A DNA stretch of 64,000 bases, taken from the NCBI GenBank assembly GCA_934130325.1, contig CAKOYA010000003.1:701-64700 (forward strand), given 5' to 3'. A model generated the notes under the pieces. That model was not told the origin of the DNA, searched no databases, and saw only the letters and a list, made by a program, of their open reading frames with translations. The position numbers were made by a program, and so were the translations under genes. Below, piece by piece: positions 1-64,000 of this stretch. Each line of letters starts with the position of its first letter. Position 1 is the first letter of the stretch. The DNA comes from an uncultured Clostridia bacterium (lineage in GTDB: Bacteria > Bacillota > Clostridia > TANB77 > CAG-465).

Positions 1-2104
1 TTAATACTATTTCAGAAATATCTGGTGCATTTAATACATCTCTTCTTTGAGAATATATGATTTCTCTTTGTTTATTCATTACATCGTCATATTCTAATAC
101 ATTCTTTCTTATACTAAAGTTTCTTCCTTCAACCTTAGCTTGAGCTCCTTCGATCACACTTGTAAGCATTCTTTGTTCTATAGGAGTATCTTCTGGTAAC
201 CCCAATCTTTCTATTATTCCAGTCATCCTATCAGAACCAAACAATTTCATTAAATCATCTTCTAACGATATATAGAATTTTGTAACCCCGACATCGCCTT
301 GTCTACCAGAACGACCTCTTAACTGATTATCAATACGACGTGATTCATGTCTTTCACTACCAATTATTTTTAGTCCTCCAGCTTGTATTACTTTTTCTTT
401 ATTCTCCTCAAGTTCAGGTCTTAATTTTGCCTCAATTTCTTTCATTTCTTTCTTAGCTTTTATAACATCTTCGTTGTCATAATTAATAGGAGTTATAGCC
501 ATTTCTATAACATCTTGAGTAAATCCTCTTTTTCCTAATTCTTCTTTTACCAAATACTCTAGATTTCCACCAAGCATAATATCTGTACCACGTCCAGCCA
601 TATTAGTTGCTATAGTTACAGACTTATACTTTCCTGCTTGAGCTATGATTTCTGCTTCCTTTTCATGAAATTTAGCATTTAAAACTTTATGTGGTATTCT
701 TTCTTTAGTCAATAATTTACTAATAATCTCTGACTTATCAATAGAAACTGTACCTACAAGCACTGGTTGCCCTTTTTCATATGATTCTTTTACATCTTCA
801 ACAATCGCATTATATTTTGCTCTTTGAGTTTGATATACAACATCATCTAAATCTATTCTTTGAACAACTTTATTTGTAGGAATTTCTACTACATCTAATT
901 TATATATTCCTTTAAATTCATCTTCCTCTGTTTTAGCTGTACCAGTCATACCAGATAATTTATTATATAATCTAAAGAAATTTTGGAAAGTAATTGTTGC
1001 CAAAGTCTGACTTTCTGAAGCTACCTTCACATTTTCTTTTGCTTCAATTGCTTGGTGTAGCCCGTCACTATATCTTCTTCCCTGCATAATACGTCCAGTA
1101 AACTCATCTACTATAACTACTTGTCCATCTTTTACTATATAATCTTTATCTTTTTTCATTAATCCATAAGCACGAATAGCTTGATTTATATGATGTGATA
1201 TATTCAAATTATCTACATCTGACAAAGATTCAATTCCAAAGAATTTTTCTGCTTTTTTAGTTCCATTTTCTGTTAATGCAGCAGTATGTGCTTTTAAATC
1301 TACTATATAGTCAAATTCTTCCTGTGTTTCATCAAATTCTTTATCATTATTTTCTACTATAATTTTAGCTTTTAAGCCTTTAGCAAAACTATTAGCCTTT
1401 TCATACAAATCATTCTTTTTATCTACCATTCCAGATATTATTAATGGCGTTCTTGCTTCATCTATTAAAATAGAATCTATTTCATCTACTATTGCATAGT
1501 TCAATTCTCTTTGTACCATTGATTCCTTATTCATTGCCATATTATCTCTTAAATAGTCAAATCCAAATTCATTATTTGTACCATAAGTAATATCGGCAGA
1601 ATATGCTTCTTTTTTTTGCATTGGTAGCATTCCAGACACAACTAAACCAACACTTAACCCTAAAAATTTATATAGTTTTCCCATCCAGATACTATCTCTT
1701 TTTGCCAAATAATCATTTACAGTTATAACATGTACACCTTTTCCAGTTAAGGCATTTAAGTACACAGGTAATGTAGCAACTAATGTTTTACCTTCACCAG
1801 TCTTCATTTCTGCTATTCTTCCTTGATGAAGAATTATTCCACCTATTAACTGAACTCTAAAATGTCTCATATTTAATACTCTACTTGAAGCTTCGGCCAC
1901 CACTGCATATGCTTCTGGTAATATATCATCCAAAGTTTCACCATTATTTAATCTTTGTTTAAATTCATCAGTTTTAGCTCTTAACTTTTCGTCTGATAAA
2001 TCTTTTAATCCCTTTTCAATTTCTTCTATTTTATCAACAATAGGTATTATCTTTTTTATTTCTCTTTTACTATATGAACCAAATATTTTTTCAATTAACT
2101 TCAT
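1..2104 (-). CDS. secA: Preprotein translocase ATPase SecA, N-terminal ~700 aa; the 3' end runs off the window
   Basis: The reverse complement from ATG (2104-2102) reads [21 protein letters not shown]..., a typical SecA N-terminus. The frame is open to the window edge, so it is absent from the ORF track. Confidence 0.93.
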
Positions 2105-2250
2105 TTTATACACCTCATAATATTCTCGATGTATTATATCACAATTTTTTTTATATTTAAACCATTTTATAAAATTTAAACATATAATTTGAATTTTTCG
2201 TATAATTACAAAAAAAGAGCCTAATGCCCTTTTATATTTGTTTATTAATA

Positions 2251-2994
2251 TTATAGTATTTTTTGAACTCTTCCCACTTTACCATCTGTAAGCCTTACTT
2301 TTATCCCTCTATGATGAATTGAACTATTTGTTAATATTTTTTCAACTATTCCTTCTGTTAAGATACCCGTTTTCTGATCTTTTTTTAGTACGATAGCTAC
2401 TTTTATACCTGGTCTTATATTAACTCTATACGTATTCTTATAATCCTTACTCAAAACTTTTTTATTAAAAAAGGTGTTATACATTTTTTGTGAAATTGGT
2501 TTTAAAGTTTCAAAATTTTCTAACGCATTTAAACTGATAAGTTTTGACTGTTTTATAGCAAACTCATACATATCTTTAGTTATATCACCAATTTTTAATG
2601 CTCTATCTAATTCGTCTTTATCTAATAAAAATATTTCTTTATCCATAGTAATTACTACATCAAGATATAAATCCTCATAAAAAGGCATATTTCTATCATC
2701 TAAAAAATTACTATATGTAACATCAAAATAAAATTCTATAACATTCCCTAATTTATCATATGTCATTGTTAAGCTATAGTTTTCTCCTATAGGAAGTATT
2801 TGAATATATGTGTATCCTGAATCTAGTATTATTTTTTGTCTCTCTTTTCTTTTTACAACCAAAGGTTTTTCAATTTTTTTAATCTTCATTGCAAATATAT
2901 AATACTCTATTTCATTTTTTAATACTTTTATCATCTTAGAATAACTATATTCAATTCCATTTTTTCCTCTTTTATCTAAAGGTTTTATTTCCAT
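2251..2994 (-). CDS. Fusion protein: N-terminal DUF402 (Ntdp/FomD-like nucleoside phosphatase fold) plus C-terminal YwbE-like (DUF2196) domain
   Basis: The motifs [10 protein letters not shown]...LLDKDELD fit DUF402. The tail [47 protein letters not shown] closely resembles B. subtilis YwbE. Confidence 0.65.
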
Positions 2995-3019
2995 ATAAAG
3001 TCCTCTTTACTTATACATA

Positions 3020-3049
3020 AAATTTGAGAGTCTTTTAACTCTCAAATTT
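3020..3049 (-). terminator. Rho-independent terminator hairpin downstream of the zinc-ribbon gene
   Basis: AAATTTGAGAG-tcttttaa-CTCTCAAATTT with flanking T/A runs. Confidence 0.6.
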
Positions 3050-3055
3050 TAATAA

Positions 3056-3577
3056 CTATTTTTCTATATTATATCCACACTTTGTACAAAATTTTGAACC
3101 TGGTGCACATACAAGGCCACACTGTGGACATACTTTTTCAACTAATTTAACAGTTTCTTCTTCTTTTTCAACCTTCTTTTCTTCTTTTATCTTAACTGGT
3201 TTTTGCTTTTTACCACAATTTGCACAAAATGCCGCCTCAGTAGAAATTATTTCTCCACATTCTTCACAACTTCTAAGTCCTTTATTATATAAAATTGTTT
3301 TATTTTTTTCTTCTATATCCTTTTTCATTTTATCAATCTTTTTACATTCTTTTGTGAAACCTTTTCCTACATCATCGCCAGACTTGTATAATTCATATAC
3401 AGTTTTCCCCATATCCTCATAAGTTTTTTGAATATCTGATTCAATTTCAGATATTGATATTTTTAACTTTGCATCATTAATCAACTTACCAGATTTATCT
3501 GCAACTGTATTATATGTATCTGTAGCTGTTTTTCCAACTATCTTAGATATTTCTGTTACTTTTTTCATAAATTCCAT
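3056..3577 (-). CDS. Double zinc-ribbon protein with an N-terminal coiled region
   Basis: Two CxxC...CxxC ribbons (CEECG..CANCG; CPQCG..CTKCG). The start was refined to MEFMKK (ATG 3577), which is preceded by AAAGGGG. Confidence 0.6.
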   Translation of the reverse strand: MEFMKKVTEISKIVGKTATDTYNTVADKSGKLINDAKLKISISEIESDIQKTYEDMGKTVYELYKSGDDVGKGFTKECKKIDKMKKDIEEKNKTILYNKGLRSCEECGEIISTEAAFCANCGKKQKPVKIKEEKKVEKEEETVKLVEKVCPQCGLVCAPGSKFCTKCGYNIEK

Positions 3578-3812
3578 ATCTATTACCCCTTTCTTACTTA
3601 TATATATACCACAACAAAACAATATATTCAAGTAATAAAATAAAATATTATAATTATTTACATTTATTAATTTAAAAATTCCAGGTATTAAATCAGTAAA
3701 AAAACTTCAACTAAATTTAAGTAATATTACTTAAATTTATATTAAAAGAAATCGAAAATTTGATTTCTAATAATAATGATTTACATCAATTTTTTTATCG
3801 ATTCCTTTTTTA

Positions 3813-6245
3813 CTATTTCTTATTAATTACAATCTTGCTATCGACTAAATCAATATTTACATTATCTCCATCTTTTATTTTTTTATCCAATATTGCCTCT
3901 GCAAATTTATCTTCAATATTACTCTGTATAGCACGTCTTAAAGGTCTTGCACCATAAGTATCATCAAAGCCTACTTTTGAAATATAATCTATTACGTCTT
4001 CTGATATACTTATTTTCATTTTTCTATCTTTTATTCTATTTTCAAATTCTTTAAGCATTAATCTAGTTATCTTTTTTATGCTCTCTGTATCTAATTTTTT
4101 AAATACAATTATTTCATCTAGCCTATTTAAAAATTCTGGTCTAAACACTTTTTTTAATTCATTCATAACCTCAGATTTTGTTTGTTCATAGTCCTCTTCT
4201 GCTTTTTCTTTAGTTACAAATCCTAATTTTTTATGTTCTACTATATTTCTTGCACCTGCATTAGAAGTCATTATAATTACTGAATTTTTAAAACTTACAG
4301 TTCTTCCATTTGAGTCAGTAAGCCTACCATCTTCTAAAATTTGCAATAACATATTAAATACATCAGGATGTGCCTTTTCTATTTCATCAAACAATACTAT
4401 ACTATACGGTTTACGTCTTATCTGTTCTGTTAATTGTCCTCCATCATCATAACCTACATACCCCGGAGGTGAACCAATTAATTTTGAAATACTATGTGGT
4501 TCCATATATTCAGACATATCTAGTCTTATCATTGCATTTTCATCACCAAACAAATTCTCAGCAAGTGCTTTTGTAAGTTCTGTTTTTCCAACACCAGTAG
4601 GTCCTAATAACATGAAAGAACCTATTGGTCTTTTTTCATCTTTCAAGCCAACTCTTGCTCTTTTTATGGCTCTTGCTAATGATTCAACTGCTTCATCTTG
4701 GCCAATAACTCTCTTTTTTAAAATAGTATCCAATTCTTTTAATCTTTTACTTTCACTTTCAGTAAGTTTAGACACTGGTATTTTTGTCCAGCTTGATATA
4801 ACATCACATATATCATTTTTAGTAACACTTACTACTTTTGATTTTTCTTTTTTCTCCCAATCTTGTTTTTGTTTTTCTAATTCATCTTTTAGATTTTTTT
4901 CTTCATCTCTTAGCTTTGCAGCTTTTTCAAAAGATTGTGAAATTATTGCTTCTTCCTTTTCTTTTGAAATTTTCTCTTTTCTTTTTTCTAAGTCCTTTAT
5001 GCTCTTTGGCATAGTTACATTTTTTAACTTTATTTTAGAACAAGCTTCATCTATTAAATCAATAGCTTTATCTGGTAAAAATCTATCGTTTATATACCTT
5101 TGAGATAATGTGACTGCTTCAGTTATAGCTTCATTAGTTATTTTAACTTTATGATGTGCTTCATATTTATCTTTTAATCCATTTAAAATTTTTATTGTAT
5201 CTTCTGTATTTGGCTCATCAATTAACACACTTTGAAATCTTCTTTCAAGTGCACTATCTTTTTCTATATATTTTCTATATTCATTTAAAGTAGTAGCCCC
5301 TATTATTTGAACTTCACCTCTAGACAATAAAGGCTTTAATATATTTGCAGCATCCATTGCGCCTTCTGCTGCCCCGGCTCCAATTATTGTATGCATTTCA
5401 TCTATGAACAATATAACATTACCTGCTTTTTTGATTTCTTGAAGAGATTTTTTTAGTCTCTCCTCAAAATCCCCTCTATATTTAGCTCCCGCAATCATTG
5501 ATGACATATCAAGTGAAACAACTCTTTTGTTACTTAATATTTCAGGTACTTTGTGTTCAATAATCATTTGAGATAATCCTTCAACTACGGCTGTTTTTCC
5601 AACACCGGGTTCTCCAATCAATACAGGATTATTTTTAGTTCTTCTACTTAATATTTCAATTATTCTTTGAATTTCTGAATTTCTTCCAATAACAGGATCT
5701 ATTTTTCCTTCCTTAGCAAGCAAAGTTAAATCTTTTCCATATTGGTTTAATGTTGGTGTATTATTTGCACCAGATTTAACCTGTTCACTCCCTTCTGAAT
5801 ACATTGAAATAGGAGAATCTTCGCTAAGTAATCTTAAAAGATCAGCAAATATTTTTTGTGGGTCAATATTTGCATCGATTAAAATTCTAACTGCCACACT
5901 ATCTATTTCTCTCATAAGAGATAACAAAATATGCTCTGTTCCTACATAATTTTGTCCCATTCTTTTAGCTTCTCTTGAACTGTTTTCTATAATTCTCTTA
6001 GCTCTTGGGGTAAATTCTGGATTTCCATCTAGTGTATTCATAACACCATCAATTTTTTCTATTTCTTCTTGCACATACTCAGGTATAAGGCCTTGATTTG
6101 CTAAAATTTTACAAGCAAGTCCTTCGCCTTCTGAAATTAATCCATAAAGTATATGCTCTGTCCCTATAAAAGAATAATTATGTTTTATTGCAAATTCTTT
6201 TGAAATTTCTAATACTTTAGCCGCTCTTTCTGTGAATTCATACAT
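3813..6245 (-). CDS. clpC: ATP-dependent Clp protease ATP-binding subunit ClpC
   Basis: 810 aa with Clp_N repeats, two Walker A motifs (GEPGVGKT, GPTGVGKT) and a UVR-like middle region, in operon context with mcsA and mcsB. Confidence 0.95.
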   Translation of the reverse strand: MYEFTERAAKVLEISKEFAIKHNYSFIGTEHILYGLISEGEGLACKILANQGLIPEYVQEEIEKIDGVMNTLDGNPEFTPRAKRIIENSSREAKRMGQNYVGTEHILLSLMREIDSVAVRILIDANIDPQKIFADLLRLLSEDSPISMYSEGSEQVKSGANNTPTLNQYGKDLTLLAKEGKIDPVIGRNSEIQRIIEILSRRTKNNPVLIGEPGVGKTAVVEGLSQMIIEHKVPEILSNKRVVSLDMSSMIAGAKYRGDFEERLKKSLQEIKKAGNVILFIDEMHTIIGAGAAEGAMDAANILKPLLSRGEVQIIGATTLNEYRKYIEKDSALERRFQSVLIDEPNTEDTIKILNGLKDKYEAHHKVKITNEAITEAVTLSQRYINDRFLPDKAIDLIDEACSKIKLKNVTMPKSIKDLEKRKEKISKEKEEAIISQSFEKAAKLRDEEKNLKDELEKQKQDWEKKEKSKVVSVTKNDICDVISSWTKIPVSKLTESESKRLKELDTILKKRVIGQDEAVESLARAIKRARVGLKDEKRPIGSFMLLGPTGVGKTELTKALAENLFGDENAMIRLDMSEYMEPHSISKLIGSPPGYVGYDDGGQLTEQIRRKPYSIVLFDEIEKAHPDVFNMLLQILEDGRLTDSNGRTVSFKNSVIIMTSNAGARNIVEHKKLGFVTKEKAEEDYEQTKSEVMNELKKVFRPEFLNRLDEIIVFKKLDTESIKKITRLMLKEFENRIKDRKMKISISEDVIDYISKVGFDDTYGARPLRRAIQSNIEDKFAEAILDKKIKDGDNVNIDLVDSKIVINKK

Positions 6246-6246
6246 A

Positions 6247-7242
6247 TTATTTCAACTCCTCCCTTATATATTTAGCTCTAGCTATTAATTCCTCTTTCCT
6301 AGATAAATCTTTTTTCAGATTTAATCTTAAAGTATTGCTTAATATATCAACCATTAATTTTTGAATATTTTCTAATTTAGTATCCTTAATCATATCAATG
6401 GATACTCCAAGCCTTACCTTTGAGAGTAATTTTAAAGCTTCTTCTTCAGATATAACTCTTGCATTCTTTAAAATACCATATGCTCTATAAATTTCATCTT
6501 CAAATTGTAAATTTCCTTCTTTTAATACTTCCCTTGCTTTTCTTTCCTGCTCAACTATAGAAGTAACGATAGCCTTTAGACCTGCTATAATATTTTCATC
6601 ACTCATTCCTAAAGTTTTTTGATTTGATATTTGATACATATAACCGTCACCACTAGTATTTTCGCCATACAATCCCCTTACAGATACACCAATACTGGCA
6701 GCTTGATCTAATAACTTATTTAAAAGTCCAATTCTTGCTAAAGCCGGTAAATGCAATAATACAGATACTCTCATCCCACTTCCGACATTTGTAGGACATG
6801 ATGTTATATATCCATATTTTTCATTTTTACAAAATTCAATTTTTCTTTCTAATGAATCAGTAAACTCTTCTAATTTTTCATAACATCTATCTATATTAAA
6901 TCCCGGTTCAAAAGATTGAATTCTTAAATGATCTTCTTCGTTTACCATTGCTACTATCGAATTGTCCTTACTTGTTATAATTGCTCCTAAATCATTTGGA
7001 ACAAATTCCTTAGAAATTATATGTTGTTCCATTAAACTTAGTTTAGTTATATCATCTATATTACTCATTCTTAATAAAGAATATTTGGTAATATCAATCT
7101 TTTTTTCTAACAAATTTATTATTTCTTTTTTCTCATTATCATTCATTATACTAGGAAAATTATATCCACGTATGTTTCTTGCAAACCTAATTCTTGAACT
7201 AATTACTACATCCGAATCCTTAGAAACCTCTTTAAACCACAT
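6247..7242 (-). CDS. mcsB: Protein arginine kinase McsB
   Basis: ATP:guanido phosphotransferase motifs (CPTNVGSGMR, EEDHLRIQ), positioned between mcsA and clpC. Confidence 0.9.
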   Translation of the reverse strand: MWFKEVSKDSDVVISSRIRFARNIRGYNFPSIMNDNEKKEIINLLEKKIDITKYSLLRMSNIDDITKLSLMEQHIISKEFVPNDLGAIITSKDNSIVAMVNEEDHLRIQSFEPGFNIDRCYEKLEEFTDSLERKIEFCKNEKYGYITSCPTNVGSGMRVSVLLHLPALARIGLLNKLLDQAASIGVSVRGLYGENTSGDGYMYQISNQKTLGMSDENIIAGLKAIVTSIVEQERKAREVLKEGNLQFEDEIYRAYGILKNARVISEEEALKLLSKVRLGVSIDMIKDTKLENIQKLMVDILSNTLRLNLKKDLSRKEELIARAKYIREELK

Positions 7243-7254
7243 AAATTATTACAC

Positions 7255-7728
7255 CTACTTTCCCTGAAGTTTTTTTATTTCATCTCTAATTATTGCTGCT
7301 TCTTCATATTTTTCCTGGTCAATTAAAGATTTTATTTTTTCTTTTAATTCTTCAACCTTTTCAGCATTTTTTTCCTCTTGAGTTTTAGGATTTTTCTTTT
7401 CAATCGCTATATGTCTATTTTTACCATGTAATTTCAAAAATAATTCATCTAATGTATCCTCAAAGGTATTGTAGCATTCTTCACACCCAAACACACCTGT
7501 TTTAGAATAATTTTCTAACGTATAGCCACATTTTTTACATCTTTTTTGCTCGGGTTTTGAGAAAAACTCAGGAATAGAAACAAACATTGGCGAAAACAAA
7601 TCTGAAAAATTTACAAATCCCATTTTATCTGCACAACTTTCACACAGAAAAATTTCCTGTTTTTTACCATTAATATTCTCTTTATATCTTACAGTTGCTT
7701 CCTTTTTTCCACAACTTTGACATTTCAT
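7255..7728 (-). CDS. mcsA: McsA (zinc-finger/UVR-motif activator of McsB)
   Basis: CxxC pairs and a C-terminal UVR motif (YEEAAIIRDEIKKL). The start was refined to MKCQSCG (ATG 7728), 8 nt after GGAG. Confidence 0.85.
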   Translation of the reverse strand: MKCQSCGKKEATVRYKENINGKKQEIFLCESCADKMGFVNFSDLFSPMFVSIPEFFSKPEQKRCKKCGYTLENYSKTGVFGCEECYNTFEDTLDELFLKLHGKNRHIAIEKKNPKTQEEKNAEKVEELKEKIKSLIDQEKYEEAAIIRDEIKKLQGK

Positions 7729-7739
7729 AAAAATCACTC

Positions 7740-8190
7740 CTATTCTATTAAATTTACTATTAAATTTTTAAATATATCTGCCCTAATATAATCTCTTTGA
7801 AAATTATCAATTTTTTCTAAGCTTTTATCAGAAACTGCAATTTTAATTAAGTTAGCTGATTTTTTATCTAATATATTATAACTTAAGAAATCTTTTAAGT
7901 AAATGTCTATGACACTTTGCGACAATTTACTACCAATCTTGTCAAGAATATTAGCAATATACTCAGATTTACTAAGATCAACTTTCACAATTTTTATATA
8001 TCCTCCACCGTCCTCTTCTACTTTCTACATAAAATCCCATTTCGGGAGCAAATCTAGTTGAGATGACATAATTAATCTGAGAAGGGACACAATTAAACTT
8101 TGAAGCCAAATCACTCCTTTTTAATTCTATTTCATCACACTATTTTATAATATCCTTTATATATTCTTCTATTAAATCAGATAATTTCAA
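7740..8190 (-). pseudogene. ctsR: ctsR (class III heat-shock repressor) disrupted by an in-frame TAG (8140-8142) and a 1-nt insertion (C at 8010)
   Basis: Hand translation gives LKLSDLIEEYIKDIIK*CDEIELKRSDLASKFNCVPSQINYVISTRFAPEMGFYVESRRG. An extra C follows, then GGGYIKIVKVDLSK..., which continues into the 82-aa ORF. The span is 451 nt, which is 3n+1. Confidence 0.8.
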
Positions 8191-8212
8191 ACTCTCATCT
8201 CCATTTCCTAAC

Positions 8213-8229
8213 TTTGACTTTCTTTGACT
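8213..8229 (-). promoter_or_regulatory. CtsR operator (heptad direct repeat)
   Basis: The minus strand reads AGTCAAA-GAA-AGTCAAA, which matches the consensus RGTCAAANANRGTCAAA exactly. It lies immediately after the -10 box. Confidence 0.8.
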
Positions 8230-8258
8230 ATTATACAACCTTTTTTTATTTTTGTCAA
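8230..8258 (-). promoter_or_regulatory. SigA-type promoter of the ctsR-mcsA-mcsB-clpC operon
   Basis: TTGACA (8258-8253), a 17-nt spacer, then TATAAT (8235-8230). Confidence 0.7.
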
Positions 8259-8499
8259 GTACCAAACGTGTAAAGTGTATAATAAATAGTGAATATACCC
8301 GAATAAATTTTATATTTTTGAATTGAAAATGTTGTTCCTGTTTTTCTACATTTTCTAACTATAGATCTTTCTTCATCTGTATATCCTATGAACTTTTGAC
8401 CTTTTGAAGCCATAGAAAAATACACCTCCTTTCAGAAGTGTATTTTATCATATTTTGTGTAAATTTTTTTATTAATGTCTACTCTGTGGACGCAGTTCA
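8255..8499 (-). mobile_element. Truncated left end of an IS3-family element: terminal inverted repeat plus the first ~50 codons of an orfA-like HTH gene
   Basis: The minus strand starts TGAACTGCGTCCACAGAGTAGACA (TG...GACA-type IS3 end) at 8499. A strong RBS (GAAAGGAGGTG) precedes MASKGQKFIGYTDEERSIVRKCRKTG..., which decays into the ctsR promoter. No transposase body follows. Confidence 0.5.
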
Positions 8500-8639
8500 A
8501 TTTTTATTATAGTACCTTTTTTTACTTTACATATAATATCCTAAATACTTTTTTCTTCCTCCAATTTTTCATTAATTGCATTGATTATCCTCTTTTATAA
8601 TAATACTACATCCAAATCATATCTTCATAATACATCAAT

Positions 8640-9545
8640 TTAATCTGTTGTTTTGGTATATTCAAAAACTATAGTAGCTGGAAATTTTTTCCAATAAGTT
8701 CTATACCATTGAAATGTAAAATTATCAGCATGTGGCAAGATAGTATAACCACCTGTATTACCACTATCCCAAATATTTACTATTGGTATATACTCTGGAG
8801 TGTTAACATAGATAAAAGAATGAGACACATCTACTGTAACATATTCAACATTTGGGATATCTATTGTATAAAACTTTACACCTGATTCACTTTCCTTTTC
8901 CTCAGGTATATCAACAGCTTTTCTATATAACTTTTTTCCATTTATCCAAGTTCCAATTACAGTCTCTTCTTTTGAGTAAATTTCACTTGTACTATTATTT
9001 GAATTATTATTTTCTAAAGCTGATAACCTATCTAAAATGGAACTGTATTGTTTTTTACTTAAAGTGACATTTTCATCTTCACTATCAGCATCAACAGTTA
9101 GACTTACCCCGTCAATGGAAGCTAGTTGTAGAGAGTCATTAATTTCAAACTCATAAGGAAACTCCTTTAATTTAGTATAAATTGATGAACTATTCCCTAT
9201 ATTTATATCAGCACTCAAACTTGATAATTCATTATTTTTTGATTGAATATGTACATATTCAATTTCGCCATTTTCTTCAATATCTTTTTCTAAAGTGTTA
9301 GCCAACTCTTGCAATGTCGGTAATCTTTGTATTTTTACATAACTATCCATTTGAATAGCTGTTAATTTTAAATTCATTTTTTCAATAGCTGTCTTTTTAT
9401 TTTATTCTTCCGTTGCCCTTTTAGCATTAGATATAACATTATTATCTCCTACTAAATTTAAAATAACTACTGTTGCTAATATAACAATAACTATTATTGT
9501 TATAATCAAAACAATAAGAGATATTCCATATTTGTTTCTTACCAA
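8640..9545 (-). pseudogene. Prepilin-like N-terminus protein (paralog P1) with a tail-fibre-like C-terminal domain, interrupted by an in-frame TAA (9402-9404)
   Basis: The TTG start at 9545 gives MVRNKYGISLIVLIITIIVIVILATVVILNLVGDNNVISNAKRATEE*NKKTAIEK. This continues in the same frame into the 245-aa ORF (MNLKLTAIQMDSYV...). It aligns with paralogs P2 and P3 across the stop codon. Confidence 0.7.
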
Positions 9546-9751
9546 TTCTCATCAACTCCTTAGTTAAAATTATAATATATACAAATAAAAAAATCAACAT
9601 AATTAAAATACATTAAACAAAATATCTGTAATAAAAATGTCGTTTTTTGACTACAAATGTAGAATATATTGCATATTATTATTACCTTTATTAATATATT
9701 ATAGTAAATAATATTAACTTATATATAATTATAATTAAGGGGGATTCAATC

Positions 9752-10114
9752 ATGCGGTATGTAAATGATTTACCAGATTTTATGCTAAAACTTAGCTCAG
9801 ATATTAAAGAAATTGATATTTTTTCTTTACCAGATATTACTAACAAACGTGATAATAACTTGTGGGAAAAAGTATTAAATATAAAATTAAGTAAAATTTT
9901 TAAGCTGAAAATAGAAAAACTAAAATTTAATTTAATTTCATACAATCATAGAGATTTTTCTATACGTATTGAAAATATCACAATAAATAATTCAAACCTT
10001 ATTTCATTTTTAATTGATTATCTAAATAATAATGAATCTATACTAATTTATACAAATTTCTTTAATCGACCATTAGGCTATTTAATAATTTCTGGTGAAA
10101 AAAAATATATGTAG
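9752..10114 (+). CDS. Hypothetical protein (120 aa)
   Basis: The ORF has a good RBS (AAGGGGGATTCAATC-ATG). I recognise no family. Confidence 0.5.
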   Translation: MRYVNDLPDFMLKLSSDIKEIDIFSLPDITNKRDNNLWEKVLNIKLSKIFKLKIEKLKFNLISYNHRDFSIRIENITINNSNLISFLIDYLNNNESILIYTNFFNRPLGYLIISGEKKYM

Positions 10115-10127
10115 AATTTGCACTACT

Positions 10128-10155
10128 TTTGTCATTATTTGTCAAAAATTTGCTG
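10128..10155 (+). promoter_or_regulatory. Three phased TTTG(T/C)(C/T)(A/G) direct repeats just upstream of a TTGACT -35 box
   Basis: TTTGTCA-tta-TTTGTCA-aaaa-TTTGCTG, with starts at 10128, 10138 and 10149 (10-11 nt phasing). TTGACT follows at 10161. Confidence 0.3.
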
Positions 10156-10248
10156 TTTTATTGACTATTAATTTACTCTAATATATATTATTTAAGCATA
10201 TAAAAATTTAATATATAAATTTAATAATTTATGTAAGGAGGGGTAAAA

Positions 10249-10623
10249 ATGTCAACTACTTATTTAATTCCAATGGAAAGTTTATCGGCAACACCTATCG
10301 AGTTATCATTTATGGATAATTCTATCGAGCAACACACAATTTTTTTAAAGGAACCAAATGAAAACTTTTTCTTTGATTTTCCAAAAGCTTGGGAGAATTC
10401 TTTAAGTCAATTACTTGAAAACATATACAATGATATTTCAAGAAGATATACATTTTATATAACAAGTTTTGATGGAAAAAAAGTTATGAGTTATAAACAA
10501 GATATAACGGGATACAATTTTAATGAATATCTACTAAGCTTATTAAAAGTTTCCAAAGTTTTAACATTGCACATAATTAATGATATTTGTATTAAAAAAT
10601 TTATCATTTGTCTGCCATGTTAA
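10249..10623 (+). CDS. Hypothetical protein (124 aa)
   Basis: The ORF has a strong RBS (AAGGAGGGGTAAAA-ATG). I recognise no family. Confidence 0.55.
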   Translation: MSTTYLIPMESLSATPIELSFMDNSIEQHTIFLKEPNENFFFDFPKAWENSLSQLLENIYNDISRRYTFYITSFDGKKVMSYKQDITGYNFNEYLLSLLKVSKVLTLHIINDICIKKFIICLPC

Positions 10624-10631
10624 TTAAGGTC

Positions 10632-10670
10632 AAAAAACTTCCCTCTACAATTTGTAGAGAGAAGTTTTTT
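10632..10670. terminator. Bidirectional terminator shared by the 124-aa ORF and spoIIE
   Basis: AAAAAACTTCCCTCTACAA/TTTGTAGAGAGAAGTTTTTT: a long stem flanked by A and T runs. Confidence 0.7.
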
Positions 10671-10685
10671 CTAAATATCTATTTA

Positions 10686-13034
10686 TTAATTCACAATTTT
10701 TGATACTATAATTGTTACATCATCATCGAGTAAACCTTTATTTTCTTTTAATATAAATTTTCTAAGTTCATCAGCTATTACTTTGCTACTTTTATTTACA
10801 TCTATATTTAGTAAATGATTATTAAAGTAATTATTATTTATATCCATATCATCTTTTACAACTCCATCAGATATTTGTATCACTATACTGTTATTTTTTA
10901 ATTTCTTACAGATTGGAATATAATCAGTTTCATTTATTACACCAACTGGCATTGATGAAGATGTAATTGTTATAACTTTTCCATCCTCTATAATATACGT
11001 TGGTGCAGCCCCAAATTTTATAAATTGGGCTTCTGAAGTTTTTAAATCAAATATTAAAGCATCTATAGTTGAAAAATTAGTATCATCAGACTTTAATTTA
11101 ATTACACTATTTATAATTTCTATAGATTTTTCTTCATCAAATCCTCCTGCAAGTAATTTTTCAAACATCGCAACTATAGAATTAGATAATTTTGCCGCTT
11201 CCGCTCCAGATCCAGCTCCATCAGATATAACAGACAAATTCTTAAGATCCGAAAGTTCCATAGAAAGATATGAATCACCTGATATTTCTTCACCGGACTT
11301 AATTTCAGACACTATCGAAGTTTGAATGTCGTAGTCTGGTTTTGATACAAGTTTTATTTTTGATTTTTCCTTTTTACTACTATTTAATATAAGTTTTATA
11401 GACATTGTTTGTTCTAAAATATTTGAAGTAATATCTATTATCTCCTTTTTTTGAGCGTCTATATTAGTTAAAATATCCGTAACAAATATATACTCAATAG
11501 AGTCATTCTCTTTTTTATAACTATCTTCATATACAATATAGCCATAAAACTTAAGTTCGTCTCTTAATTTTTCTAAAGATTTATCTTTTACAATTGCATT
11601 TTCTTTTAAATTTTTCGCAACCGTAGAAAGTATTTTTGACACCTCTTTATATTGACTAGATATTTTTTGAGATACTTGCTTTTCTTTTTTTTGTAATATT
11701 CTAGTTAGTTTCATGCTATCATATACCTCAACTATATCTTCTATTATCTCATTTGAAACATTACATTTTATGTTAAACATTGAAGAAGTAATCTTTTCAT
11801 TATTATCTAATTTTTCTACCAAATAGTTAACTAGTATATCTAATTCTTTATCATCTACACAATGTCCTTTTTCTTCACATTCTAAACAATTATTTTCTAT
11901 ATAATCTAAAATAAATTTTTTTATTACACTTTTGGTTTCCTCAGTATTTTCAGGAGTATTTTCAATTTCTATATCTGCTAAAGTATTAAAAACATCAGAT
12001 ACAGCCCCTATTTTCTGCTTTGCAACATTTGCACTTCCAAGTACATTGTCATAAGTTTTATTTAATGTTTTATTTTTATTAAATAATTTATCAAGTTTAA
12101 GTTCCACAGTTTTAGGCATAAATAATAAGCTAATTGAAGCAATTAACATTTCACTTAATCTAATAGTAAGTTCAGAAAATCCACTAGAATAATATGATAT
12201 ATATACATTTCCTATTATAAAACCTATGATTATAGCAATTTTACCAAATCTACTTAATATACCTGCTATTGCACCACTTACTGCTAAAGACACAATAAAA
12301 GACATATTTGTATCCACAATCCCGGTAAGCATTAATCCAATTAAAAGACCTGCTGTACTACCAAGTATGGCACCATTTTTCCAACCATATATTAGTATTA
12401 ATATCATTATAATTATATTATATATACTAAATCCAAACAAATTTATATTACTTAGTACACCTAATGAACTTGCAATTACAGTAATCATTGCGATACTTTC
12501 TTCTTTAGAATATACATATGCTTTTCTTAAATTTACAATAACGGATATTCCTGGAATAAATATAAAATATAAAATTGTACTTATAACTATACTAGTTAAT
12601 ATACTAATTATACCAGAAAAAAAAGTACCAAGTATAATATTACTCACAATTTCTACAATAATATTTGTAATTAAAAGTTTAATAAAAACTGAGTATTTTT
12701 TTCCTATTCCTTCAATATTTATAAAAGCCGTTATTAAAGAAAATATAACAAAAGAAACCAAAAGCTTTACTACAACTAATGTAGTAGCCTTTGTTACAGC
12801 TAGTCCAATAATAGATGCTAGTAAAACCAGTATAAGTGGAACATTAAAAACACCAGCTGCCCCTAATAAAACCATTTGAAATGGTTGGTACTCTCCCATA
12901 AAACTTTGTGAAGAAAAAAGTAAAGATAATATTATAAAAATTACGTTAGGTAAATTAACTCCTTTTTTTAAGTATTCCCAAATAGCATTAAGTTTTTCAA
13001 AGAAGTCGCTTTCTACATACTTATTATAAATCAT
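10686..13034 (-). CDS. spoIIE: Stage II sporulation protein E (SpoIIE), a PP2C phosphatase with a polytopic N-terminus
   Basis: 782 aa with ~10 N-terminal TM helices and a C-terminal PP2C-like region (SGDSY...SDGAGSG...SDGV). Confidence 0.88.
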   Translation of the reverse strand: MIYNKYVESDFFEKLNAIWEYLKKGVNLPNVIFIILSLLFSSQSFMGEYQPFQMVLLGAAGVFNVPLILVLLASIIGLAVTKATTLVVVKLLVSFVIFSLITAFINIEGIGKKYSVFIKLLITNIIVEIVSNIILGTFFSGIISILTSIVISTILYFIFIPGISVIVNLRKAYVYSKEESIAMITVIASSLGVLSNINLFGFSIYNIIIMILILIYGWKNGAILGSTAGLLIGLMLTGIVDTNMSFIVSLAVSGAIAGILSRFGKIAIIIGFIIGNVYISYYSSGFSELTIRLSEMLIASISLLFMPKTVELKLDKLFNKNKTLNKTYDNVLGSANVAKQKIGAVSDVFNTLADIEIENTPENTEETKSVIKKFILDYIENNCLECEEKGHCVDDKELDILVNYLVEKLDNNEKITSSMFNIKCNVSNEIIEDIVEVYDSMKLTRILQKKEKQVSQKISSQYKEVSKILSTVAKNLKENAIVKDKSLEKLRDELKFYGYIVYEDSYKKENDSIEYIFVTDILTNIDAQKKEIIDITSNILEQTMSIKLILNSSKKEKSKIKLVSKPDYDIQTSIVSEIKSGEEISGDSYLSMELSDLKNLSVISDGAGSGAEAAKLSNSIVAMFEKLLAGGFDEEKSIEIINSVIKLKSDDTNFSTIDALIFDLKTSEAQFIKFGAAPTYIIEDGKVITITSSSMPVGVINETDYIPICKKLKNNSIVIQISDGVVKDDMDINNNYFNNHLLNIDVNKSSKVIADELRKFILKENKGLLDDDVTIIVSKIVN

Positions 13035-13136
13035 ATATTACACCTCTCATTTATTACTTTTTATACTATATATTTTACAATATTTATTTCTATTTTTTTG
13101 TCGTTTTTTAAAGTCGATTAAATCTTTTATTATATA

Positions 13137-13167
13137 AAGTAGCCTAAAGAAACTTTAGACTACTTTA
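13137..13167 (-). terminator. Terminator after the 428-aa gene
   Basis: AGTAGTCTAAAG-ttt-CTTTAGGCTACT on the minus strand, followed by a T-rich tail. Confidence 0.6.
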
Positions 13168-13170
13168 TAC

Positions 13171-14457
13171 TTAAATATTTACCTTCTCTTTTCTTGGTCT
13201 ACCAACTTTTCTCTTTGTTTCTTTTTTGCTAGTTTCATCTTTTTTCTCAACTTTTGCTTTAGGCTTTCTGCCTCTCTTTGCTTTTGGTTTTTCTTGATTT
13301 TCTTTATTTTCAATGATCACTTCTTTATTCTCTTCAACAACAGTTTCATCTATTTTTTCAATTTCAAGATTTTCTTTAATTAATTCTTCAACCTCTTCAG
13401 GATGTTCTAATACTTCTTCTTTTTCTTCCTCTTTAGGATTTAGGTCTTCATCTAATATTTGTTTTACTTTCTCTGAAAGAGTTGATTCCTGAGCTCTTTT
13501 TTCAACAAATCTATCCAACTGATCATAATCTAAATTTGCTAACAATTTTGAATACTCAAGATACTCATCTTCTGTTGAAATCGTTCTATGTACATCGTTT
13601 ACCATTGTTTTTATTTTTAAGTCGTATACTTCTTTATACATACGAACATAATCTTTTATATCAATTATGTTATTTTCTAAACTTTCATCGTATATTCCTT
13701 GTAATTTTTGAAAAATTTTATCTATAACCTTAAAATATCTATATGAATTTTTACATATATTAATAACTAAATTAAACTCATACATGTGTTTATCAATATC
13801 TGATTCTATTCCCTTAATCATTGTTTCAATTACAAATTCTATAAGTTCTCTTTCATCACTAGGTAATTTAGATATATCATAATTATCATTTATATAACTA
13901 ACATATTCATCTACACAATCGAATAAATTTTTATACATTTCATCAGTATATTCTTCAGTTTGAATCTTCATGTCAATTTCTTCAGCAGTTTTTATAACCT
14001 TATTATATCTTTGAGATTTCCCCTCATCTTTTATATTTTGTTTTACTGCATCTATTGCAGACGAAATAGATAATAGATTAAATTTTATATCTTCTCTTGA
14101 TTTAAACTTAGCACGTGTAACTCTATCATACTCCATTTCCAAAAATGTTTTCTGTAATTCTAATCTTTCTATCTTATCTGTAGAATTTATTTTATCAACA
14201 ATATCACTAGGATATGATATTTTTAATTCATACATCTCCCTTTGCATTATATCATACTGATATTTTACAAATACTATTTCTCTTAATATATTTTCTTGAT
14301 ATAATCTCTGTTCTTCGCCTTCGGTTTTGTGTATAACGGCCAAATGTTCATCTATTGCTCTGTTCATTTTATTCATATTTACCATTATTACTACACTTTG
14401 TATTACCCTATCGAAAAGATTTATTTTTTTCTTGGATCCTACTACTATATCAGCCAT
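13171..14457 (-). CDS. Hypothetical coiled-coil/acidic protein with two C-terminal AT-hook-like motifs
   Basis: 428 aa. The tail reads ...KPKAKRGRKPKAKVEKKDETSKKETKRKVGRPRKEKVNI (GRP core). The gene has its own promoter and terminator. Confidence 0.6.
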   Translation of the reverse strand: MADIVVGSKKKINLFDRVIQSVVIMVNMNKMNRAIDEHLAVIHKTEGEEQRLYQENILREIVFVKYQYDIMQREMYELKISYPSDIVDKINSTDKIERLELQKTFLEMEYDRVTRAKFKSREDIKFNLLSISSAIDAVKQNIKDEGKSQRYNKVIKTAEEIDMKIQTEEYTDEMYKNLFDCVDEYVSYINDNYDISKLPSDERELIEFVIETMIKGIESDIDKHMYEFNLVINICKNSYRYFKVIDKIFQKLQGIYDESLENNIIDIKDYVRMYKEVYDLKIKTMVNDVHRTISTEDEYLEYSKLLANLDYDQLDRFVEKRAQESTLSEKVKQILDEDLNPKEEEKEEVLEHPEEVEELIKENLEIEKIDETVVEENKEVIIENKENQEKPKAKRGRKPKAKVEKKDETSKKETKRKVGRPRKEKVNI

Positions 14458-14530
14458 ACACTATCCTCTCCTTATAACATTTACATATAAAAATTTTCAA
14501 TCAGATTTATATGCAATAATAGTCACTTAT

Positions 14531-14558
14531 ATTATATCTTTTTTTTTGACAATTGCAA
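14531..14558 (-). promoter_or_regulatory. Putative SigA promoter of the 428-aa gene, with a 9-nt homopolymer in the spacer
   Basis: The minus strand reads TTGCAA-TTGTCAAAAAAAAAGA-TATAAT (16-nt spacer containing A9). Confidence 0.4.
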
Positions 14559-14684
14559 GCATTTAAAAGAAATTTTACAAAAATGTTACAAAAAAAATAT
14601 CTAAAAGTAATACAAAACTTTTTTACTGTGATTTACACAGAAATATGTCTAACTTGAGTTAATTTTTTAATTTTCAATAAGCCT

Positions 14685-17600
14685 TTACATACAACTATTT
14701 TTTCTGCATATACATGCATATTTACAGTATTTACAATAATCTGCTTTTCTATTTGGTGAGATCTTAACAACACCATTTAATATTTGATCTCCTATATCCT
14801 TAAGTATCTTTTGAACCTCTTTAGAAAGTTCAAAGAATTTTTCTTTTTCTAAAAGTTTTTGACTTGGTCTATTTATACTACTTTTTGAAACATCTATCAA
14901 TCTTTTACTATTATCAGAAATTTTATTGTCCATTTTTTCAAGAATTTTTATATCCTTTAAATAAATCCCTTTAAGTCTTAACTTTTTTACTATTTCAGTT
15001 TTTAATTTTTCATCATCATCTGTATAGTCCATTAAATTAATAAGTTTATCAGATAAATTAAAATAGACACACGCAGCTGGTATAACGTTTTGTCCTTTTT
15101 TTTCTAATGTATTTGATACACACATTAAATATGTCATAAGTTGTAATGAAATTCCTTCTTTTATGCTATCAATTTCAAGAGTTTTTTGAGATGATTTATA
15201 ATCAACTACCCTAATATATGAAGTATCATCTTCTTTTAATATATCCACTCTATCTATCTTACCTATAATTTGCATATTTTTATCATCACTTATTTTTATT
15301 TCCATAGGTGCATAAATACTTCCATTTTTAAATTCTATTTCATATCCTAATGGTATAAATTCACTTTGGTTAAAACTTTTTGCAATAACAGTTATCACAT
15401 TTTGCATAGTATTTAATAATTTTTGTTTTAGTACTATAAATTTTATATTCTCTTTATGCCTCTTTAATATAACATTAAAATCTTCCTCTAAAATATCATT
15501 TAATTTATTTATATAAATTTCATTTAAACTCTCGCCATCTACTAAAATTTCATGCCAAGATACATTATTTTTTAATAAATAGTTAGAAAATCTATCCAAT
15601 ACATCATGCATAAAAGTTCCAGTATCTAAATTCGTTATTTTATATTCAACATTTGGTTTTATATTTAAAGAATATTCAATAAAATATGAAAATGGGCATT
15701 TTTTAAAAAGTTCTAATTTTGATACACTTGTTTTTAAATCCTTACCATACAATATTTTTATACTATTATCATTTAAGTTTTCATCATTCTTTTTATAGTG
15801 TAGTATTTCGTTATATTTTTTTTCATTTTCAAAATATTTAATTAGTGCAACAGTTTTTAAATTGAATTTTTTATCTTTAATACTATTTACTAATTCCTCA
15901 AATAACTTCTCTTTTGAAAGATTTTTATTTTGTACATTTTCCTCGGTAACATCTCCTAATATTTTAATATCTAAAATATTCTTTATAATTGTAACTAAAT
16001 TAGATTTTCTTAGTGATTTTCCTAAAATATCAGATGACAATATATAAATTTTTAAACAATCGGTTGTATTTGAAATAGCCTCATATATATTGTATAATTC
16101 CATATTATATTTAGAAATACTTGATTTTTTAAATTCAATATTTTTATTACTAAGTTTTTCAATTTCAATATCTGAAAAAAATATATCCTCTTGAACTTCT
16201 CTTGGAAATACTCCTTCATTTACACCTACAAAATATGAAAACTTCTTTTCATTACTTTTTGAAACATCAATATCCAAAATACTCACACAATCAATTGTTG
16301 GTGGAATTGATTTTATATAACACTCAGATAATCCTATCTTAAATATGTTAAAAAAGTCAGACATAGATATTTTTTGCCTTTTATAAATATTGCTAATACT
16401 TTCTAGTAACTTTACAATATTTTCCCAAACTTGCTCTTCGAAAAAACTATCTTGTACCTCTTTCTTTTTTTGTAAACTTTCATTATACAATTCTAATACA
16501 TTGTTTTTTATTAAATGTTCATACAAGGTATCAATAATAACTGAGGTATTTGTAAGTTTAAGATTATCTGGCATACTGAATATATTATTTATTATATCTC
16601 TAGTTTGATTTAAAGCATCAATATCATATATGTAATCAGAATCTTTTTTATTATTTATAGTAATTTCTTTATTCAAAGTATTTTTTCCAAGATTAAATTC
16701 TGTCACATAATTTTCAAGTTCCGACACTTTTTCCAAACTAATGTCATTTAACCCAAGTTTTAAAATCTCTATTATTTTTTCATATGTAACTTTTTCGCTT
16801 AACATTGCAATATACTTTTTTATATATATAACTAGACAAGATTTTTCTATACTCTTTTTATTATCTAAGTAATAAGGTATGTTATATTCATAAAAAATTC
16901 TTTGTATTATACTTGAATACTGCTCCACATTTGTAGTATATATTACAAAATCTTTATATCTATTATTATCTTTAATTTTTTTCTTAATATCCTCTGCTAT
17001 TGTTCTTATCTCACTATATATGTCTTTTTTTAAGTAAATACTTACTGAATTATTATCTACTTTTTTCATTTCATTTTTACTATTAGAAAAAATATTGTCT
17101 GCTAAGTACTTTATACTTTTATTTGCATTTAATTTATTATCAATGAATATATTATTTTCAACCAAAATATTATTTCTATTGCAAATTTTGAGTAATTTCA
17201 TATAAGTAGAATTTGGTACCTCAAAAATAGGATTTGTATTATTACATTGTATATCTAAAACCGAAGATATGTCTGTAGTAAGTGATATTGTGACACTTGC
17301 TCCACCTTTTAATAACGTTTCAATAAATAATAGTTCTGTATTTGTAAAATTATTATATCCATCAAAAAATACATCTACTTTACTAAAGTCATATTTATTT
17401 GAAATCTTTTGTATAAATAACTCTATTTCATCTAATGTATTTGAGAAACTTTCATTCATATTTGATAAATATTTTGAATATAATTTGACTACTTCACTTA
17501 ATTTATTTTCTAATATTTTGTCACCTAAAGATATGTTTTTTAACTTTTCTACATTAATATTTTCCTTTTTAAATATATCCATATACATATATATATTCTC

Positions 17601-17954
17601 TATAAATCCCTGTTTGTTTTTCACACCAGCAAAAGTATCAAATATATCATTATTTTCAAGTATGGTCTTAGATAATAATATTTTTTTATCTAATTTTGTT
17701 AACTTGCTTTCATCATAGTTTAAGTTACTATTTTTTAATTTTTCTAAAATAAAAGAGGATATAGTAGTTATATTGACTCCAATTATCCCCTTTAATTTTA
17801 ATTGCTTCATATAATTTTCTTCTGTTATTGCTCTTTTTTGGGATGGTACGAATAAAATACTTTTTTTATTAAAATCGACATTTTCTTTTATCTTACTATA
17901 TATGTATGTACTCTTACCCGTTTTAGCCTTTCCAAGCAAAAATTCTATCTGCAT
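14685..17954 (-). CDS. addB: Helicase-nuclease AddAB, subunit AddB
   Basis: Evidence includes an N-terminal degenerate Walker A (GKAKTGKST), the RecB-type nuclease motif GKIDRVD, and the Fe-S cysteines (KKCPFSYF...CKYCKYACIC). The start was refined to MQIEF (ATG 17954) after GGAGG. Confidence 0.85.
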   Translation of the reverse strand: MQIEFLLGKAKTGKSTYIYSKIKENVDFNKKSILFVPSQKRAITEENYMKQLKLKGIIGVNITTISSFILEKLKNSNLNYDESKLTKLDKKILLSKTILENNDIFDTFAGVKNKQGFIENIYMYMDIFKKENINVEKLKNISLGDKILENKLSEVVKLYSKYLSNMNESFSNTLDEIELFIQKISNKYDFSKVDVFFDGYNNFTNTELLFIETLLKGGASVTISLTTDISSVLDIQCNNTNPIFEVPNSTYMKLLKICNRNNILVENNIFIDNKLNANKSIKYLADNIFSNSKNEMKKVDNNSVSIYLKKDIYSEIRTIAEDIKKKIKDNNRYKDFVIYTTNVEQYSSIIQRIFYEYNIPYYLDNKKSIEKSCLVIYIKKYIAMLSEKVTYEKIIEILKLGLNDISLEKVSELENYVTEFNLGKNTLNKEITINNKKDSDYIYDIDALNQTRDIINNIFSMPDNLKLTNTSVIIDTLYEHLIKNNVLELYNESLQKKKEVQDSFFEEQVWENIVKLLESISNIYKRQKISMSDFFNIFKIGLSECYIKSIPPTIDCVSILDIDVSKSNEKKFSYFVGVNEGVFPREVQEDIFFSDIEIEKLSNKNIEFKKSSISKYNMELYNIYEAISNTTDCLKIYILSSDILGKSLRKSNLVTIIKNILDIKILGDVTEENVQNKNLSKEKLFEELVNSIKDKKFNLKTVALIKYFENEKKYNEILHYKKNDENLNDNSIKILYGKDLKTSVSKLELFKKCPFSYFIEYSLNIKPNVEYKITNLDTGTFMHDVLDRFSNYLLKNNVSWHEILVDGESLNEIYINKLNDILEEDFNVILKRHKENIKFIVLKQKLLNTMQNVITVIAKSFNQSEFIPLGYEIEFKNGSIYAPMEIKISDDKNMQIIGKIDRVDILKEDDTSYIRVVDYKSSQKTLEIDSIKEGISLQLMTYLMCVSNTLEKKGQNVIPAACVYFNLSDKLINLMDYTDDDEKLKTEIVKKLRLKGIYLKDIKILEKMDNKISDNSKRLIDVSKSSINRPSQKLLEKEKFFELSKEVQKILKDIGDQILNGVVKISPNRKADYCKYCKYACICRKNSCM

Positions 17955-17971
17955 TTTTTCCTCCAAATATA

Positions 17972-18523
17972 TTAATTTTCATTATCAAAATCTGACACAA
18001 CTAATTGCTCATCTTTTATTGTAATTTCCTCCAAATTTGGCAATTGATTTATACTCTCTATACCACACGATTTTAAAAACTCATTTGTTACAGAATATGC
18101 TGCTGGTCTTCCAGGCAAATTTAGTCTTGCTACTTCTTCAATAAGACCACATTCTAATAGTTTACTAACAGAAAAATCGCTATTAACTCCCCTTATTTTC
18201 TCTATCTCAGCTTTTGTTATCTTAGGATTATATGCTATAATGCTAAGAGTTTCTAAAGCAGCTGTAGATAAATTTTTTCTCTTTGTATTTTCTACAAACT
18301 TATTTACTTGCTCATAGTATTTTTTGTTAGTTACAAGTTGATATTTACCATCTATAATAATCAAAACTACACCATTATTTTCATTGTACCTATCTGCCAA
18401 CTTATATATAGCCTCTTTAATTTCCTCTTTAGTAACTTTTAAAGTTTCAGATAACTCTTCTACAGAAATTTCCCTACCAAGCGCAAATAACACAGCTTCA
18501 ATTGTATTTGATAAATTTTCCAT
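17972..18523 (-). CDS. scpB: Segregation and condensation protein B
   Basis: IEAVLFALGREISVEEL...LSTAALETLSIIAYNPKITKAEIEKIRGVNSD...PGRPAAYSVT is canonical ScpB. The start was refined to MENLS. Confidence 0.9.
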   Translation of the reverse strand: MENLSNTIEAVLFALGREISVEELSETLKVTKEEIKEAIYKLADRYNENNGVVLIIIDGKYQLVTNKKYYEQVNKFVENTKRKNLSTAALETLSIIAYNPKITKAEIEKIRGVNSDFSVSKLLECGLIEEVARLNLPGRPAAYSVTNEFLKSCGIESINQLPNLEEITIKDEQLVVSDFDNEN

Positions 18524-18612
18524 ATATGCTTTTTCCCCATTTCTTATTAAAATATTACAGAAATATGATATCACACATTCGTTTAATTGTAAATACAACA
18601 AAATAATAAAAA

Positions 18613-18640
18613 AACACACTAAACCGAAATTTGTGTGCTT
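18613..18640 (-). terminator. Terminator after the 495-aa gene, separating it from scpB
   Basis: The minus strand reads GCACACAAATTTCGGTTTAGTGTGT followed by TTTTTTATT. Confidence 0.5.
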
Positions 18641-18648
18641 TTTTAATA

Positions 18649-20136
18649 CTACATTACTCCATACTTTCGTGAACTTGCTTTAATTTGTTGGTTACAAAGT
18701 TTACTCCATAATTTGTACTCTTGCATTTTTTTATCTATAAATTCTAAATGAAATACCTCATCTGATAATTTTATAATTCTAACTATATCATTTTCACCAT
18801 ATTCAATATTTTTAATCATGTCACTTTCTATAGTAAGATATGATTGACCTTTTTTTTGTGATATTTTTGCATTTCTATCAGAATACTTCTTAGAATTTTT
18901 TACATCAACTAATTCTAAAGTTACATTTTTCTGCTTATACCAAGTACCGTCAATTTGAATAGAGTTTTCCTTTTCCTGAAGATTAAAGAAATTAGGTATA
19001 ACCTTCTGTATTGAATTTTGAATTTTTATTTTAGATTGGTCCATAATTTTCTGTGGTTTACTTGGAAGTTCAAAAATTAGATTTGAGACATTATTCAAAT
19101 TAACCCTTTTTACCTGTACGATCTCATCTTTATCCAATTTCTCCACTTTCTCTTCCTTTTCAGCTTTTGTTTTCATATCAACATCTAACTTAACGTCAGC
19201 TTTTGAGAAAAGCATACTATTAATATCTAATGTTTCATTTTCATCAAAATCTAAATTTTCTAACTCTTCATCATATAATTCATTTTCTTTATCTACAACT
19301 TCTTCCTCAGTAGAATCATTTGCATTTATATTCTCATAATTTGCTTCATTTTCATCTTCTTTTTCATATTCTACTTCAATATCCTGGTTATCATAATTGC
19401 CTTTAATTTTACTCTCATTTTTAACTTCTTCTGAAATATCTATATCATCTATATCAATAGCAATATCTTTCAAATCTATTTTTGGTATCTCAACATTTTG
19501 AGGTAATGATATTTTATCATTTTTATCTTGTGCTTGGGATTTTTCCTCTTTCCCTAACAATTCTGAAATGCTCATAACATTTGTATGGGTATACTGTCTA
19601 GTTGTAAATATTTCCTTTTTTTCTACCAATTCTTCTACTTTTTCCCTATTTAAAAGTTCAAATCCTATTTCATCTAAATTATCTGTAATTTTCTTTAATG
19701 TTTTTTTATACTCACTTTTTTCTTCTTTATCTGCTAAATCAAAAGTTATTTTATTGTATAATGATATATTTTCCGTAATACCGCTTTCTGAAAAAGCTCC
19801 CGAAGAAACAAATATATATGATTCATTTGAATATTCAAATATACATATATTAGAATTAAACTCTATAATATTGTTGTTTGAATAATAATATACTTTATCA
19901 GTAATATCTAGCATATTTTCCAACATTATTCTAGTTGTATTCTTTTTATTAACACCAATTGCCACAAACAACTTAATTTTAGTATCGATAAATTCTTCAT
20001 CAATTAACTTAAACCCAGTTTCCTTTAAATCTCCTAAAATTAAATAAACATTTTTAGGTTTTTTTTCAAAACTATCTAGCAATTGCTCTAATAGACTACT
20101 TTCTCTATCTTTTTGAACTAAAAACTCAACCTGCAT
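18649..20136 (-). CDS. BfiI/NgoAVII-like protein: N-terminal PLD-family nuclease fold with the catalytic HxK replaced by NxN, a ~200-aa acidic linker, and a C-terminal B3/EcoRII-N-like beta-barrel (putative)
   Basis: VYLILGDLKETG...KLFVAIGVNKK...EFNSNICIFEYSNESYIFVSSGAFSESGITENISL parallels, from memory, the BfiI pattern LYLISGFSNYNG...ILHAKLYG...VVSSGNFTGPG. The C-terminus (IFELPSKP...GQSYLTIESDMIK...GENDIVRIIKL) fits the logic of a B3 domain. Confidence 0.5.
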   Translation of the reverse strand: MQVEFLVQKDRESSLLEQLLDSFEKKPKNVYLILGDLKETGFKLIDEEFIDTKIKLFVAIGVNKKNTTRIMLENMLDITDKVYYYSNNNIIEFNSNICIFEYSNESYIFVSSGAFSESGITENISLYNKITFDLADKEEKSEYKKTLKKITDNLDEIGFELLNREKVEELVEKKEIFTTRQYTHTNVMSISELLGKEEKSQAQDKNDKISLPQNVEIPKIDLKDIAIDIDDIDISEEVKNESKIKGNYDNQDIEVEYEKEDENEANYENINANDSTEEEVVDKENELYDEELENLDFDENETLDINSMLFSKADVKLDVDMKTKAEKEEKVEKLDKDEIVQVKRVNLNNVSNLIFELPSKPQKIMDQSKIKIQNSIQKVIPNFFNLQEKENSIQIDGTWYKQKNVTLELVDVKNSKKYSDRNAKISQKKGQSYLTIESDMIKNIEYGENDIVRIIKLSDEVFHLEFIDKKMQEYKLWSKLCNQQIKASSRKYGVM

Positions 20137-20792
20137 AATATTAACCTCCTAAAACATTATATATCTTATTTAATATAATATATCAAAACTACACAAAAGT
20201 AAATATAACTACAAAAAATAATACACTTAACTTACAAATATTTAAATTCTAATATATTTATAACAATAAAACTAATAAAAAATATATCTGACATAATATA
20301 AAAAAATAACATATAGATATGTATCTCTATACATTATTTTGCCCCTTTGAAGTAGTTATCTACAACTTTTTTGGTTTCTCATAACAATTAACTCAAATAT
20401 CAATCAATTTATTAAAGTATATCATATTTTTGATAAATTACAATAAATATATAGTAAAATTATATAAAATATTTAAATTTGTTTGAAGTAAAAAGTTGCC
20501 AAATATTCTAAAAAAACATCTTTCTACTTTCTTTAATCTTTCTTTTCCAAACTAATTATGGCAGATACACAGACACCTCTATATGTAAAAAAACTTCAGA
20601 AATTTCTTTACTAGAGCTTTGAATTTTTTACATAATTATGGTATTATATTAATATTCCTTAAATGTATTATTAATTAAAGTAAAAATAATTTTTCTACTT
20701 TTACGCTTATGCAGCATTAAAGGTTCTTCATTGCTTTTGGGAAGCTCTCATGAGCAAATCCAATCCCACGAGTAAAAGAAAGGTAGGCAATC

Positions 20793-21239
20793 ATGTTAGA
20801 ATTTTGGCAAAATGGTATGAAGATCGGAATCGATGCAATCTATGAAAATGGCAAAGTAGGACAGACGGTCATCTACGGACAACGGTGTAATTGGGGAGAA
20901 AAAACCAATCCTACAATAGACCCCCTTTCTCATTATCCTTGTCCCTCCATTTTCACTATCGTAGAAAAAAAAGGAGGAAATGTTGATGGGTATTATATAT
21001 TGAGCGATAGCAAGGGGAATCGCATCAAATTAAAATGTTTTTGTTCAAATGTAAGTTTTCTTTACGATGCTCAGGAGTGGTTGACTTGGAATGATATGCA
21101 CGAGAAAGAAAAATTATCTCGTAAGCAGAAAAAAATCGATCAGCTCGGAGATCATTTTAAACTTTTGAAAGATATCTTGATTAAACAGGGTGCTCGCATT
21201 GTCACAAAGGCACAAGCTGAAGATTTAGGTATTAAGTAA
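20793..21239 (+). CDS. Hypothetical protein (148 aa) in a compositionally atypical, high-GC segment
   Basis: The ORF has an RBS (AAAGGTAGGCAATC-ATG). I counted 27 G+C in 20821-20880 against 7 in 20221-20280. I recognise no family. Confidence 0.6.
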   Translation: MLEFWQNGMKIGIDAIYENGKVGQTVIYGQRCNWGEKTNPTIDPLSHYPCPSIFTIVEKKGGNVDGYYILSDSKGNRIKLKCFCSNVSFLYDAQEWLTWNDMHEKEKLSRKQKKIDQLGDHFKLLKDILIKQGARIVTKAQAEDLGIK

Positions 21240-21334
21240 CACAATAAAAATTCCCCCCTATGATTATTTTTATTTTATCATAGAAAGGATTTTTTTACTA
21301 TTCTTAGTTTACACAAATTTTTCTACATACTCAT

Positions 21335-21368
21335 GAAAGGCACACTCAAATGAGTGTGTCCTTTTTAT
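21335..21368 (+). terminator. Terminator of the 148-aa gene
   Basis: GAAAGGCACACTCA-aa-TGAGTGTGTCCTTT followed by TTTATT. Confidence 0.65.
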
Positions 21369-21406
21369 TATATTTAATTAATTTATACAATTAAATATGC
21401 ATACTG

Positions 21407-22888
21407 CTACTTTATGTAGAGTACAATACGAAATCCAAGAGCCGGAGCAGTATTAACGGTTGCAGTGTTACCAAGACGATATGACGCAGTAGTGAAAGGA
21501 CTCTTGTCGTAGTAACTACCCCCACGAGGAACCTTATTTCCTACTCCTGTATATTCTCCACCTTTTTCTGATACTATTTCTGTACTCCATTCCCATACAT
21601 TTCCCGCTACATCATATATATTTTTAGGACTACCTTCACTTACTACTTCTCCAAATTTTCCTGTCTCTAGTAATAAATATCCAGAACTTGATTTTGTATA
21701 TGTTCCTTTGGTATATACATAGTCTTTATTTTGCGTTCTATAATATCCTGATATTGTATATCCTGTTTTATTGAAATAACTTCCCCAAGAACTACAATCA
21801 GTATCTACATCTACTCCCGCACTTCCTATGAATTTTAACATTGTATCCCACTGTTTTCCTGTTATTAGTCCACTTTGTACTTCACTTGTTGATATTACAT
21901 TTTCTGATACTATTTTTGCATTGTTATAATCTATTTTATTCCAAACTATTTTTCCAGCTTTACTTTGTGCTTTCCCTATATCTGTCCTATTATTATCATC
22001 AGCACTAAATGTTTTTGTTTTCATTAGCTCTTCTGTAGTCTGATCATCTGGTAGGGATGCTTCATATCTTGCCACATAATATCCACCATATTTTTCTATT
22101 TGCTCTTCTTCTTTTGTTACACCTGTTGGTAAAATATCATCTCTTGTTTGATCTGCTTTTACTGTCCAAGATGTACTTATTGCTCCTTCCCATTTTGCAT
22201 ATTTTATACTTTCTCCATCTACTGGTATCCATACGTATTCATTATCATTACTATCAGTTATAACTAATCCTTCGTTCCATCCATCTACTATTCCATCACT
22301 ATTTTTATCTTTCCATGTTGCCTTAGTTGTTTCTTTTGCACTAAATCCTACCGGTATTACTGGATTTTGATATGTTGGTTTTTTTCCTGTTACTGTTGAG
22401 TTTTCTATAGCCTTACTTTCAACTTCTACTTGTGGATACTCTGTTTTTACATTGTCAATTGTTACATCACCTTTGGTTATAGATATCACTGTATTTTTAC
22501 TTATTACCACTTTATCTAAACTATCTAATCCTAAATCTGATAAGGTGATCTGTATTTCTTTTGCTTCCACATCACTTGCTAAATACACTTTTTCATTTAT
22601 ACTTGCTATTTCTGTATTTTCCTTTGTAAAATTTAGAGTAGATATTTCCTTTGTTATTACTCCTGAATACATTCCTCCTGCCTCATCTGAGTTTTCGGTC
22701 CATCTTTTACTAATCCACATCGTAAATGTTTCTTGTGCTACTTTTAAGTCATTTGCATTTACTGCTTCTTTTGCATTACTTATTGGATTATTTTTTATTA
22801 GTGTTACTATTAGGGCCGTAGCTAATATTATTATAACTATTATTGTTATTACTAATACAATAAGGCTTATGCCTTTTTTATTTTTCAT
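21407..22888 (-). CDS. Prepilin-like N-terminus protein (paralog P2) with a C-terminal FGE-sulfatase/SUMF1-type domain
   Basis: The start was refined to MKNKKGISLIVLVITIIVIIILATALIV...ISNAK (ATG 22888 after AGGAGGAG). The C-terminal motifs GGYYVARYEAS, NIYDVAGNVWEWSTE, PRGGSYY and LGFRIVLY are typical of the FGE/SUMF1 fold. Confidence 0.75.
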   Translation of the reverse strand: MKNKKGISLIVLVITIIVIIILATALIVTLIKNNPISNAKEAVNANDLKVAQETFTMWISKRWTENSDEAGGMYSGVITKEISTLNFTKENTEIASINEKVYLASDVEAKEIQITLSDLGLDSLDKVVISKNTVISITKGDVTIDNVKTEYPQVEVESKAIENSTVTGKKPTYQNPVIPVGFSAKETTKATWKDKNSDGIVDGWNEGLVITDSNDNEYVWIPVDGESIKYAKWEGAISTSWTVKADQTRDDILPTGVTKEEEQIEKYGGYYVARYEASLPDDQTTEELMKTKTFSADDNNRTDIGKAQSKAGKIVWNKIDYNNAKIVSENVISTSEVQSGLITGKQWDTMLKFIGSAGVDVDTDCSSWGSYFNKTGYTISGYYRTQNKDYVYTKGTYTKSSSGYLLLETGKFGEVVSEGSPKNIYDVAGNVWEWSTEIVSEKGGEYTGVGNKVPRGGSYYDKSPFTTASYRLGNTATVNTAPALGFRIVLYIK

Positions 22889-22923
22889 ATATCTCCTCCT
22901 ATACTTGTATTTTTCACAAATAT

Positions 22924-22952
22924 AGTATAATCTAAAAAAAAGAAAAATGCAA
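22924..22952 (-). promoter_or_regulatory. Putative SigA promoter of P2, with a T8 tract in the spacer
   Basis: The minus strand reads TTGCAT-ttttcttttttttagat-TATACT (17-nt spacer). Confidence 0.4.
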
Positions 22953-23061
22953 CATATCATTTATCATATTTATTAAATACTCAACCTTTTAATCTTCAAT
23001 ATTTTAATTGTCTAAATATTAAAATATTACATCATTTTTTCTTAATTCTTTTACTTCACCT

Positions 23062-23158
23062 AACAAAAAAATCAACCATTTTACTGATTGACTTTTGTAT
23101 CTGTAGTTCGAACAGATTCGTTATTGGCTGGGCTGGCTGGATTCGAACCAGCGAAATG
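23062..23158. repeat. Left arm of a 97-bp inverted repeat (3' half of tRNA-Gln plus downstream terminator)
   Basis: The reverse complement matches 24557-24653 at 93 of 97 positions by hand alignment. Confidence 0.85.
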
Positions 23159-23200
23159 CCAGAGTCAAAGTCTGGTGCCTTACCGCTTGGCTACAGCCCA
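23125..23200 (-). tRNA. tRNA-Gln (anticodon UUG), CCA encoded
   Basis: TGGGCTGTAGCCAAGCGGTAAGGCACCAGACTTTGACTCTGGCATTTCGCTGGTTCGAATCCAGCCAGCCCAGCCA forms a cloverleaf with anticodon loop CTTTGAC. Confidence 0.9.
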
Positions 23201-23213
23201 AAATATTAAGTAG

Positions 23214-23291
23214 TGGGGTGGAAAATGGGATTCGAACCCATGACCTCCAGTGCCACAAACTGGCGCGCTAACCAACTGTGCTATATCCACC
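23214..23291 (-). tRNA. tRNA-His (anticodon GUG) with G-1, CCA encoded
   Basis: GGTGGATATAGCACAGTTGGTTAGCGCGCCAGTTTGTGGCACTGGAGGTCATGGGTTCGAATCCCATTTTCCACCCCA has anticodon loop TTGTGGC. The extra 5' G pairs with C73. Confidence 0.88.
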
Positions 23292-23428
23292 GACAATCTA
23301 CTACTATATTTTAACTTATTTTTTAATACTTGTCAATATTATATGCATTTTTTTTACAAAAAATTACAATAAATAGTAAATATGATTGAAAAAATAAATA
23401 TATAGTAGTATAATTACTTAAATATGGG

Positions 23429-23923
23429 GTGATTAACTTGTTAATAGATGTAAATAAAATGAGATTGCTAAAAACAGATAATCCTGAAACTAGATATAAA
23501 CTTGTCAAACAAAATATAGAAAGATTTTTTAGGGATTATATATATTATTATAACGTATATGATAGAAACGAATTAATTATAGATTCAGGTTACTTACCTT
23601 TTCATTACTTGGATGAAATTGTTTTAAATAAAGTTATAGGTCTACTAGAGAAAGAACTAGGATACGGTATTATAATGATGAAAACTACTAATATAAATAA
23701 AAAAGGATATGAAAAGGGAGATTTAATTAATATTAGACTTTTTGACAGCCAAACAGCTAATCCAAAAGATATTGATGATTATTTTAATTTAAAAATATTT
23801 CAACCCTTGTATTCAACTTTTCATAATTATTATAATATATCTGGTGAAAATAATTATAATATTAATAATAGCTATATATCATGTTTGGATACTCCAAATA
23901 CAGTTATGTTAGACAACAAATAA
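23429..23923 (+). CDS. Hypothetical protein (164 aa; GTG start, or a later ATG)
   Basis: The ORF follows a GGGGTGA-like RBS. I recognise no family. It lies inside the tRNA-bracketed cassette. Confidence 0.45.
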   Translation: MINLLIDVNKMRLLKTDNPETRYKLVKQNIERFFRDYIYYYNVYDRNELIIDSGYLPFHYLDEIVLNKVIGLLEKELGYGIIMMKTTNINKKGYEKGDLINIRLFDSQTANPKDIDDYFNLKIFQPLYSTFHNYYNISGENNYNINNSYISCLDTPNTVMLDNK

Positions 23924-23957
23924 GACACGGTTATTAAATCGTGCCTTATTTGTTGTC
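23912..23957. terminator. Bidirectional terminator between convergent ORFs
   Basis: GACAACAAATAAGACACG-gttattaaat-CGTGCCTTATTTGTTGTC: an 18-bp stem with one mismatch. Confidence 0.7.
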
Positions 23958-23966
23958 ATTCAAGTT

Positions 23967-24284
23967 TCAAATAGAATTTATACATAATATCCCAATGTCA
24001 TGTTCACTTTGCCAATTCTTTGCATTTTTTGCAATAAGTAATGCGTCTTCCATGGCAGTTCTTAAATTTAAATACTCTTGATTATTTATTGATGATTTCT
24101 TCAAAATCACACCATCAAATGTATTGTCTTGTTGTTCTGTGACCGAAATTACAAGAAATTCATCTTTTGGAATTTGCTCCAAGTTGATATCTAATTTTAC
24201 ATGTGCACATTTGTTGTCTTTTGTCTTTTTTTCAAATTCTTCGTTCACCTTTTCCCTTATTGTCTTTGTAGTTAACTCTAACAT
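23967..24284 (-). CDS. Hypothetical protein (105 aa)
   Basis: The ORF has an RBS (AAGGAGGTACAAAAAA-ATG). I recognise no family. Confidence 0.5.
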   Translation of the reverse strand: MLELTTKTIREKVNEEFEKKTKDNKCAHVKLDINLEQIPKDEFLVISVTEQQDNTFDGVILKKSSINNQEYLNLRTAMEDALLIAKNAKNWQSEHDIGILCINSI

Positions 24285-24450
24285 TTTTTTGTACCTCCTT
24301 AAAAATTTTTAATAGAATTTTATTTGTATGTAATTGTAAATTATACCATAGATTATGTAAAAAGTAAATAGCTAAAACAAAGAAAAAATGTATATTTTTG
24401 TCGAATATTAGCTAATCAAAACAGATTTGTTAAATTAATAGTAAAATGTA

Positions 24451-24479
24451 TTGAAAAAAAACAAAAAATAGTATATAAT
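24451..24479 (+). promoter_or_regulatory. Putative SigA promoter of tRNA-Gln(CUG)
   Basis: TTGAAA, a 17-nt spacer, then TATAAT, about 35 nt upstream of the tRNA 5' end. Confidence 0.5.
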
Positions 24480-24514
24480 GTTAGTGTAAATTTATAATTA
24501 ATAATTAAGTAATT

Positions 24515-24590
24515 TGGGGTATAGCCAAGTGGTAAGGCAACGGACTCTGACCCCGTCATTTCGCTGGTTCGAATCCAGCTACCCCAGCCA
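24515..24590 (+). tRNA. tRNA-Gln (anticodon CUG), CCA encoded; A31-C39 mismatch at the base of the anticodon stem
   Basis: TGGGGTATAGCCAAGTGGTAAGGCAACGGACTCTGACCCCGTCATTTCGCTGGTTCGAATCCAGCTACCCCAGCCA has anticodon loop CTCTGAC. Confidence 0.85.
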
Positions 24591-24653
24591 ATAGCGAATC
24601 TGTTCAAACTACAGATACAAAAGTCAATCAGTAAAATGGTTGATTTTTTTGTT
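24557..24653. repeat. Right arm of the 97-bp inverted repeat
   Basis: See the left arm. The shared part includes the TCAATCAG-taaaa-TGGTTGA T-run terminator. Confidence 0.85.
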
Positions 24654-24739
24654 TGCGAAAAAATCATCCTAAAAGATGTATTAATATAATTAAACAAGAA
24701 ATATAATTTGAAGAAAGTTTAAAACAAAGAATTGAATTC

Positions 24740-25095
24740 ACACGTGGGTTTTCTAAAACTTTTATAAAAGGTAGTATTAGAAAAATTGAAAAGACTAATC
24801 TCTCATATATTGAACCACATAAAGTAATTGCTCTTGCACAAACATATTTTGCAGTTCAAACTAGAAAACAAGAAATTACCAAAAAAGAGTATAATTTACT
24901 TACTGAAGATGAAAAGAGATTTTATCAAAGAAATTTAACAAGAAAAGGAACTTATTCACTTAATCAAACTGCAAAAAAACAGGAGTTAAAAATTTTGATA
25001 AATTTCATAATGCTAGTTATAAAGGTCTATATAATGGAGGAACAGCTGATGATATTGCCAAAAGAAAAGGTTTAAGATACAGAGAAGATATTTTA
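24740..25095 (+). pseudogene. dinD: DNA-damage-inducible protein D (DinD) family fragment, truncated at both ends and frameshifted
   Basis: VIALAQTYFAVQTRKQEI...TEDEKRFYQRNL...TAKK is followed by a frameshift in an A7 run, then GVKNFDKFHNASYKGLYNGGTADDIAKRKGLRYREDIL. This parallels E. coli DinD (GQTYFAIQTRRQEL...GYQGLYGG...RKGL). Confidence 0.7.
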
Positions 25096-25096
25096 T

Positions 25097-25433
25097 TTTC
25101 ATCCTGGTATGTCTCAATAAGAAAAGTTGAAATATTGTAAAGAAAATGATATACTAGTTGAGTCATGGAGTCCACTGAGGTCGAGAAGAGTATTACAATA
25201 TTGAGCTAGAAACAATAGCCAAAAAATATAATAATTCTGTTGTCTAAATATGCCTACGATGATACATACAAAATGGAGTACTGCCAATTGTAAAAAGTTT
25301 AAAGATTCAAAATATGATTGAAAATAGGGAAGTATACTATTTTAATATTTCAAATCTGATATGGACTATGTAAATAATATGGAGAATTTTGGACAATCTG
25401 AATTAGATCCAGATTATTTAGAAAAGGAGAGTA
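25097..25433 (+). pseudogene. Aldo/keto reductase C-terminal fragment with several nonsense codons and frameshifts
   Basis: FHPGMSQ*EKLKYCKENDILVESWSPL...IELETIAKKYNNSVV*ICLR*YIQNGVLPIVKS...ENREVYYFNIS...DMDYVNNME. The stops sit where Q (CAA to TAA) and W (TGG to TGA) are expected. Confidence 0.65.
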
Positions 25434-25436
25434 AAA

Positions 25437-25820
25437 ATGAATAAACAAAAAGTAATAAAATTATTAAGGGAACTAGATTTACCTACAAGTGAATATTATG
25501 TATTATCAAGTGGATGTTTAGTTCTCTATGGATTAAGAAATATTGCAAATGATTTGGATTTGTGTATTAAGCCTGAATTATTTAAAAAGTTACGCGTAAA
25601 ATACAATTTAAAAGAAGAAGACAAAAATGAATGCGGTTTTTATCGTATTAATGATTTGGTTGAAGTAGTAGTTAGTGGTAAATATCCATTTGAATTTGAT
25701 ATAGTTGAGGGATATCAAGTACAAAAATTAGAACAAATTTTAAATTCAAAGATTAATAGTGATAGACCTAAGGATAAAATAGATGTTGAAAAAATATTGA
25801 ACTATTTAAACAATAAATAA
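25437..25820 (+). CDS. Hypothetical protein (127 aa), possibly a small nucleotidyltransferase fold
   Basis: The ORF has an RBS (AAGGAGAGTAAAA-ATG). The pattern YYVLSSGCLVLYGLRNIANDLDL resembles minimal NTase folds. Confidence in the function is low. Confidence 0.45.
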   Translation: MNKQKVIKLLRELDLPTSEYYVLSSGCLVLYGLRNIANDLDLCIKPELFKKLRVKYNLKEEDKNECGFYRINDLVEVVVSGKYPFEFDIVEGYQVQKLEQILNSKINSDRPKDKIDVEKILNYLNNK

Positions 25821-25822
25821 CA

Positions 25823-25865
25823 AAAAAGAGGGAGGCACAGAAGTTAAAGTGCATCCCTCTTTTTG
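25823..25865 (+). terminator. Terminator of the 127-aa gene
   Basis: AAAAAGAGGGAGGCAC...GTGCATCCCTCTTTTT. Confidence 0.7.
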
Positions 25866-25971
25866 TTCAAGAATTTATACGTTCATTAAACATTTCTGCA
25901 TATTCAGATTTTAAATCCGCTGAAAACGAGTTAAACTTTTTAGTAAGACTTTTAGTCTACACGTTATTTCT

Positions 25972-26613
25972 TTATTTTACTACCAGTTTATATATCGGTC
26001 CTAATTTTGAAAACTTTTCTTCATATTCAGTTACAACATTTGGAATATCAGTTTTGTGTAAATCTAAATAAACTTCTAGAAAAGTAAATCCAAAATTTTG
26101 CATACTTATTAAGCTATATTCAAATAATCCTCGATTGTCTGTTTTGAACTCTATCTTTGCCTCTTCTTTCATCACTTTCTTATATTCTGTTAAAAACTTT
26201 TCGTTTGTTAATCTCCTTTTAGCATGCTTTTTCTTAGGCCATGGATCACTAAAATTTAAATATATTTTATCAACTTTAAATTCCCCTAGCACTTCACTAA
26301 CATTTAAGGCATCAAAAGACATTAACAATAAGTTATCAAGATTTACATCATGAGTCTGCTCAAAATTGGAAATCTTCTTAGAAGCAAGTGCAAGAACCGG
26401 AATACAAACCTCAATTCCTATATATACATTATCTTTATCATTATATGCCATATTTGATATAAATTCACCTTTTCCCATACCTATTTCAATATATAACTTT
26501 TTACCATCCTTAAGCATACACTTCAATTTTTCTTGTAGAATTTCTTTTGAATCAATATACTTTTTATCCATTTTTAGTTTTTCAACTAAGTCTTTATTAA
26601 ATCTTGCTCTCAT
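25972..26613 (-). CDS. trmB: tRNA (guanine46-N7)-methyltransferase
   Basis: IEIGMGKGEFI (SAM-binding motif) and NFSDPWPKKKHAKRRL are signature TrmB motifs. Confidence 0.9.
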   Translation of the reverse strand: MRARFNKDLVEKLKMDKKYIDSKEILQEKLKCMLKDGKKLYIEIGMGKGEFISNMAYNDKDNVYIGIEVCIPVLALASKKISNFEQTHDVNLDNLLLMSFDALNVSEVLGEFKVDKIYLNFSDPWPKKKHAKRRLTNEKFLTEYKKVMKEEAKIEFKTDNRGLFEYSLISMQNFGFTFLEVYLDLHKTDIPNVVTEYEEKFSKLGPIYKLVVK

Positions 26614-26621
26614 TTTACCTC

Positions 26622-27362
26622 CTATATTGCTGCAACTAACGTACCTATAATTGATATGATAGAAGCAATAACAAATATTTTAAATATCATAAAATAAGGT
26701 ACTTTAACATTTAACTTTTCATTTTTTTCATCTTTTTTTAATTTTTCTTCATTTAACTTATTTAGTTTTTCTTCATCTTTTCTTAACTCATACATATGTT
26801 TTTTCAAATCATACATTCCAAATCCACTACGCTGTGAATATCTAAACTTTTTACTAGATAATGAACAATAATAAAATCCCATAACCATTGCAAGAGAAAT
26901 TCCAAATATTTTTATTATATCTCCAAATGTCATAAGTATTACATTATATGCATGAGCGTTTACTAAAAAGGTTGATGCTATATCTTTTGCTAGCATATAA
27001 GGATAGGCAAATCCAATAAATGATAAATATATAAAAGGAGTTATTCCTGCAAATATTATCAAAAAAGTAGAAGGTATAGTTTGCTTTAAAATTATGGAAA
27101 TAATACTCTGTGAATTTTCTGTTGATTCTACTATTTCCTCTATTGAATGTGTAACATCAATACTAGAAATAAACATGGCTAAGAACACAAAAAATATTAT
27201 TAAAGATATAATATATACTATAATATGTTTTTTCCTTAAATTACTATTATAGAACTTTAGGATATCTTCCATTATACAATAAATTTTACTTTTCTTTTTT
27301 TTATTACTTTTAAACTTTGTCTTTCTTATATTTTTTTTAGGATTCTTTTCCACAGTTTTCAC
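26622..27362 (-). CDS. Integral membrane protein (possibly SpoIIM/DUF95-like); the start is uncertain (GTG 27362 or ATG 27272)
   Basis: The product has 4-5 predicted TM helices. Its Lys-rich N-terminal extension overlaps the rnr 3' end by 26 nt. Confidence 0.5.
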   Translation of the reverse strand: MKTVEKNPKKNIRKTKFKSNKKKKSKIYCIMEDILKFYNSNLRKKHIIVYIISLIIFFVFLAMFISSIDVTHSIEEIVESTENSQSIISIILKQTIPSTFLIIFAGITPFIYLSFIGFAYPYMLAKDIASTFLVNAHAYNVILMTFGDIIKIFGISLAMVMGFYYCSLSSKKFRYSQRSGFGMYDLKKHMYELRKDEEKLNKLNEEKLKKDEKNEKLNVKVPYFMIFKIFVIASIISIIGTLVAAI

Positions 27363-29550
27363 ACTCTTTCCTTAATTCTATTATTTTAAAATCTATTTGC
27401 TTTAGTTTAATGTCACTTCTTATAACTTTTACTTTCACTCTGTCGCCTATTTTAAAAATCATTTTTGTTTTTTCACCAATAAGTATTCTTCTTTGTTCAT
27501 CGTACACATAATAATCATTATTAGGCATAAATTCAAATGGTACTAACCCCTCAACAGTGTTTTCCAATTTTACAAACATCCCAAATGAAGTAACAGATGA
27601 AACTATTCCTTCAAACTCTTCACCAATATGTGAGGACATATACATTGACATATATAACGAATCAAATTCTCTCTCAATTTGAGTAGCCTCTTTTTCCATG
27701 TCTGATGAAGTTTTAGCGTATTTTTTCGCTTGTTCTTTTAATTTTATTTCATCTTTTTCATTTAATACATAACCACTTTCAATATACTTAGATATTACTC
27801 TATGAATAAACAAATCCGGATATCTTCTAATAGGTGAAGTAAAATGGCAATAATATTTAGCTGAAAGTCCAAAATGACCTAAGCATTCTTCATTATACTT
27901 TGCAAGTTTTAATGCTCTTAACATATAATTTGATACTACTTGCTTTTCTTCTTCGTTTTCAATATTATTTAAAATATCAGCTAAAGTTCTTGGATGTATA
28001 TTTTTTATTCCTTTAATATTTTTTCCATATCTACTTAATACTTCATTTAATTCTCTTAATTTTTCCTCATCAGGTTTTTCATGAATACGATAAATAAAAG
28101 GTGCAGATAAATAGTAAAATTTTTCAGCTATAGTCATATTAGCTATTAACATGAACTCTTCTATTATCTTATTTGCAATAGTTATATTGTATGGCTTTAC
28201 ATCAATTACTTGTCCATGTTCATTTAAAATGATTTTGGATTCAGGGATATCAAAATTAATTGCTCCATGTTCCATTCTCTTTTTGTTTAATATTAAGGCT
28301 AATTCTTTCATTAAAAATAACTCTTCTTCAAAATTACTATAGTCTCTTAAAACATCCATATCTTCTAAATTTAGCACCTTATATACCTTATCGTATGTCA
28401 TTCTTTTTTTTACATTTATTACAGCTTTATATACATCACTTTCAAGTACGTTACCTAGTGAATCTATTTTCATATCTATTGCTAAAGCTAATCTGTCAAC
28501 ACCTTCATTTAAACTGCATATTCCATTGGAAAGCTTCTTTGGAAGCATTGGGATAACTGTACCAGGTATATATATACTAGTACCTCGAGATATTGCTTCT
28601 TTATCAAGTTCTGTACCACTTTTCACATAATGAGAAACGTCTGCTATATATACAGATAGCAAGTAATTTCCATCGTTAAGTTTCTTGACTGAAACAGCGT
28701 CATCTAAATCTTTTGCGTCATCACCATCTATTGTAACAATTTTCTCTTTTGTCATATCACGTCTATTTGCAAACTCTTCTCTACTAACTGTTGTAGGAAT
28801 GCTAATAATTTCATCTTCTACAAGTTTACTAAACTCTGTCATGGTCTCTAATCCATATACTGATTTTAATGCTTCAACTTCTATATTTTCATCTTCCAAG
28901 CTTCCTATTACTTCAACTATTTTTCCCTCAGCCTTTGAATTTTGACTAGCATATTTTAGAATTTCTACTTTAACCATCATATTATCCTTAGCACTCGATA
29001 TGTACTTTTTAGGTATATATATATCTTCAATTTTATTATCAATAGGTACAACAAATCCAAAATTTCTATTTTTAGTAAATTTTCCAACTACTTTTTTAAT
29101 ATTTCTTTTTAATATTTTAACTACATGAGCCTCTTTATTTTTTCCTTCTTCTTTGTTAGGAAAAACTTTTACTAATACTATATCACCATCCATTGCTCCC
29201 ATTGAAAATTCATTTGATATATATACATCTTCACCATTAACATTCCTAGCAAATCCATATTTTATACTCTTTTTTTCATATTCACATTTATATATATTTC
29301 TACTAACTGTCGGAACAAGTCTTTTACTCTCATCTAAATATACAATTCCATCTACTTGTAAATCTTCTAAAATATCTTGCAATATTCCTATTTCATTTTT
29401 ACTTATGTTTAACACACTAGCTATTTGCTTTTGGGTCATAAGTACATATGAATTATCTGAAAAAAAGGAAGTCAATACTTCCTTTTTCCTTGTATATTCT
29501 TCTTGAGTTATATTATAATTATTTTTATCTATTTTATAATTTTTACTCAT
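27337..29550 (-). CDS. rnr: Ribonuclease R
   Basis: 737 aa with an RNB domain (IDGDDAKDLDDAVS, HFGLSAKYYCHFTSPIRRYPD) and a C-terminal S1 domain. Confidence 0.92.
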   Translation of the reverse strand: MSKNYKIDKNNYNITQEEYTRKKEVLTSFFSDNSYVLMTQKQIASVLNISKNEIGILQDILEDLQVDGIVYLDESKRLVPTVSRNIYKCEYEKKSIKYGFARNVNGEDVYISNEFSMGAMDGDIVLVKVFPNKEEGKNKEAHVVKILKRNIKKVVGKFTKNRNFGFVVPIDNKIEDIYIPKKYISSAKDNMMVKVEILKYASQNSKAEGKIVEVIGSLEDENIEVEALKSVYGLETMTEFSKLVEDEIISIPTTVSREEFANRRDMTKEKIVTIDGDDAKDLDDAVSVKKLNDGNYLLSVYIADVSHYVKSGTELDKEAISRGTSIYIPGTVIPMLPKKLSNGICSLNEGVDRLALAIDMKIDSLGNVLESDVYKAVINVKKRMTYDKVYKVLNLEDMDVLRDYSNFEEELFLMKELALILNKKRMEHGAINFDIPESKIILNEHGQVIDVKPYNITIANKIIEEFMLIANMTIAEKFYYLSAPFIYRIHEKPDEEKLRELNEVLSRYGKNIKGIKNIHPRTLADILNNIENEEEKQVVSNYMLRALKLAKYNEECLGHFGLSAKYYCHFTSPIRRYPDLFIHRVISKYIESGYVLNEKDEIKLKEQAKKYAKTSSDMEKEATQIEREFDSLYMSMYMSSHIGEEFEGIVSSVTSFGMFVKLENTVEGLVPFEFMPNNDYYVYDEQRRILIGEKTKMIFKIGDRVKVKVIRSDIKLKQIDFKIIELRKECENCGKES

Positions 29551-29562
29551 ATTTTCCTACCT

Positions 29563-29799
29563 TTACTTAATTATCGCTACAGTTGTTAAAAAACATAGAG
29601 CACAGAAAACTAATGCAAGTACAACTGTATATTTTGATAGTACACCATCTAAAGTTTTTGATTTATTTGCTCCATAAAAAGTATTAGCTCCTGTAACTGA
29701 AGATTGTCCATCTTTACTACTTTGAAGCATTACAACTATAGTAAGTACTATTCCAACTAATACTGTAAGTATTGATATTGTCCAATCAATCCAACCCAT
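29563..29799 (-). CDS. secG: Preprotein translocase subunit SecG
   Basis: The start was refined to MGWIDWTISILTVLVGIVLTIVVMLQSSKDG (ATG 29799 after AAGGAGGAG). Two TM helices, with typical size and motif. Confidence 0.8.
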   Translation of the reverse strand: MGWIDWTISILTVLVGIVLTIVVMLQSSKDGQSSVTGANTFYGANKSKTLDGVLSKYTVVLALVFCALCFLTTVAIIK

Positions 29800-29943
29800 C
29801 TTTCTCCTCCTTACAAGTCTAAAATATATGCATATTATATCATACAAAAAGTAAAAACACAATACATATTTTATGTAATTATTAATATTATACAATTTTA
29901 TTCTACCAATTATATTTTATTATCCAATTTCAAACTTTTTCAT

Positions 29944-32334
29944 CTATGTTATATTACTAATTTTGTAATTCAAAAATTGATAAAATTCTGAAATTTCTGG
30001 ATAATTTTTATAATCATAACATTCCATCTTTTCCATATAACTTTTGCATGTTTCTATTAATAATTCTTTTGATGTTTTATTATACTTATAATTAGTTTCA
30101 ATAAATTCTAAATTTTTCTCTATCAAAATTATATATTTAGTATAATCATCTTCTGTATCTTTAATATAACAATTTTGAAAGTAAATAAAATTTAAATTAT
30201 CAAAATATATATTTGAAATTTCTATCAAATTATTTTTCTCATATTTATTATTTTCTCTCATAATTTTAGCATTTTTTTCTATACTTAAGATTATTTTTTT
30301 AGATTCATCAATTAATATTTCTCTTTTTTCAACATCTTCACATACTAAAAGTTCACTGTTAAGCAATTTTAAATAGTTAAAATATTCCTGTGCTAATTTC
30401 TTTCTATATTTATTTTCACTACTATCAATTCTTACTACAAATTCATTCATATCTACAAGCTTTTTTTGCTCGTTTAAGCCAATATTTGTATATCTAGAGA
30501 AGCAAAAGTAATATGCTATATTTAATTTTAATGTTGTATAAAAACAAAATATCCCCAAAGGAATCAATATAGTTTTTTCAAATATCTCCAAATATTTATA
30601 ATAGCTTTTTAAATTATTTCTTCTTTCACTACCAGCAAGAAGTACAGCAAAAATTTGTAAAATAATCATATATGAAAAATCTATATCAAAAATTGAATGA
30701 ATAATTAACAATATAAGTGCATACTTAAATATATCATTTTTATAATTTAAAATATAGTAAATTAATAAAATCGTAAATACTAAAGCTCCTAAAACACCAC
30801 CTTCTACTAATAATTGTATATATGAGTTATGTACCTTGGTTGAAGTATATGAAACATCTTGCACTAATTGGTATAAATTCTTAAAACCATCTCCACCTAC
30901 TCCAATTATTCTATTTTTCCATGACAAATTCCAAATTTTTAGTGCATCTTTAACATAGATTAGTCTTGTCTTAGCACTATCAGAACCACAAATAGTATCA
31001 TATATTTTTTGAACAAATTCATATGGTACAATGCCATAGTTACATTTAACATTTTTATCATTTAATTTTACTTTATCTAAAGAAAGTTCTCCTTTGTCTA
31101 CCAAAATCTCTATTTTCAAACATTTCAAATTTTTATCTTTAAAAAATTCATACACAAATTTACCACTTGAATTTTCATAATAATTAAATTTTTTTACTAA
31201 ATTTATCTCATTATCTACTGTTACGCTATATATTTTAATTTCATATCTGGTATCTGACACACATTCCTCAACATCAATTTCTAGCAAATTATAACTATCT
31301 TCGCTAAAACTATATATATATCTTTTCAAACTATCATTAGAATTTTCTGATATTTTAACTTTATTATAAGTACTTAGTACAAATGTAAAGATAAAGAACA
31401 AAAATACTCCAACTATAACTGCTACGTCATACCTATTTGGTATAAACCTATAATCATTAAATTTATAAAATCTAATATATGCAATTATAGTACTAAATAT
31501 AATAAAAGCAATACTTAAATAGTAAATGTATATTCTATTTATATACAAATATTTAAATATCAAAGTAGAAAAAATTAAAATTTGTATAAATACTTCCAAT
31601 AAAAAACCTAATTTAATTCTCCTTAAATTCTTACTAAATAATACATTTAGTATATAATATACAAGTGTAAGTAATATAACTACTCGTGATTGAGTTAGAC
31701 TTATAGCAAATAATAAAAATGAAAAAATATTATAATTAACTATCATTATACTTTTTTCTTTTTTCTCAATATTATATATTATTTTTTCAAATGAAAAAAT
31801 AGATGAAATTAGCAAAATAATTCCCAAAACATTTGCATACTGAATAACAGAGGACATACGATTTAAATGTAGATTTGTATAACCAGAATTAATTATATTT
31901 AGGACATTTTCTAAAATTCTATCCCCCATACCATCTATTCCTATAATTGAAAGAGTTACACCTATATAAATTATTATGTTTTTTAAAAATGTACTATTTT
32001 TTAATGTTCTCATAATTTTATATGTTATATATATATTAAAATATTTAATAAATTCACTAATACTATCACTTAAAGAGGCATAATTCTTAAAAATTATAGG
32101 GAGTAAATAACAAGTTGAAAGAAGTAAAAGTAATATCCCTATTACATCAAAATTATACTTTTTATTATTTTTTATATAATCATAAAGTATTACTATAATT
32201 CCCAATATTTCAATTGATAAACTGTATAACAAAATATCGGATTTATAAAATCCTCCTTTTTTTAAAGACAATAAACTCAACAATATTATCAATACATATT
32301 TAATTATATTATTTAAATTTATTTTTTTAATCAT
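29944..32334 (-). CDS. Polytopic membrane protein with an O-antigen ligase/polymerase (Wzy_C) domain and a long soluble C-terminal region
   Basis: 796 aa with more than 10 TM helices. The signature VHNSYIQLLVEGGVLGALVF fits Wzy_C (HNxxL..xExG..G). Confidence 0.7.
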   Translation of the reverse strand: MIKKINLNNIIKYVLIILLSLLSLKKGGFYKSDILLYSLSIEILGIIVILYDYIKNNKKYNFDVIGILLLLLSTCYLLPIIFKNYASLSDSISEFIKYFNIYITYKIMRTLKNSTFLKNIIIYIGVTLSIIGIDGMGDRILENVLNIINSGYTNLHLNRMSSVIQYANVLGIILLISSIFSFEKIIYNIEKKEKSIMIVNYNIFSFLLFAISLTQSRVVILLTLVYYILNVLFSKNLRRIKLGFLLEVFIQILIFSTLIFKYLYINRIYIYYLSIAFIIFSTIIAYIRFYKFNDYRFIPNRYDVAVIVGVFLFFIFTFVLSTYNKVKISENSNDSLKRYIYSFSEDSYNLLEIDVEECVSDTRYEIKIYSVTVDNEINLVKKFNYYENSSGKFVYEFFKDKNLKCLKIEILVDKGELSLDKVKLNDKNVKCNYGIVPYEFVQKIYDTICGSDSAKTRLIYVKDALKIWNLSWKNRIIGVGGDGFKNLYQLVQDVSYTSTKVHNSYIQLLVEGGVLGALVFTILLIYYILNYKNDIFKYALILLIIHSIFDIDFSYMIILQIFAVLLAGSERRNNLKSYYKYLEIFEKTILIPLGIFCFYTTLKLNIAYYFCFSRYTNIGLNEQKKLVDMNEFVVRIDSSENKYRKKLAQEYFNYLKLLNSELLVCEDVEKREILIDESKKIILSIEKNAKIMRENNKYEKNNLIEISNIYFDNLNFIYFQNCYIKDTEDDYTKYIILIEKNLEFIETNYKYNKTSKELLIETCKSYMEKMECYDYKNYPEISEFYQFLNYKISNIT

Positions 32335-32500
32335 AAAATAATCCTCACTTTTGGTATTATACCATGTATATTTTTCTAATACAACTTAAAATACTAAGGA
32401 TTACAATAAAATTTATTATCATAATTCACAATTTGCCAAAAATATACATAAATTACTATTATAATAATTAAAAAATTATTATAGAAAGGGGAGAAATTTT

Positions 32501-33721
32501 ATGAATAGCAATTGCTGTAATTCAAATTTTAATACTTGTTGTAATCCAATTGTTCCTCAAAACCTATGTATTCAACAAGGTCCACAAGGAATTCAAGGAA
32601 TTCCCGGGCCACAAGGACCTACTGGCCCTCAAGGCGTTCAAGGTATTCAGGGAATTCCTGGTGCTACTGGTCCCACTGGTGCTACTGGAATAACTGGACC
32701 TGCTGGTCCTCAAGGTGCCCAAGGCGTTCCTGGACCTCAAGGAGCTACTGGTATTGCGGAATCTCCAGATACAATAAAAATTGGTACTATTACTACTTTA
32801 AATCCTGGAAGTTTAGCATCAATAACAGATGTAGGGCAAGGGAAAGAACACATATTAAACTTTTCAATTCCAGCAGGATACGACGGAATTGATGGATTGG
32901 AAGGTCCTGTTGGAGCCACTGGACCTCAAGGAATCCAAGGAATTCAAGGAATTCCCGGGCCACAAGGACCTACAGGTCCTCAAGGTCCCACTGGAGCAAA
33001 TGGAAATAGTGTACGAATTTTAGGTTCCTATTCTACTATAGATGAATTAATGGCAGAACATCCTACAGGAAATATAGGAGATAGTTATTTAATTGGAAAA
33101 GATTTATATGTTTGGTCTGAAAACGAAGATAAATGGAAAAATGTAGGAAATATTTCTGGTCCTCAAGGTGATCAAGGTATTCAAGGTATCACTGGACCTA
33201 CTGGGCCTACCGGACCTACTGGCCCATCAAAAATATCTAGTGCTTACTTAGTATCTTTTAACAATTATCCTAAAGAAGGATATGAAATACGAGCAAATGA
33301 AAGATTACCAATTACTAGAAAGGAACTAGATACTGATAGTATATGTGATTTAGATACAGCTGAAAATATTGTTCAATTTGGAAGAGAAGGCTACTATAAA
33401 ATTACGTTTACAGTAAATGCATATGTACCTTATTTTAATGGTCAATTTGACCCTAATACCGATTTTGTATCTATTGGATTTAGATTAATAGGTACAGATA
33501 ATATTTATATAGGCGATAGTCAATGGATATATAATGAATCTTCTTTAAAGTTAGTTGGGCAAGGAATCATTACAGTACCAAATATTTCATATGCATATGA
33601 ACTAGTTAATTTATCAAATAGAGCAATCTACTTAAATACACCAGATTTAAAGTATATTAATTCTAATTCATATTTTGTTAATTCACCTATAACTATAGTA
33701 GTAGAGTATTTAGGAAAATAA
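32501..33721 (+). CDS. Collagen-like triple-helix repeat protein (BclA-like), with a Cys-rich N-terminus and a globular C-terminal domain
   Basis: Three GXY blocks ([19 protein letters not shown]...). The interspersed modules IKIGTITTLNPGS...LNFSIPAG and GDSYLIGKDLYVWSENEDKWKNVG recur in collagen-like and tail-fibre proteins. The N-terminus is MNSNCCNSNFNTCCNP. Confidence 0.85.
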   Translation: MNSNCCNSNFNTCCNPIVPQNLCIQQGPQGIQGIPGPQGPTGPQGVQGIQGIPGATGPTGATGITGPAGPQGAQGVPGPQGATGIAESPDTIKIGTITTLNPGSLASITDVGQGKEHILNFSIPAGYDGIDGLEGPVGATGPQGIQGIQGIPGPQGPTGPQGPTGANGNSVRILGSYSTIDELMAEHPTGNIGDSYLIGKDLYVWSENEDKWKNVGNISGPQGDQGIQGITGPTGPTGPTGPSKISSAYLVSFNNYPKEGYEIRANERLPITRKELDTDSICDLDTAENIVQFGREGYYKITFTVNAYVPYFNGQFDPNTDFVSIGFRLIGTDNIYIGDSQWIYNESSLKLVGQGIITVPNISYAYELVNLSNRAIYLNTPDLKYINSNSYFVNSPITIVVEYLGK

Positions 33722-33877
33722 ATTTTAAAAGTTTGATAGAATATTATATTTTATCAAACTTATTTTATATGTAAGTTGTTAATTATATTAGATTATGCTA
33801 TCACATATTATATTTGAAAATCATACATTAATATTAAGTAATATATTATTATATTACTTTTGAAAGGAGAATTTGTA

Positions 33878-34570
33878 ATGAATAATTATTGTCAATCAGG
33901 ATGTAATTATGATTCTTGTAGACCACCTTGTCCACCACCAATGCCACCTTCAATGGTTTGCGTTACAGGACCAACTGGACCTACTGGGCCTACTGGGCCT
34001 CAGGGTGTTCAGGGAATTCAAGGTGTTCCCGGGCCTCAAGGCCCTACTGGACCTCAAGGTGTTCAAGGTATCCAAGGTGTTCCTGGAGCTACCGGACCTA
34101 CTGGTGCTACTGGCGTTCAAGGTATCCAAGGTGTTGCAGGTGCTCAAGGTATCCAAGGTATCACTGGACCTACTGGCCCTACTGGTGCCACTGGTGCTAC
34201 TGGAGTAACTGGACCTGCTGGACCTCAAGGTGCCCAAGGTGTTGCAGGTGCCCAAGGAATTCAAGGTATTACTGGACCCACTGGCCCTACTGGTGCTCAA
34301 GGTATCCAAGGTGTTGCAGGCGCTCAAGGTATCCAAGGTATCACTGGACCTACTGGCCCTACCGGACCTACTGGGCCTACTGGGCCTACTGGACCTGCTG
34401 GAGCTGCTGGTACAGACGGAATAGATGGTGAAGATGGAATAACTCCAACTTTAACAATTGGCACAGTTACAACTGGAGCACCTGGTACACAAGCTGCTGC
34501 AACAATAACAGGTGCTTCACCAGATTATGTACTAAATCTTACAATACCTCAAGGCCCTACTGGACCTTAA
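33878..34570 (+). CDS. Collagen-like triple-helix repeat protein, with a Cys/Pro-rich N-terminus and no C-terminal globular domain
   Basis: ATG 33878 follows GAAAGGAG. The protein has ~50 GXY triplets and ends ...[40 protein letters not shown]. Confidence 0.85.
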
Positions 34571-34680
34571 CAATAAAATATAAGATATAGCATAACTTTG
34601 CTATATCTTATATTTTTTAAAGAAATTTTACAAAAAGTATTGATTTTAGACAAATAATATGTTATTATAGTATAGTAATT

Positions 34681-34757
<77 letters not shown>

Positions 34758-34769
34758 TTTAGAAATATA

Positions 34770-34812
34770 AAAAAACTTGTAATCGTTGATATAGTTGTAT
34801 TACAAGTTTTTT
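34770..34812 (+). terminator. Terminator after tRNA-Arg
   Basis: AAAAAACTTGTAAT-loop-ATTACAAGTTTTTTT. Confidence 0.7.
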
Positions 34813-35009
34813 TGCTTTTAAAGTTTAGTAAAAGATAACCATTTTTAATTGATGATTACCCAAAAATTACCCGCAAAATTTTACAAAATTATTTAAAAAG
34901 TTATAGTTGTACACTTAAGTTATTTATTTTATTACCAACTATCTTTTTTATAACATAAAAATTGTGAAGATACTATAATTAATTATCTTCACAATTTTAT
35001 TATATAATC

Positions 35010-36599
35010 CTATTTTAATTTTTGCTCTTCTAAATATTCATCGTATGTCATATGCCTATCTATAACACCATTTTCCGTTAATACAATAATTCTATTAGCA
35101 ATTGTTTGAATAAACTGGTGATCATGTGATACAAATATTAGCTCATCGCTTGTCTTTATCAATCCATTATTTAACGCTGTGATACTTTCAAGATCTAGAT
35201 GGTTTGTAGGTTCATCTAAAATAACAAAATTCGGTTTTTCAAGCATTACCCTTGAAAGCATACATCTAGCCTTTTCACCACCAGATAAAACATTTACTTT
35301 CTTCAAAGATTCTTCACCAGAAAATAACATTCTACCTAAGAAACTTCTTATAACTGTTTCATCATTTATATTATATGCATCAGCAATCCAATCAACAATT
35401 GATTTATCAGATTTAAAAAATTCTTCGTTATCTTGAGGTAAGTATGATGGAACAATAGTTTTACCAAAAGTTACTTTTCCCTTATCTTGTTTTATTTTTC
35501 CCATTATTATATCAAAAAGTGCTGTCTTTGCTAAACCATTTTCGCCTAACAAGACAATTTTATCTCCTTTTAATACTTTAAATGAAACATTTTTTAACAG
35601 TTGTACTCCATCTTTTTCATAACTTATATTATCAACTTCCAAAATTTCTTTTCCAGATGGTGTATCTGGCTTAAATTCAATAAATGGATATCTTCTAGTT
35701 GATGGCTTTATTTCATCTAATTGTATTTTTTCTAATGTTTTCTTCCTAGAAGTTGCTTGTTTAGATTTTGAAGCATTAGCACTAAATCTACGTATAAAGT
35801 CTTCTAACTCTTTTATTTTTTCTTCCTTCTTTTTGTTTGATTCTTTCGTCTGTTTAAGAGCTAATTGACTTGATTCATACCAAAAATCATAATTTCCAAC
35901 ATATAATTTAATTTGACTATAATCAATATCTACAATATGTGTACAAACTTTATTTAAAAAATATCTGTCATGTGATACAACAATTACCGTATTTTCAAAA
36001 TTTATCAAAAATTCCTCTAACCATTCAATAGCAGCAATATCTAAATTATTTGTAGGCTCATCAAGAAGTAATACATCAGGATTTCCAAAAAGTGCTTGTG
36101 CTAGTAATACTTTAACCTTTTGAGGTCCAGTTAATTCTTTCATAAATTTTTCGTGTAAATCTGTTGGTATACCTAATCCATTTAGGAGTTGGGCAGCATC
36201 ACTTTCTGCCATCCATCCATTTAAGGATTCAAATTCAGCTTCTAACTCTCCTGCCTTTATTCCATCTTCTTCTGAGAAGTCCTCTTTAGAATATATCGCT
36301 TCTTTTTCTTTCATTATATCATAAAGTCTTGAATTTCCTCTTATTACAGTTTCAATTACTTTTACTTCATCATATTCATAATGGTTTTGTTTAAGTATTC
36401 CTAATCTTTCATTTTGTGATAAAAATACCTCACCTTCACTAGGCTCTATATCACCAGAAAGTATTTTTAAAAATGTAGATTTCCCTGCCCCATTTGCTCC
36501 TATAATTCCATAACAATTACCTTTAGTAAATTTTATATTAACATTCTCAAATAATGTCCTTTTTCCAAATCTTAAAGTAACTCCATTTGTTCCAATCAT
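35010..36599 (-). CDS. ABC-F family ATPase (two ABC domains, no TM domain)
   Basis: Two Walker A motifs (GANGAGKST and GENGLAKT) and two signature motifs (LTGPQ and LSGGEK), with a charged inter-domain linker. Confidence 0.9.
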   Translation of the reverse strand: MIGTNGVTLRFGKRTLFENVNIKFTKGNCYGIIGANGAGKSTFLKILSGDIEPSEGEVFLSQNERLGILKQNHYEYDEVKVIETVIRGNSRLYDIMKEKEAIYSKEDFSEEDGIKAGELEAEFESLNGWMAESDAAQLLNGLGIPTDLHEKFMKELTGPQKVKVLLAQALFGNPDVLLLDEPTNNLDIAAIEWLEEFLINFENTVIVVSHDRYFLNKVCTHIVDIDYSQIKLYVGNYDFWYESSQLALKQTKESNKKKEEKIKELEDFIRRFSANASKSKQATSRKKTLEKIQLDEIKPSTRRYPFIEFKPDTPSGKEILEVDNISYEKDGVQLLKNVSFKVLKGDKIVLLGENGLAKTALFDIIMGKIKQDKGKVTFGKTIVPSYLPQDNEEFFKSDKSIVDWIADAYNINDETVIRSFLGRMLFSGEESLKKVNVLSGGEKARCMLSRVMLEKPNFVILDEPTNHLDLESITALNNGLIKTSDELIFVSHDHQFIQTIANRIIVLTENGVIDRHMTYDEYLEEQKLK

Positions 36600-36731
36600 G
36601 TTTTTTCTCCTTTATACTCACTATATTTTTAATACATTTTACTATATAATAGTATAAAAATCAACTATATATACAATTTTGACAACAAAAAGACCCTAAT
36701 GTATAAAATTAGAGTCCATGTATAATACTTT

Positions 36732-37118
36732 TTATTCTCCTATATATTCAGCATCTCCAAATGCTAAAATTCCCATAAATATAACATTTAAAAATATTAA
36801 GCCAGCTGCAAAACCACCGCTTTTTCCAAACGCTTTAGCTAAATTAATATACATTAAAATAATAACAACTATATTAACTATTGGTATTAACAATAATAAT
36901 ATTAACCATGGTGACATACCAGCTATTTGTAATAATGTAACAGTATTATATATAGGTATTATAGAAGCCCATCCTGGCTTACCAGCCTTAGTAAAGATTT
37001 TCCACATACATACAATAGCAAATACCGCTACAATTAAACAAACTACTGAATATCCAGCTGAAAAACCTGCTGTAGCTGTACTAGCCATATCATATGATGT
37101 ATAAGAAGCATCGTACAT
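36732..37118 (-). CDS. Small membrane protein (DUF5684-like)
   Basis: The minus-strand ORF follows GGAGGTGA. WKIFTKAGKPGWASIIPIYN is typical of the family. The mirror plus-strand ORF has no RBS. Confidence 0.55.
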   Translation of the reverse strand: MYDASYTSYDMASTATAGFSAGYSVVCLIVAVFAIVCMWKIFTKAGKPGWASIIPIYNTVTLLQIAGMSPWLILLLLIPIVNIVVIILMYINLAKAFGKSGGFAAGLIFLNVIFMGILAFGDAEYIGE

Positions 37119-37298
37119 AAACTCACCTCCATCTTATATTTGCATTATATTAAAAAAGCAAAAAAATGTCAATAATTGTAGATAAAAATGTGATAATTTT
37201 GTGAAATTTTTCTACTTTTTTTAATATACATAATTTTAATATATTTTTACTATTGAATTTTGATTACTAACATTATAAAATATTTATGGTGATGAAAA

Positions 37299-37829
37299 AT
37301 GGAAAACAAAATATCAAGAGCTGAAGCAAAAAGAATCCTAAAAGAAAAACAAAAAGAAACTAAAAAAAGAGCAGAAGAAACCATAAAAAATTATAAAAAT
37401 TTTGCTATGAAAGGTAACATTGTTGATATGGCTATAGGTGTAGTTATAGGTAGTGCTTTTACAAACATAGTAAACACACTTGTATCATCTACAATTACTC
37501 CGGTAATAAGTTTATTAACCCAAAATGTAGATCTCTCTACATTATTTATCACACTAAAAGGTGGACATTTTGGCACTATTGAAGAAGCAAAAAATGCTGG
37601 AGCAATCGTACTAAGCTATGGCGAACTTCTAAACTCTATAATAAACTTTTTAATTATATCAGTTGTCCTTTTTATAGTAATAAGTATTATAAAACGTTCC
37701 AATAAAAAAGCTATTACAAATGAAGATATAATAAAAAAATCTACAACTAAAATTTGTCCTTTTTGTAAAAGTGAGATTAATATAAAAGCTACTAGATGCC
37801 CATTTTGTACAAGTGAATTAAAGGAATAA
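37299..37829 (+). CDS. mscL: Large-conductance mechanosensitive channel MscL with a C-terminal zinc-ribbon extension
   Basis: FAMKGNIVDMAIGVVIGSAFTNIV is the MscL signature. The tail is CPFCKSEINIKATRCPFCTSEL. Confidence 0.8.
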   Translation: MENKISRAEAKRILKEKQKETKKRAEETIKNYKNFAMKGNIVDMAIGVVIGSAFTNIVNTLVSSTITPVISLLTQNVDLSTLFITLKGGHFGTIEEAKNAGAIVLSYGELLNSIINFLIISVVLFIVISIIKRSNKKAITNEDIIKKSTTKICPFCKSEINIKATRCPFCTSELKE

Positions 37830-38007
37830 ATTCTATTAATAAATATTATATTTATTATTGAATCACATTAAATAATAAATGAACCCAGGATATTAAACAG
37901 ATTCGTTTAACATTTTGAGTTCATTTTCATATAATACAAAAAAGATACAAAACTTATAGCTTTGTATCTCAACATTAAGATTTAATAACTAAATAATTAA
38001 AACTAAA

Positions 38008-38286
38008 TTATTTTTTGTTTACTAATTCTTTTAATGCTTTACCAGCTTTGAAAACTGGTGCTTTAGAAGCTGGTATTTTAATTTCAGCTTTAGTTTGTGG
38101 GTTTCTTCCTTTTCTAGCAGCTCTTTTTCTTACTTCGAAAGAACCAAATCCTACAAGTTGAACTTTTTCGCCTGCTTTTAAAGCTCCTTCAACGCTAGTT
38201 ATGAAAGCGTCTAATGCTGTTTCAGCAGCTTTTTTTGTAAGTTTGCTTTCTTCAGCAATTTTAGCTATTAATTCAGCTTTATTCAT
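38008..38286 (-). CDS. hup: DNA-binding protein HU
   Basis: [28 protein letters not shown]...[16 protein letters not shown] is canonical HU. Confidence 0.92.
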
Positions 38287-38378
38287 TATAAATCCCTCCT
38301 AATGTAACCTCCGTAACTGATTACACTAAGAATATACTACAAAACGCTTGCCTTGTCAACACTTTTCTACATTTTTTA

Positions 38379-39980
38379 TTATATTTTTTTTAATTTTCTA
38401 GCAACTTTAAATATTTTATCTCCCATTGGGAGTTGCTTTATTTCACTTTCATTTAAAGTACCAATAGCAATAATTGAAATAAAATATACTAAAACAGCTA
38501 TACATATACTGATAATTGTGTATATGGTATTAGAAATGTATATATATATATTAACTTTTTCAAGAATAAATAACACTAAAGTCATTATCAATGTTGCAAT
38601 AATTGGCTTTAAGAATATTCCCTTTAAGTCAGGTTTTTCTTTTAAGTACTTAAATAATAATATAAATGATAAAGTACAAGCTATTGCATTATATATAACA
38701 GTTGTAAGTGCTGGAATTACTTCACCATACTTAGGTATTAAAATTACATTTAAAATATACTTTATTACTGCACCTATTGCTAAACAGGTACCTGGTACAT
38801 AAAGTTTACCTATTCCTTGTAAAGCTCCATATAAAGTTTGAGCAAGTACTGCAAAAATTATCATAAAACATTGTATTTGAAGCAATGTAGCTCCTTCTGG
38901 TGCATTTGGAAATATAAGTGCAAAAATTGGAGATGCAAGCATAAATAATCCTGCTGTACAAGGAAGCGCTATAATTGAAGATACCTTTAATGAAAAATTT
39001 ATCTTATCAACAGCCTCTTTCTTTTTTCCCTTAGCAATAGCTGAGGATATAAATGGTACTAGTGCTACTGAAAACGCAACATTTATTGAAAGTGGTACAG
39101 CATTTAATATATCTACTTTACCAAGCAATATTCCGAATTTCTCATTTGCCTGTTGCAATGTATAACCATATTTTTGTAATCCATCCATAGCTGTGATTAC
39201 ATCTATTACTCCTGAAAGTGCAACAACAACACTTCCAAATGATATTGGTATTACGTATGTTATTAATTTCTTTACAATTTTTCTTCTAGGTGTTATAGCA
39301 AATTTTTCAGATTTTTTTATATCATCCCATATATCTTTCTTATTTTTATTATAATATGTTAATAAATAGAAAAATGCGCTTGAAGTTGCAACAGTAGTAG
39401 CTAAAGTTGAGCCGGCAGCCATAATTTCAGGTGTAGCTCCAAGTAACATAACTACAAATATTATAGAAAATATACTATTAATTATTTGTTCTAATATCTG
39501 TGCCTTGCTATACTCCATCATATTTTGCATTCCTACAAAATACCCTCTTAATACTGCAGACATAGCTACAAATATTATTGCTGGAGATAGAGCCATTAAT
39601 GTGTATTTAACTCCAGGATTTGATAAAATATTAGTTGCTATAAATCCAGAGCCAAAAAATAACATAAGTGAAAAACAAACAGCAATCAAACTAAAAAGCC
39701 ACATAGCAGTTCTAAAAATTCTATGTGCACCTCTTTTATCCCCTATAGCAATTTTTTCTGATATAAGTTTTGACATTGTATTTGGTATCCCCATAGTAGC
39801 AATTGCAAGTATTAATGTGTATACTTGATATCCTGAACCGTAATAACTGTTTCCTTCATCTGCAAACTGAGGAAAGTTTGTAAGAACAATTCTATATATA
39901 AATCCAAATACTTTTATAAGTACTTGTGAAATCATTATTACTAATACACCATTCATGAATGATTGTTTTTTTATAGCCAA
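38379..39980 (-). CDS. MOP-superfamily flippase (polysaccharide biosynthesis protein / SpoVB-like)
   Basis: 533 aa with ~14 TM helices. The N-terminus (ISQVLIKVFGFIYRIVLTN...YQVYTLILAIATMGIPNTMSKLISE) is typical of SpoVB/MurJ-like proteins. Confidence 0.72.
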   Translation of the reverse strand: MAIKKQSFMNGVLVIMISQVLIKVFGFIYRIVLTNFPQFADEGNSYYGSGYQVYTLILAIATMGIPNTMSKLISEKIAIGDKRGAHRIFRTAMWLFSLIAVCFSLMLFFGSGFIATNILSNPGVKYTLMALSPAIIFVAMSAVLRGYFVGMQNMMEYSKAQILEQIINSIFSIIFVVMLLGATPEIMAAGSTLATTVATSSAFFYLLTYYNKNKKDIWDDIKKSEKFAITPRRKIVKKLITYVIPISFGSVVVALSGVIDVITAMDGLQKYGYTLQQANEKFGILLGKVDILNAVPLSINVAFSVALVPFISSAIAKGKKKEAVDKINFSLKVSSIIALPCTAGLFMLASPIFALIFPNAPEGATLLQIQCFMIIFAVLAQTLYGALQGIGKLYVPGTCLAIGAVIKYILNVILIPKYGEVIPALTTVIYNAIACTLSFILLFKYLKEKPDLKGIFLKPIIATLIMTLVLFILEKVNIYIYISNTIYTIISICIAVLVYFISIIAIGTLNESEIKQLPMGDKIFKVARKLKKI

Positions 39981-40147
39981 TCTATATCACATCCTTAATT
40001 ATACTTTACTAATTTAACGAGATAATTATACCATAATTAAAATGTTTTAACAACAAAAAAGCAAATAAACACAAATATTTCACAAATGTATATATCTAAT
40101 AATTTTATATATTGATTTTTAATAAATTTATTTGTATAATATTTAAT

Positions 40148-41065
40148 ATGAAGTCGATTATTGTAAAAAAAGATAATAAAAACGATTTGGTATCGTATAT
40201 ATATCATTCATTCCCTTCTTTATCTAAATCAAATATATATAAGGCTCTGAGAAATAAAGATATAAGAATAAATGGTACAAAGGTAAATAAAAATACTAAA
40301 ATAAATGAGTATGACAAAATAGATATATATTTAAATGATAATATATTATTTAACTTACCAAATAATATTGATATAATATTTGAAGATAATAATATATTAA
40401 TATGTTACAAACCACAAGGTCTTTTATCAAACAGTGAAGAAAATTTAGATAATTCATTTATAGATGAGCCTACGTTTTCAGATTTAGTAAAAAAATATTA
40501 TAGTGAAGCTAAGATTTGTCATAGGTTAGATAGAAATACAGGTGGATTGTTAATATTTGCAAAAAATAACCTTGCATATAAGGAAATATTAAAAGCATTT
40601 AAAAATTCTAATATAAAAAAAGAATATATTGCATATGTATCAAATTCAAGCTTTTCTAAGAATCATGAAATTTTAGAAAAGTATATTTTAAAGGATGAAA
40701 AAAAGGGATTTTGTAAAATATATGATTATAATATCAAAAATTCACAAAAGATAATAACAGAGTACTTTGTAATATCAAAAAATCTGTTAATGGATTATGC
40801 GATTTTAAAAATAATTATTCATACAGGTAAAACTCACCAAATTAGAGCACAACTAAAAAATATATCTCATCCAATAATAGGTGATTCAAAGTATGGAAAA
40901 AACGAAATTAATAAAAAATTCAAAAAAAATAAACAGCTATTATTTGCTTATAAATATTGTTTTAATTTTGAAGCTAATTCATGCTTAAGTTATTTAAATA
41001 ATTTAAATGTATGTTTAGATTCTAAATACTACTCTAATAAATTAGGAAGTGATTTTTATGGATAA
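40148..41065 (+). CDS. RluA-family pseudouridine synthase with an S4-like N-terminal domain
   Basis: HRLDRNTGGLLIFAKN and GKTHQIRAQL motifs. The start was refined to MKSIIV. Confidence 0.85.
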   Translation: MKSIIVKKDNKNDLVSYIYHSFPSLSKSNIYKALRNKDIRINGTKVNKNTKINEYDKIDIYLNDNILFNLPNNIDIIFEDNNILICYKPQGLLSNSEENLDNSFIDEPTFSDLVKKYYSEAKICHRLDRNTGGLLIFAKNNLAYKEILKAFKNSNIKKEYIAYVSNSSFSKNHEILEKYILKDEKKGFCKIYDYNIKNSQKIITEYFVISKNLLMDYAILKIIIHTGKTHQIRAQLKNISHPIIGDSKYGKNEINKKFKKNKQLLFAYKYCFNFEANSCLSYLNNLNVCLDSKYYSNKLGSDFYG

Positions 41066-41663
41066 AGATCTTAATATTAAATACACACCACAAAAATTTA
41101 ATGAAAAAAAACGTTCATTAACTGAAATGGTATACATATTTACTATTTGTTCAATGATTGGATGGTTAATTGAACTTGTTTTTGTGTATATAAGTGTTGG
41201 TAAAATAGTAAACCGTGGTGTGCTTTATGCTCCAATGTGTTCAATATACGGGTTTGGTGCACTAATACTTTACATGCTATTTTATAATTTTAAACCTACC
41301 AAAACAAATATTCCATATATATTTATTATTGCCTCTTTAATACTTGGAATGTTTGAGTTAATATGTGGACTAGGATTTAAATACTTATTTAATATAGAAA
41401 TGTGGAACTATGACGGTTTCTTTTTAGAAATTTTAGATTATACAACAGTGCCAATAATGATTGGCTGGGGAATACTTGGAACTCTTTATGTATTCTTTAT
41501 TCAACCATTCCTAGCCAAACTAATTTCTTTCATTCCAATGAAAATTAGAAAAAAACTGGCAATAATTATAGTTTGTTATCTTTTAATAGATTTTGGTTTT
41601 TCTGTTTTTAATATATACGGAAATCCAGAAATACTATATAAAATGGTAAATCCACAACTTTAA
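41058..41663 (+). CDS. Membrane protein of the 'putative ABC-transporter type IV' (DUF1113) family, paralog 1
   Basis: SMIGWLIELVFVYI...NRGVLYAPMCSIYGFGAL...WNYD motifs. Confidence 0.7.
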   Translation: MDKDLNIKYTPQKFNEKKRSLTEMVYIFTICSMIGWLIELVFVYISVGKIVNRGVLYAPMCSIYGFGALILYMLFYNFKPTKTNIPYIFIIASLILGMFELICGLGFKYLFNIEMWNYDGFFLEILDYTTVPIMIGWGILGTLYVFFIQPFLAKLISFIPMKIRKKLAIIIVCYLLIDFGFSVFNIYGNPEILYKMVNPQL

Positions 41664-41745
41664 GTATACTTTATTAGTTATATAATATACATTTATCATA
41701 AAATGCTATTAATATAATATAATTTCTATTAAGTGAGGTGTTTTT

Positions 41746-42735
41746 ATGATAAATGTTGCAATTGTTGGAGCAACAGGTCTTGTTGGTTCAACTTTTTTAA
41801 AGGTATTAGAAGAAAAAAATTTAAATATAGATAATTTTGTTTTACTTGCATCTAAAAATTCCAAAGGGAAAAAAATTAAATTTATGAGAAAAGAATATAT
41901 AGTTGAAGAATTATCTGAAGATTCATTTAACAATAATAGATTTGACTATGCACTATTTTCTGCAGGAGGTAATGTAAGTAAAAAGTATGCAAAAATAGCG
42001 GCAAAAAACAACTGCATAGTAATAGATAACAGCTCTGCTTTTAGATTAGAAAAAGATGTTCCATTAATCGTGCCAGAAGTAAATAAAGAATTAATTTGGA
42101 AAAATTCAGGAATTATTGCAAATCCAAACTGCTCAACTATACAAGCAACTTTACCACTTAAAGTTTTAAATGACAAATATGAAATAAAAAGAGTTGTAAT
42201 TTCCACGTATCAAGCAGTATCAGGAGCTGGAATATTCGGTATTGAAGATTTGGAAAATCCAGACAATTTCGATTTTCCTAAAAAGTTTAATTATCCTATT
42301 AAAAATAATTGTATCCCACAAATTGATATTTTTATGGAAAATGATTACACTAAAGAAGAAATGAAAATGATAGAAGAAACAAAAAAGATTCTCAATTTGC
42401 CTAATTTAAAAATTACAACGACTGCAGTAAGAGTCCCAGTAAAAAATTGTCACTGTGAAAGTATAAATGTAGAATTTGAAAAAGAATTTGATACAGCCGA
42501 ACTAAAACAAGCTTTAAATAAATTTGAAAATTTGGTTGTACTTGATGATACGAAAAATGAAGTATATCCTCTTCCTAATTTTGTAACTGGTAAAGATGAG
42601 GTTTTCGTAGGAAGAATTCGAAGGGATTATAGCGTAAAAAGTGGTATTAATATGTGGGTAGTAGCAGACAATATAAGAAAAGGAGCAGCAACTAATGCTA
42701 TACAAATATTAGAAAATCTCATTAATAATAAATAA
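41746..42735 (+). CDS. asd: Aspartate-semialdehyde dehydrogenase
   Basis: VAIVGATGLVG, the active site NPNCSTI, and SGAG. Confidence 0.9.
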   Translation: MINVAIVGATGLVGSTFLKVLEEKNLNIDNFVLLASKNSKGKKIKFMRKEYIVEELSEDSFNNNRFDYALFSAGGNVSKKYAKIAAKNNCIVIDNSSAFRLEKDVPLIVPEVNKELIWKNSGIIANPNCSTIQATLPLKVLNDKYEIKRVVISTYQAVSGAGIFGIEDLENPDNFDFPKKFNYPIKNNCIPQIDIFMENDYTKEEMKMIEETKKILNLPNLKITTTAVRVPVKNCHCESINVEFEKEFDTAELKQALNKFENLVVLDDTKNEVYPLPNFVTGKDEVFVGRIRRDYSVKSGINMWVVADNIRKGAATNAIQILENLINNK

Positions 42736-42811
42736 AATAACAAAGCTTGTGATACTTTAAAACTTCACAAGCTTTGTTATTTTAGTGTAGTGTTATTTTA
42801 AACCTATATAC

Positions 42812-44449
42812 TCAAGAACAAAGACTTACCTTTCTTAATTCTAAGGCATGCTCAATTGCTATAGTAGTAATTGAACCATTTGAGATCTTAGCAATTTCAT
42901 TTATAATCTCATCTTCAGATAATTTCCTAACATTTGTATTTGTCTTTCCATTTTTTACAATTTTTTCTATTTTATAGTTTGAATCTGCACTAGCTGTAAG
43001 AATAGGTTGATGTGTTACAGCTATTACCTGATACTTTTTTGAAATCATTTTTATTTTTTCTGCGACTGCTTTTACTGCAGCCCCGCTTATACCTGTATCT
43101 ATTTCATCAAACACTATAGTCTGCACGTCATCTACACTACTTAATACTGATTTTATAGCAAGCATTATTCTAGATATTTCTCCACCTGAGGCTACTTTTA
43201 TAAGTTGCTTAAAATCTTCACCTATATTAGTATTTATTAGAAATTCTACTAAGCTTAGCCCGTATTTATTAAATTTTCTTTGATCATCAAATCTTAAATC
43301 TACTTTAAATTTAGCATTTTTCATATCTAAAAATTTAAGTTCCTCATTAATTCTATCTTCTAAAATAGAAGAATATTTATTTCTTACCGAATTCATGGCA
43401 ATAGCTAATTCTAACATTTTATTTTCTATATCTTTCTTTTCTTTTTTTAAAATATTATTATGTTGCTCTAAACTTTCTATTTCAACTATCTCTCTTTCAA
43501 GTTCCATGCTATACTTTAATATTTCGTCTATGCTATTTCCATACTTTCTTTTTAGTGAAAATATTAAATCTAATCTATTTTGTACATAATTACATTCTTC
43601 TTCATTAAACTCTAAATTTTCCTTATAACTATTAAAATCTAATAAATCTTCTTGTAGTTCATAATATATATCCTGGATACCGCTTAATTTATTTTTATAT
43701 TCATTACTAATATTTTCTATTTTTTCTAAAGGTTTTATAATTTCTTCTAACTCTATTAATATATTATTTTCTAACTTAAAACTAGCAATATTTAAGGCAT
43801 CTGACACTTTTTCAAAATTTTTCATCAAAATTTTTTTATTATTTAATTCTTCCTCTTCTCCAAGTTTTAAATCTGCCTCTTTAATTTCATTTAACTGATA
43901 ATATAATAAATCTAGCTTTCTTTGCCTTTCAATATCATTTCCATAGCACTTATTTAATTCGCCTTCTATCTTATTATATCTTGAAAATAATACTTCGTAT
44001 TCAGAACTTATTTTTTTTAACTCTTCTCCACAATATTTATCTAATAATAATAAATGAGTTTTTGTATCCATCAAGTTTTGATTATCAAATTGGCCATGTA
44101 TATCAATAATATTTTTCATGTAATTTTTTAATTCTGACACGGTAACAAATCTACCGTTTATCTTACATAAATTTTTTCCATTTACATGAATCTCTCTTGA
44201 AACTATAATATAATTTTTATCTATATTTTCACTATTATCAATTTGTATATATGCCTCAATAAATGAAAACTCTTGATCTTTCCTTATCATCTCTTTAGAA
44301 AATCTTCCACCTGAAAGTATGTCTATTGAATTTATAATCAAGCTTTTTCCTGACCCAGTTTCGCCAGTTAAAACATTAAATCCATTTTTTAAATTTATAA
44401 CTAAATCATCTATTATTCCTATATTTTTTATATGCAAAGTTTCAATCAT
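42812..44449 (-). CDS. recN: DNA repair protein RecN
   Basis: The start was refined to MIETLHIKNIGIID. Evidence includes LTGETGSGKS, a long coiled coil, and ASGGEISRIMLAIK...VFDEIDTGISG. Confidence 0.9.
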   Translation of the reverse strand: MIETLHIKNIGIIDDLVINLKNGFNVLTGETGSGKSLIINSIDILSGGRFSKEMIRKDQEFSFIEAYIQIDNSENIDKNYIIVSREIHVNGKNLCKINGRFVTVSELKNYMKNIIDIHGQFDNQNLMDTKTHLLLLDKYCGEELKKISSEYEVLFSRYNKIEGELNKCYGNDIERQRKLDLLYYQLNEIKEADLKLGEEEELNNKKILMKNFEKVSDALNIASFKLENNILIELEEIIKPLEKIENISNEYKNKLSGIQDIYYELQEDLLDFNSYKENLEFNEEECNYVQNRLDLIFSLKRKYGNSIDEILKYSMELEREIVEIESLEQHNNILKKEKKDIENKMLELAIAMNSVRNKYSSILEDRINEELKFLDMKNAKFKVDLRFDDQRKFNKYGLSLVEFLINTNIGEDFKQLIKVASGGEISRIMLAIKSVLSSVDDVQTIVFDEIDTGISGAAVKAVAEKIKMISKKYQVIAVTHQPILTASADSNYKIEKIVKNGKTNTNVRKLSEDEIINEIAKISNGSITTIAIEHALELRKVSLCS

Positions 44450-44523
44450 ATAAATCACCTCGAAAAAGAACTTGTGTTCTAAAAAATATTTTAACATGTT
44501 AAAATTCAATTGTCAATATTTTT

Positions 44524-45066
44524 TCAAACAAAAGTTCTTTTTAAGTGTTTTTTCATTGTTAATATATCACTATACAAAATAGAATTTATATATTTTTTTA
44601 ATTCTTCATCATTATCACTTTGTAATAACTTTCTTATTTTAGTAGCAGATATTTGCAGTTCTTTTCGATTAATTTTCTGCTTAAAAAATTTAGCTGAAAC
44701 TTCACTACTAAAGCATTTATTTATATCTTTATCATCTCCATAAACTATATAATCTACATTGGACAATAATTTTTCACTAACAATTTTTAGTAGCCTATTT
44801 CCATATTCATTATCTATAATTCTAGTATCATGAAATGGTAATAATATTAATTTATTTTCAATTATTTCCTTTTCATAAATTTTTCTTATAAGATATAGTT
44901 TGAATTCTATATCAAAAGGATTATTTTCATCCTTTAAATCATTATACGTTACTACAACAACTACTCTTTTACACTTTTTTAATGCAAGGTTAATTAATTT
45001 TTCATGACCTAAATGAATAGGTGAAAACCTGCCTACAACCATTCCACAATTATACATTTTTTCCAT
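44524..45066 (-). CDS. Cytidylyl/adenylyltransferase-fold protein (NMN adenylyltransferase-like)
   Basis: GMVVGRFSPIHLGHEKLI is an (H/T)xGH nucleotidyltransferase motif. The start was refined to MEKMYN after GAAGGGG. Confidence 0.6.
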   Translation of the reverse strand: MEKMYNCGMVVGRFSPIHLGHEKLINLALKKCKRVVVVVTYNDLKDENNPFDIEFKLYLIRKIYEKEIIENKLILLPFHDTRIIDNEYGNRLLKIVSEKLLSNVDYIVYGDDKDINKCFSSEVSAKFFKQKINRKELQISATKIRKLLQSDNDEELKKYINSILYSDILTMKKHLKRTFV

Positions 45067-45092
45067 TTTTCCCCTTCTTAATTTAAACATAT

Positions 45093-45743
45093 CTATATTT
45101 CAACTTTTTTTCTATTTTCAAAAATACTGTCTATTTTTTCATCAGTAAATATCTTGTCTATGAAAACATCTATATTATTATTAGCAGGTTTACCATTTTT
45201 TCTTTTATATTGTCTGACAGATACCATGCACGTTAATACAATATTAATAGCCATAAAAATTATAAGTAACCATACTACTATCGTTCCAACTTTTTTAGGA
45301 ATTTTTTCTATATATCTTGAAACAAACGGATATAACCATTTAACATATATAACTCCTAATATTCCCCAGCCAATAGCATAAATTAATGTTGTTCTACCAT
45401 CAATATTAGTAATTGCATTAGAATAATCCCAAGAAATACTTCCATAAAATTTTTCCTGAAAAAAAGAATAAAAATATTCTAACATTCCCCCAAAAAAGGC
45501 TGATATAAAAAATATTACTGACATATTTTTAAACTTTTTTGATACTACAGTGAAAATAACGGCACCTATACCATACACAATAGTAAATGGACCAAAAAGT
45601 AATTCTTGTTTATTACAAATACTACCATTTTGAAAATAATCTAATATTGTTTCATACAAAAATCCAACTATAGAAAATATACAAAATATAAGAAAATATT
45701 TATATGCTGAATATCCGCTAGCAAATTTTTTATTATCATCCAC
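45093..45743 (-). CDS. DUF1113 ('ABC-transporter type IV') membrane protein, paralog 2
   Basis: IVGFLYETILDYF...LLFGPFTIVYGIGAV...WDYS motifs. Confidence 0.7.
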   Translation of the reverse strand: MDDNKKFASGYSAYKYFLIFCIFSIVGFLYETILDYFQNGSICNKQELLFGPFTIVYGIGAVIFTVVSKKFKNMSVIFFISAFFGGMLEYFYSFFQEKFYGSISWDYSNAITNIDGRTTLIYAIGWGILGVIYVKWLYPFVSRYIEKIPKKVGTIVVWLLIIFMAINIVLTCMVSVRQYKRKNGKPANNNIDVFIDKIFTDEKIDSIFENRKKVEI

Positions 45744-45792
45744 ATTATCACCAAAATATAGTATTTGTAAATATTAATTATATATTCATTAA

Positions 45793-46545
45793 TTAATTTA
45801 ACTTTTTAAATTGCATATTATATATATATTCTTCTAAAATATTATGCGATAAAATTTTACTAAAAATAACACCTATCTTATTCTTAATGCCGGGAATTAT
45901 TATAGTCTTTTTTTGAAATAATTTCTTTAAGCTATACTTAGCTACATACCCTGGACTAACGGGTTTTACACTAAATTTAACATTCATTTTTTTGTTAAAA
46001 TCCGTATCAACAGGTCCTGGACATACTACACTCACACTAACATTTGATTTACTTTTTTTAAGTTCCTTACTAATTGATTCAGTCAATTTAAATACATAAT
46101 CTTTTGTAGCATAATATGATGCCATTAATGGTCCAGGTGCAAATGCTGCACTAGATGATACATTTAGTATATATCCTTCATTTTGATTTATCATTTTATT
46201 TAAAAACACTTTAGTCATATAATGAACAGCTAAAATATTTAAATTAATCATTTCTAAATCTTGTTCAAAATCTGTTTGGATAAATTCACCTATTTTCCCA
46301 ATTCCAGCACTATTTACTAATATATCTACTTTTTCATCTTTATATTTTTCATATAATACTTTACATTCTTTTAAATCTGATAGATCTAGTTTCTCAATAT
46401 ATACCTCTTCTTTACAAACTTTCTTCAAATTTTCTAATCTTTTACCATTTCTTCCAACTGCTATAATTTTATACCCTTTTTTACTAAGTTCTTTAGCAAT
46501 TTCAAATCCAATTCCAGAAGATGCCCCTGTAATTAAAGCTAACAT
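45793..46545 (-). CDS. Short-chain dehydrogenase/reductase (SDR)
   Basis: TGASSGIG, NSAG, and YxxxK (YYATKDY). Confidence 0.85.
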   Translation of the reverse strand: MLALITGASSGIGFEIAKELSKKGYKIIAVGRNGKRLENLKKVCKEEVYIEKLDLSDLKECKVLYEKYKDEKVDILVNSAGIGKIGEFIQTDFEQDLEMINLNILAVHYMTKVFLNKMINQNEGYILNVSSSAAFAPGPLMASYYATKDYVFKLTESISKELKKSKSNVSVSVVCPGPVDTDFNKKMNVKFSVKPVSPGYVAKYSLKKLFQKKTIIIPGIKNKIGVIFSKILSHNILEEYIYNMQFKKLN

Positions 46546-46650
46546 TTTTTTACTCCTTCTCTAAAGGAATTTTAACACAACTACTTTATAAAATCAATAC
46601 AAAGCATGTCTTTTACTAACATGCTTTGCATTGATTTCTTAATCATTTTT

Positions 46651-48060
46651 TTAATTACTTATTCTTTTTAATATCTCGCGGGAAGCGAGTATTCCACTTG
46701 CACCAGCTTGAGACAATCCTCTTGTTACGCCTGCCCCATCACCTATAGCAAATAAATTTCTATGTTTTGTCTCCAAAGAACTAGAAAGTTCTTTAGGTCT
46801 TGCACTGTAATACTTTACTTCTACGCCATAAAGTAGTGTATCTGCATTTGCTGTTCCTGGAGCGATTTTATCAAGCTTTTCTATCATCTCAATAATATCT
46901 GTAAGTTGGTTATACTGTATAACATATCCCAAATCACCTGGTGTAGCAGAAGTAAGTGTAGGCTTAGTAAAACTTGCCTTCAATCTTTTTTCATCAGTTC
47001 TTCTTCCTTTTTTCAAATCACCATATCTTTGAACAATAATTCCATTTCCCAATAAATTAGAAAATGAAGCTGTTCTTTTTCCATATTGATAAGGATCTTT
47101 AAATGGCTCAGTAAATCTAGTACTTACAAGTATAGCAAAGTTTGTGTTATTACTCCCTAAACTTTTATCCGCAAAACTGTGACCATTAACGGTAATAGTA
47201 CCATCCGTATTTTCATATACCACATATCCAGAAGGATTCATACAAAAAGTTCTTACTGTGTTTCCGCGACTGGTAACATATTTTATCTTTGATTCATACA
47301 CTCTATCAGTTATATGTGAGAAGATCTCATTTGGAAGTTCAACTCTAACTCCCAAATCTATTTGATTGTTAATCATTTCAATTTTCAAAGATTGGTTACA
47401 CACTTTTGAAAACCACTCAGCACCAGATCTGCCGGGTGCGGCAATAACATACTTAGCATTTATCTCAAATGAATTAATTTTGTTTGTCTTATCAAAACAT
47501 GATAATGTATATCCAAACTCATCATTCTTTGATAGTGTTTCAACTTCTGTATTACACAATATTTGAACTTTTTGACTCAAGTATTCATACATCTTACAAA
47601 GTATATTAAAATTATTTTCTGTTCCAAGATGCTTTACTTTAGCTTTTAGAAGATGTAAATCATACTTTAATGCCTCTCTTTCAATTTCCTTTGCCTCTTT
47701 AGTATCAGTAGAATAATACTTTTGAGTAGCACCAAATTTCATAATTATATTATCCACATACTCAATCAGTTTAAGAGCGTACTCAGGCGGAACATAATCT
47801 GTAATCCACCCTCCAAATTCTGTAGTTATATTATACTTTCCGTCAGAAAATCCACCAGCTCCACCAAACCCGTTCATTATATTACATTTTGAACATTTTC
47901 TACATTTTTCGGAAGTGTTTTTGATTGGACATTTTCTCCTTGATATCTCATTTCCTTTATCAATGAGTACTATCCGAAGATTAGAATTCTCTGACAATTC
48001 ATATGCTGCACAAATTCCAGCGATTCCAGCACCTATAATAGCAACATCATATTTTTTCAT
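46651..48060 (-). CDS. FAD-dependent oxidoreductase (COG2509-type)
   Basis: DVAIIGAGIAGICAA dinucleotide-binding motif and a C-terminal IGDGAGVTRGLSQAGASG. Confidence 0.75.
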   Translation of the reverse strand: MKKYDVAIIGAGIAGICAAYELSENSNLRIVLIDKGNEISRRKCPIKNTSEKCRKCSKCNIMNGFGGAGGFSDGKYNITTEFGGWITDYVPPEYALKLIEYVDNIIMKFGATQKYYSTDTKEAKEIEREALKYDLHLLKAKVKHLGTENNFNILCKMYEYLSQKVQILCNTEVETLSKNDEFGYTLSCFDKTNKINSFEINAKYVIAAPGRSGAEWFSKVCNQSLKIEMINNQIDLGVRVELPNEIFSHITDRVYESKIKYVTSRGNTVRTFCMNPSGYVVYENTDGTITVNGHSFADKSLGSNNTNFAILVSTRFTEPFKDPYQYGKRTASFSNLLGNGIIVQRYGDLKKGRRTDEKRLKASFTKPTLTSATPGDLGYVIQYNQLTDIIEMIEKLDKIAPGTANADTLLYGVEVKYYSARPKELSSSLETKHRNLFAIGDGAGVTRGLSQAGASGILASREILKRISN

Positions 48061-48204
48061 TTTAATCATCCTTTCATAAATTATTATCTAAGAATAAATT
48101 TTATACATCTACATTATAACATGTATGTCAAATTTTATTTTTTTAGCATTATTGACATTTTTTTTATTATTTTATATAATTTTAATTAGATAAAGGTGAT
48201 TACT

Positions 48205-48966
48205 ATGAATTTATATGTACTTTTTATGTATTTCTTTATATATAGTATTCTTGGTTGGATTGCTGAGGTTATATATTGTAGAATAGTGGGAGGAAAACTC
48301 ACTAATAGAGGTTTTTTAAATGGGCCATATTGTCCCATTTATGGATTTGGTTCATTAATAATAGTACTTTCCTTACAGTACTATATAAACTCCCCTATAT
48401 TAGTATTTTTTATAGGTATGATACTTACAACCATTCTTGAATATATAACCAGTTTTTTTATGGAAAAAATATTTAATGCAAGATGGTGGGATTATTCAAA
48501 CATGCAATTTAATATAAACGGTAGAGTGTGTCTATTAAATTCACTAGAATTTGCAATACTTGGTCTACTCCTTACGTATATAATACACCCTCAAATAAAA
48601 CAACTAATTGAAAAAATACCACAAAATTATATTCCAGTTATATCTATTTCATTATTTGTAATAATTACATTAGACTTTGCAGTAACTTTATATACTATAT
48701 TTAATCTAAAAGAAAGACTTAACAAACTTCATGAAATTACTGAACAAATATTTGAGAATAAAAAGAAAGATTTTCAAAATATTGATATTATTCAAAATTT
48801 AGAAAAAGTTAAAGAGGATATAATTTCCAAAACTAGCCTCTTAAATAACAGAATAATAAAAGCTTTCCCTGAAATAGAATTTAAAAAGAGAAATGAACAG
48901 TTACTTGAGATTAAATCTAAATTACAAAATAAGCTTTATAATAAAAAAAGTCATAAAAAAGACTGA
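48205..48966 (+). CDS. DUF1113 membrane protein, paralog 3, with a C-terminal coiled tail
   Basis: ILGWIAEVIYCRI...NRGFLNGPYCPIYGFGSL...WWDYS. Confidence 0.7.
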   Translation: MNLYVLFMYFFIYSILGWIAEVIYCRIVGGKLTNRGFLNGPYCPIYGFGSLIIVLSLQYYINSPILVFFIGMILTTILEYITSFFMEKIFNARWWDYSNMQFNINGRVCLLNSLEFAILGLLLTYIIHPQIKQLIEKIPQNYIPVISISLFVIITLDFAVTLYTIFNLKERLNKLHEITEQIFENKKKDFQNIDIIQNLEKVKEDIISKTSLLNNRIIKAFPEIEFKKRNEQLLEIKSKLQNKLYNKKSHKKD

Positions 48967-49005
48967 ATTGCACTTCAAATTCAGTCTTTTTTACTGTATG
49001 TTAAC

Positions 49006-50280
49006 CTACTCATAATACTCCATTTGGAAACCAATTATATCTATTGTATCACCTTGTTGTAATCCAAGTACTTTTAGTTTATCCATCACACCCAATTTTT
49101 TCAACGTTCTTTGCATATATTGACGTGACTCTACATCAAAGATATTAACCTTACTCATCAATCTTTCAATAGGTGCTCCATATACTTTAAATCCATCTTC
49201 AATTTTTTCAATTTTAATTTCTTGATCTGGTAACTCTTCTCTTTCATTATACCCTTCATCAATTTCAACAATGTCTTCTTTTGGAATTGTTTTTAACCTT
49301 TCTGCTATATATTCAATTAAATCTGTCACTCCCTCATGCGTTACAGCTGAGATTTTAAACAATTTTAATCCTCTTTTTTCGCATTCTTTTTCAAGGCTTT
49401 CAGGCAAAGAGTTATCAGTTACACTATCAATTTTATTTGCAACAACAATTTGCTCTTTTTTAGATAGTTTCTTACTGTATTTTTCAAGTTCTACATTTAT
49501 CTTTTTAAAATTTTCTACTGGATCACATCCTTCTATTCCGGATACATCCACAACATGTACCAAAAGTCTAGTTCTTTCAACATGCTTTAAAAATTTAATT
49601 CCAAGTCCAACGCCTTCACTTGCACCCTCAATAATACCTGGAATATCTGCCATTACAAAAGCTTCTCCAGATTTTGGTTTTACAACTCCTAACGCTGGTT
49701 CAAGGGTTGTAAAGTGATAGTTAGCAATTTTAGGCTTGGCTGATGATACAGAAGAAATTAAAGTAGATTTTCCAACATTAGGGAAACCAATAAGCCCAAC
49801 ATCAGCTAACATCTTTAATTCAAGTTCTATATTTTTAGTAATACCTTTTTGCCCCATCTCAGCAAAATTTGGAACCTGTCTTGTAGATGTTGCAAAATGT
49901 TGATTACCTCTTCCACCTCTTCCACCTTTTGCAATGATAAATTCCTGATCATCTTCTGAAAGATCAGCCACTATAACATTTTTATCTACATCTTTTACAA
50001 TAGTTCCCTTAGGTACATATATGTACAAGTCTTTTCCAGATTTTCCTGTGCATCTTGCACCTTCACCATTTTTTCCATTTTCTGCTTTAAATATTTTTTT
50101 ATACTTAAAATCAAGTAATGTGCTAGTATTATTGCTTACCTTAAAAATTACGTCTCCTCCTCTGCCGCCATCTCCTCCATCAGGTCCACCATTTGCTACG
50201 TATTTCTCCCTTCTAAAGCTCATTGCACCATTTCCACCATCACCAGATTTTACGCTAATTCTTACAAAATCAATAACCAC
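49006..50280 (-). CDS. obg: GTPase Obg/CgtA
   Basis: Glycine-rich N-domain (GDGGNGAMSFRREKYVANGGPDGGDGGRGGDV), G-domain (GFPNVGKST, DIPG, NKID) and a TGS-like C-terminus. There is a GTG start with no obvious SD. Confidence 0.9.
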   Translation of the reverse strand: MVIDFVRISVKSGDGGNGAMSFRREKYVANGGPDGGDGGRGGDVIFKVSNNTSTLLDFKYKKIFKAENGKNGEGARCTGKSGKDLYIYVPKGTIVKDVDKNVIVADLSEDDQEFIIAKGGRGGRGNQHFATSTRQVPNFAEMGQKGITKNIELELKMLADVGLIGFPNVGKSTLISSVSSAKPKIANYHFTTLEPALGVVKPKSGEAFVMADIPGIIEGASEGVGLGIKFLKHVERTRLLVHVVDVSGIEGCDPVENFKKINVELEKYSKKLSKKEQIVVANKIDSVTDNSLPESLEKECEKRGLKLFKISAVTHEGVTDLIEYIAERLKTIPKEDIVEIDEGYNEREELPDQEIKIEKIEDGFKVYGAPIERLMSKVNIFDVESRQYMQRTLKKLGVMDKLKVLGLQQGDTIDIIGFQMEYYE

Positions 50281-50336
50281 TTTTTATATTATATAAATAT
50301 ATTTAAACAATATATTTATAATCTCCTTTCCTTTTA

Positions 50337-51356
50337 TTATTTATTATTAAAATAATCTATTTTCATAATTTCTTTAACCTTAGACATAGTTTCCTTTGCT
50401 CTAAATCTTGCTTTTTTAGTTCCTTCAATTAAAATTTTATCTATAATCTCTGGATGTTCTTCATAATATTTTCTCTTTTTACGTATAGGTTCTAAATACT
50501 CAGAAATATTTTTTGCAAGTTCTTTTTTACAAGCTACACAACCTCTAACACCTTTTTTACACTCATCAAATATATCATCAACATCTCTTCCACTAAATAA
50601 TTTATGGTAGTATCCAACCATACAAATTTCCGGATTAGCAGGATCATCTTTTTTTATTTTTGAAGTATCTGTAACAGCAGACATTACTTTTTTTGTTATT
50701 TCTTCATCATTGTCACTCAAATATATTGCATTTCCTAAACTTTTACCCATCTTAGAATTTCCATCTAACCCTTTTATTCTTGGAGTTTTACTTAATAATA
50801 TTTCAGGAACTGTTAAAACTTGACCATATATTGAATTAAATTTTCTTACTATTTCTCTTGTCTGCTCTATAAGGGGCTCTTGATCTTCTCCTGCAGGAAC
50901 AATATTTGCCCCAAAGGTTGCAATATCTGCAGCTTGACTTACAGGATAACCTAAAAAGCCATAGGTAATACTTTCTCCTTCATTTCCAAACAATTCCTTT
51001 TTTTGCAACATTTCACTCTTAACAGTAGGATTCCTTTGTAATCTTGAAACCGTAACAAGGTTTGAAAAAAATATAGTGAGTTCTGCAACTTCAGGTATCA
51101 TTGATTGGATATATATTGTACTTTTTTCAGGATCAATTCCACAAGATAAATAATCAATAGCAAGTTCTCTAACATTGTTTCTTACCTTATCTGGATTATT
51201 AAAATTGTCAGTTAAGGCTTGAACATCTGCAATTAATATATATTGTTCATATTCATCTTGTAACTTTACTCTATTTTGTAGAGAGCCAAAATAATGACCT
51301 ATATGCAATCTACCTGTTGGTCTATCACCAGTTAAAATTATTTTTTTGCTTTCCAT
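50337..51356 (-). CDS. trpS: Tryptophan--tRNA ligase
   Basis: GDRPTGRLHIGHY (HIGH motif) and KMGKS (KMSKS motif). 339 aa. Confidence 0.9.
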   Translation of the reverse strand: MESKKIILTGDRPTGRLHIGHYFGSLQNRVKLQDEYEQYILIADVQALTDNFNNPDKVRNNVRELAIDYLSCGIDPEKSTIYIQSMIPEVAELTIFFSNLVTVSRLQRNPTVKSEMLQKKELFGNEGESITYGFLGYPVSQAADIATFGANIVPAGEDQEPLIEQTREIVRKFNSIYGQVLTVPEILLSKTPRIKGLDGNSKMGKSLGNAIYLSDNDEEITKKVMSAVTDTSKIKKDDPANPEICMVGYYHKLFSGRDVDDIFDECKKGVRGCVACKKELAKNISEYLEPIRKKRKYYEEHPEIIDKILIEGTKKARFRAKETMSKVKEIMKIDYFNNK

Positions 51357-51566
51357 TTAAATCCTCCAATAAATTTATAACTATATTATATAATAATTAT
51401 GTAAAAAATGCTATACTTTTATATATATTTTATCACATTTTCGACAAAATACTTCATTTTTATTGACTTACTAATAATTTCTAGTATATAATATAAGTAT
51501 ATTAAACACGTATAAAAAATTAACTAATTTTTTACGTTATATTTTATTAAAAAAGGAGGAAACTTT

Positions 51567-53078
51567 ATGAGTTCCAAAAACAATTTCTACTTTAAGCTTC
51601 AGGCTTTGCACAAGGAGGTAACAGGCTCATGTATACTATGCACAATACATTTTCCAAATAACCATGAGCGGAATATCTTGGTTGATTGTGGCATTTACCA
51701 AGAGCAAACGTATGAGGACCTAAATAACGAGTTTAAATTCAATATAAAAAATATAGATGCTGTAATTTTGACTCACTCTCATATCGACCATATTGGAAGA
51801 GTTCCGTATCTTTCAAAACTTGGATACAATGGTCCTGTGTATTGTAACGCATTAACTCGAAACCTTTTTGGAGTGCTACTATACGATTGCGCAAAGAAAT
51901 TTCAAAAAGATTTTGAAAAAGAAAAAAGAACAGTTAAAAATCCAACACCTCCGTTATACAATTATGATGATGTTGACAAAGCAATTTCTCTTATAAAAAC
52001 TAAGAGGATTAATGAACCGTTTGAAATTGATGATGGTATAACCATTACTTTTATTGATAATGGTCATATGCTAAGTGCATCTAGCATATATATTGAAGCA
52101 AGTTACAAAAACAGGAAAAAAATCAACCTATTATTTTCAGGTGATTACAAAAAAGAAAACTTATTTAAAGAGACATCAGTTATTCCACAAAGTATTGCTG
52201 AAAATAAGAATTTAAATTTGGTAATTGAATCTACTTTGTTTGAGAGTTACCAGAACTCACCTGCTACCTTTAAGGATGATATTATATCACAGCTAAAACA
52301 GGAAAAACCAATTTTGATATTGTCACTTGCACAAGAAAGGTTAGAGACAATATTATATAACCTAAAGGAAATTGAAAGTTGTGGACATGACTTTGAAATC
52401 TGGATTGATGCTCCTCTTGGAATTTCGATACTCGATATTTACAGAAAAAACAGCAATATTAACTTTATGCCAAAGAATGTTAATGTTGTAGTATCACAGG
52501 AAGAGAGAGAAATTCTTCTGAAAAATCCTAAAAAAGGAAGAATAATAATTACCTCTTCGGGCATGGCTGACGGCGGTAATGCACCGTACTATTTAGAAAC
52601 TTATCTTCGTTGTAACAGTGCTATTTTCTTTACAAGTTACCTATCGAACAATTCATTGGGAAGAAAAGTTGTAGAGACCTCAAGAGGAAATAAAATTCGT
52701 GTATTTCCTTTTGGAGAACAAATAAAAATTAATGCACAAATTTTTCAAACAAGAGAATTTTCGTCACATGGAAGTCCTGAAGAGATTTTAGATTTCATTA
52801 AATCTTTTAGTTCTCTTAAAAATGTATTTATAAACCATGGTTCAGAGAAGTCGCAAAAAATTCTGAAAAATACTCTTGGAAACATGGACATAAAATCAAC
52901 AATACTTGGGAATGAAGAAATTCATAAAGTAACAAATTTGGGAGATGTCTATTCTACCCTAATTCATCCTCCAAAAAAGGAAATAAAAAATACGTATAAC
53001 AGACCCTCTAAATATTCCAATTTAGAAAATAGAACTATACCTGCTTCACGAAGAAAAAAATCTTGTATTAATTACTAA
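51567..53078 (+). CDS. MBL-fold metallo-hydrolase of the beta-CASP type (CPSF73/RNase J/Artemis-like nuclease family)
   Basis: EVTGSCIL, THSHIDHIG (HxHxDH), ESTLFES, SSHGS and NHGS are beta-CASP motifs A-C. I counted 23 G+C in 51601-51660, clearly above the local background. Confidence 0.75.
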   Translation: MSSKNNFYFKLQALHKEVTGSCILCTIHFPNNHERNILVDCGIYQEQTYEDLNNEFKFNIKNIDAVILTHSHIDHIGRVPYLSKLGYNGPVYCNALTRNLFGVLLYDCAKKFQKDFEKEKRTVKNPTPPLYNYDDVDKAISLIKTKRINEPFEIDDGITITFIDNGHMLSASSIYIEASYKNRKKINLLFSGDYKKENLFKETSVIPQSIAENKNLNLVIESTLFESYQNSPATFKDDIISQLKQEKPILILSLAQERLETILYNLKEIESCGHDFEIWIDAPLGISILDIYRKNSNINFMPKNVNVVVSQEEREILLKNPKKGRIIITSSGMADGGNAPYYLETYLRCNSAIFFTSYLSNNSLGRKVVETSRGNKIRVFPFGEQIKINAQIFQTREFSSHGSPEEILDFIKSFSSLKNVFINHGSEKSQKILKNTLGNMDIKSTILGNEEIHKVTNLGDVYSTLIHPPKKEIKNTYNRPSKYSNLENRTIPASRRKKSCINY

Positions 53079-53084
53079 AGATTA

Positions 53085-53113
53085 GGTACCTAATATATTG
53101 TTAGGTACCTTTT
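53085..53113 (+). terminator. Terminator of the beta-CASP gene
   Basis: GGTACCTAA-tatattg-TTAGGTACC followed by TTTTC. Confidence 0.65.
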
Positions 53114-53214
53114 CATCTTCCAAAAAATTTTTAATAAATAAAATCTCAATTATTAAACTTCAAAATAGTTACTAATTGAGATTTATTATATTTAAGCATA
53201 ATTTCTATTATATG

Positions 53215-55128
53215 CTACTTAATTTCTTTTTTATACTTATCAATATCAACATCCATAAGTATTGGTAAAATCATTGGTTGTCTCTTTGTCTTTGAATATA
53301 TGTAATGTATTAGACTATCCCTTAAATTAGATTTTATATTAGACCATTCACGGATATTTTCTCTATCACATTTTTCTAGTTCTTTCTTTGCTATTTCTCT
53401 TATCTCATCCATTAAATCTTCACTTTCTCTTACATATACAAATCCACGAGTTACTATATCCGGACCAGAAATTACCTTAGATGTTCTTCTATCTAAACTT
53501 ACAACTATTATTATCATACCATTTTCAGATAAAAGCTGTCTATCACGAAGTACTATATTTCCTACATCTCCAACTCCTAAACCATCAACAAGAACCATTC
53601 CAGATGGAACTTGAGTTGTAATCTTAGCGTCATTTTTACTTATTTCAAGTGTTTTACCATTTTCCATAATAAATATATTTTCTTTAGGTGTACCTATACT
53701 TGTAGCAATTTCGCCATGTTGTTTTAAAAATCTATATTCACCATGAACAGGCATAAAATATTTCGGTTTAGTTAAGCTCAACATTAACTTTAATTCTTCT
53801 TGACATGCATGACCTGAAACGTGTACATCTGCCAATTGATTATATATTATTTCAGCACCCAATTTTTCTAATTCATCAATTACTCTTCCTACAGATTTTT
53901 CATTTCCAGGAATTGGTGAAGATGAAAAAATAACTAGGTCGTCCGGTGTTATTTGAACTTTCTTATGTTCACCTACTGACATTCTTGAAAGGGCAGCCAT
54001 AGGTTCACCTTGAGAACCCGTAGTAATTATAACTAATTGTTCTGGGTTATAATTTCCAATTTTATCAATATCTATTAAAGTCCCCTCTGGCATAGTTATA
54101 TAACCAAGTTCTTGAGATACTGTCATAACATTTAACATACTACGTCCTACTACAGCTACTTTTCTTTTGCATTTAACAGCTGAATTTACTATTTGTTGCA
54201 TTCTATGAATATTTGATGCAAATGTAGCAACAATTATTCTTTTTGTACAGTTAGTAAATATCTTATCAAATTCTTTACCAACACTACTTTCAGACATTGT
54301 ATATCCAGGTCTTTGTACATTTGTACTATCTGACATAAGAAGTACAATTCCTTCTCTTCCAATTTCAGCAATCCTTTGAAAATCCATCATTTCCCCATCA
54401 ATTGGAGTATAATCTATTTTAAAATCTCCTGTATGGAATACAACTCCAACAGGTGTTGTAATAGCAACACCAACAGAATCTGCAATTGAATGGGTTACTT
54501 TTATAAACTCTACTTTAAAGTGCTTACCAAATTTTACTACGTCACGTGGCTTAACGCATTTTAATTTTGTAGTTTTATCTAAATTATGTTCAATTAATTT
54601 ATTTTTTATAAGTCCCAAAGTAAGTTTAGTACCATATACTGGAACATTTATTTTCTTTAAGAAATACGGAATAGAACCTATGTGATCTTCATGACCATGT
54701 GTAATAACTACAGCTTTTACTTTATCTTTATTTCTTTCAAGATATGTAATATCTGGTATTACTAAATCTACCCCAAGCATATCATCTTCTGGGAAAGCTA
54801 ATCCGCAATCCACAACAATTATTTCGTTATCATACTCAAATACAGTTATATTCTTTCCGATTTCATTCATTCCACCAAGTGGTATTATTTTTAACTTAGA
54901 TTTTTTAAACACACTAGGCTTAACATTTTTTGCTACAACCAAACTAGTATCAATATTAGAAAATTCTACTTCCGGTGCACTTTTAGAATTTAACTTAACC
55001 TTTGTATCCTTTTTTAATCTGCTGTTTTGTCTGGTCTTTTTAATTTTTCCACCTGTACTTTTATGAGTACTTTTGGTAATTCCTTTAATTTTATTTTCTC
55101 TTTTGTTTTCATATTTTTTTTCTTCCAT
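53215..55128 (-). CDS. rnj: Ribonuclease J with an ~80-aa basic N-terminal extension
   Basis: LKIIPLGGMNEIGKN, ITHGHEDHIG and a beta-CASP plus C-terminal domain. It is preceded by the Lys-rich MEEKKYENKRENKIKG... Confidence 0.9.
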   Translation of the reverse strand: MEEKKYENKRENKIKGITKSTHKSTGGKIKKTRQNSRLKKDTKVKLNSKSAPEVEFSNIDTSLVVAKNVKPSVFKKSKLKIIPLGGMNEIGKNITVFEYDNEIIVVDCGLAFPEDDMLGVDLVIPDITYLERNKDKVKAVVITHGHEDHIGSIPYFLKKINVPVYGTKLTLGLIKNKLIEHNLDKTTKLKCVKPRDVVKFGKHFKVEFIKVTHSIADSVGVAITTPVGVVFHTGDFKIDYTPIDGEMMDFQRIAEIGREGIVLLMSDSTNVQRPGYTMSESSVGKEFDKIFTNCTKRIIVATFASNIHRMQQIVNSAVKCKRKVAVVGRSMLNVMTVSQELGYITMPEGTLIDIDKIGNYNPEQLVIITTGSQGEPMAALSRMSVGEHKKVQITPDDLVIFSSSPIPGNEKSVGRVIDELEKLGAEIIYNQLADVHVSGHACQEELKLMLSLTKPKYFMPVHGEYRFLKQHGEIATSIGTPKENIFIMENGKTLEISKNDAKITTQVPSGMVLVDGLGVGDVGNIVLRDRQLLSENGMIIIVVSLDRRTSKVISGPDIVTRGFVYVRESEDLMDEIREIAKKELEKCDRENIREWSNIKSNLRDSLIHYIYSKTKRQPMILPILMDVDIDKYKKEIK

Positions 55129-55421
55129 TAAATCATCCTTTCATTTTTATATTAATTTTTCAATTTACAATTTACCACGTTCATTTATATAAATAGTATT
55201 CCACTATTTTTTTATTTTATTTAGATAACTCGATTCACTACAAACTAATGTATATATTATACATTAATTTTATACTTTTGTCAAATTTTATGACCCCGTC
55301 AACTTTTAAAATAGAATACAGATAATATATTTTAATGTTGATATTTAGTAATTTTTATGATAATATATACATGTGTATGTATTATTATTTATTTCATCTT
55401 ATAATTAAGGGAGGGATTCTT

Positions 55422-55829
55422 GTGACATTTCATGAAAATGATATACCCATTGTGAAAAAGGTGTGCTGTCTATATACATATTCAAATTTCAAAACAATGG
55501 AAAATGTTTTAAATGACGATGAACTTAGCAAGTACAACTTAACAGAAAAAAAAATTGCTGAAATTTTACACTTAGCAATAAAATTCAATATAGTTGACGA
55601 CGATACTGCTTACCTCATCCGGGAAAATGCAATAAGACACTCAGAGTTAAAAAGTAAATGCAAAAACACAAAATTAAGAGAGCTATACGATAATCTATTT
55701 AAAGATAGAGTTCAGGATAAAATAGATTTTCCAAATGGCCATGCTTTTTTGGATTTTAACATTTCCAAAAAATGTGTTGATGCTAACAACGAAATTCCTA
55801 GTAATTATACACAAATTTCATTATTTTAA
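55422..55829 (+). CDS. Hypothetical protein (135 aa from the GTG start)
   Basis: AAGGGAGGGATTCTT-GTG gives a strong RBS. I recognise no family. Confidence 0.45.
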   Translation: MTFHENDIPIVKKVCCLYTYSNFKTMENVLNDDELSKYNLTEKKIAEILHLAIKFNIVDDDTAYLIRENAIRHSELKSKCKNTKLRELYDNLFKDRVQDKIDFPNGHAFLDFNISKKCVDANNEIPSNYTQISLF

Positions 55830-55859
55830 AAAAAGCTCTTTAGTATGCAAACTTGCATA

Positions 55860-57167
55860 TTAAAGAGTCTTTTCTTTATCTTTTAATATTCCAGATTTAT
55901 CCATATATATTTTTTTTGAAACTACCTTAGAATTTTTTCTTTTAAATTCTCTATTAAAATACTCATAGTATGTACCTGGAGCAATAAGTCCAGAAATTTT
56001 TAGTATGTCTATGCCTGATGTTCCTAATATTTCATCTGCAAGCAAGACACAATTTGTATTTAATACAAAATATGTTTTAAACTTTCCATCAATAAATTTA
56101 TAAAATTTTGCACCTGTTGCATTATATAGCATGCTTGCATAGTCATTAAATTCCTTATCCTTATGTAAATAACTTTCTGGATACCATTCATAAGTTGATT
56201 TCTTTATTTCTTCAATTTTTCTGTTAATTGCATCTTTTTGATTCTCAGTTAATTTTAATCCAAATCCTACTATTGTCTTGTTTACCTTAGTATTGCAAAA
56301 CTCTAAATATTTATCTTTATCACATTCAAAAAGTACTCCATCTCCTATTGATGAATTAAACAGTACATTTGATTCATCATATGAGCCATATGAAATTATC
56401 TTGCCATTATAGTATAGGTCTACATGCCCAAAAGATGCACTTAATCCCTTTTTCATATGCACGAGAACTTCTATATCTGGTACCTCATCAATTTTTTTAA
56501 ACTCTATTTCTTTATTACTTCGGTACGGCATGAAAACTTGATTTATTTCTTCTAATGCCATCCTTGGAATAAATGCTGCTACAAATATCGGCAATGCAAT
56601 TTTGATCTTTTTCTTTAATTTATTTATCTTCCTTATTGGTATTGTAGATTCTATACCAGATATCATATATGATAATGCTAATAACAAAACATAAATTCCT
56701 GCTAATATATATGTTACATTTAATCTAATTAATGGATAAAATAGCATTATGCAAAAAAACACATACGCTAATATACTCCTAAATAATACTGCAAATCTTG
56801 TAGGTATTTTATTTTTTTTATAAATATAAAATACGGTACTTTTTATTATTGCATCAATTAAAATATATATTGTAAACAATAAAGGAAACATATTAACAAA
56901 AATACTTGTATTAAAATATATGAAAGCCCCTGTTAGTATATTTAGAATTGAGTATATAAAATTAGTTGTCACTACTTTTTCAGATTTTGATATTATATTT
57001 TTTATTGAATTTGTTATCCCCATCATTACAAGTATCAAAGAAACACCATAAGCAACCAAATCTACAAATGCATTTCTTCCAATTATCAACAAAATTCCTA
57101 ATATTATTAATATTATTCCTTGTAAAATAGTTGTTGTAGAATTTACAAATCTTTCACTTTTTTCCAT
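55860..57167 (-). CDS. Membrane protein: N-terminal DUF308/HdeD-like TM bundle plus a C-terminal His...Cys domain resembling PPPDE/LRAT-type permuted papain-fold peptidases
   Basis: The product has ~7 TM helices. Then come SASFGHVDLYYNGKIISYGSYD and, about 130 aa later, NTNCVLLADEILGTSGI. Confidence 0.45.
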   Translation of the reverse strand: MEKSERFVNSTTTILQGIILIILGILLIIGRNAFVDLVAYGVSLILVMMGITNSIKNIISKSEKVVTTNFIYSILNILTGAFIYFNTSIFVNMFPLLFTIYILIDAIIKSTVFYIYKKNKIPTRFAVLFRSILAYVFFCIMLFYPLIRLNVTYILAGIYVLLLALSYMISGIESTIPIRKINKLKKKIKIALPIFVAAFIPRMALEEINQVFMPYRSNKEIEFKKIDEVPDIEVLVHMKKGLSASFGHVDLYYNGKIISYGSYDESNVLFNSSIGDGVLFECDKDKYLEFCNTKVNKTIVGFGLKLTENQKDAINRKIEEIKKSTYEWYPESYLHKDKEFNDYASMLYNATGAKFYKFIDGKFKTYFVLNTNCVLLADEILGTSGIDILKISGLIAPGTYYEYFNREFKRKNSKVVSKKIYMDKSGILKDKEKTL

Positions 57168-57248
57168 AAAATTCCTCTAAATAAAGTAGCTTTAGTATAT
57201 CATATTTATTAATATATTGTAAACTATAAATTTCATATTTTAGAAAAA

Positions 57249-57290
57249 ACACCTCAATAATTACTAAATTTAGTAATTATTGAAGTGTTC
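57249..57290 (-). terminator. Terminator after the 675-aa surface protein gene
   Basis: AACACTTCAATAATTACTAA-att-TAGTAATTATTGAGGTGTT, then T6, on the minus strand. Confidence 0.65.
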
Positions 57291-57301
57291 TTTTAATTAA
57301 G

Positions 57302-59329
57302 CTATTCAACCTTTATCAACAGATTTGCAAAATCCCCCGTCTTATTATCTTTAGCAGTAAGGATAGTTTCACCTCGACTTAATGTTATCACCTTATTTTC
57401 CTCAAGCTTGGCCACAGTCTTATCGGAAAGTGTTAAGGTTATATCTTTACCATATGAATTTCCTAAAAGTGAATATACATTAAAATCCATCCCAAGTTTT
57501 AATGTAATATCGTCGGAATAAAACACTATTCTTGGAATAGGTGTATTGGTTATCCCATCCACTACCTTTACCTTTACTGATTTTTCAACTCTTCCTATCC
57601 TAACAGATATTATAGTATCACCACAAGTAACACCTGTTATATAGCCATCTTTATCAATGACTGCGATATTTTCATTATACGAAGAATACACTGCAGTTTC
57701 CTTTGAATTTGAAGATGGTAACACATCATAAAAATCCTTTATATCTACCTTCATTTTTTGAGTAACTTCAATTGTACTCTTTTTAAAAGAGATATCTTTT
57801 ATACTTTCTTCCTCCTCATCTTTCTTTGTCGCTGTTACTTTGTACTTTACGGTAACTCCATCGCATTTTATTTTTACCCAAGTTTTTCCAGAACCTTTTA
57901 TACACACATTTCCATATTTATCAACCGTTGCTATATTATCGTTTTCTGAATAATATGTGACTTTTCTATCACTAACATTTTTCACAAGTTCTGAAATATC
58001 AAAAGTTTCACCGATATAAAACTCACCTGAATCTTCACTTAATCTTATATCCTTATAGTATTTATCCTCCTTCCAAATATCTTTTTTTACGACCAACTTT
58101 AGTTCTTTCGTCACGCCATTAGATAAAAGAAGTATTTTAGTCGAACCTTTTTTCTTAGCTGTAATTAATCCTGTGGAAAAATTGACCGAGGCTACGTCTG
58201 TATCCTCAGATACATAATACACATTACAATCTGAAGGTGATGTTTTTACATTCTTTTTTAGACTGTAAGTGTCATCTACACTTAAATTAATAACATCTTC
58301 AGATACTGTTATTTTTCTTACCTCCTGACAATACTTTTTATCTGTATATACAAATATAGGTACATACACTTTATCGTAATAAGAACCTATATAATAAAAT
58401 TCAAGGAGCCCTGCTCCGTTTATATTTCCTTTTACTTTTATTACTGCACTTCCTCCATTTATTTCCTGCTTTTGTATAGAAATATTTCCTTTTGTATTAT
58501 CTACCCTTAAATTTTTATTAGGATCATATTTTACCTTTATTGTTACCTCTTTTCCATTTTTTACTGTATAAAAACTATCTTCAGGTGTTATTCTTTTAAC
58601 GTTTCTACTTCCTTTCCCATCTTCATTATATTTGGTCGTTATACAATATACTTGATTCAAGGCCATTGAAACCTCTTCCTCAATGTTAGTTTCAGAAGCT
58701 AAATTTAAGAATATAGTTATTACTTCCTCTTTCGTAATATTTGATTCTGGGTCAAATTCATATATACTTTTCCCGTCAAATAGATTTCTTTCATAACAAT
58801 ATTTTATATATTCAGCCGCCCAAGAATTTTCAATATCCTTAAAAGTGCATTCTCTTTCCTTTTCGACATAAAAGAATTTTTGGTGATAAGTAGCGATAAT
58901 TTTTGCTACTTCTGCTCTTGTTATGCATTCATTAAACTTAAGTTCAACTTCTCCCTCTTCATTCAATCTTCCGTCTAAAATACCTAATTTTCTTAACTTT
59001 TTAACGCTTTCTAAGTCATTATCTGAAACTGTAGCTATATCTTTAAATATAGTCAAATCTTCATTGTCAGCCGATGTCTCATTTCCTGTGTTTTCGATTA
59101 CCTGCAAAATAAGCGAGAATAAATAATACCGTTTTTCCTCCTGTCCTAAATCTTCATATGATTTTAACTTAATCTTTTTTGTTGCCTCTTTAAACCACTG
59201 ACTCATCTCAAATTGTTTCTGATTTTTATACGGAACAAAACATCCACCGTTAAAAGCAAATACATTCAATGTAAACGCAATTCCAACGACTAAAATAACC
59301 AACATTGAAACTATTGATTTCCTTTTCAT
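57302..59329 (-). CDS. Secreted surface protein with SLH-like segments and several Big_2 (bacterial Ig-like) repeats
   Basis: Signal peptide MKRKSIVSMLVILVVGIAFTLNVFA. ITRAEVAKIIATY is SLH-like. There are four repeats of the type VASV...GLITAKKKGSTKI. Confidence 0.7.
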   Translation of the reverse strand: MKRKSIVSMLVILVVGIAFTLNVFAFNGGCFVPYKNQKQFEMSQWFKEATKKIKLKSYEDLGQEEKRYYLFSLILQVIENTGNETSADNEDLTIFKDIATVSDNDLESVKKLRKLGILDGRLNEEGEVELKFNECITRAEVAKIIATYHQKFFYVEKERECTFKDIENSWAAEYIKYCYERNLFDGKSIYEFDPESNITKEEVITIFLNLASETNIEEEVSMALNQVYCITTKYNEDGKGSRNVKRITPEDSFYTVKNGKEVTIKVKYDPNKNLRVDNTKGNISIQKQEINGGSAVIKVKGNINGAGLLEFYYIGSYYDKVYVPIFVYTDKKYCQEVRKITVSEDVINLSVDDTYSLKKNVKTSPSDCNVYYVSEDTDVASVNFSTGLITAKKKGSTKILLLSNGVTKELKLVVKKDIWKEDKYYKDIRLSEDSGEFYIGETFDISELVKNVSDRKVTYYSENDNIATVDKYGNVCIKGSGKTWVKIKCDGVTVKYKVTATKKDEEEESIKDISFKKSTIEVTQKMKVDIKDFYDVLPSSNSKETAVYSSYNENIAVIDKDGYITGVTCGDTIISVRIGRVEKSVKVKVVDGITNTPIPRIVFYSDDITLKLGMDFNVYSLLGNSYGKDITLTLSDKTVAKLEENKVITLSRGETILTAKDNKTGDFANLLIKVE

Positions 59330-59485
59330 AAGATCAACTCCTTTAATTTAATTATAACTTAACTTTTTGTTTACCATGTAGGATTATTATATCACACTAT
59401 TACCAAAAAAGCAACTGTTTACATAACAATACAAACATAAGGCCCGGATAATTTATCCGAGCCTTTTTTATTATACTTAAAATAC

Positions 59486-61078
59486 TCAATCTCCAAAGTA
59501 AAAGATCTCTGGATCAGATTCCCAAATCTGTGTTCCATCCACTAATACTCTGATCACAAGACAAGTTGTTCCTCCTTTTTCCTCCATACCTTGGACTTTA
59601 TAGGTTGCCCAAGTTGAATCACTTGCAACTTTTTCCAGTTCTGCTACATAATCAGAATCTGCGTTCAGTACAACCTTACAGTCATCATTTATGCCTTTGA
59701 TTGTAAATGTAACAGTTCCTGTATCATTGTTGGCTGCCCACTCCACTTCTGGATCAAGATTTGTGTGAATATTCATATTTGTAACACGAATTTCAACCTT
59801 TACTTGTTGTCCTTCAGACTTTGCGGTGATCACCGCATTTTGTTTGTCTTTAGTGGCCTTCTTACCAGTTATTACTGTACCACTTAATTTTATAAATTCC
59901 TCATCATCAGTCTTGATATCCAGATCTCCAGGTATGTTCAATAAATAATCAATTATATCAATCGAATCCCCAACCTGAATGCTTATTACACTCTGAGTCG
60001 ATTTCATTTTTTTAGTTGGCTCAGTTGTTGGTTTTGTTGTCGGTTCAGTTGTTGGCTCAGTTGTCGGTTTTGTTGTTGGATTTACATCATCGTCACTGCC
60101 TGATTTTATTACATTAATCCAGATGTAATCTGACATATCATTGCATGTAGCTGATATTTTGCATTTTCCTTTTGCTTTTGGTGTTATAACACCATTTTTG
60201 TCAACTTTTGCAACGTCTGTATCACTTGATTTCCAAGTTGCGTCCGAATTAATAAATCCTGAAATATCAGTGTCAACCTTTACTTTATACCTTCTGCCTA
60301 CATACAAGTTTTCATCAAACTCTCTTAACGAAAACTCACTACCTTCATCATCTTCTCTTTCAAGCCAAACCCAATATGAATCATTGATACCGTCTATAAA
60401 TTCGTCAAGATCTAATACTTCACCTTCAAAATAACATATTCTGAAGAAAACTATCAACATGTCCTGGTACTCAAAGGTATCGTCAACACCAAATTCATTT
60501 CTCGAATAGCCTTCCATAACACCCCAAGATGCGATATTATCTATCGTATCTTGTGCCCAATGACCTCTTGTATCCCTGAAACTTGAAGTGTAATTGTCTT
60601 CCAATTCCACACCCATTTTATTGATAGCTCTCTCAAAGAAAGCTGCCATTTCGGCACGTGTTGCCGAATCACCCAAGTAAGCATACAAGCCGCCGTCTTC
60701 TTCCTTGTTTCCTTTTAATACCCCAATTTTTGTAGCTTTAGCAATTAATTCAATTTGCTCAGCATCGTAATATCTTAAAATATCACGATAGTCTTCAAAT
60801 TTCCTTATTATGTCCTCATCGACATTTTTTATACTACCGTATAACTGCTCATACAGGTGGACAACTGTAACTGCAGCGTGATATCTTGTAACATCATCAG
60901 TTGCATCCACGTCGTCTTCACCGATTTCCATTGTAAAGGAGTTTTTTACAGCCTTCTTTACATAGGCGTCCCCCCACTCGTTTCTTGCAGCAAATACTGC
61001 ATTTGACATAAATGATACCAAAATAAGTATAACCGCTGTAATTCTAGTAATTCTTTTATTTGTATTATATTCTTTCAT
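59486..61078 (-). CDS. Secreted surface protein with SLH domains, a Big_2 repeat and a Pro/Thr-rich linker
   Basis: The start was refined to MKEYNTNKRITRITAVILILVSFMSNAVFA. FRDTRGHWAQDTIDNIASWGVMEGY is an SLH motif. Other elements are DTDVAKVDKNGVITPKAKGKCKI and PTTKPTTEPTTEPTTKPTTEPT. Confidence 0.7.
   Translation of the reverse strand: MKEYNTNKRITRITAVILILVSFMSNAVFAARNEWGDAYVKKAVKNSFTMEIGEDDVDATDDVTRYHAAVTVVHLYEQLYGSIKNVDEDIIRKFEDYRDILRYYDAEQIELIAKATKIGVLKGNKEEDGGLYAYLGDSATRAEMAAFFERAINKMGVELEDNYTSSFRDTRGHWAQDTIDNIASWGVMEGYSRNEFGVDDTFEYQDMLIVFFRICYFEGEVLDLDEFIDGINDSYWVWLEREDDEGSEFSLREFDENLYVGRRYKVKVDTDISGFINSDATWKSSDTDVAKVDKNGVITPKAKGKCKISATCNDMSDYIWINVIKSGSDDDVNPTTKPTTEPTTEPTTKPTTEPTKKMKSTQSVISIQVGDSIDIIDYLLNIPGDLDIKTDDEEFIKLSGTVITGKKATKDKQNAVITAKSEGQQVKVEIRVTNMNIHTNLDPEVEWAANNDTGTVTFTIKGINDDCKVVLNADSDYVAELEKVASDSTWATYKVQGMEEKGGTTCLVIRVLVDGTQIWESDPEIFYFGD
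60012..60080. repeat. Tandem ~12-15-nt coding repeat (PTT[K/E] linker)
   Basis: GTTGGCTCAGTTGTTGGTTTTGTTGTCGGTTCAGTTGTTGGCTCAGTTGTCGGTTTTGTTGTTGG. Confidence 0.7.
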
Positions 61079-61335
61079 TATTCTCTCTCCTCTAATTTTA
61101 GTCGTTGTGGATAAGTTACTATATATTAAGTCCTTATGGACGAAAACGAATTTATTGTATATAAAACTTGGGTTTCCAAGTATAATAAAGTAATTAATAA
61201 TCAAAATTTTTCAATTGCAATTGTGTGACCCTAAAATTTCATGTCACTTATATATTTCATCTGATATTATTATAACATAATTTACATAATGTGTCAATAC
61301 ATTTTTAAAAATAATTATGTAATCTTTTAATATAA

Positions 61336-61366
61336 AAAATAATAGAATAGGATTTTTTCCTATTCT
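61336..61366 (-). terminator. Terminator overlapping the tdk stop codon
   Basis: TAGAATAGGA-aaaaa-TCCTATTCTA, then TTATTTTTT, on the minus strand. Confidence 0.65.
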
Positions 61367-61938
61367 ATATTATAGCCTATATATTTTTTATAACACTTTC
61401 TACATACAGATTTATATGAATCATTTCCACCTATTAATATTTGTGAACCATTTGTTATAGCCTTACCATCAACAAACCTCATATTTATTGTAGCCTTTGC
61501 ACCACATTCGCATATTGTTTTTATTTCCTCTATTTTATCTGCTATTTCCATTAAATGTTTTGAACCTTCAAAAAGTTCCATCCTAAAATCTGAACGTAGT
61601 CCATAACAAATTACTGGAATATCTAAATAATCAACAATATCACCCAATTCATAAACTTGTTTTTTAGTTAAAAAACTACATTCATCAACTAAAATACAGT
61701 CTACTTTTTGATTTAAATCTTTAACATATTTATATATATTAAAATCCCTACTTATTATTATTGCATCTCTTTGTAATCCAACTCTTGTAGTTATTTTTCC
61801 TACGCCATATCTATCATCAAGCGCTGAAGTAAATATTAATACTTTTTGACCTCTTTCTTCATAATTATATGCTACTTTTAGTAAATCAATTGTTTTTCCT
61901 GATCCCATAGCACCATATCTAAAATATAATTTCGACAT
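61360..61938 (-). CDS. tdk: Thymidine kinase
   Basis: GAMGSGKT, VDECSF, and the C-terminal Zn cysteines CECG...CRKC. Confidence 0.92.
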   Translation of the reverse strand: MSKLYFRYGAMGSGKTIDLLKVAYNYEERGQKVLIFTSALDDRYGVGKITTRVGLQRDAIIISRDFNIYKYVKDLNQKVDCILVDECSFLTKKQVYELGDIVDYLDIPVICYGLRSDFRMELFEGSKHLMEIADKIEEIKTICECGAKATINMRFVDGKAITNGSQILIGGNDSYKSVCRKCYKKYIGYNIE

Positions 61939-61955
61939 GTTAAAATCCCCCTTGT

Positions 61956-62339
61956 TTAATTTTCAGAATCTATACCTATTTCTTTAGCCCATTTCTTTTC
62001 ATCATCACTAAAACCACTTTTTAAAACCAACTCACCATTTTTTATTTCAAATTTCCCTTGATACTTAGGATTATCTCTTATTATTTCTAAATTATTTAAA
62101 TCCTCTGTTTTTAAATTATTTCTATCGTATTCACCAAAATTGTTAAAACTTTGTGATGCAACATACGAATCAATTTCTGATTGTATAGCTTTTAAATCAT
62201 TTTGAAATGTTGATTTTTTTGCATTTCCAATTTGGTTATTATTAAGTGATAAAACTACAGCCGATGCTAAAATAATCATTATAATTATAGTTATCAAAAG
62301 TACTATTAAAGATACTCCATAGCTTCTTTTTCTAGTCAT
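61956..62339 (-). CDS. Prepilin-like N-terminus protein (paralog P3), short form (127 aa)
   Basis: MTRKRSYGVSLIVLLITIIIMIILASAVVLSLNNNQIGNAKKSTFQNDLKAIQSEIDSY. The RBS is GAGGTGGAAATTA-ATG. Confidence 0.65.
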   Translation of the reverse strand: MTRKRSYGVSLIVLLITIIIMIILASAVVLSLNNNQIGNAKKSTFQNDLKAIQSEIDSYVASQSFNNFGEYDRNNLKTEDLNNLEIIRDNPKYQGKFEIKNGELVLKSGFSDDEKKWAKEIGIDSEN

Positions 62340-62546
62340 TTAATTTCCACCTCTGTAAAATTATATATTATTATATAACTTTATTCAACAAATATATTAA
62401 TTTTTCTTATCTAATATATTATTTTATATAATTTTACATCGAACTATTTATCCCATCAGCAATTATTGAAGACATATCTACAATTATTTCAGTTTTTATG
62501 TGTCAAGTATTATAAGTTTATATCTCAAAAAATTTCCATAAAAAAA

Positions 62547-62576
62547 GCTTTGAGCCTAATTTCCTAAACTCAAAGC
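62547..62576 (-). terminator. Terminator downstream of the yhcG-like gene
   Basis: GCTTTGAG-loop-CTCAAAGC followed by T7 on the minus strand. Confidence 0.6.
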
Positions 62577-62588
62577 AAAATTTTTTCA

Positions 62589-62612
62589 AATTGTCCAGAC
62601 GTCTGGACAATT
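62589..62612. repeat. Perfect 24-bp palindrome AATTGTCCAGACGTCTGGACAATT (copy A, intergenic)
   Basis: Read directly from the sequence. It is GC-rich in an AT-rich spacer, and its centre is GACGTC. Confidence 0.9.
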
Positions 62613-62623
62613 AAATATTAATA

Positions 62624-63649
62624 TTAATCTTTTGATTCTTCTTCATTTTCGTTTATAACTTTTTCTACTTGTGCAATTAATTCTTGTTTATCTGGCATAT
62701 AGTATGTATAATTTGAAGCAAATAAGTTATTATTAATTCCACCTAAACTATATTCAGCAACCACATTGTCTTTTTTTGCACATAATATTATTCCAATAGG
62801 TTTATTATCTTCCGTATCATTAACTTCTGTTTCATAATAATTAAGATACATATTCATTTGTCCCATATTTTCTGGTTTTAACTTTCCCATTTTTAAATCA
62901 ATTAAAACATAACATTTTAAAATTTTATTATAGAAAACCATATCAACATAATAATGTGTATTATCTATTGTTATTCTTTGTTGCGATCCCACAAACATAA
63001 AACCTTTTCCTAATTCCAGTAGAAAATCCTCCAATTGTCTAATTAATTTGTATTCTAAATCTTTTTCTAATAAAGGTTTTTCCTCTTTTACTCCTAAAAA
63101 TTCAAAAACATAAGGTTCTTTTATTATATCTTTTGGTTGCTCTATAATTTGACCTTCTTTTGCCCATTGTAAAACTTTTTCTTTATTAGCTTTACCATCT
63201 GATAACAATAGTCTTTGATAAAGTCCACTTTCAATTTGTCTACTTAATTCCCTAGTTGACCAATTTGAATTAGCTGTTTCTTTTTCATAAAATTTTCTTT
63301 CATTTTCATCTTTTATCCCTATTAATTCACAATAATGAGACCAGCTCAATCGTCCAGACGTCTGGACAATTGGATAAGTTATGTAAAAATTTCTCATATT
63401 AAATAAATTTGAACGTGAATATCCTTTTCCCATTTTCTTTGTAAGTCTTTTAGATAATTCAATATAAAGTTTTCTTCCATATTCTGGAGTAATATCTCCT
63501 CCTTGTTCTTCTTCAACAATCATTTTTCCAACATTCCAATAATAGTTAATCATTTCTTGTCTAACATTATTATAAACTCTTTCTCGTGTTTGCATTGTAT
63601 AATCTATAATATTATTTACTAATCTATCTAAAATAGCATTTTCATTCAT
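62624..63649 (-). CDS. PDDEXK nuclease-fold protein of the YhcG/DUF1016 family
   Basis: INYYWNVGKMI...EYGRKLYIELSKRL...GYSRSNLFNMRNFY...LSWSHY...YVDMVFYNKILKCYVLIDLKMGKLKPENMGQMNMYLNYY. Confidence 0.8.
   Translation of the reverse strand: MNENAILDRLVNNIIDYTMQTRERVYNNVRQEMINYYWNVGKMIVEEEQGGDITPEYGRKLYIELSKRLTKKMGKGYSRSNLFNMRNFYITYPIVQTSGRLSWSHYCELIGIKDENERKFYEKETANSNWSTRELSRQIESGLYQRLLLSDGKANKEKVLQWAKEGQIIEQPKDIIKEPYVFEFLGVKEEKPLLEKDLEYKLIRQLEDFLLELGKGFMFVGSQQRITIDNTHYYVDMVFYNKILKCYVLIDLKMGKLKPENMGQMNMYLNYYETEVNDTEDNKPIGIILCAKKDNVVAEYSLGGINNNLFASNYTYYMPDKQELIAQVEKVINENEEESKD
63348..63371. repeat. Near-identical copy B of the palindrome (AATCGTCCAGACGTCTGGACAATT), inside the yhcG-like CDS
   Basis: It matches copy A at 23 of 24 positions and encodes IVQTSGR on the minus strand. 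Confidence 0.9.
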
Positions 63650-63740
63650 ATTATTTTTACCTCTTCGTGATTTTAATAATCTTTTATTGACTATTACTAT
63701 ATCATAAAATTCAAAATTTTTCCATCAAAATTGCAAAGTT

Positions 63741-64000
63741 TTAAACATATATTAATTCTTTTAGTATAATCTCCCCAACTTGTTGCTTAATTGCATTCAT
63801 AGTTCCTACCCAATATAACGGATCAGAGTTTTTCATTTCTTCTGTTAAATCACTTCTTGCTTTTAATTATTCAATAATTTGATTTACTCTTTTAGTGGCT
63901 GTTTCTTGTATTTCTTTCAAGTGTTTATTAAGTTTGTCCTCTATAAATAAAATTGTATATTCGGCTTTCTCATGTTCTTTCAAATATCTTAATCTCATTC
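63741..64000 (-). pseudogene. tnpV: tnpV-like (transposon-encoded protein TnpV) with an in-frame TAA (63867-63869); the 5' end is beyond the window
   Basis: The minus strand reads ...RLRYLKEHEKAEYTILFIEDKLNKHLKEIQETATKRVNQIIE*LKARSDLTEEMKNSDPLYWVGTMNAIKQQVGEIILKELIYV*, resembling Tn4451-type TnpV. Confidence 0.65.

Follow-up and report, generated by a model that had tools for sequence, protein, structure and literature searches.

In type IV pilins, processing by PilD needs the glycine at position -1 (Gly-1), and the glutamate at position +5 (Glu5) was necessary for filament assembly in every bacterial system tested (PMC6497953); Glu5 is regarded as functionally essential to bacterial type IV pilins and as one of their defining residues. 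Streptococcus sanguinis PilA, which is without Glu5, is still processed by PilD (PMC6497953) and, like Escherichia coli GspK, is a single, low-abundance, tip-located protein of a filament whose major pilin has Glu5. Modular type IV pilins have been demonstrated experimentally in S. sanguinis, where a vWA module is carried on PilB and a ConA-like lectin module on PilC (PMC8179133, PMC9934059); both proteins have canonical IPR012902 signals and Glu5 and are encoded inside the pil locus, and a published survey via IPR012902 counted about 1,200 modular pilins (PMC8179133, PMC9934059). Archaeal class III proteins (pilins and the sugar-binding proteins of the Sulfolobus bindosome, PMC3047682) have no conserved Glu5, serve diverse kinds of surface display and are encoded away from the assembly genes. 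In Bacteroides, the tip adhesins of type V pili are diversified by DGRs (PMC11601372), and a survey of VR-holding domains listed a “GspG-type pilin” domain only among the rare ones (PMC11661182). Single-TM “pilin-like proteins” and pilus genes were described in TANB77 (PMC11680825), an uncultured low-GC lineage of gut Clostridia.

The DNA analyzed here, a stretch of 64,000 nucleotides from an uncultured Clostridia bacterium (the window), holds three genes, P1, P2 and P3 (Table 1), best read as members of a very large, uncharacterised, non-canonical type IV pilin family of uncultured low-GC gut Clostridia. The family resembles the S. sanguinis system in its Gram-positive setting, a type IV pilus that has PilB, PilT and PilC, in an N-terminus that resembles that of the same organism's major pilins, and in lectin-type heads, PF13385 included. 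The preliminary description had stated that no such system was known, but the modular type IV pilin concept was already shown for PilB and PilC (PMC8179133). The differences from these two proteins are that Glu5 is absent family-wide, curated signatures mostly fail and the genes are dispersed, with at least 16 copies in one MAG. This family, with its more than 20,000 clusters, would have escaped the IPR012902 survey.

With the Glu5-less minor pilins GspK and PilA the family shares a class III-like signal, Gly-1 and the lack of Glu at +5, but its presumed major pilins, those of the pilus locus, are also without Glu5. It is like the archaeal class III proteins in the three respects listed above, but belongs to Bacteria and goes with a Pil-type machine (PilMN, PilO, PilT, A24_N_bact). 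As in the Bacteroides tips, a pilus subunit would bear a hypervariable adhesin in relatives of P2, although the carrier, which is type IV pilin-like and comes from Clostridia, is neither a type V pilin nor a phage fibre. The P2 head is predicted to share the C-type-lectin fold of Bordetella phage Mtd and Thermus TaqVP; unlike DGR variable proteins, P2 has no cognate DGR in the window. The TANB77 proteins come from similar organisms, but their cluster is Tad-type (CpaB, TadZ, CpaE, TadA, TadBC) and the locus reported here Pil-type, a comparison made by description; a link was set aside because the locus types differ. The organism of the window may itself belong to TANB77, where genus CAG-273 is placed. 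What is genuinely unusual is the family-wide replacement of Glu5, presumed major pilins included, in a very large family that curated signatures miss.

Three genes of the window share a prepilin-like N-terminus

A six-frame motif scan of the 64-kb window found the strict motif in exactly three ORFs, at 9545(-), 22888(-) and 62339(-). In each, a short, basic leader with Gly at its end was followed by I/V-S-L-I-V-L-x-I-T-I-I, with Val at +5. The 17-20 residue N-terminal pattern was found again in 348 retrieved homologs, with Gly (325) or Ala (23) at -1 (the capture pattern permitted only G, A or S at this position), K/R at -2 in 76% and a median net leader charge of +3. Basic leaders ending only in Gly or Ala, under that capture pattern, are consistent with the Gly-1 requirement of PilD processing. 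Position +5 was V, A, S or T in the homolog sets examined (n=209 and n=138), and Glu in none. The shared prepilin-like N-terminus with Val in place of Glu at +5, first noticed in these three genes, was confirmed in them by the six-frame scan, and its pattern returned in the 348 homologs.

An HMM-type search for further members, proposed in the preliminary description, gave 20,558 clusters (50% identity) at E<=1e-10 when the family profile was run against 1.84 billion proteins; Gly/Ala at -1, Ser/Thr at +2, Leu at +3 and Leu at +6 were maintained over thousands of these clusters. The MAG with at least 16 family copies has a genome that we take to be about 1.5-2 Mb in size. A literature search on the N-terminal motif strings returned no match.

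The GC content of the window is 27%, with Ile/Leu/Val codons and I/L/V/K/N-rich segments common, and three ordinary hydrophobic signal anchors could be imagined to have become alike by chance in such an AT-rich genome. This explanation is already refuted by the strict scan, which gave these three ORFs only, by the number of clusters retrieved and by the in-register match of the profile to solved pilins described below. Gene conversion or a DNA repeat was also ruled out as the source of the N-terminal identity, since synonymous sites differed among the P1, P2 and P3 coding sequences (e.g. Ser TCT vs. AGC), which places the conservation at the protein level.

Homology to type IV pilins

A profile built from 40 N-termini of the family matched solved pilins in the PDB: Geopilin (9egp, E 5.3e-7), S. 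sanguinis PilE1 (8pfb, E 2.3e-4), and also MshA and PilA4. The alignments placed Gly-1 on Gly-1 and ran through alpha-1C; with a profile of the module the register was unchanged and PulG was matched too, the alpha-1 of P2 being matched to that of Geopilin, PilE1 and PulG. Judged by these alignments, the family N-terminus shares ancestry with the type IV pilin alpha-1 helix and its class III signal peptide. The resemblance to a class III signal pointed out earlier was real, but it had been called mimicry, and an in-register profile match to solved pilins argues for divergent homology instead. Structure prediction, also proposed earlier, agreed in part: AF2 gave both P2 and P3 an N-terminal helix of about 56 residues, after which P2 had beta-strands, but Foldseek searches of the PDB did not retrieve the pilin fold (no pilin at a significant E-value with the P2 model; nothing significant, and no pilin, with the P3 model).

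Curated models responded little to these proteins. P1, P2 and P3 had no match to PF07963 at E<=1 and none to TIGR02532, and their only match to a curated N-terminal model was that of P3 to GspG TIGR01710 (E 0.0019). The curated pilin signatures were marginal in relatives (6 of 130; 22.4 bits against a cutoff of 21.2 for the pilin of locus L178), and the archaeal Pilin_N model gave only E 3.4. No canonical GFTLIE Glu5 pilin came up when 3.7 Mb of loci were scanned with regular expressions, and the Glu5 that characterises type IV pilins and pseudopilins was missing throughout the family, also from its presumed major pilins. With the family largely invisible to InterPro/Pfam pilin censuses, the surface repertoires of uncultured gut Clostridia are under-annotated.

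Table 1. Features of P1, P2 and P3 with their coordinates in the window.
Feature	Position	Strand	Remarks
P1 N-terminal fragment	9405..9545	-	47 codons, TTG start, AAGGAG 10 nt upstream; leader (M)VRNKYG and alpha-1N, Val at +5
In-frame TAA splitting P1	9402..9404	-	Directly after ...NAKRATEE
P1 remainder, in frame with the N-terminal fragment	8640..9401	-	Conserved “NLKLT..Q…YPYEFEIN..LQLASIDG” region and C-terminal domain of ~110 aa
P2, 493-aa modular pilin-like protein	21407..22888	-	ATG at 22888 after AGGAGG; stop 21407-21409
P2 leader MKNKKG, Gly(-1) as predicted prepilin-type cleavage site	22871..22888	-	Gly-on-Gly alignment with solved pilins
P2 alpha-1 helix, residues 7-65	22694..22870	-	Hydrophobic alpha-1N ISLIVLVITIIVIIILATALIVTL, Val at +5, break at NNP, amphipathic alpha-1C
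P2 beta-strand part of the N-terminal module, residues 66-165	22394..22693	-	AF2 strands; homologous to P3 residues 67-127
P2 head, residues ~170-493, C-type-lectin/FGE-like, predicted ligand-binding domain	21410..22381	-	Pfam, Foldseek
P2 counterpart of the DGR variable region of relatives (…RGGSYYDKSPFTTASYRLGNTATVNTAPALGFRIVLYIK)	21410..21544	-	Same scaffold as the VRs in L111 and L142
P3, 127-aa stand-alone pilin-like module	61956..62339	-	Leader MTRKRSYG, Val at +5

A common module in P2 and P3 and the head of P2

P3 aligned over its full length with residues 1 to ~125 of P2-type proteins; what had been taken for a mere stub of ~70 aa is the stand-alone form of the ~125-aa N-terminal module of these proteins. 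The earlier description of the three C-termini as unrelated was correct only in part, as P2 and P3 have this module in common; P1 belongs to another subfamily. The AF2 model of P3 (pLDDT 85) had helices at residues 11-33 and 36-66, then only a hairpin and short helices. The homolog search with P3 gave one ortholog and one weak match only, and its kinships came from local BLAST. P3 was 45% identical over 56 aa to a pilin of the L158 pilus locus. Promoter-like and terminator-like sites were present at 62388-62360 and 61368-61342, and P3 is probably co-transcribed with tdk (61360-61938).

P2 had 858 homologs, most with the N-terminus in common. Its AF2 model (mean pLDDT 90.7) showed helices at residues 9-32 and 35-65 and, after alpha-1, six strands (73-79, 83-89, 108-114, 126-130, 133-139 and 142-145). 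With a module at residues 1-165 and a C-type-lectin-like (CLec) head at residues 170-493, P2 has the composition by which modular type IV pilins are defined (Raynaud et al. 2021), a pilin module joined to an additional C-terminal domain without specific ties to pilus biology. The FGE/SUMF1 fold assigned to the head earlier is supported as a fold (C-type-lectin/FGE-like) but not as an enzyme, and a lectin-type binding head is indicated instead. The Pfam FGE-sulfatase match (E 4.5e-7) covered residues 420-489 only (model positions 174-254 of 255), the best Foldseek matches were the DGR variable proteins TaqVP (5vf4, E 9e-5) and Mtd (1yu*), which are non-enzymatic, and the only Cys of P2 is residue 365. 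FGE/SUMF1 enzymes require a catalytic Cys pair, and P2 as an FGE enzyme was rejected on these three grounds. The model of the head thus shows the C-type-lectin fold seen in DGR variable proteins.

Heads and DGRs in relatives

Among 130 relatives, the heads included FGE/CLec, BspA-LRR (LRR_5), F5/8-C, ConA-like lectin (Laminin_G_3), fn3, Collar, C1q and MucBP domains and were adhesin- or lectin-like. At three loci (L111, L142 and L207), family members were true DGR targets with a complete VR/TR/Avd/RT set, and the mismatches fell at TR adenines (22/25, 24/25 and 13/13), which implies exposed ligand-binding surfaces in these three relatives. No remote VRs for the three TRs were present in the sampled loci. 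The idea that a DGR is active on P2 itself was rejected: neither a TR nor an RT was found in the window or its 72-kb contig, and the VR-equivalent region of P2 was not diversified, being the same in the 99%-identical P0001. Lectin- and adhesin-like heads, some of them DGR-diversified, point to host-glycan or partner-cell binding in reduced-genome lineages. For one of these lineages, TANB77, a “pilin-like” protein has been associated with the response to immunotherapy, and defined, testable surface ligands would be useful there.

A type IV pilus locus in related MAGs

As previously described, the window has no gene for a prepilin peptidase, secretion ATPase or platform protein, and no pilB, pilC or pilD, or any pilus locus, was found in the window or its 72-kb contig. 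The suggested search for pil genes in relatives, made by tblastn with E. coli GspE/GspF and then with L178 proteins as queries, gave a complete locus in 16 MAG loci, in the order pilMN, pilO, 1-3 tandem pilins, pilD-like, two minor pilins, pilB, pilT and pilC. The tandem pilins (113-168 aa) carried the family N-terminus and were without Glu5. In L178, Pfam identified T2SSE (4.9e-103 and 2.9e-43), T2SSF (4.6e-29), A24_N_bact (6.4e-30) and, above threshold for a 143-aa pilin, N_methyl. The Walker A motifs of the locus are variants (PilB APTGEGKTT, PilT GKTNSGKTT), for which a regular-expression Walker A scan over 3.7 Mb of loci gave false negatives; a scan of the same loci for the A24 GxGD motif found none.

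Within one MAG, the locus pilins and dispersed members of 362-458 aa had a near-identical N-terminus of ~35 residues, and the window proteins, over ~55 residues, were 45-56% identical to locus pilins from L158 and L102. A lack of conserved partners had been named as an argument against a pilin-like system; at the clade level, the pilus locus of the relatives provides such partners, and it was at this level only that the pilins were linked to assembly ATPase, platform and alignment proteins. In the closest relatives by ClpC (74-81% identity), which were partially sampled, no pilus locus was seen.

Leader cleavage after Gly is predicted in the family. The PilD-like protein of the locus matched A24_N_bact (E ~1e-30), and four representatives had no match to Peptidase_A24 (PF01478) at E<=10. 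Proteins of the L178 type retained ~8 TM segments and conserved Asp residues, and in those of the L102/L158 type the second half of the protease was absent; L102 and L158 carry the GISLIVL variant of the window. Current assembly models would be put to the test by a clade whose presumed major pilins are without Glu5 and whose PilD homolog has no recognisable protease domain.

Genomic setting of the dispersed members

P1, P2 and P3 sit among core genes (the clpC operon, scpB-addB-spoIIE and tdk), in positions conserved in distant relatives. More than 200 dispersed members were found among housekeeping genes, with conserved synteny and no conserved neighbour, and neighbour enrichment around 109 members, a result that applies to dispersed members, gave no conserved partner. 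The pilus locus was missed by this enrichment because it was present in few loci.

An origin as prophage- or phage-derived receptor-binding proteins, with heads that are tail-fibre modules and genes in mobile elements, would fit the resemblance of the P2 head to phage Mtd and other DGR variable proteins, the Collar, C1q or gp53-like domains of some relatives and three IMG/VR contigs with truncated copies of the family N-terminus. It is nevertheless very improbable given the conserved positions among core genes, the housekeeping-type genes that adjoin the DGRs of relatives and the result of a viral search, in which 2.9 million IMG/VR contigs gave only 5 weak matches; a viral origin was rejected on this last result. 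The P1 head, reported to be tail-fibre-like, had no PHROG match at E<=0.01, no tblastn match in 50,697 phage records, no Pfam match and no PDB sequence match, and its assignment as a phage tail fibre was dropped.

Pilin-derived signal anchors are a more serious alternative, in which the dispersed long members (P2, intact P1) would retain an ancestral pilin N-terminus merely as membrane anchor and stalk, cleaved or uncleaved, and would be monomers displayed at the surface independently of the pilus machine, and only the short locus pilins would polymerise. The scattering of more than 200 members without partners, the absence of Glu5, a window contig without a pilus locus and a PilD-like protein without a recognisable protease domain are all in line with it. 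We consider it unlikely, since the near-identical ~35-residue alpha-1N of dispersed members and locus pilins is explained by co-assembly and would be unneeded in an anchor, and since Gly/Ala at -1, Ser/Thr at +2 and Leu at +3 and +6 are conserved over thousands of clusters; furthermore, as the locus pilins also lack Glu5, its absence cannot separate anchors from subunits.

Proposed function of the family

The reading that we favour, and regard as probable, is that P1, P2 and P3 are Glu5-less modular type IV pilins served by a dedicated pilus machine, the short members being subunits and the long ones binding heads. Family proteins would enter the membrane via alpha-1N and pass to a type IV pilus machine of their own (PilMN, PilO, PilD-like, PilB, PilT and PilC), assigned to them because related genomes encode these proteins beside short pilins with the family N-terminus. 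The common alpha-1 helix would let them join the filament or sit at its tip. Short members (the locus pilins, possibly P3) would be filament subunits, and long members would be modular pilins that bind ligands through their C-terminal heads; P2 would be a long member with a C-type-lectin head of the kind hypermutated by DGRs in relatives. The earlier proposal of a pilin-like N-terminal module with interchangeable surface heads was supported and STRENGTHENED by the pilin homology, the head diversity in 130 relatives and the pilus-locus pilins.

More tentatively, and with some doubt on our part, the clade may run a type IV pilus that assembles without the interaction between Glu5 and the N-terminal amine, perhaps in the GISLIVL lineage without canonical leader cleavage, its filament serving as a general platform on which each genome displays dozens of interchangeable adhesin heads, some of them DGR-hypermutated. 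Cleavage-free assembly in that lineage is suggested because the PilD homolog of the locus there keeps the N-terminal half only. If true, a Glu5-independent display pilus would be among type IV pili what the DGR-diversified tips of Bacteroides are among type V pili.

P1, a probable pseudogene

P1 had been read as a single ORF (8640-9545), which is broken by an in-frame TAA. This TAA was the same in five independent assemblies, and intact homologs (P0141) have Ser at its position. The P1 remainder had 110 homologs, nearly all with an intact pilin-like N-terminus, and the P1 subfamily differed from that of P2 and P3. P1 is probably a pseudogene, a nonsense-inactivated copy. A promoter-like site was present at 9597-9569, and a 245-aa ORF can be called in the remainder from the ATG at 9377.

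The pilin-like N-terminus and its family

The preliminary description had counted three genes with a common pilin-like N-terminus in the window, and a six-frame motif scan gave exactly these three ORFs (P1, P2 and P3; see table). Their coding sequences differ at synonymous sites, and therefore selection acts on the peptide. The curated models PF07963 and TIGR02532 did not fire on the window proteins. A profile built from 40 diverse family N-termini and searched against the PDB matched solved type IV pilins, Gly over Gly and with the alignment extending through alpha-1C (Geopilin, E 5.3e-7; S. sanguinis PilE1, E 2.3e-4; also MshA, PilA4 and PulG). The family N-terminus is thus homologous to type IV pilin alpha-1 and represents a class III signal peptide of divergent sequence. 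The consensus of 348 retrieved homologs was [KR]-G-I-[ST]-L-I-[VAS]-L-[VI]-[IV]-T-I-[IV]-V-x-[IL]-I-L-A, with leaders of 4-21 residues (net charge +2 to +5) and Gly (325/348) or Ala (23/348) at position -1, where the capture pattern permitted G, A or S only. Glu was never found at +5 among the family homologs; this near-invariant residue of type IV pilins (Glu5) is absent family-wide.

The proposed HMM search for further members returned 36,963 clusters (50% identity) at E<=1e-3 and 20,558 at E<=1e-10, from 1.84 billion representatives: the family is real and very large. Among the matches listed for two N-terminal queries, all 159 loci came from uncultured Clostridia or Clostridium-type assemblies, almost all labelled as MAGs, and one MAG held at least 16 distinct members. 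The idea of interchangeable C-terminal heads on this N-terminus was borne out, the architecture being modular with binding-type heads among 130 relatives (FGE/CLec, where CLec is a C-type-lectin fold, BspA-type LRR, F5/8-C, ConA-like lectin, fn3, Collar, C1q and MucBP, among others), as in the modular type IV pilins (PMC8179133). In AF2 models P2 and P3 both had a long N-terminal helix, followed in P2 by six beta-strands and a confident head.

Three viral-classified IMG/VR contigs (L169-L171) also carried the family N-terminus (MNTKKKNARGITLIALVITIIVLLILAG...), cut by stop codons after ~23 residues and, in L170 and L171, near the contig end; these may mark a family gene that has decayed or served as an integration site.

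Coordinates of window genes and of retrieved genome or viral loci
Feature	Sequence	Position	Strand	Description
P1	window	8640-9545		TTG start; TAA in frame after codon 47
P2	window	21407-22888	minus	intact, 493 aa, strong Shine-Dalgarno
P3	window	61956-62339		intact, 127 aa
ctsR	window	7978-8425	minus	neighbours P1
Collagen-like genes	window	32501-33721; 33860-34570	plus	GxT/GPQ triplet repeats
SLH + Big_2 proteins	window	57302-59329; 59486-61204	minus	directly downstream of P3-tdk
Family copies	L018	2794-6072		three in tandem, CLec-headed, upstream of ctsR-mcsA-mcsB-clpC
Family member	L007	6596		415 aa, upstream of ctsR
PilD-like	L178	10518-11336
PilD-like	L205	10532-11347
PilD-like	L158	10518-11336
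PilD-like	L102	10489-11352
First minor pilin	L178	11381-11791		acidic +5
DGR	L111	4849-8774		complete
DGR	L142	942-4695		complete
DGR	L207	2520-6182		complete
Avd + short RT	L246	9977-12831		beside family member
Truncated N-terminus	L169	1778-1852
Truncated N-terminus	L170	16-90
Truncated N-terminus	L171	164-229

A type IV pilus locus in related genomes

Motif scans found no assembly genes near ~220 family members, but the ATPase scans were exposed as false negatives when E. coli GspE and GspF were used as tblastn queries. Sixteen loci from 16 MAGs shared a conserved type IV pilus locus with the order pilMN, pilO, a small membrane protein, 1-3 tandem pilins of 113-168 aa with the family N-terminus, a pilD-like gene, a minor pilin in which +5 is usually Asp or Glu (GFTGID/E), a Glu-less minor pilin, pilB, pilT and pilC. 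Pfam confirmed PilB, PilT, PilC and the A24_N_bact domain, and a 143-aa pilin scored barely above the N_methyl threshold. The family N-terminus is physically linked, in relatives, to a full Pil-type machine. The cluster of the TANB77 paper (PMC11680825) is a different one, of Tad type.

Dispersed family members occupied conserved positions among housekeeping genes. In MAG CALXEW, a ~35-residue N-terminus was near-identical in three locus pilins and in dispersed members of 362-458 aa, one of which ended in a CLec-type ...FRPLLYL; the same was seen in UMGS1649, with the GISLIVL variant of the window proteins. Locus pilins of L158 and L102 were 45-56% identical to the window proteins over ~55 residues. 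The window proteins would be substrates of a Pil-type machine, cleaved after Gly, and the long members would be displayed on filaments. The main rival, that they are pilin-derived anchors shown at the surface as monomers, is weakened by the near-identical alpha-1N of locus pilins and dispersed members of the same genome.

All four PilD-like representatives examined (L178, L205, L158 and L102) had a strong A24_N_bact domain but no match to Peptidase_A24 even at E<=10. In L178-type proteins, which had ~8 hydrophobic segments, Asp was conserved within GID(L/K)E and L-x-L-D, and a P-[IF]-G-like motif lay close to the C-terminus. These proteins may be divergent active peptidases. In L102 and L158, which belong to the GISLIVL group as do the window proteins, four hydrophobic segments were followed by a soluble C-terminal domain in place of the membrane protease's second half.

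In S. sanguinis, processing needs Gly-1 and assembly needs Glu5 (PMC6497953). Single tip pilins without Glu5 are on record, among them GspK and, in S. sanguinis, PilA (PMC6497953); our literature search found no paper on its loss across a whole pilin set, nor one containing the family motif strings. Because it lacks Glu5 and is paired with an atypical PilD, the family challenges the standard model of assembly and is of more than routine annotation interest.

The first minor pilin after the pilD-like gene had an acidic +5 residue in L178 and its equivalents in L182, L205, L212, L224 and L231 (GFTGIDI, GFTGIEI, GYTGVDI); the other pilins of the locus had none, nor did the equivalents in L102 and L158 (GLTMMSV, GITMASL).

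The P2 head and diversity-generating retroelements

The FGE/SUMF1 fold attributed to P2 held in part: P2 matched the FGE-sulfatase Pfam model, in its last third only. FGE requires a catalytic Cys pair and P2 has one Cys, so the head is a C-type-lectin-fold binding domain and not an FGE. An FGE enzyme was rejected on this count and because the best structural matches of the P2 model were TaqVP and Mtd, variable proteins of diversity-generating retroelements (DGRs).

Complete DGRs adjoined family members in L111, L142 and L207. Each of the three comprised a TR, an RT of DGR type and an Avd-like ORF, and its VR lay at the 3' end of the pilin-like gene. In these three loci, mismatches between TR and gene 3' end fell at TR adenines (24/25, 13/13 and 22/25). 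Some family members are thus targeted by DGRs. A DGR-target survey gave no more than a passing mention to a GspG-type pilin domain, as one of the rare VR-holding domains (PMC11661182), and in Bacteroides type V pilus tips are diversified by DGRs (PMC11601372). In L246 no TR was detectable.

For P2 itself, no TR or reverse transcriptase was found in the window or in its contig. Its closest sister orthologs (P0002-P0005), which lie on contigs too short to show an RT, had 88-92% identity over ~440 residues, falling to 60-71% in the last 50. This divergence suggests a possible DGR product; two other P2-like genes had no RT beside them. The changes in the last 50 residues fell at discrete positions only, between conserved RGGS...GFRFVLYIK scaffolds, a DGR-like pattern.

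P1 and P3

P3 had been credited with only a ~70-aa C-terminal stub. It is an intact gene that aligned end to end with the N-terminal ~125 residues of P2-type proteins, so P3 is that module alone. Promoter-like and terminator-like sites flank it, and tdk lies 17 nt downstream.

The TAA of P1 (window 9402-9404), which leaves a 245-aa remainder, recurred unchanged, as did 200 nt of flanking sequence, in five independent assemblies from different samples; the nonsense mutation is therefore real and fixed, not an assembly error. Intact P1 homologs have Ser at this position, and P1 is most simply a putative pseudogene. It falls in a second subfamily, marked by a conserved 'NLKIT...YPYEFEIN...LQLASIDG' region and by variable C-termini. 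The C-terminal 'EEQVIGTWIDGKPLYRK...' domain of P1 was also found behind a non-pilin-like single-TM N-terminus in P0123, a 173-aa homolog, and therefore this head has been exchanged between anchor types.

Genomic setting

The window DNA is chromosomal (27% GC), comes from an uncultured Clostridia bacterium and carries genes of core functions and of sporulation (the clpC-mcsB-mcsA operon, spoIIE, addB, scpB, RNase R, spoVB, obg, recN, tdk). Its ClpC was 81% identical to that of a 'Clostridia bacterium' MAG and 62% to that of Clostridium sp. CAG:273.

The site just upstream of ctsR-mcsA-mcsB-clpC, where P1 lies, was occupied by family members in several lineages, including L018 and L007, an indication that family genes insert or expand at a conserved site. 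The window ctsR, upstream of mcsA-mcsB-clpC, appeared inactivated: an in-frame TAG follows ...KDIIK, and the Gly-rich motif (...ESRRGRWRIYKNCES*) contains a frameshift; in another assembly of the same species it was called as an 82-aa CtsR_C fragment only.

The two collagen-like genes, with long repeats and Cys-rich N-termini, resembled BclA-type exosporium proteins of spore formers. Two large SLH + Big_2 surface proteins lie beside P3-tdk, so that cell-surface genes are abundant on the P3 side of the window.
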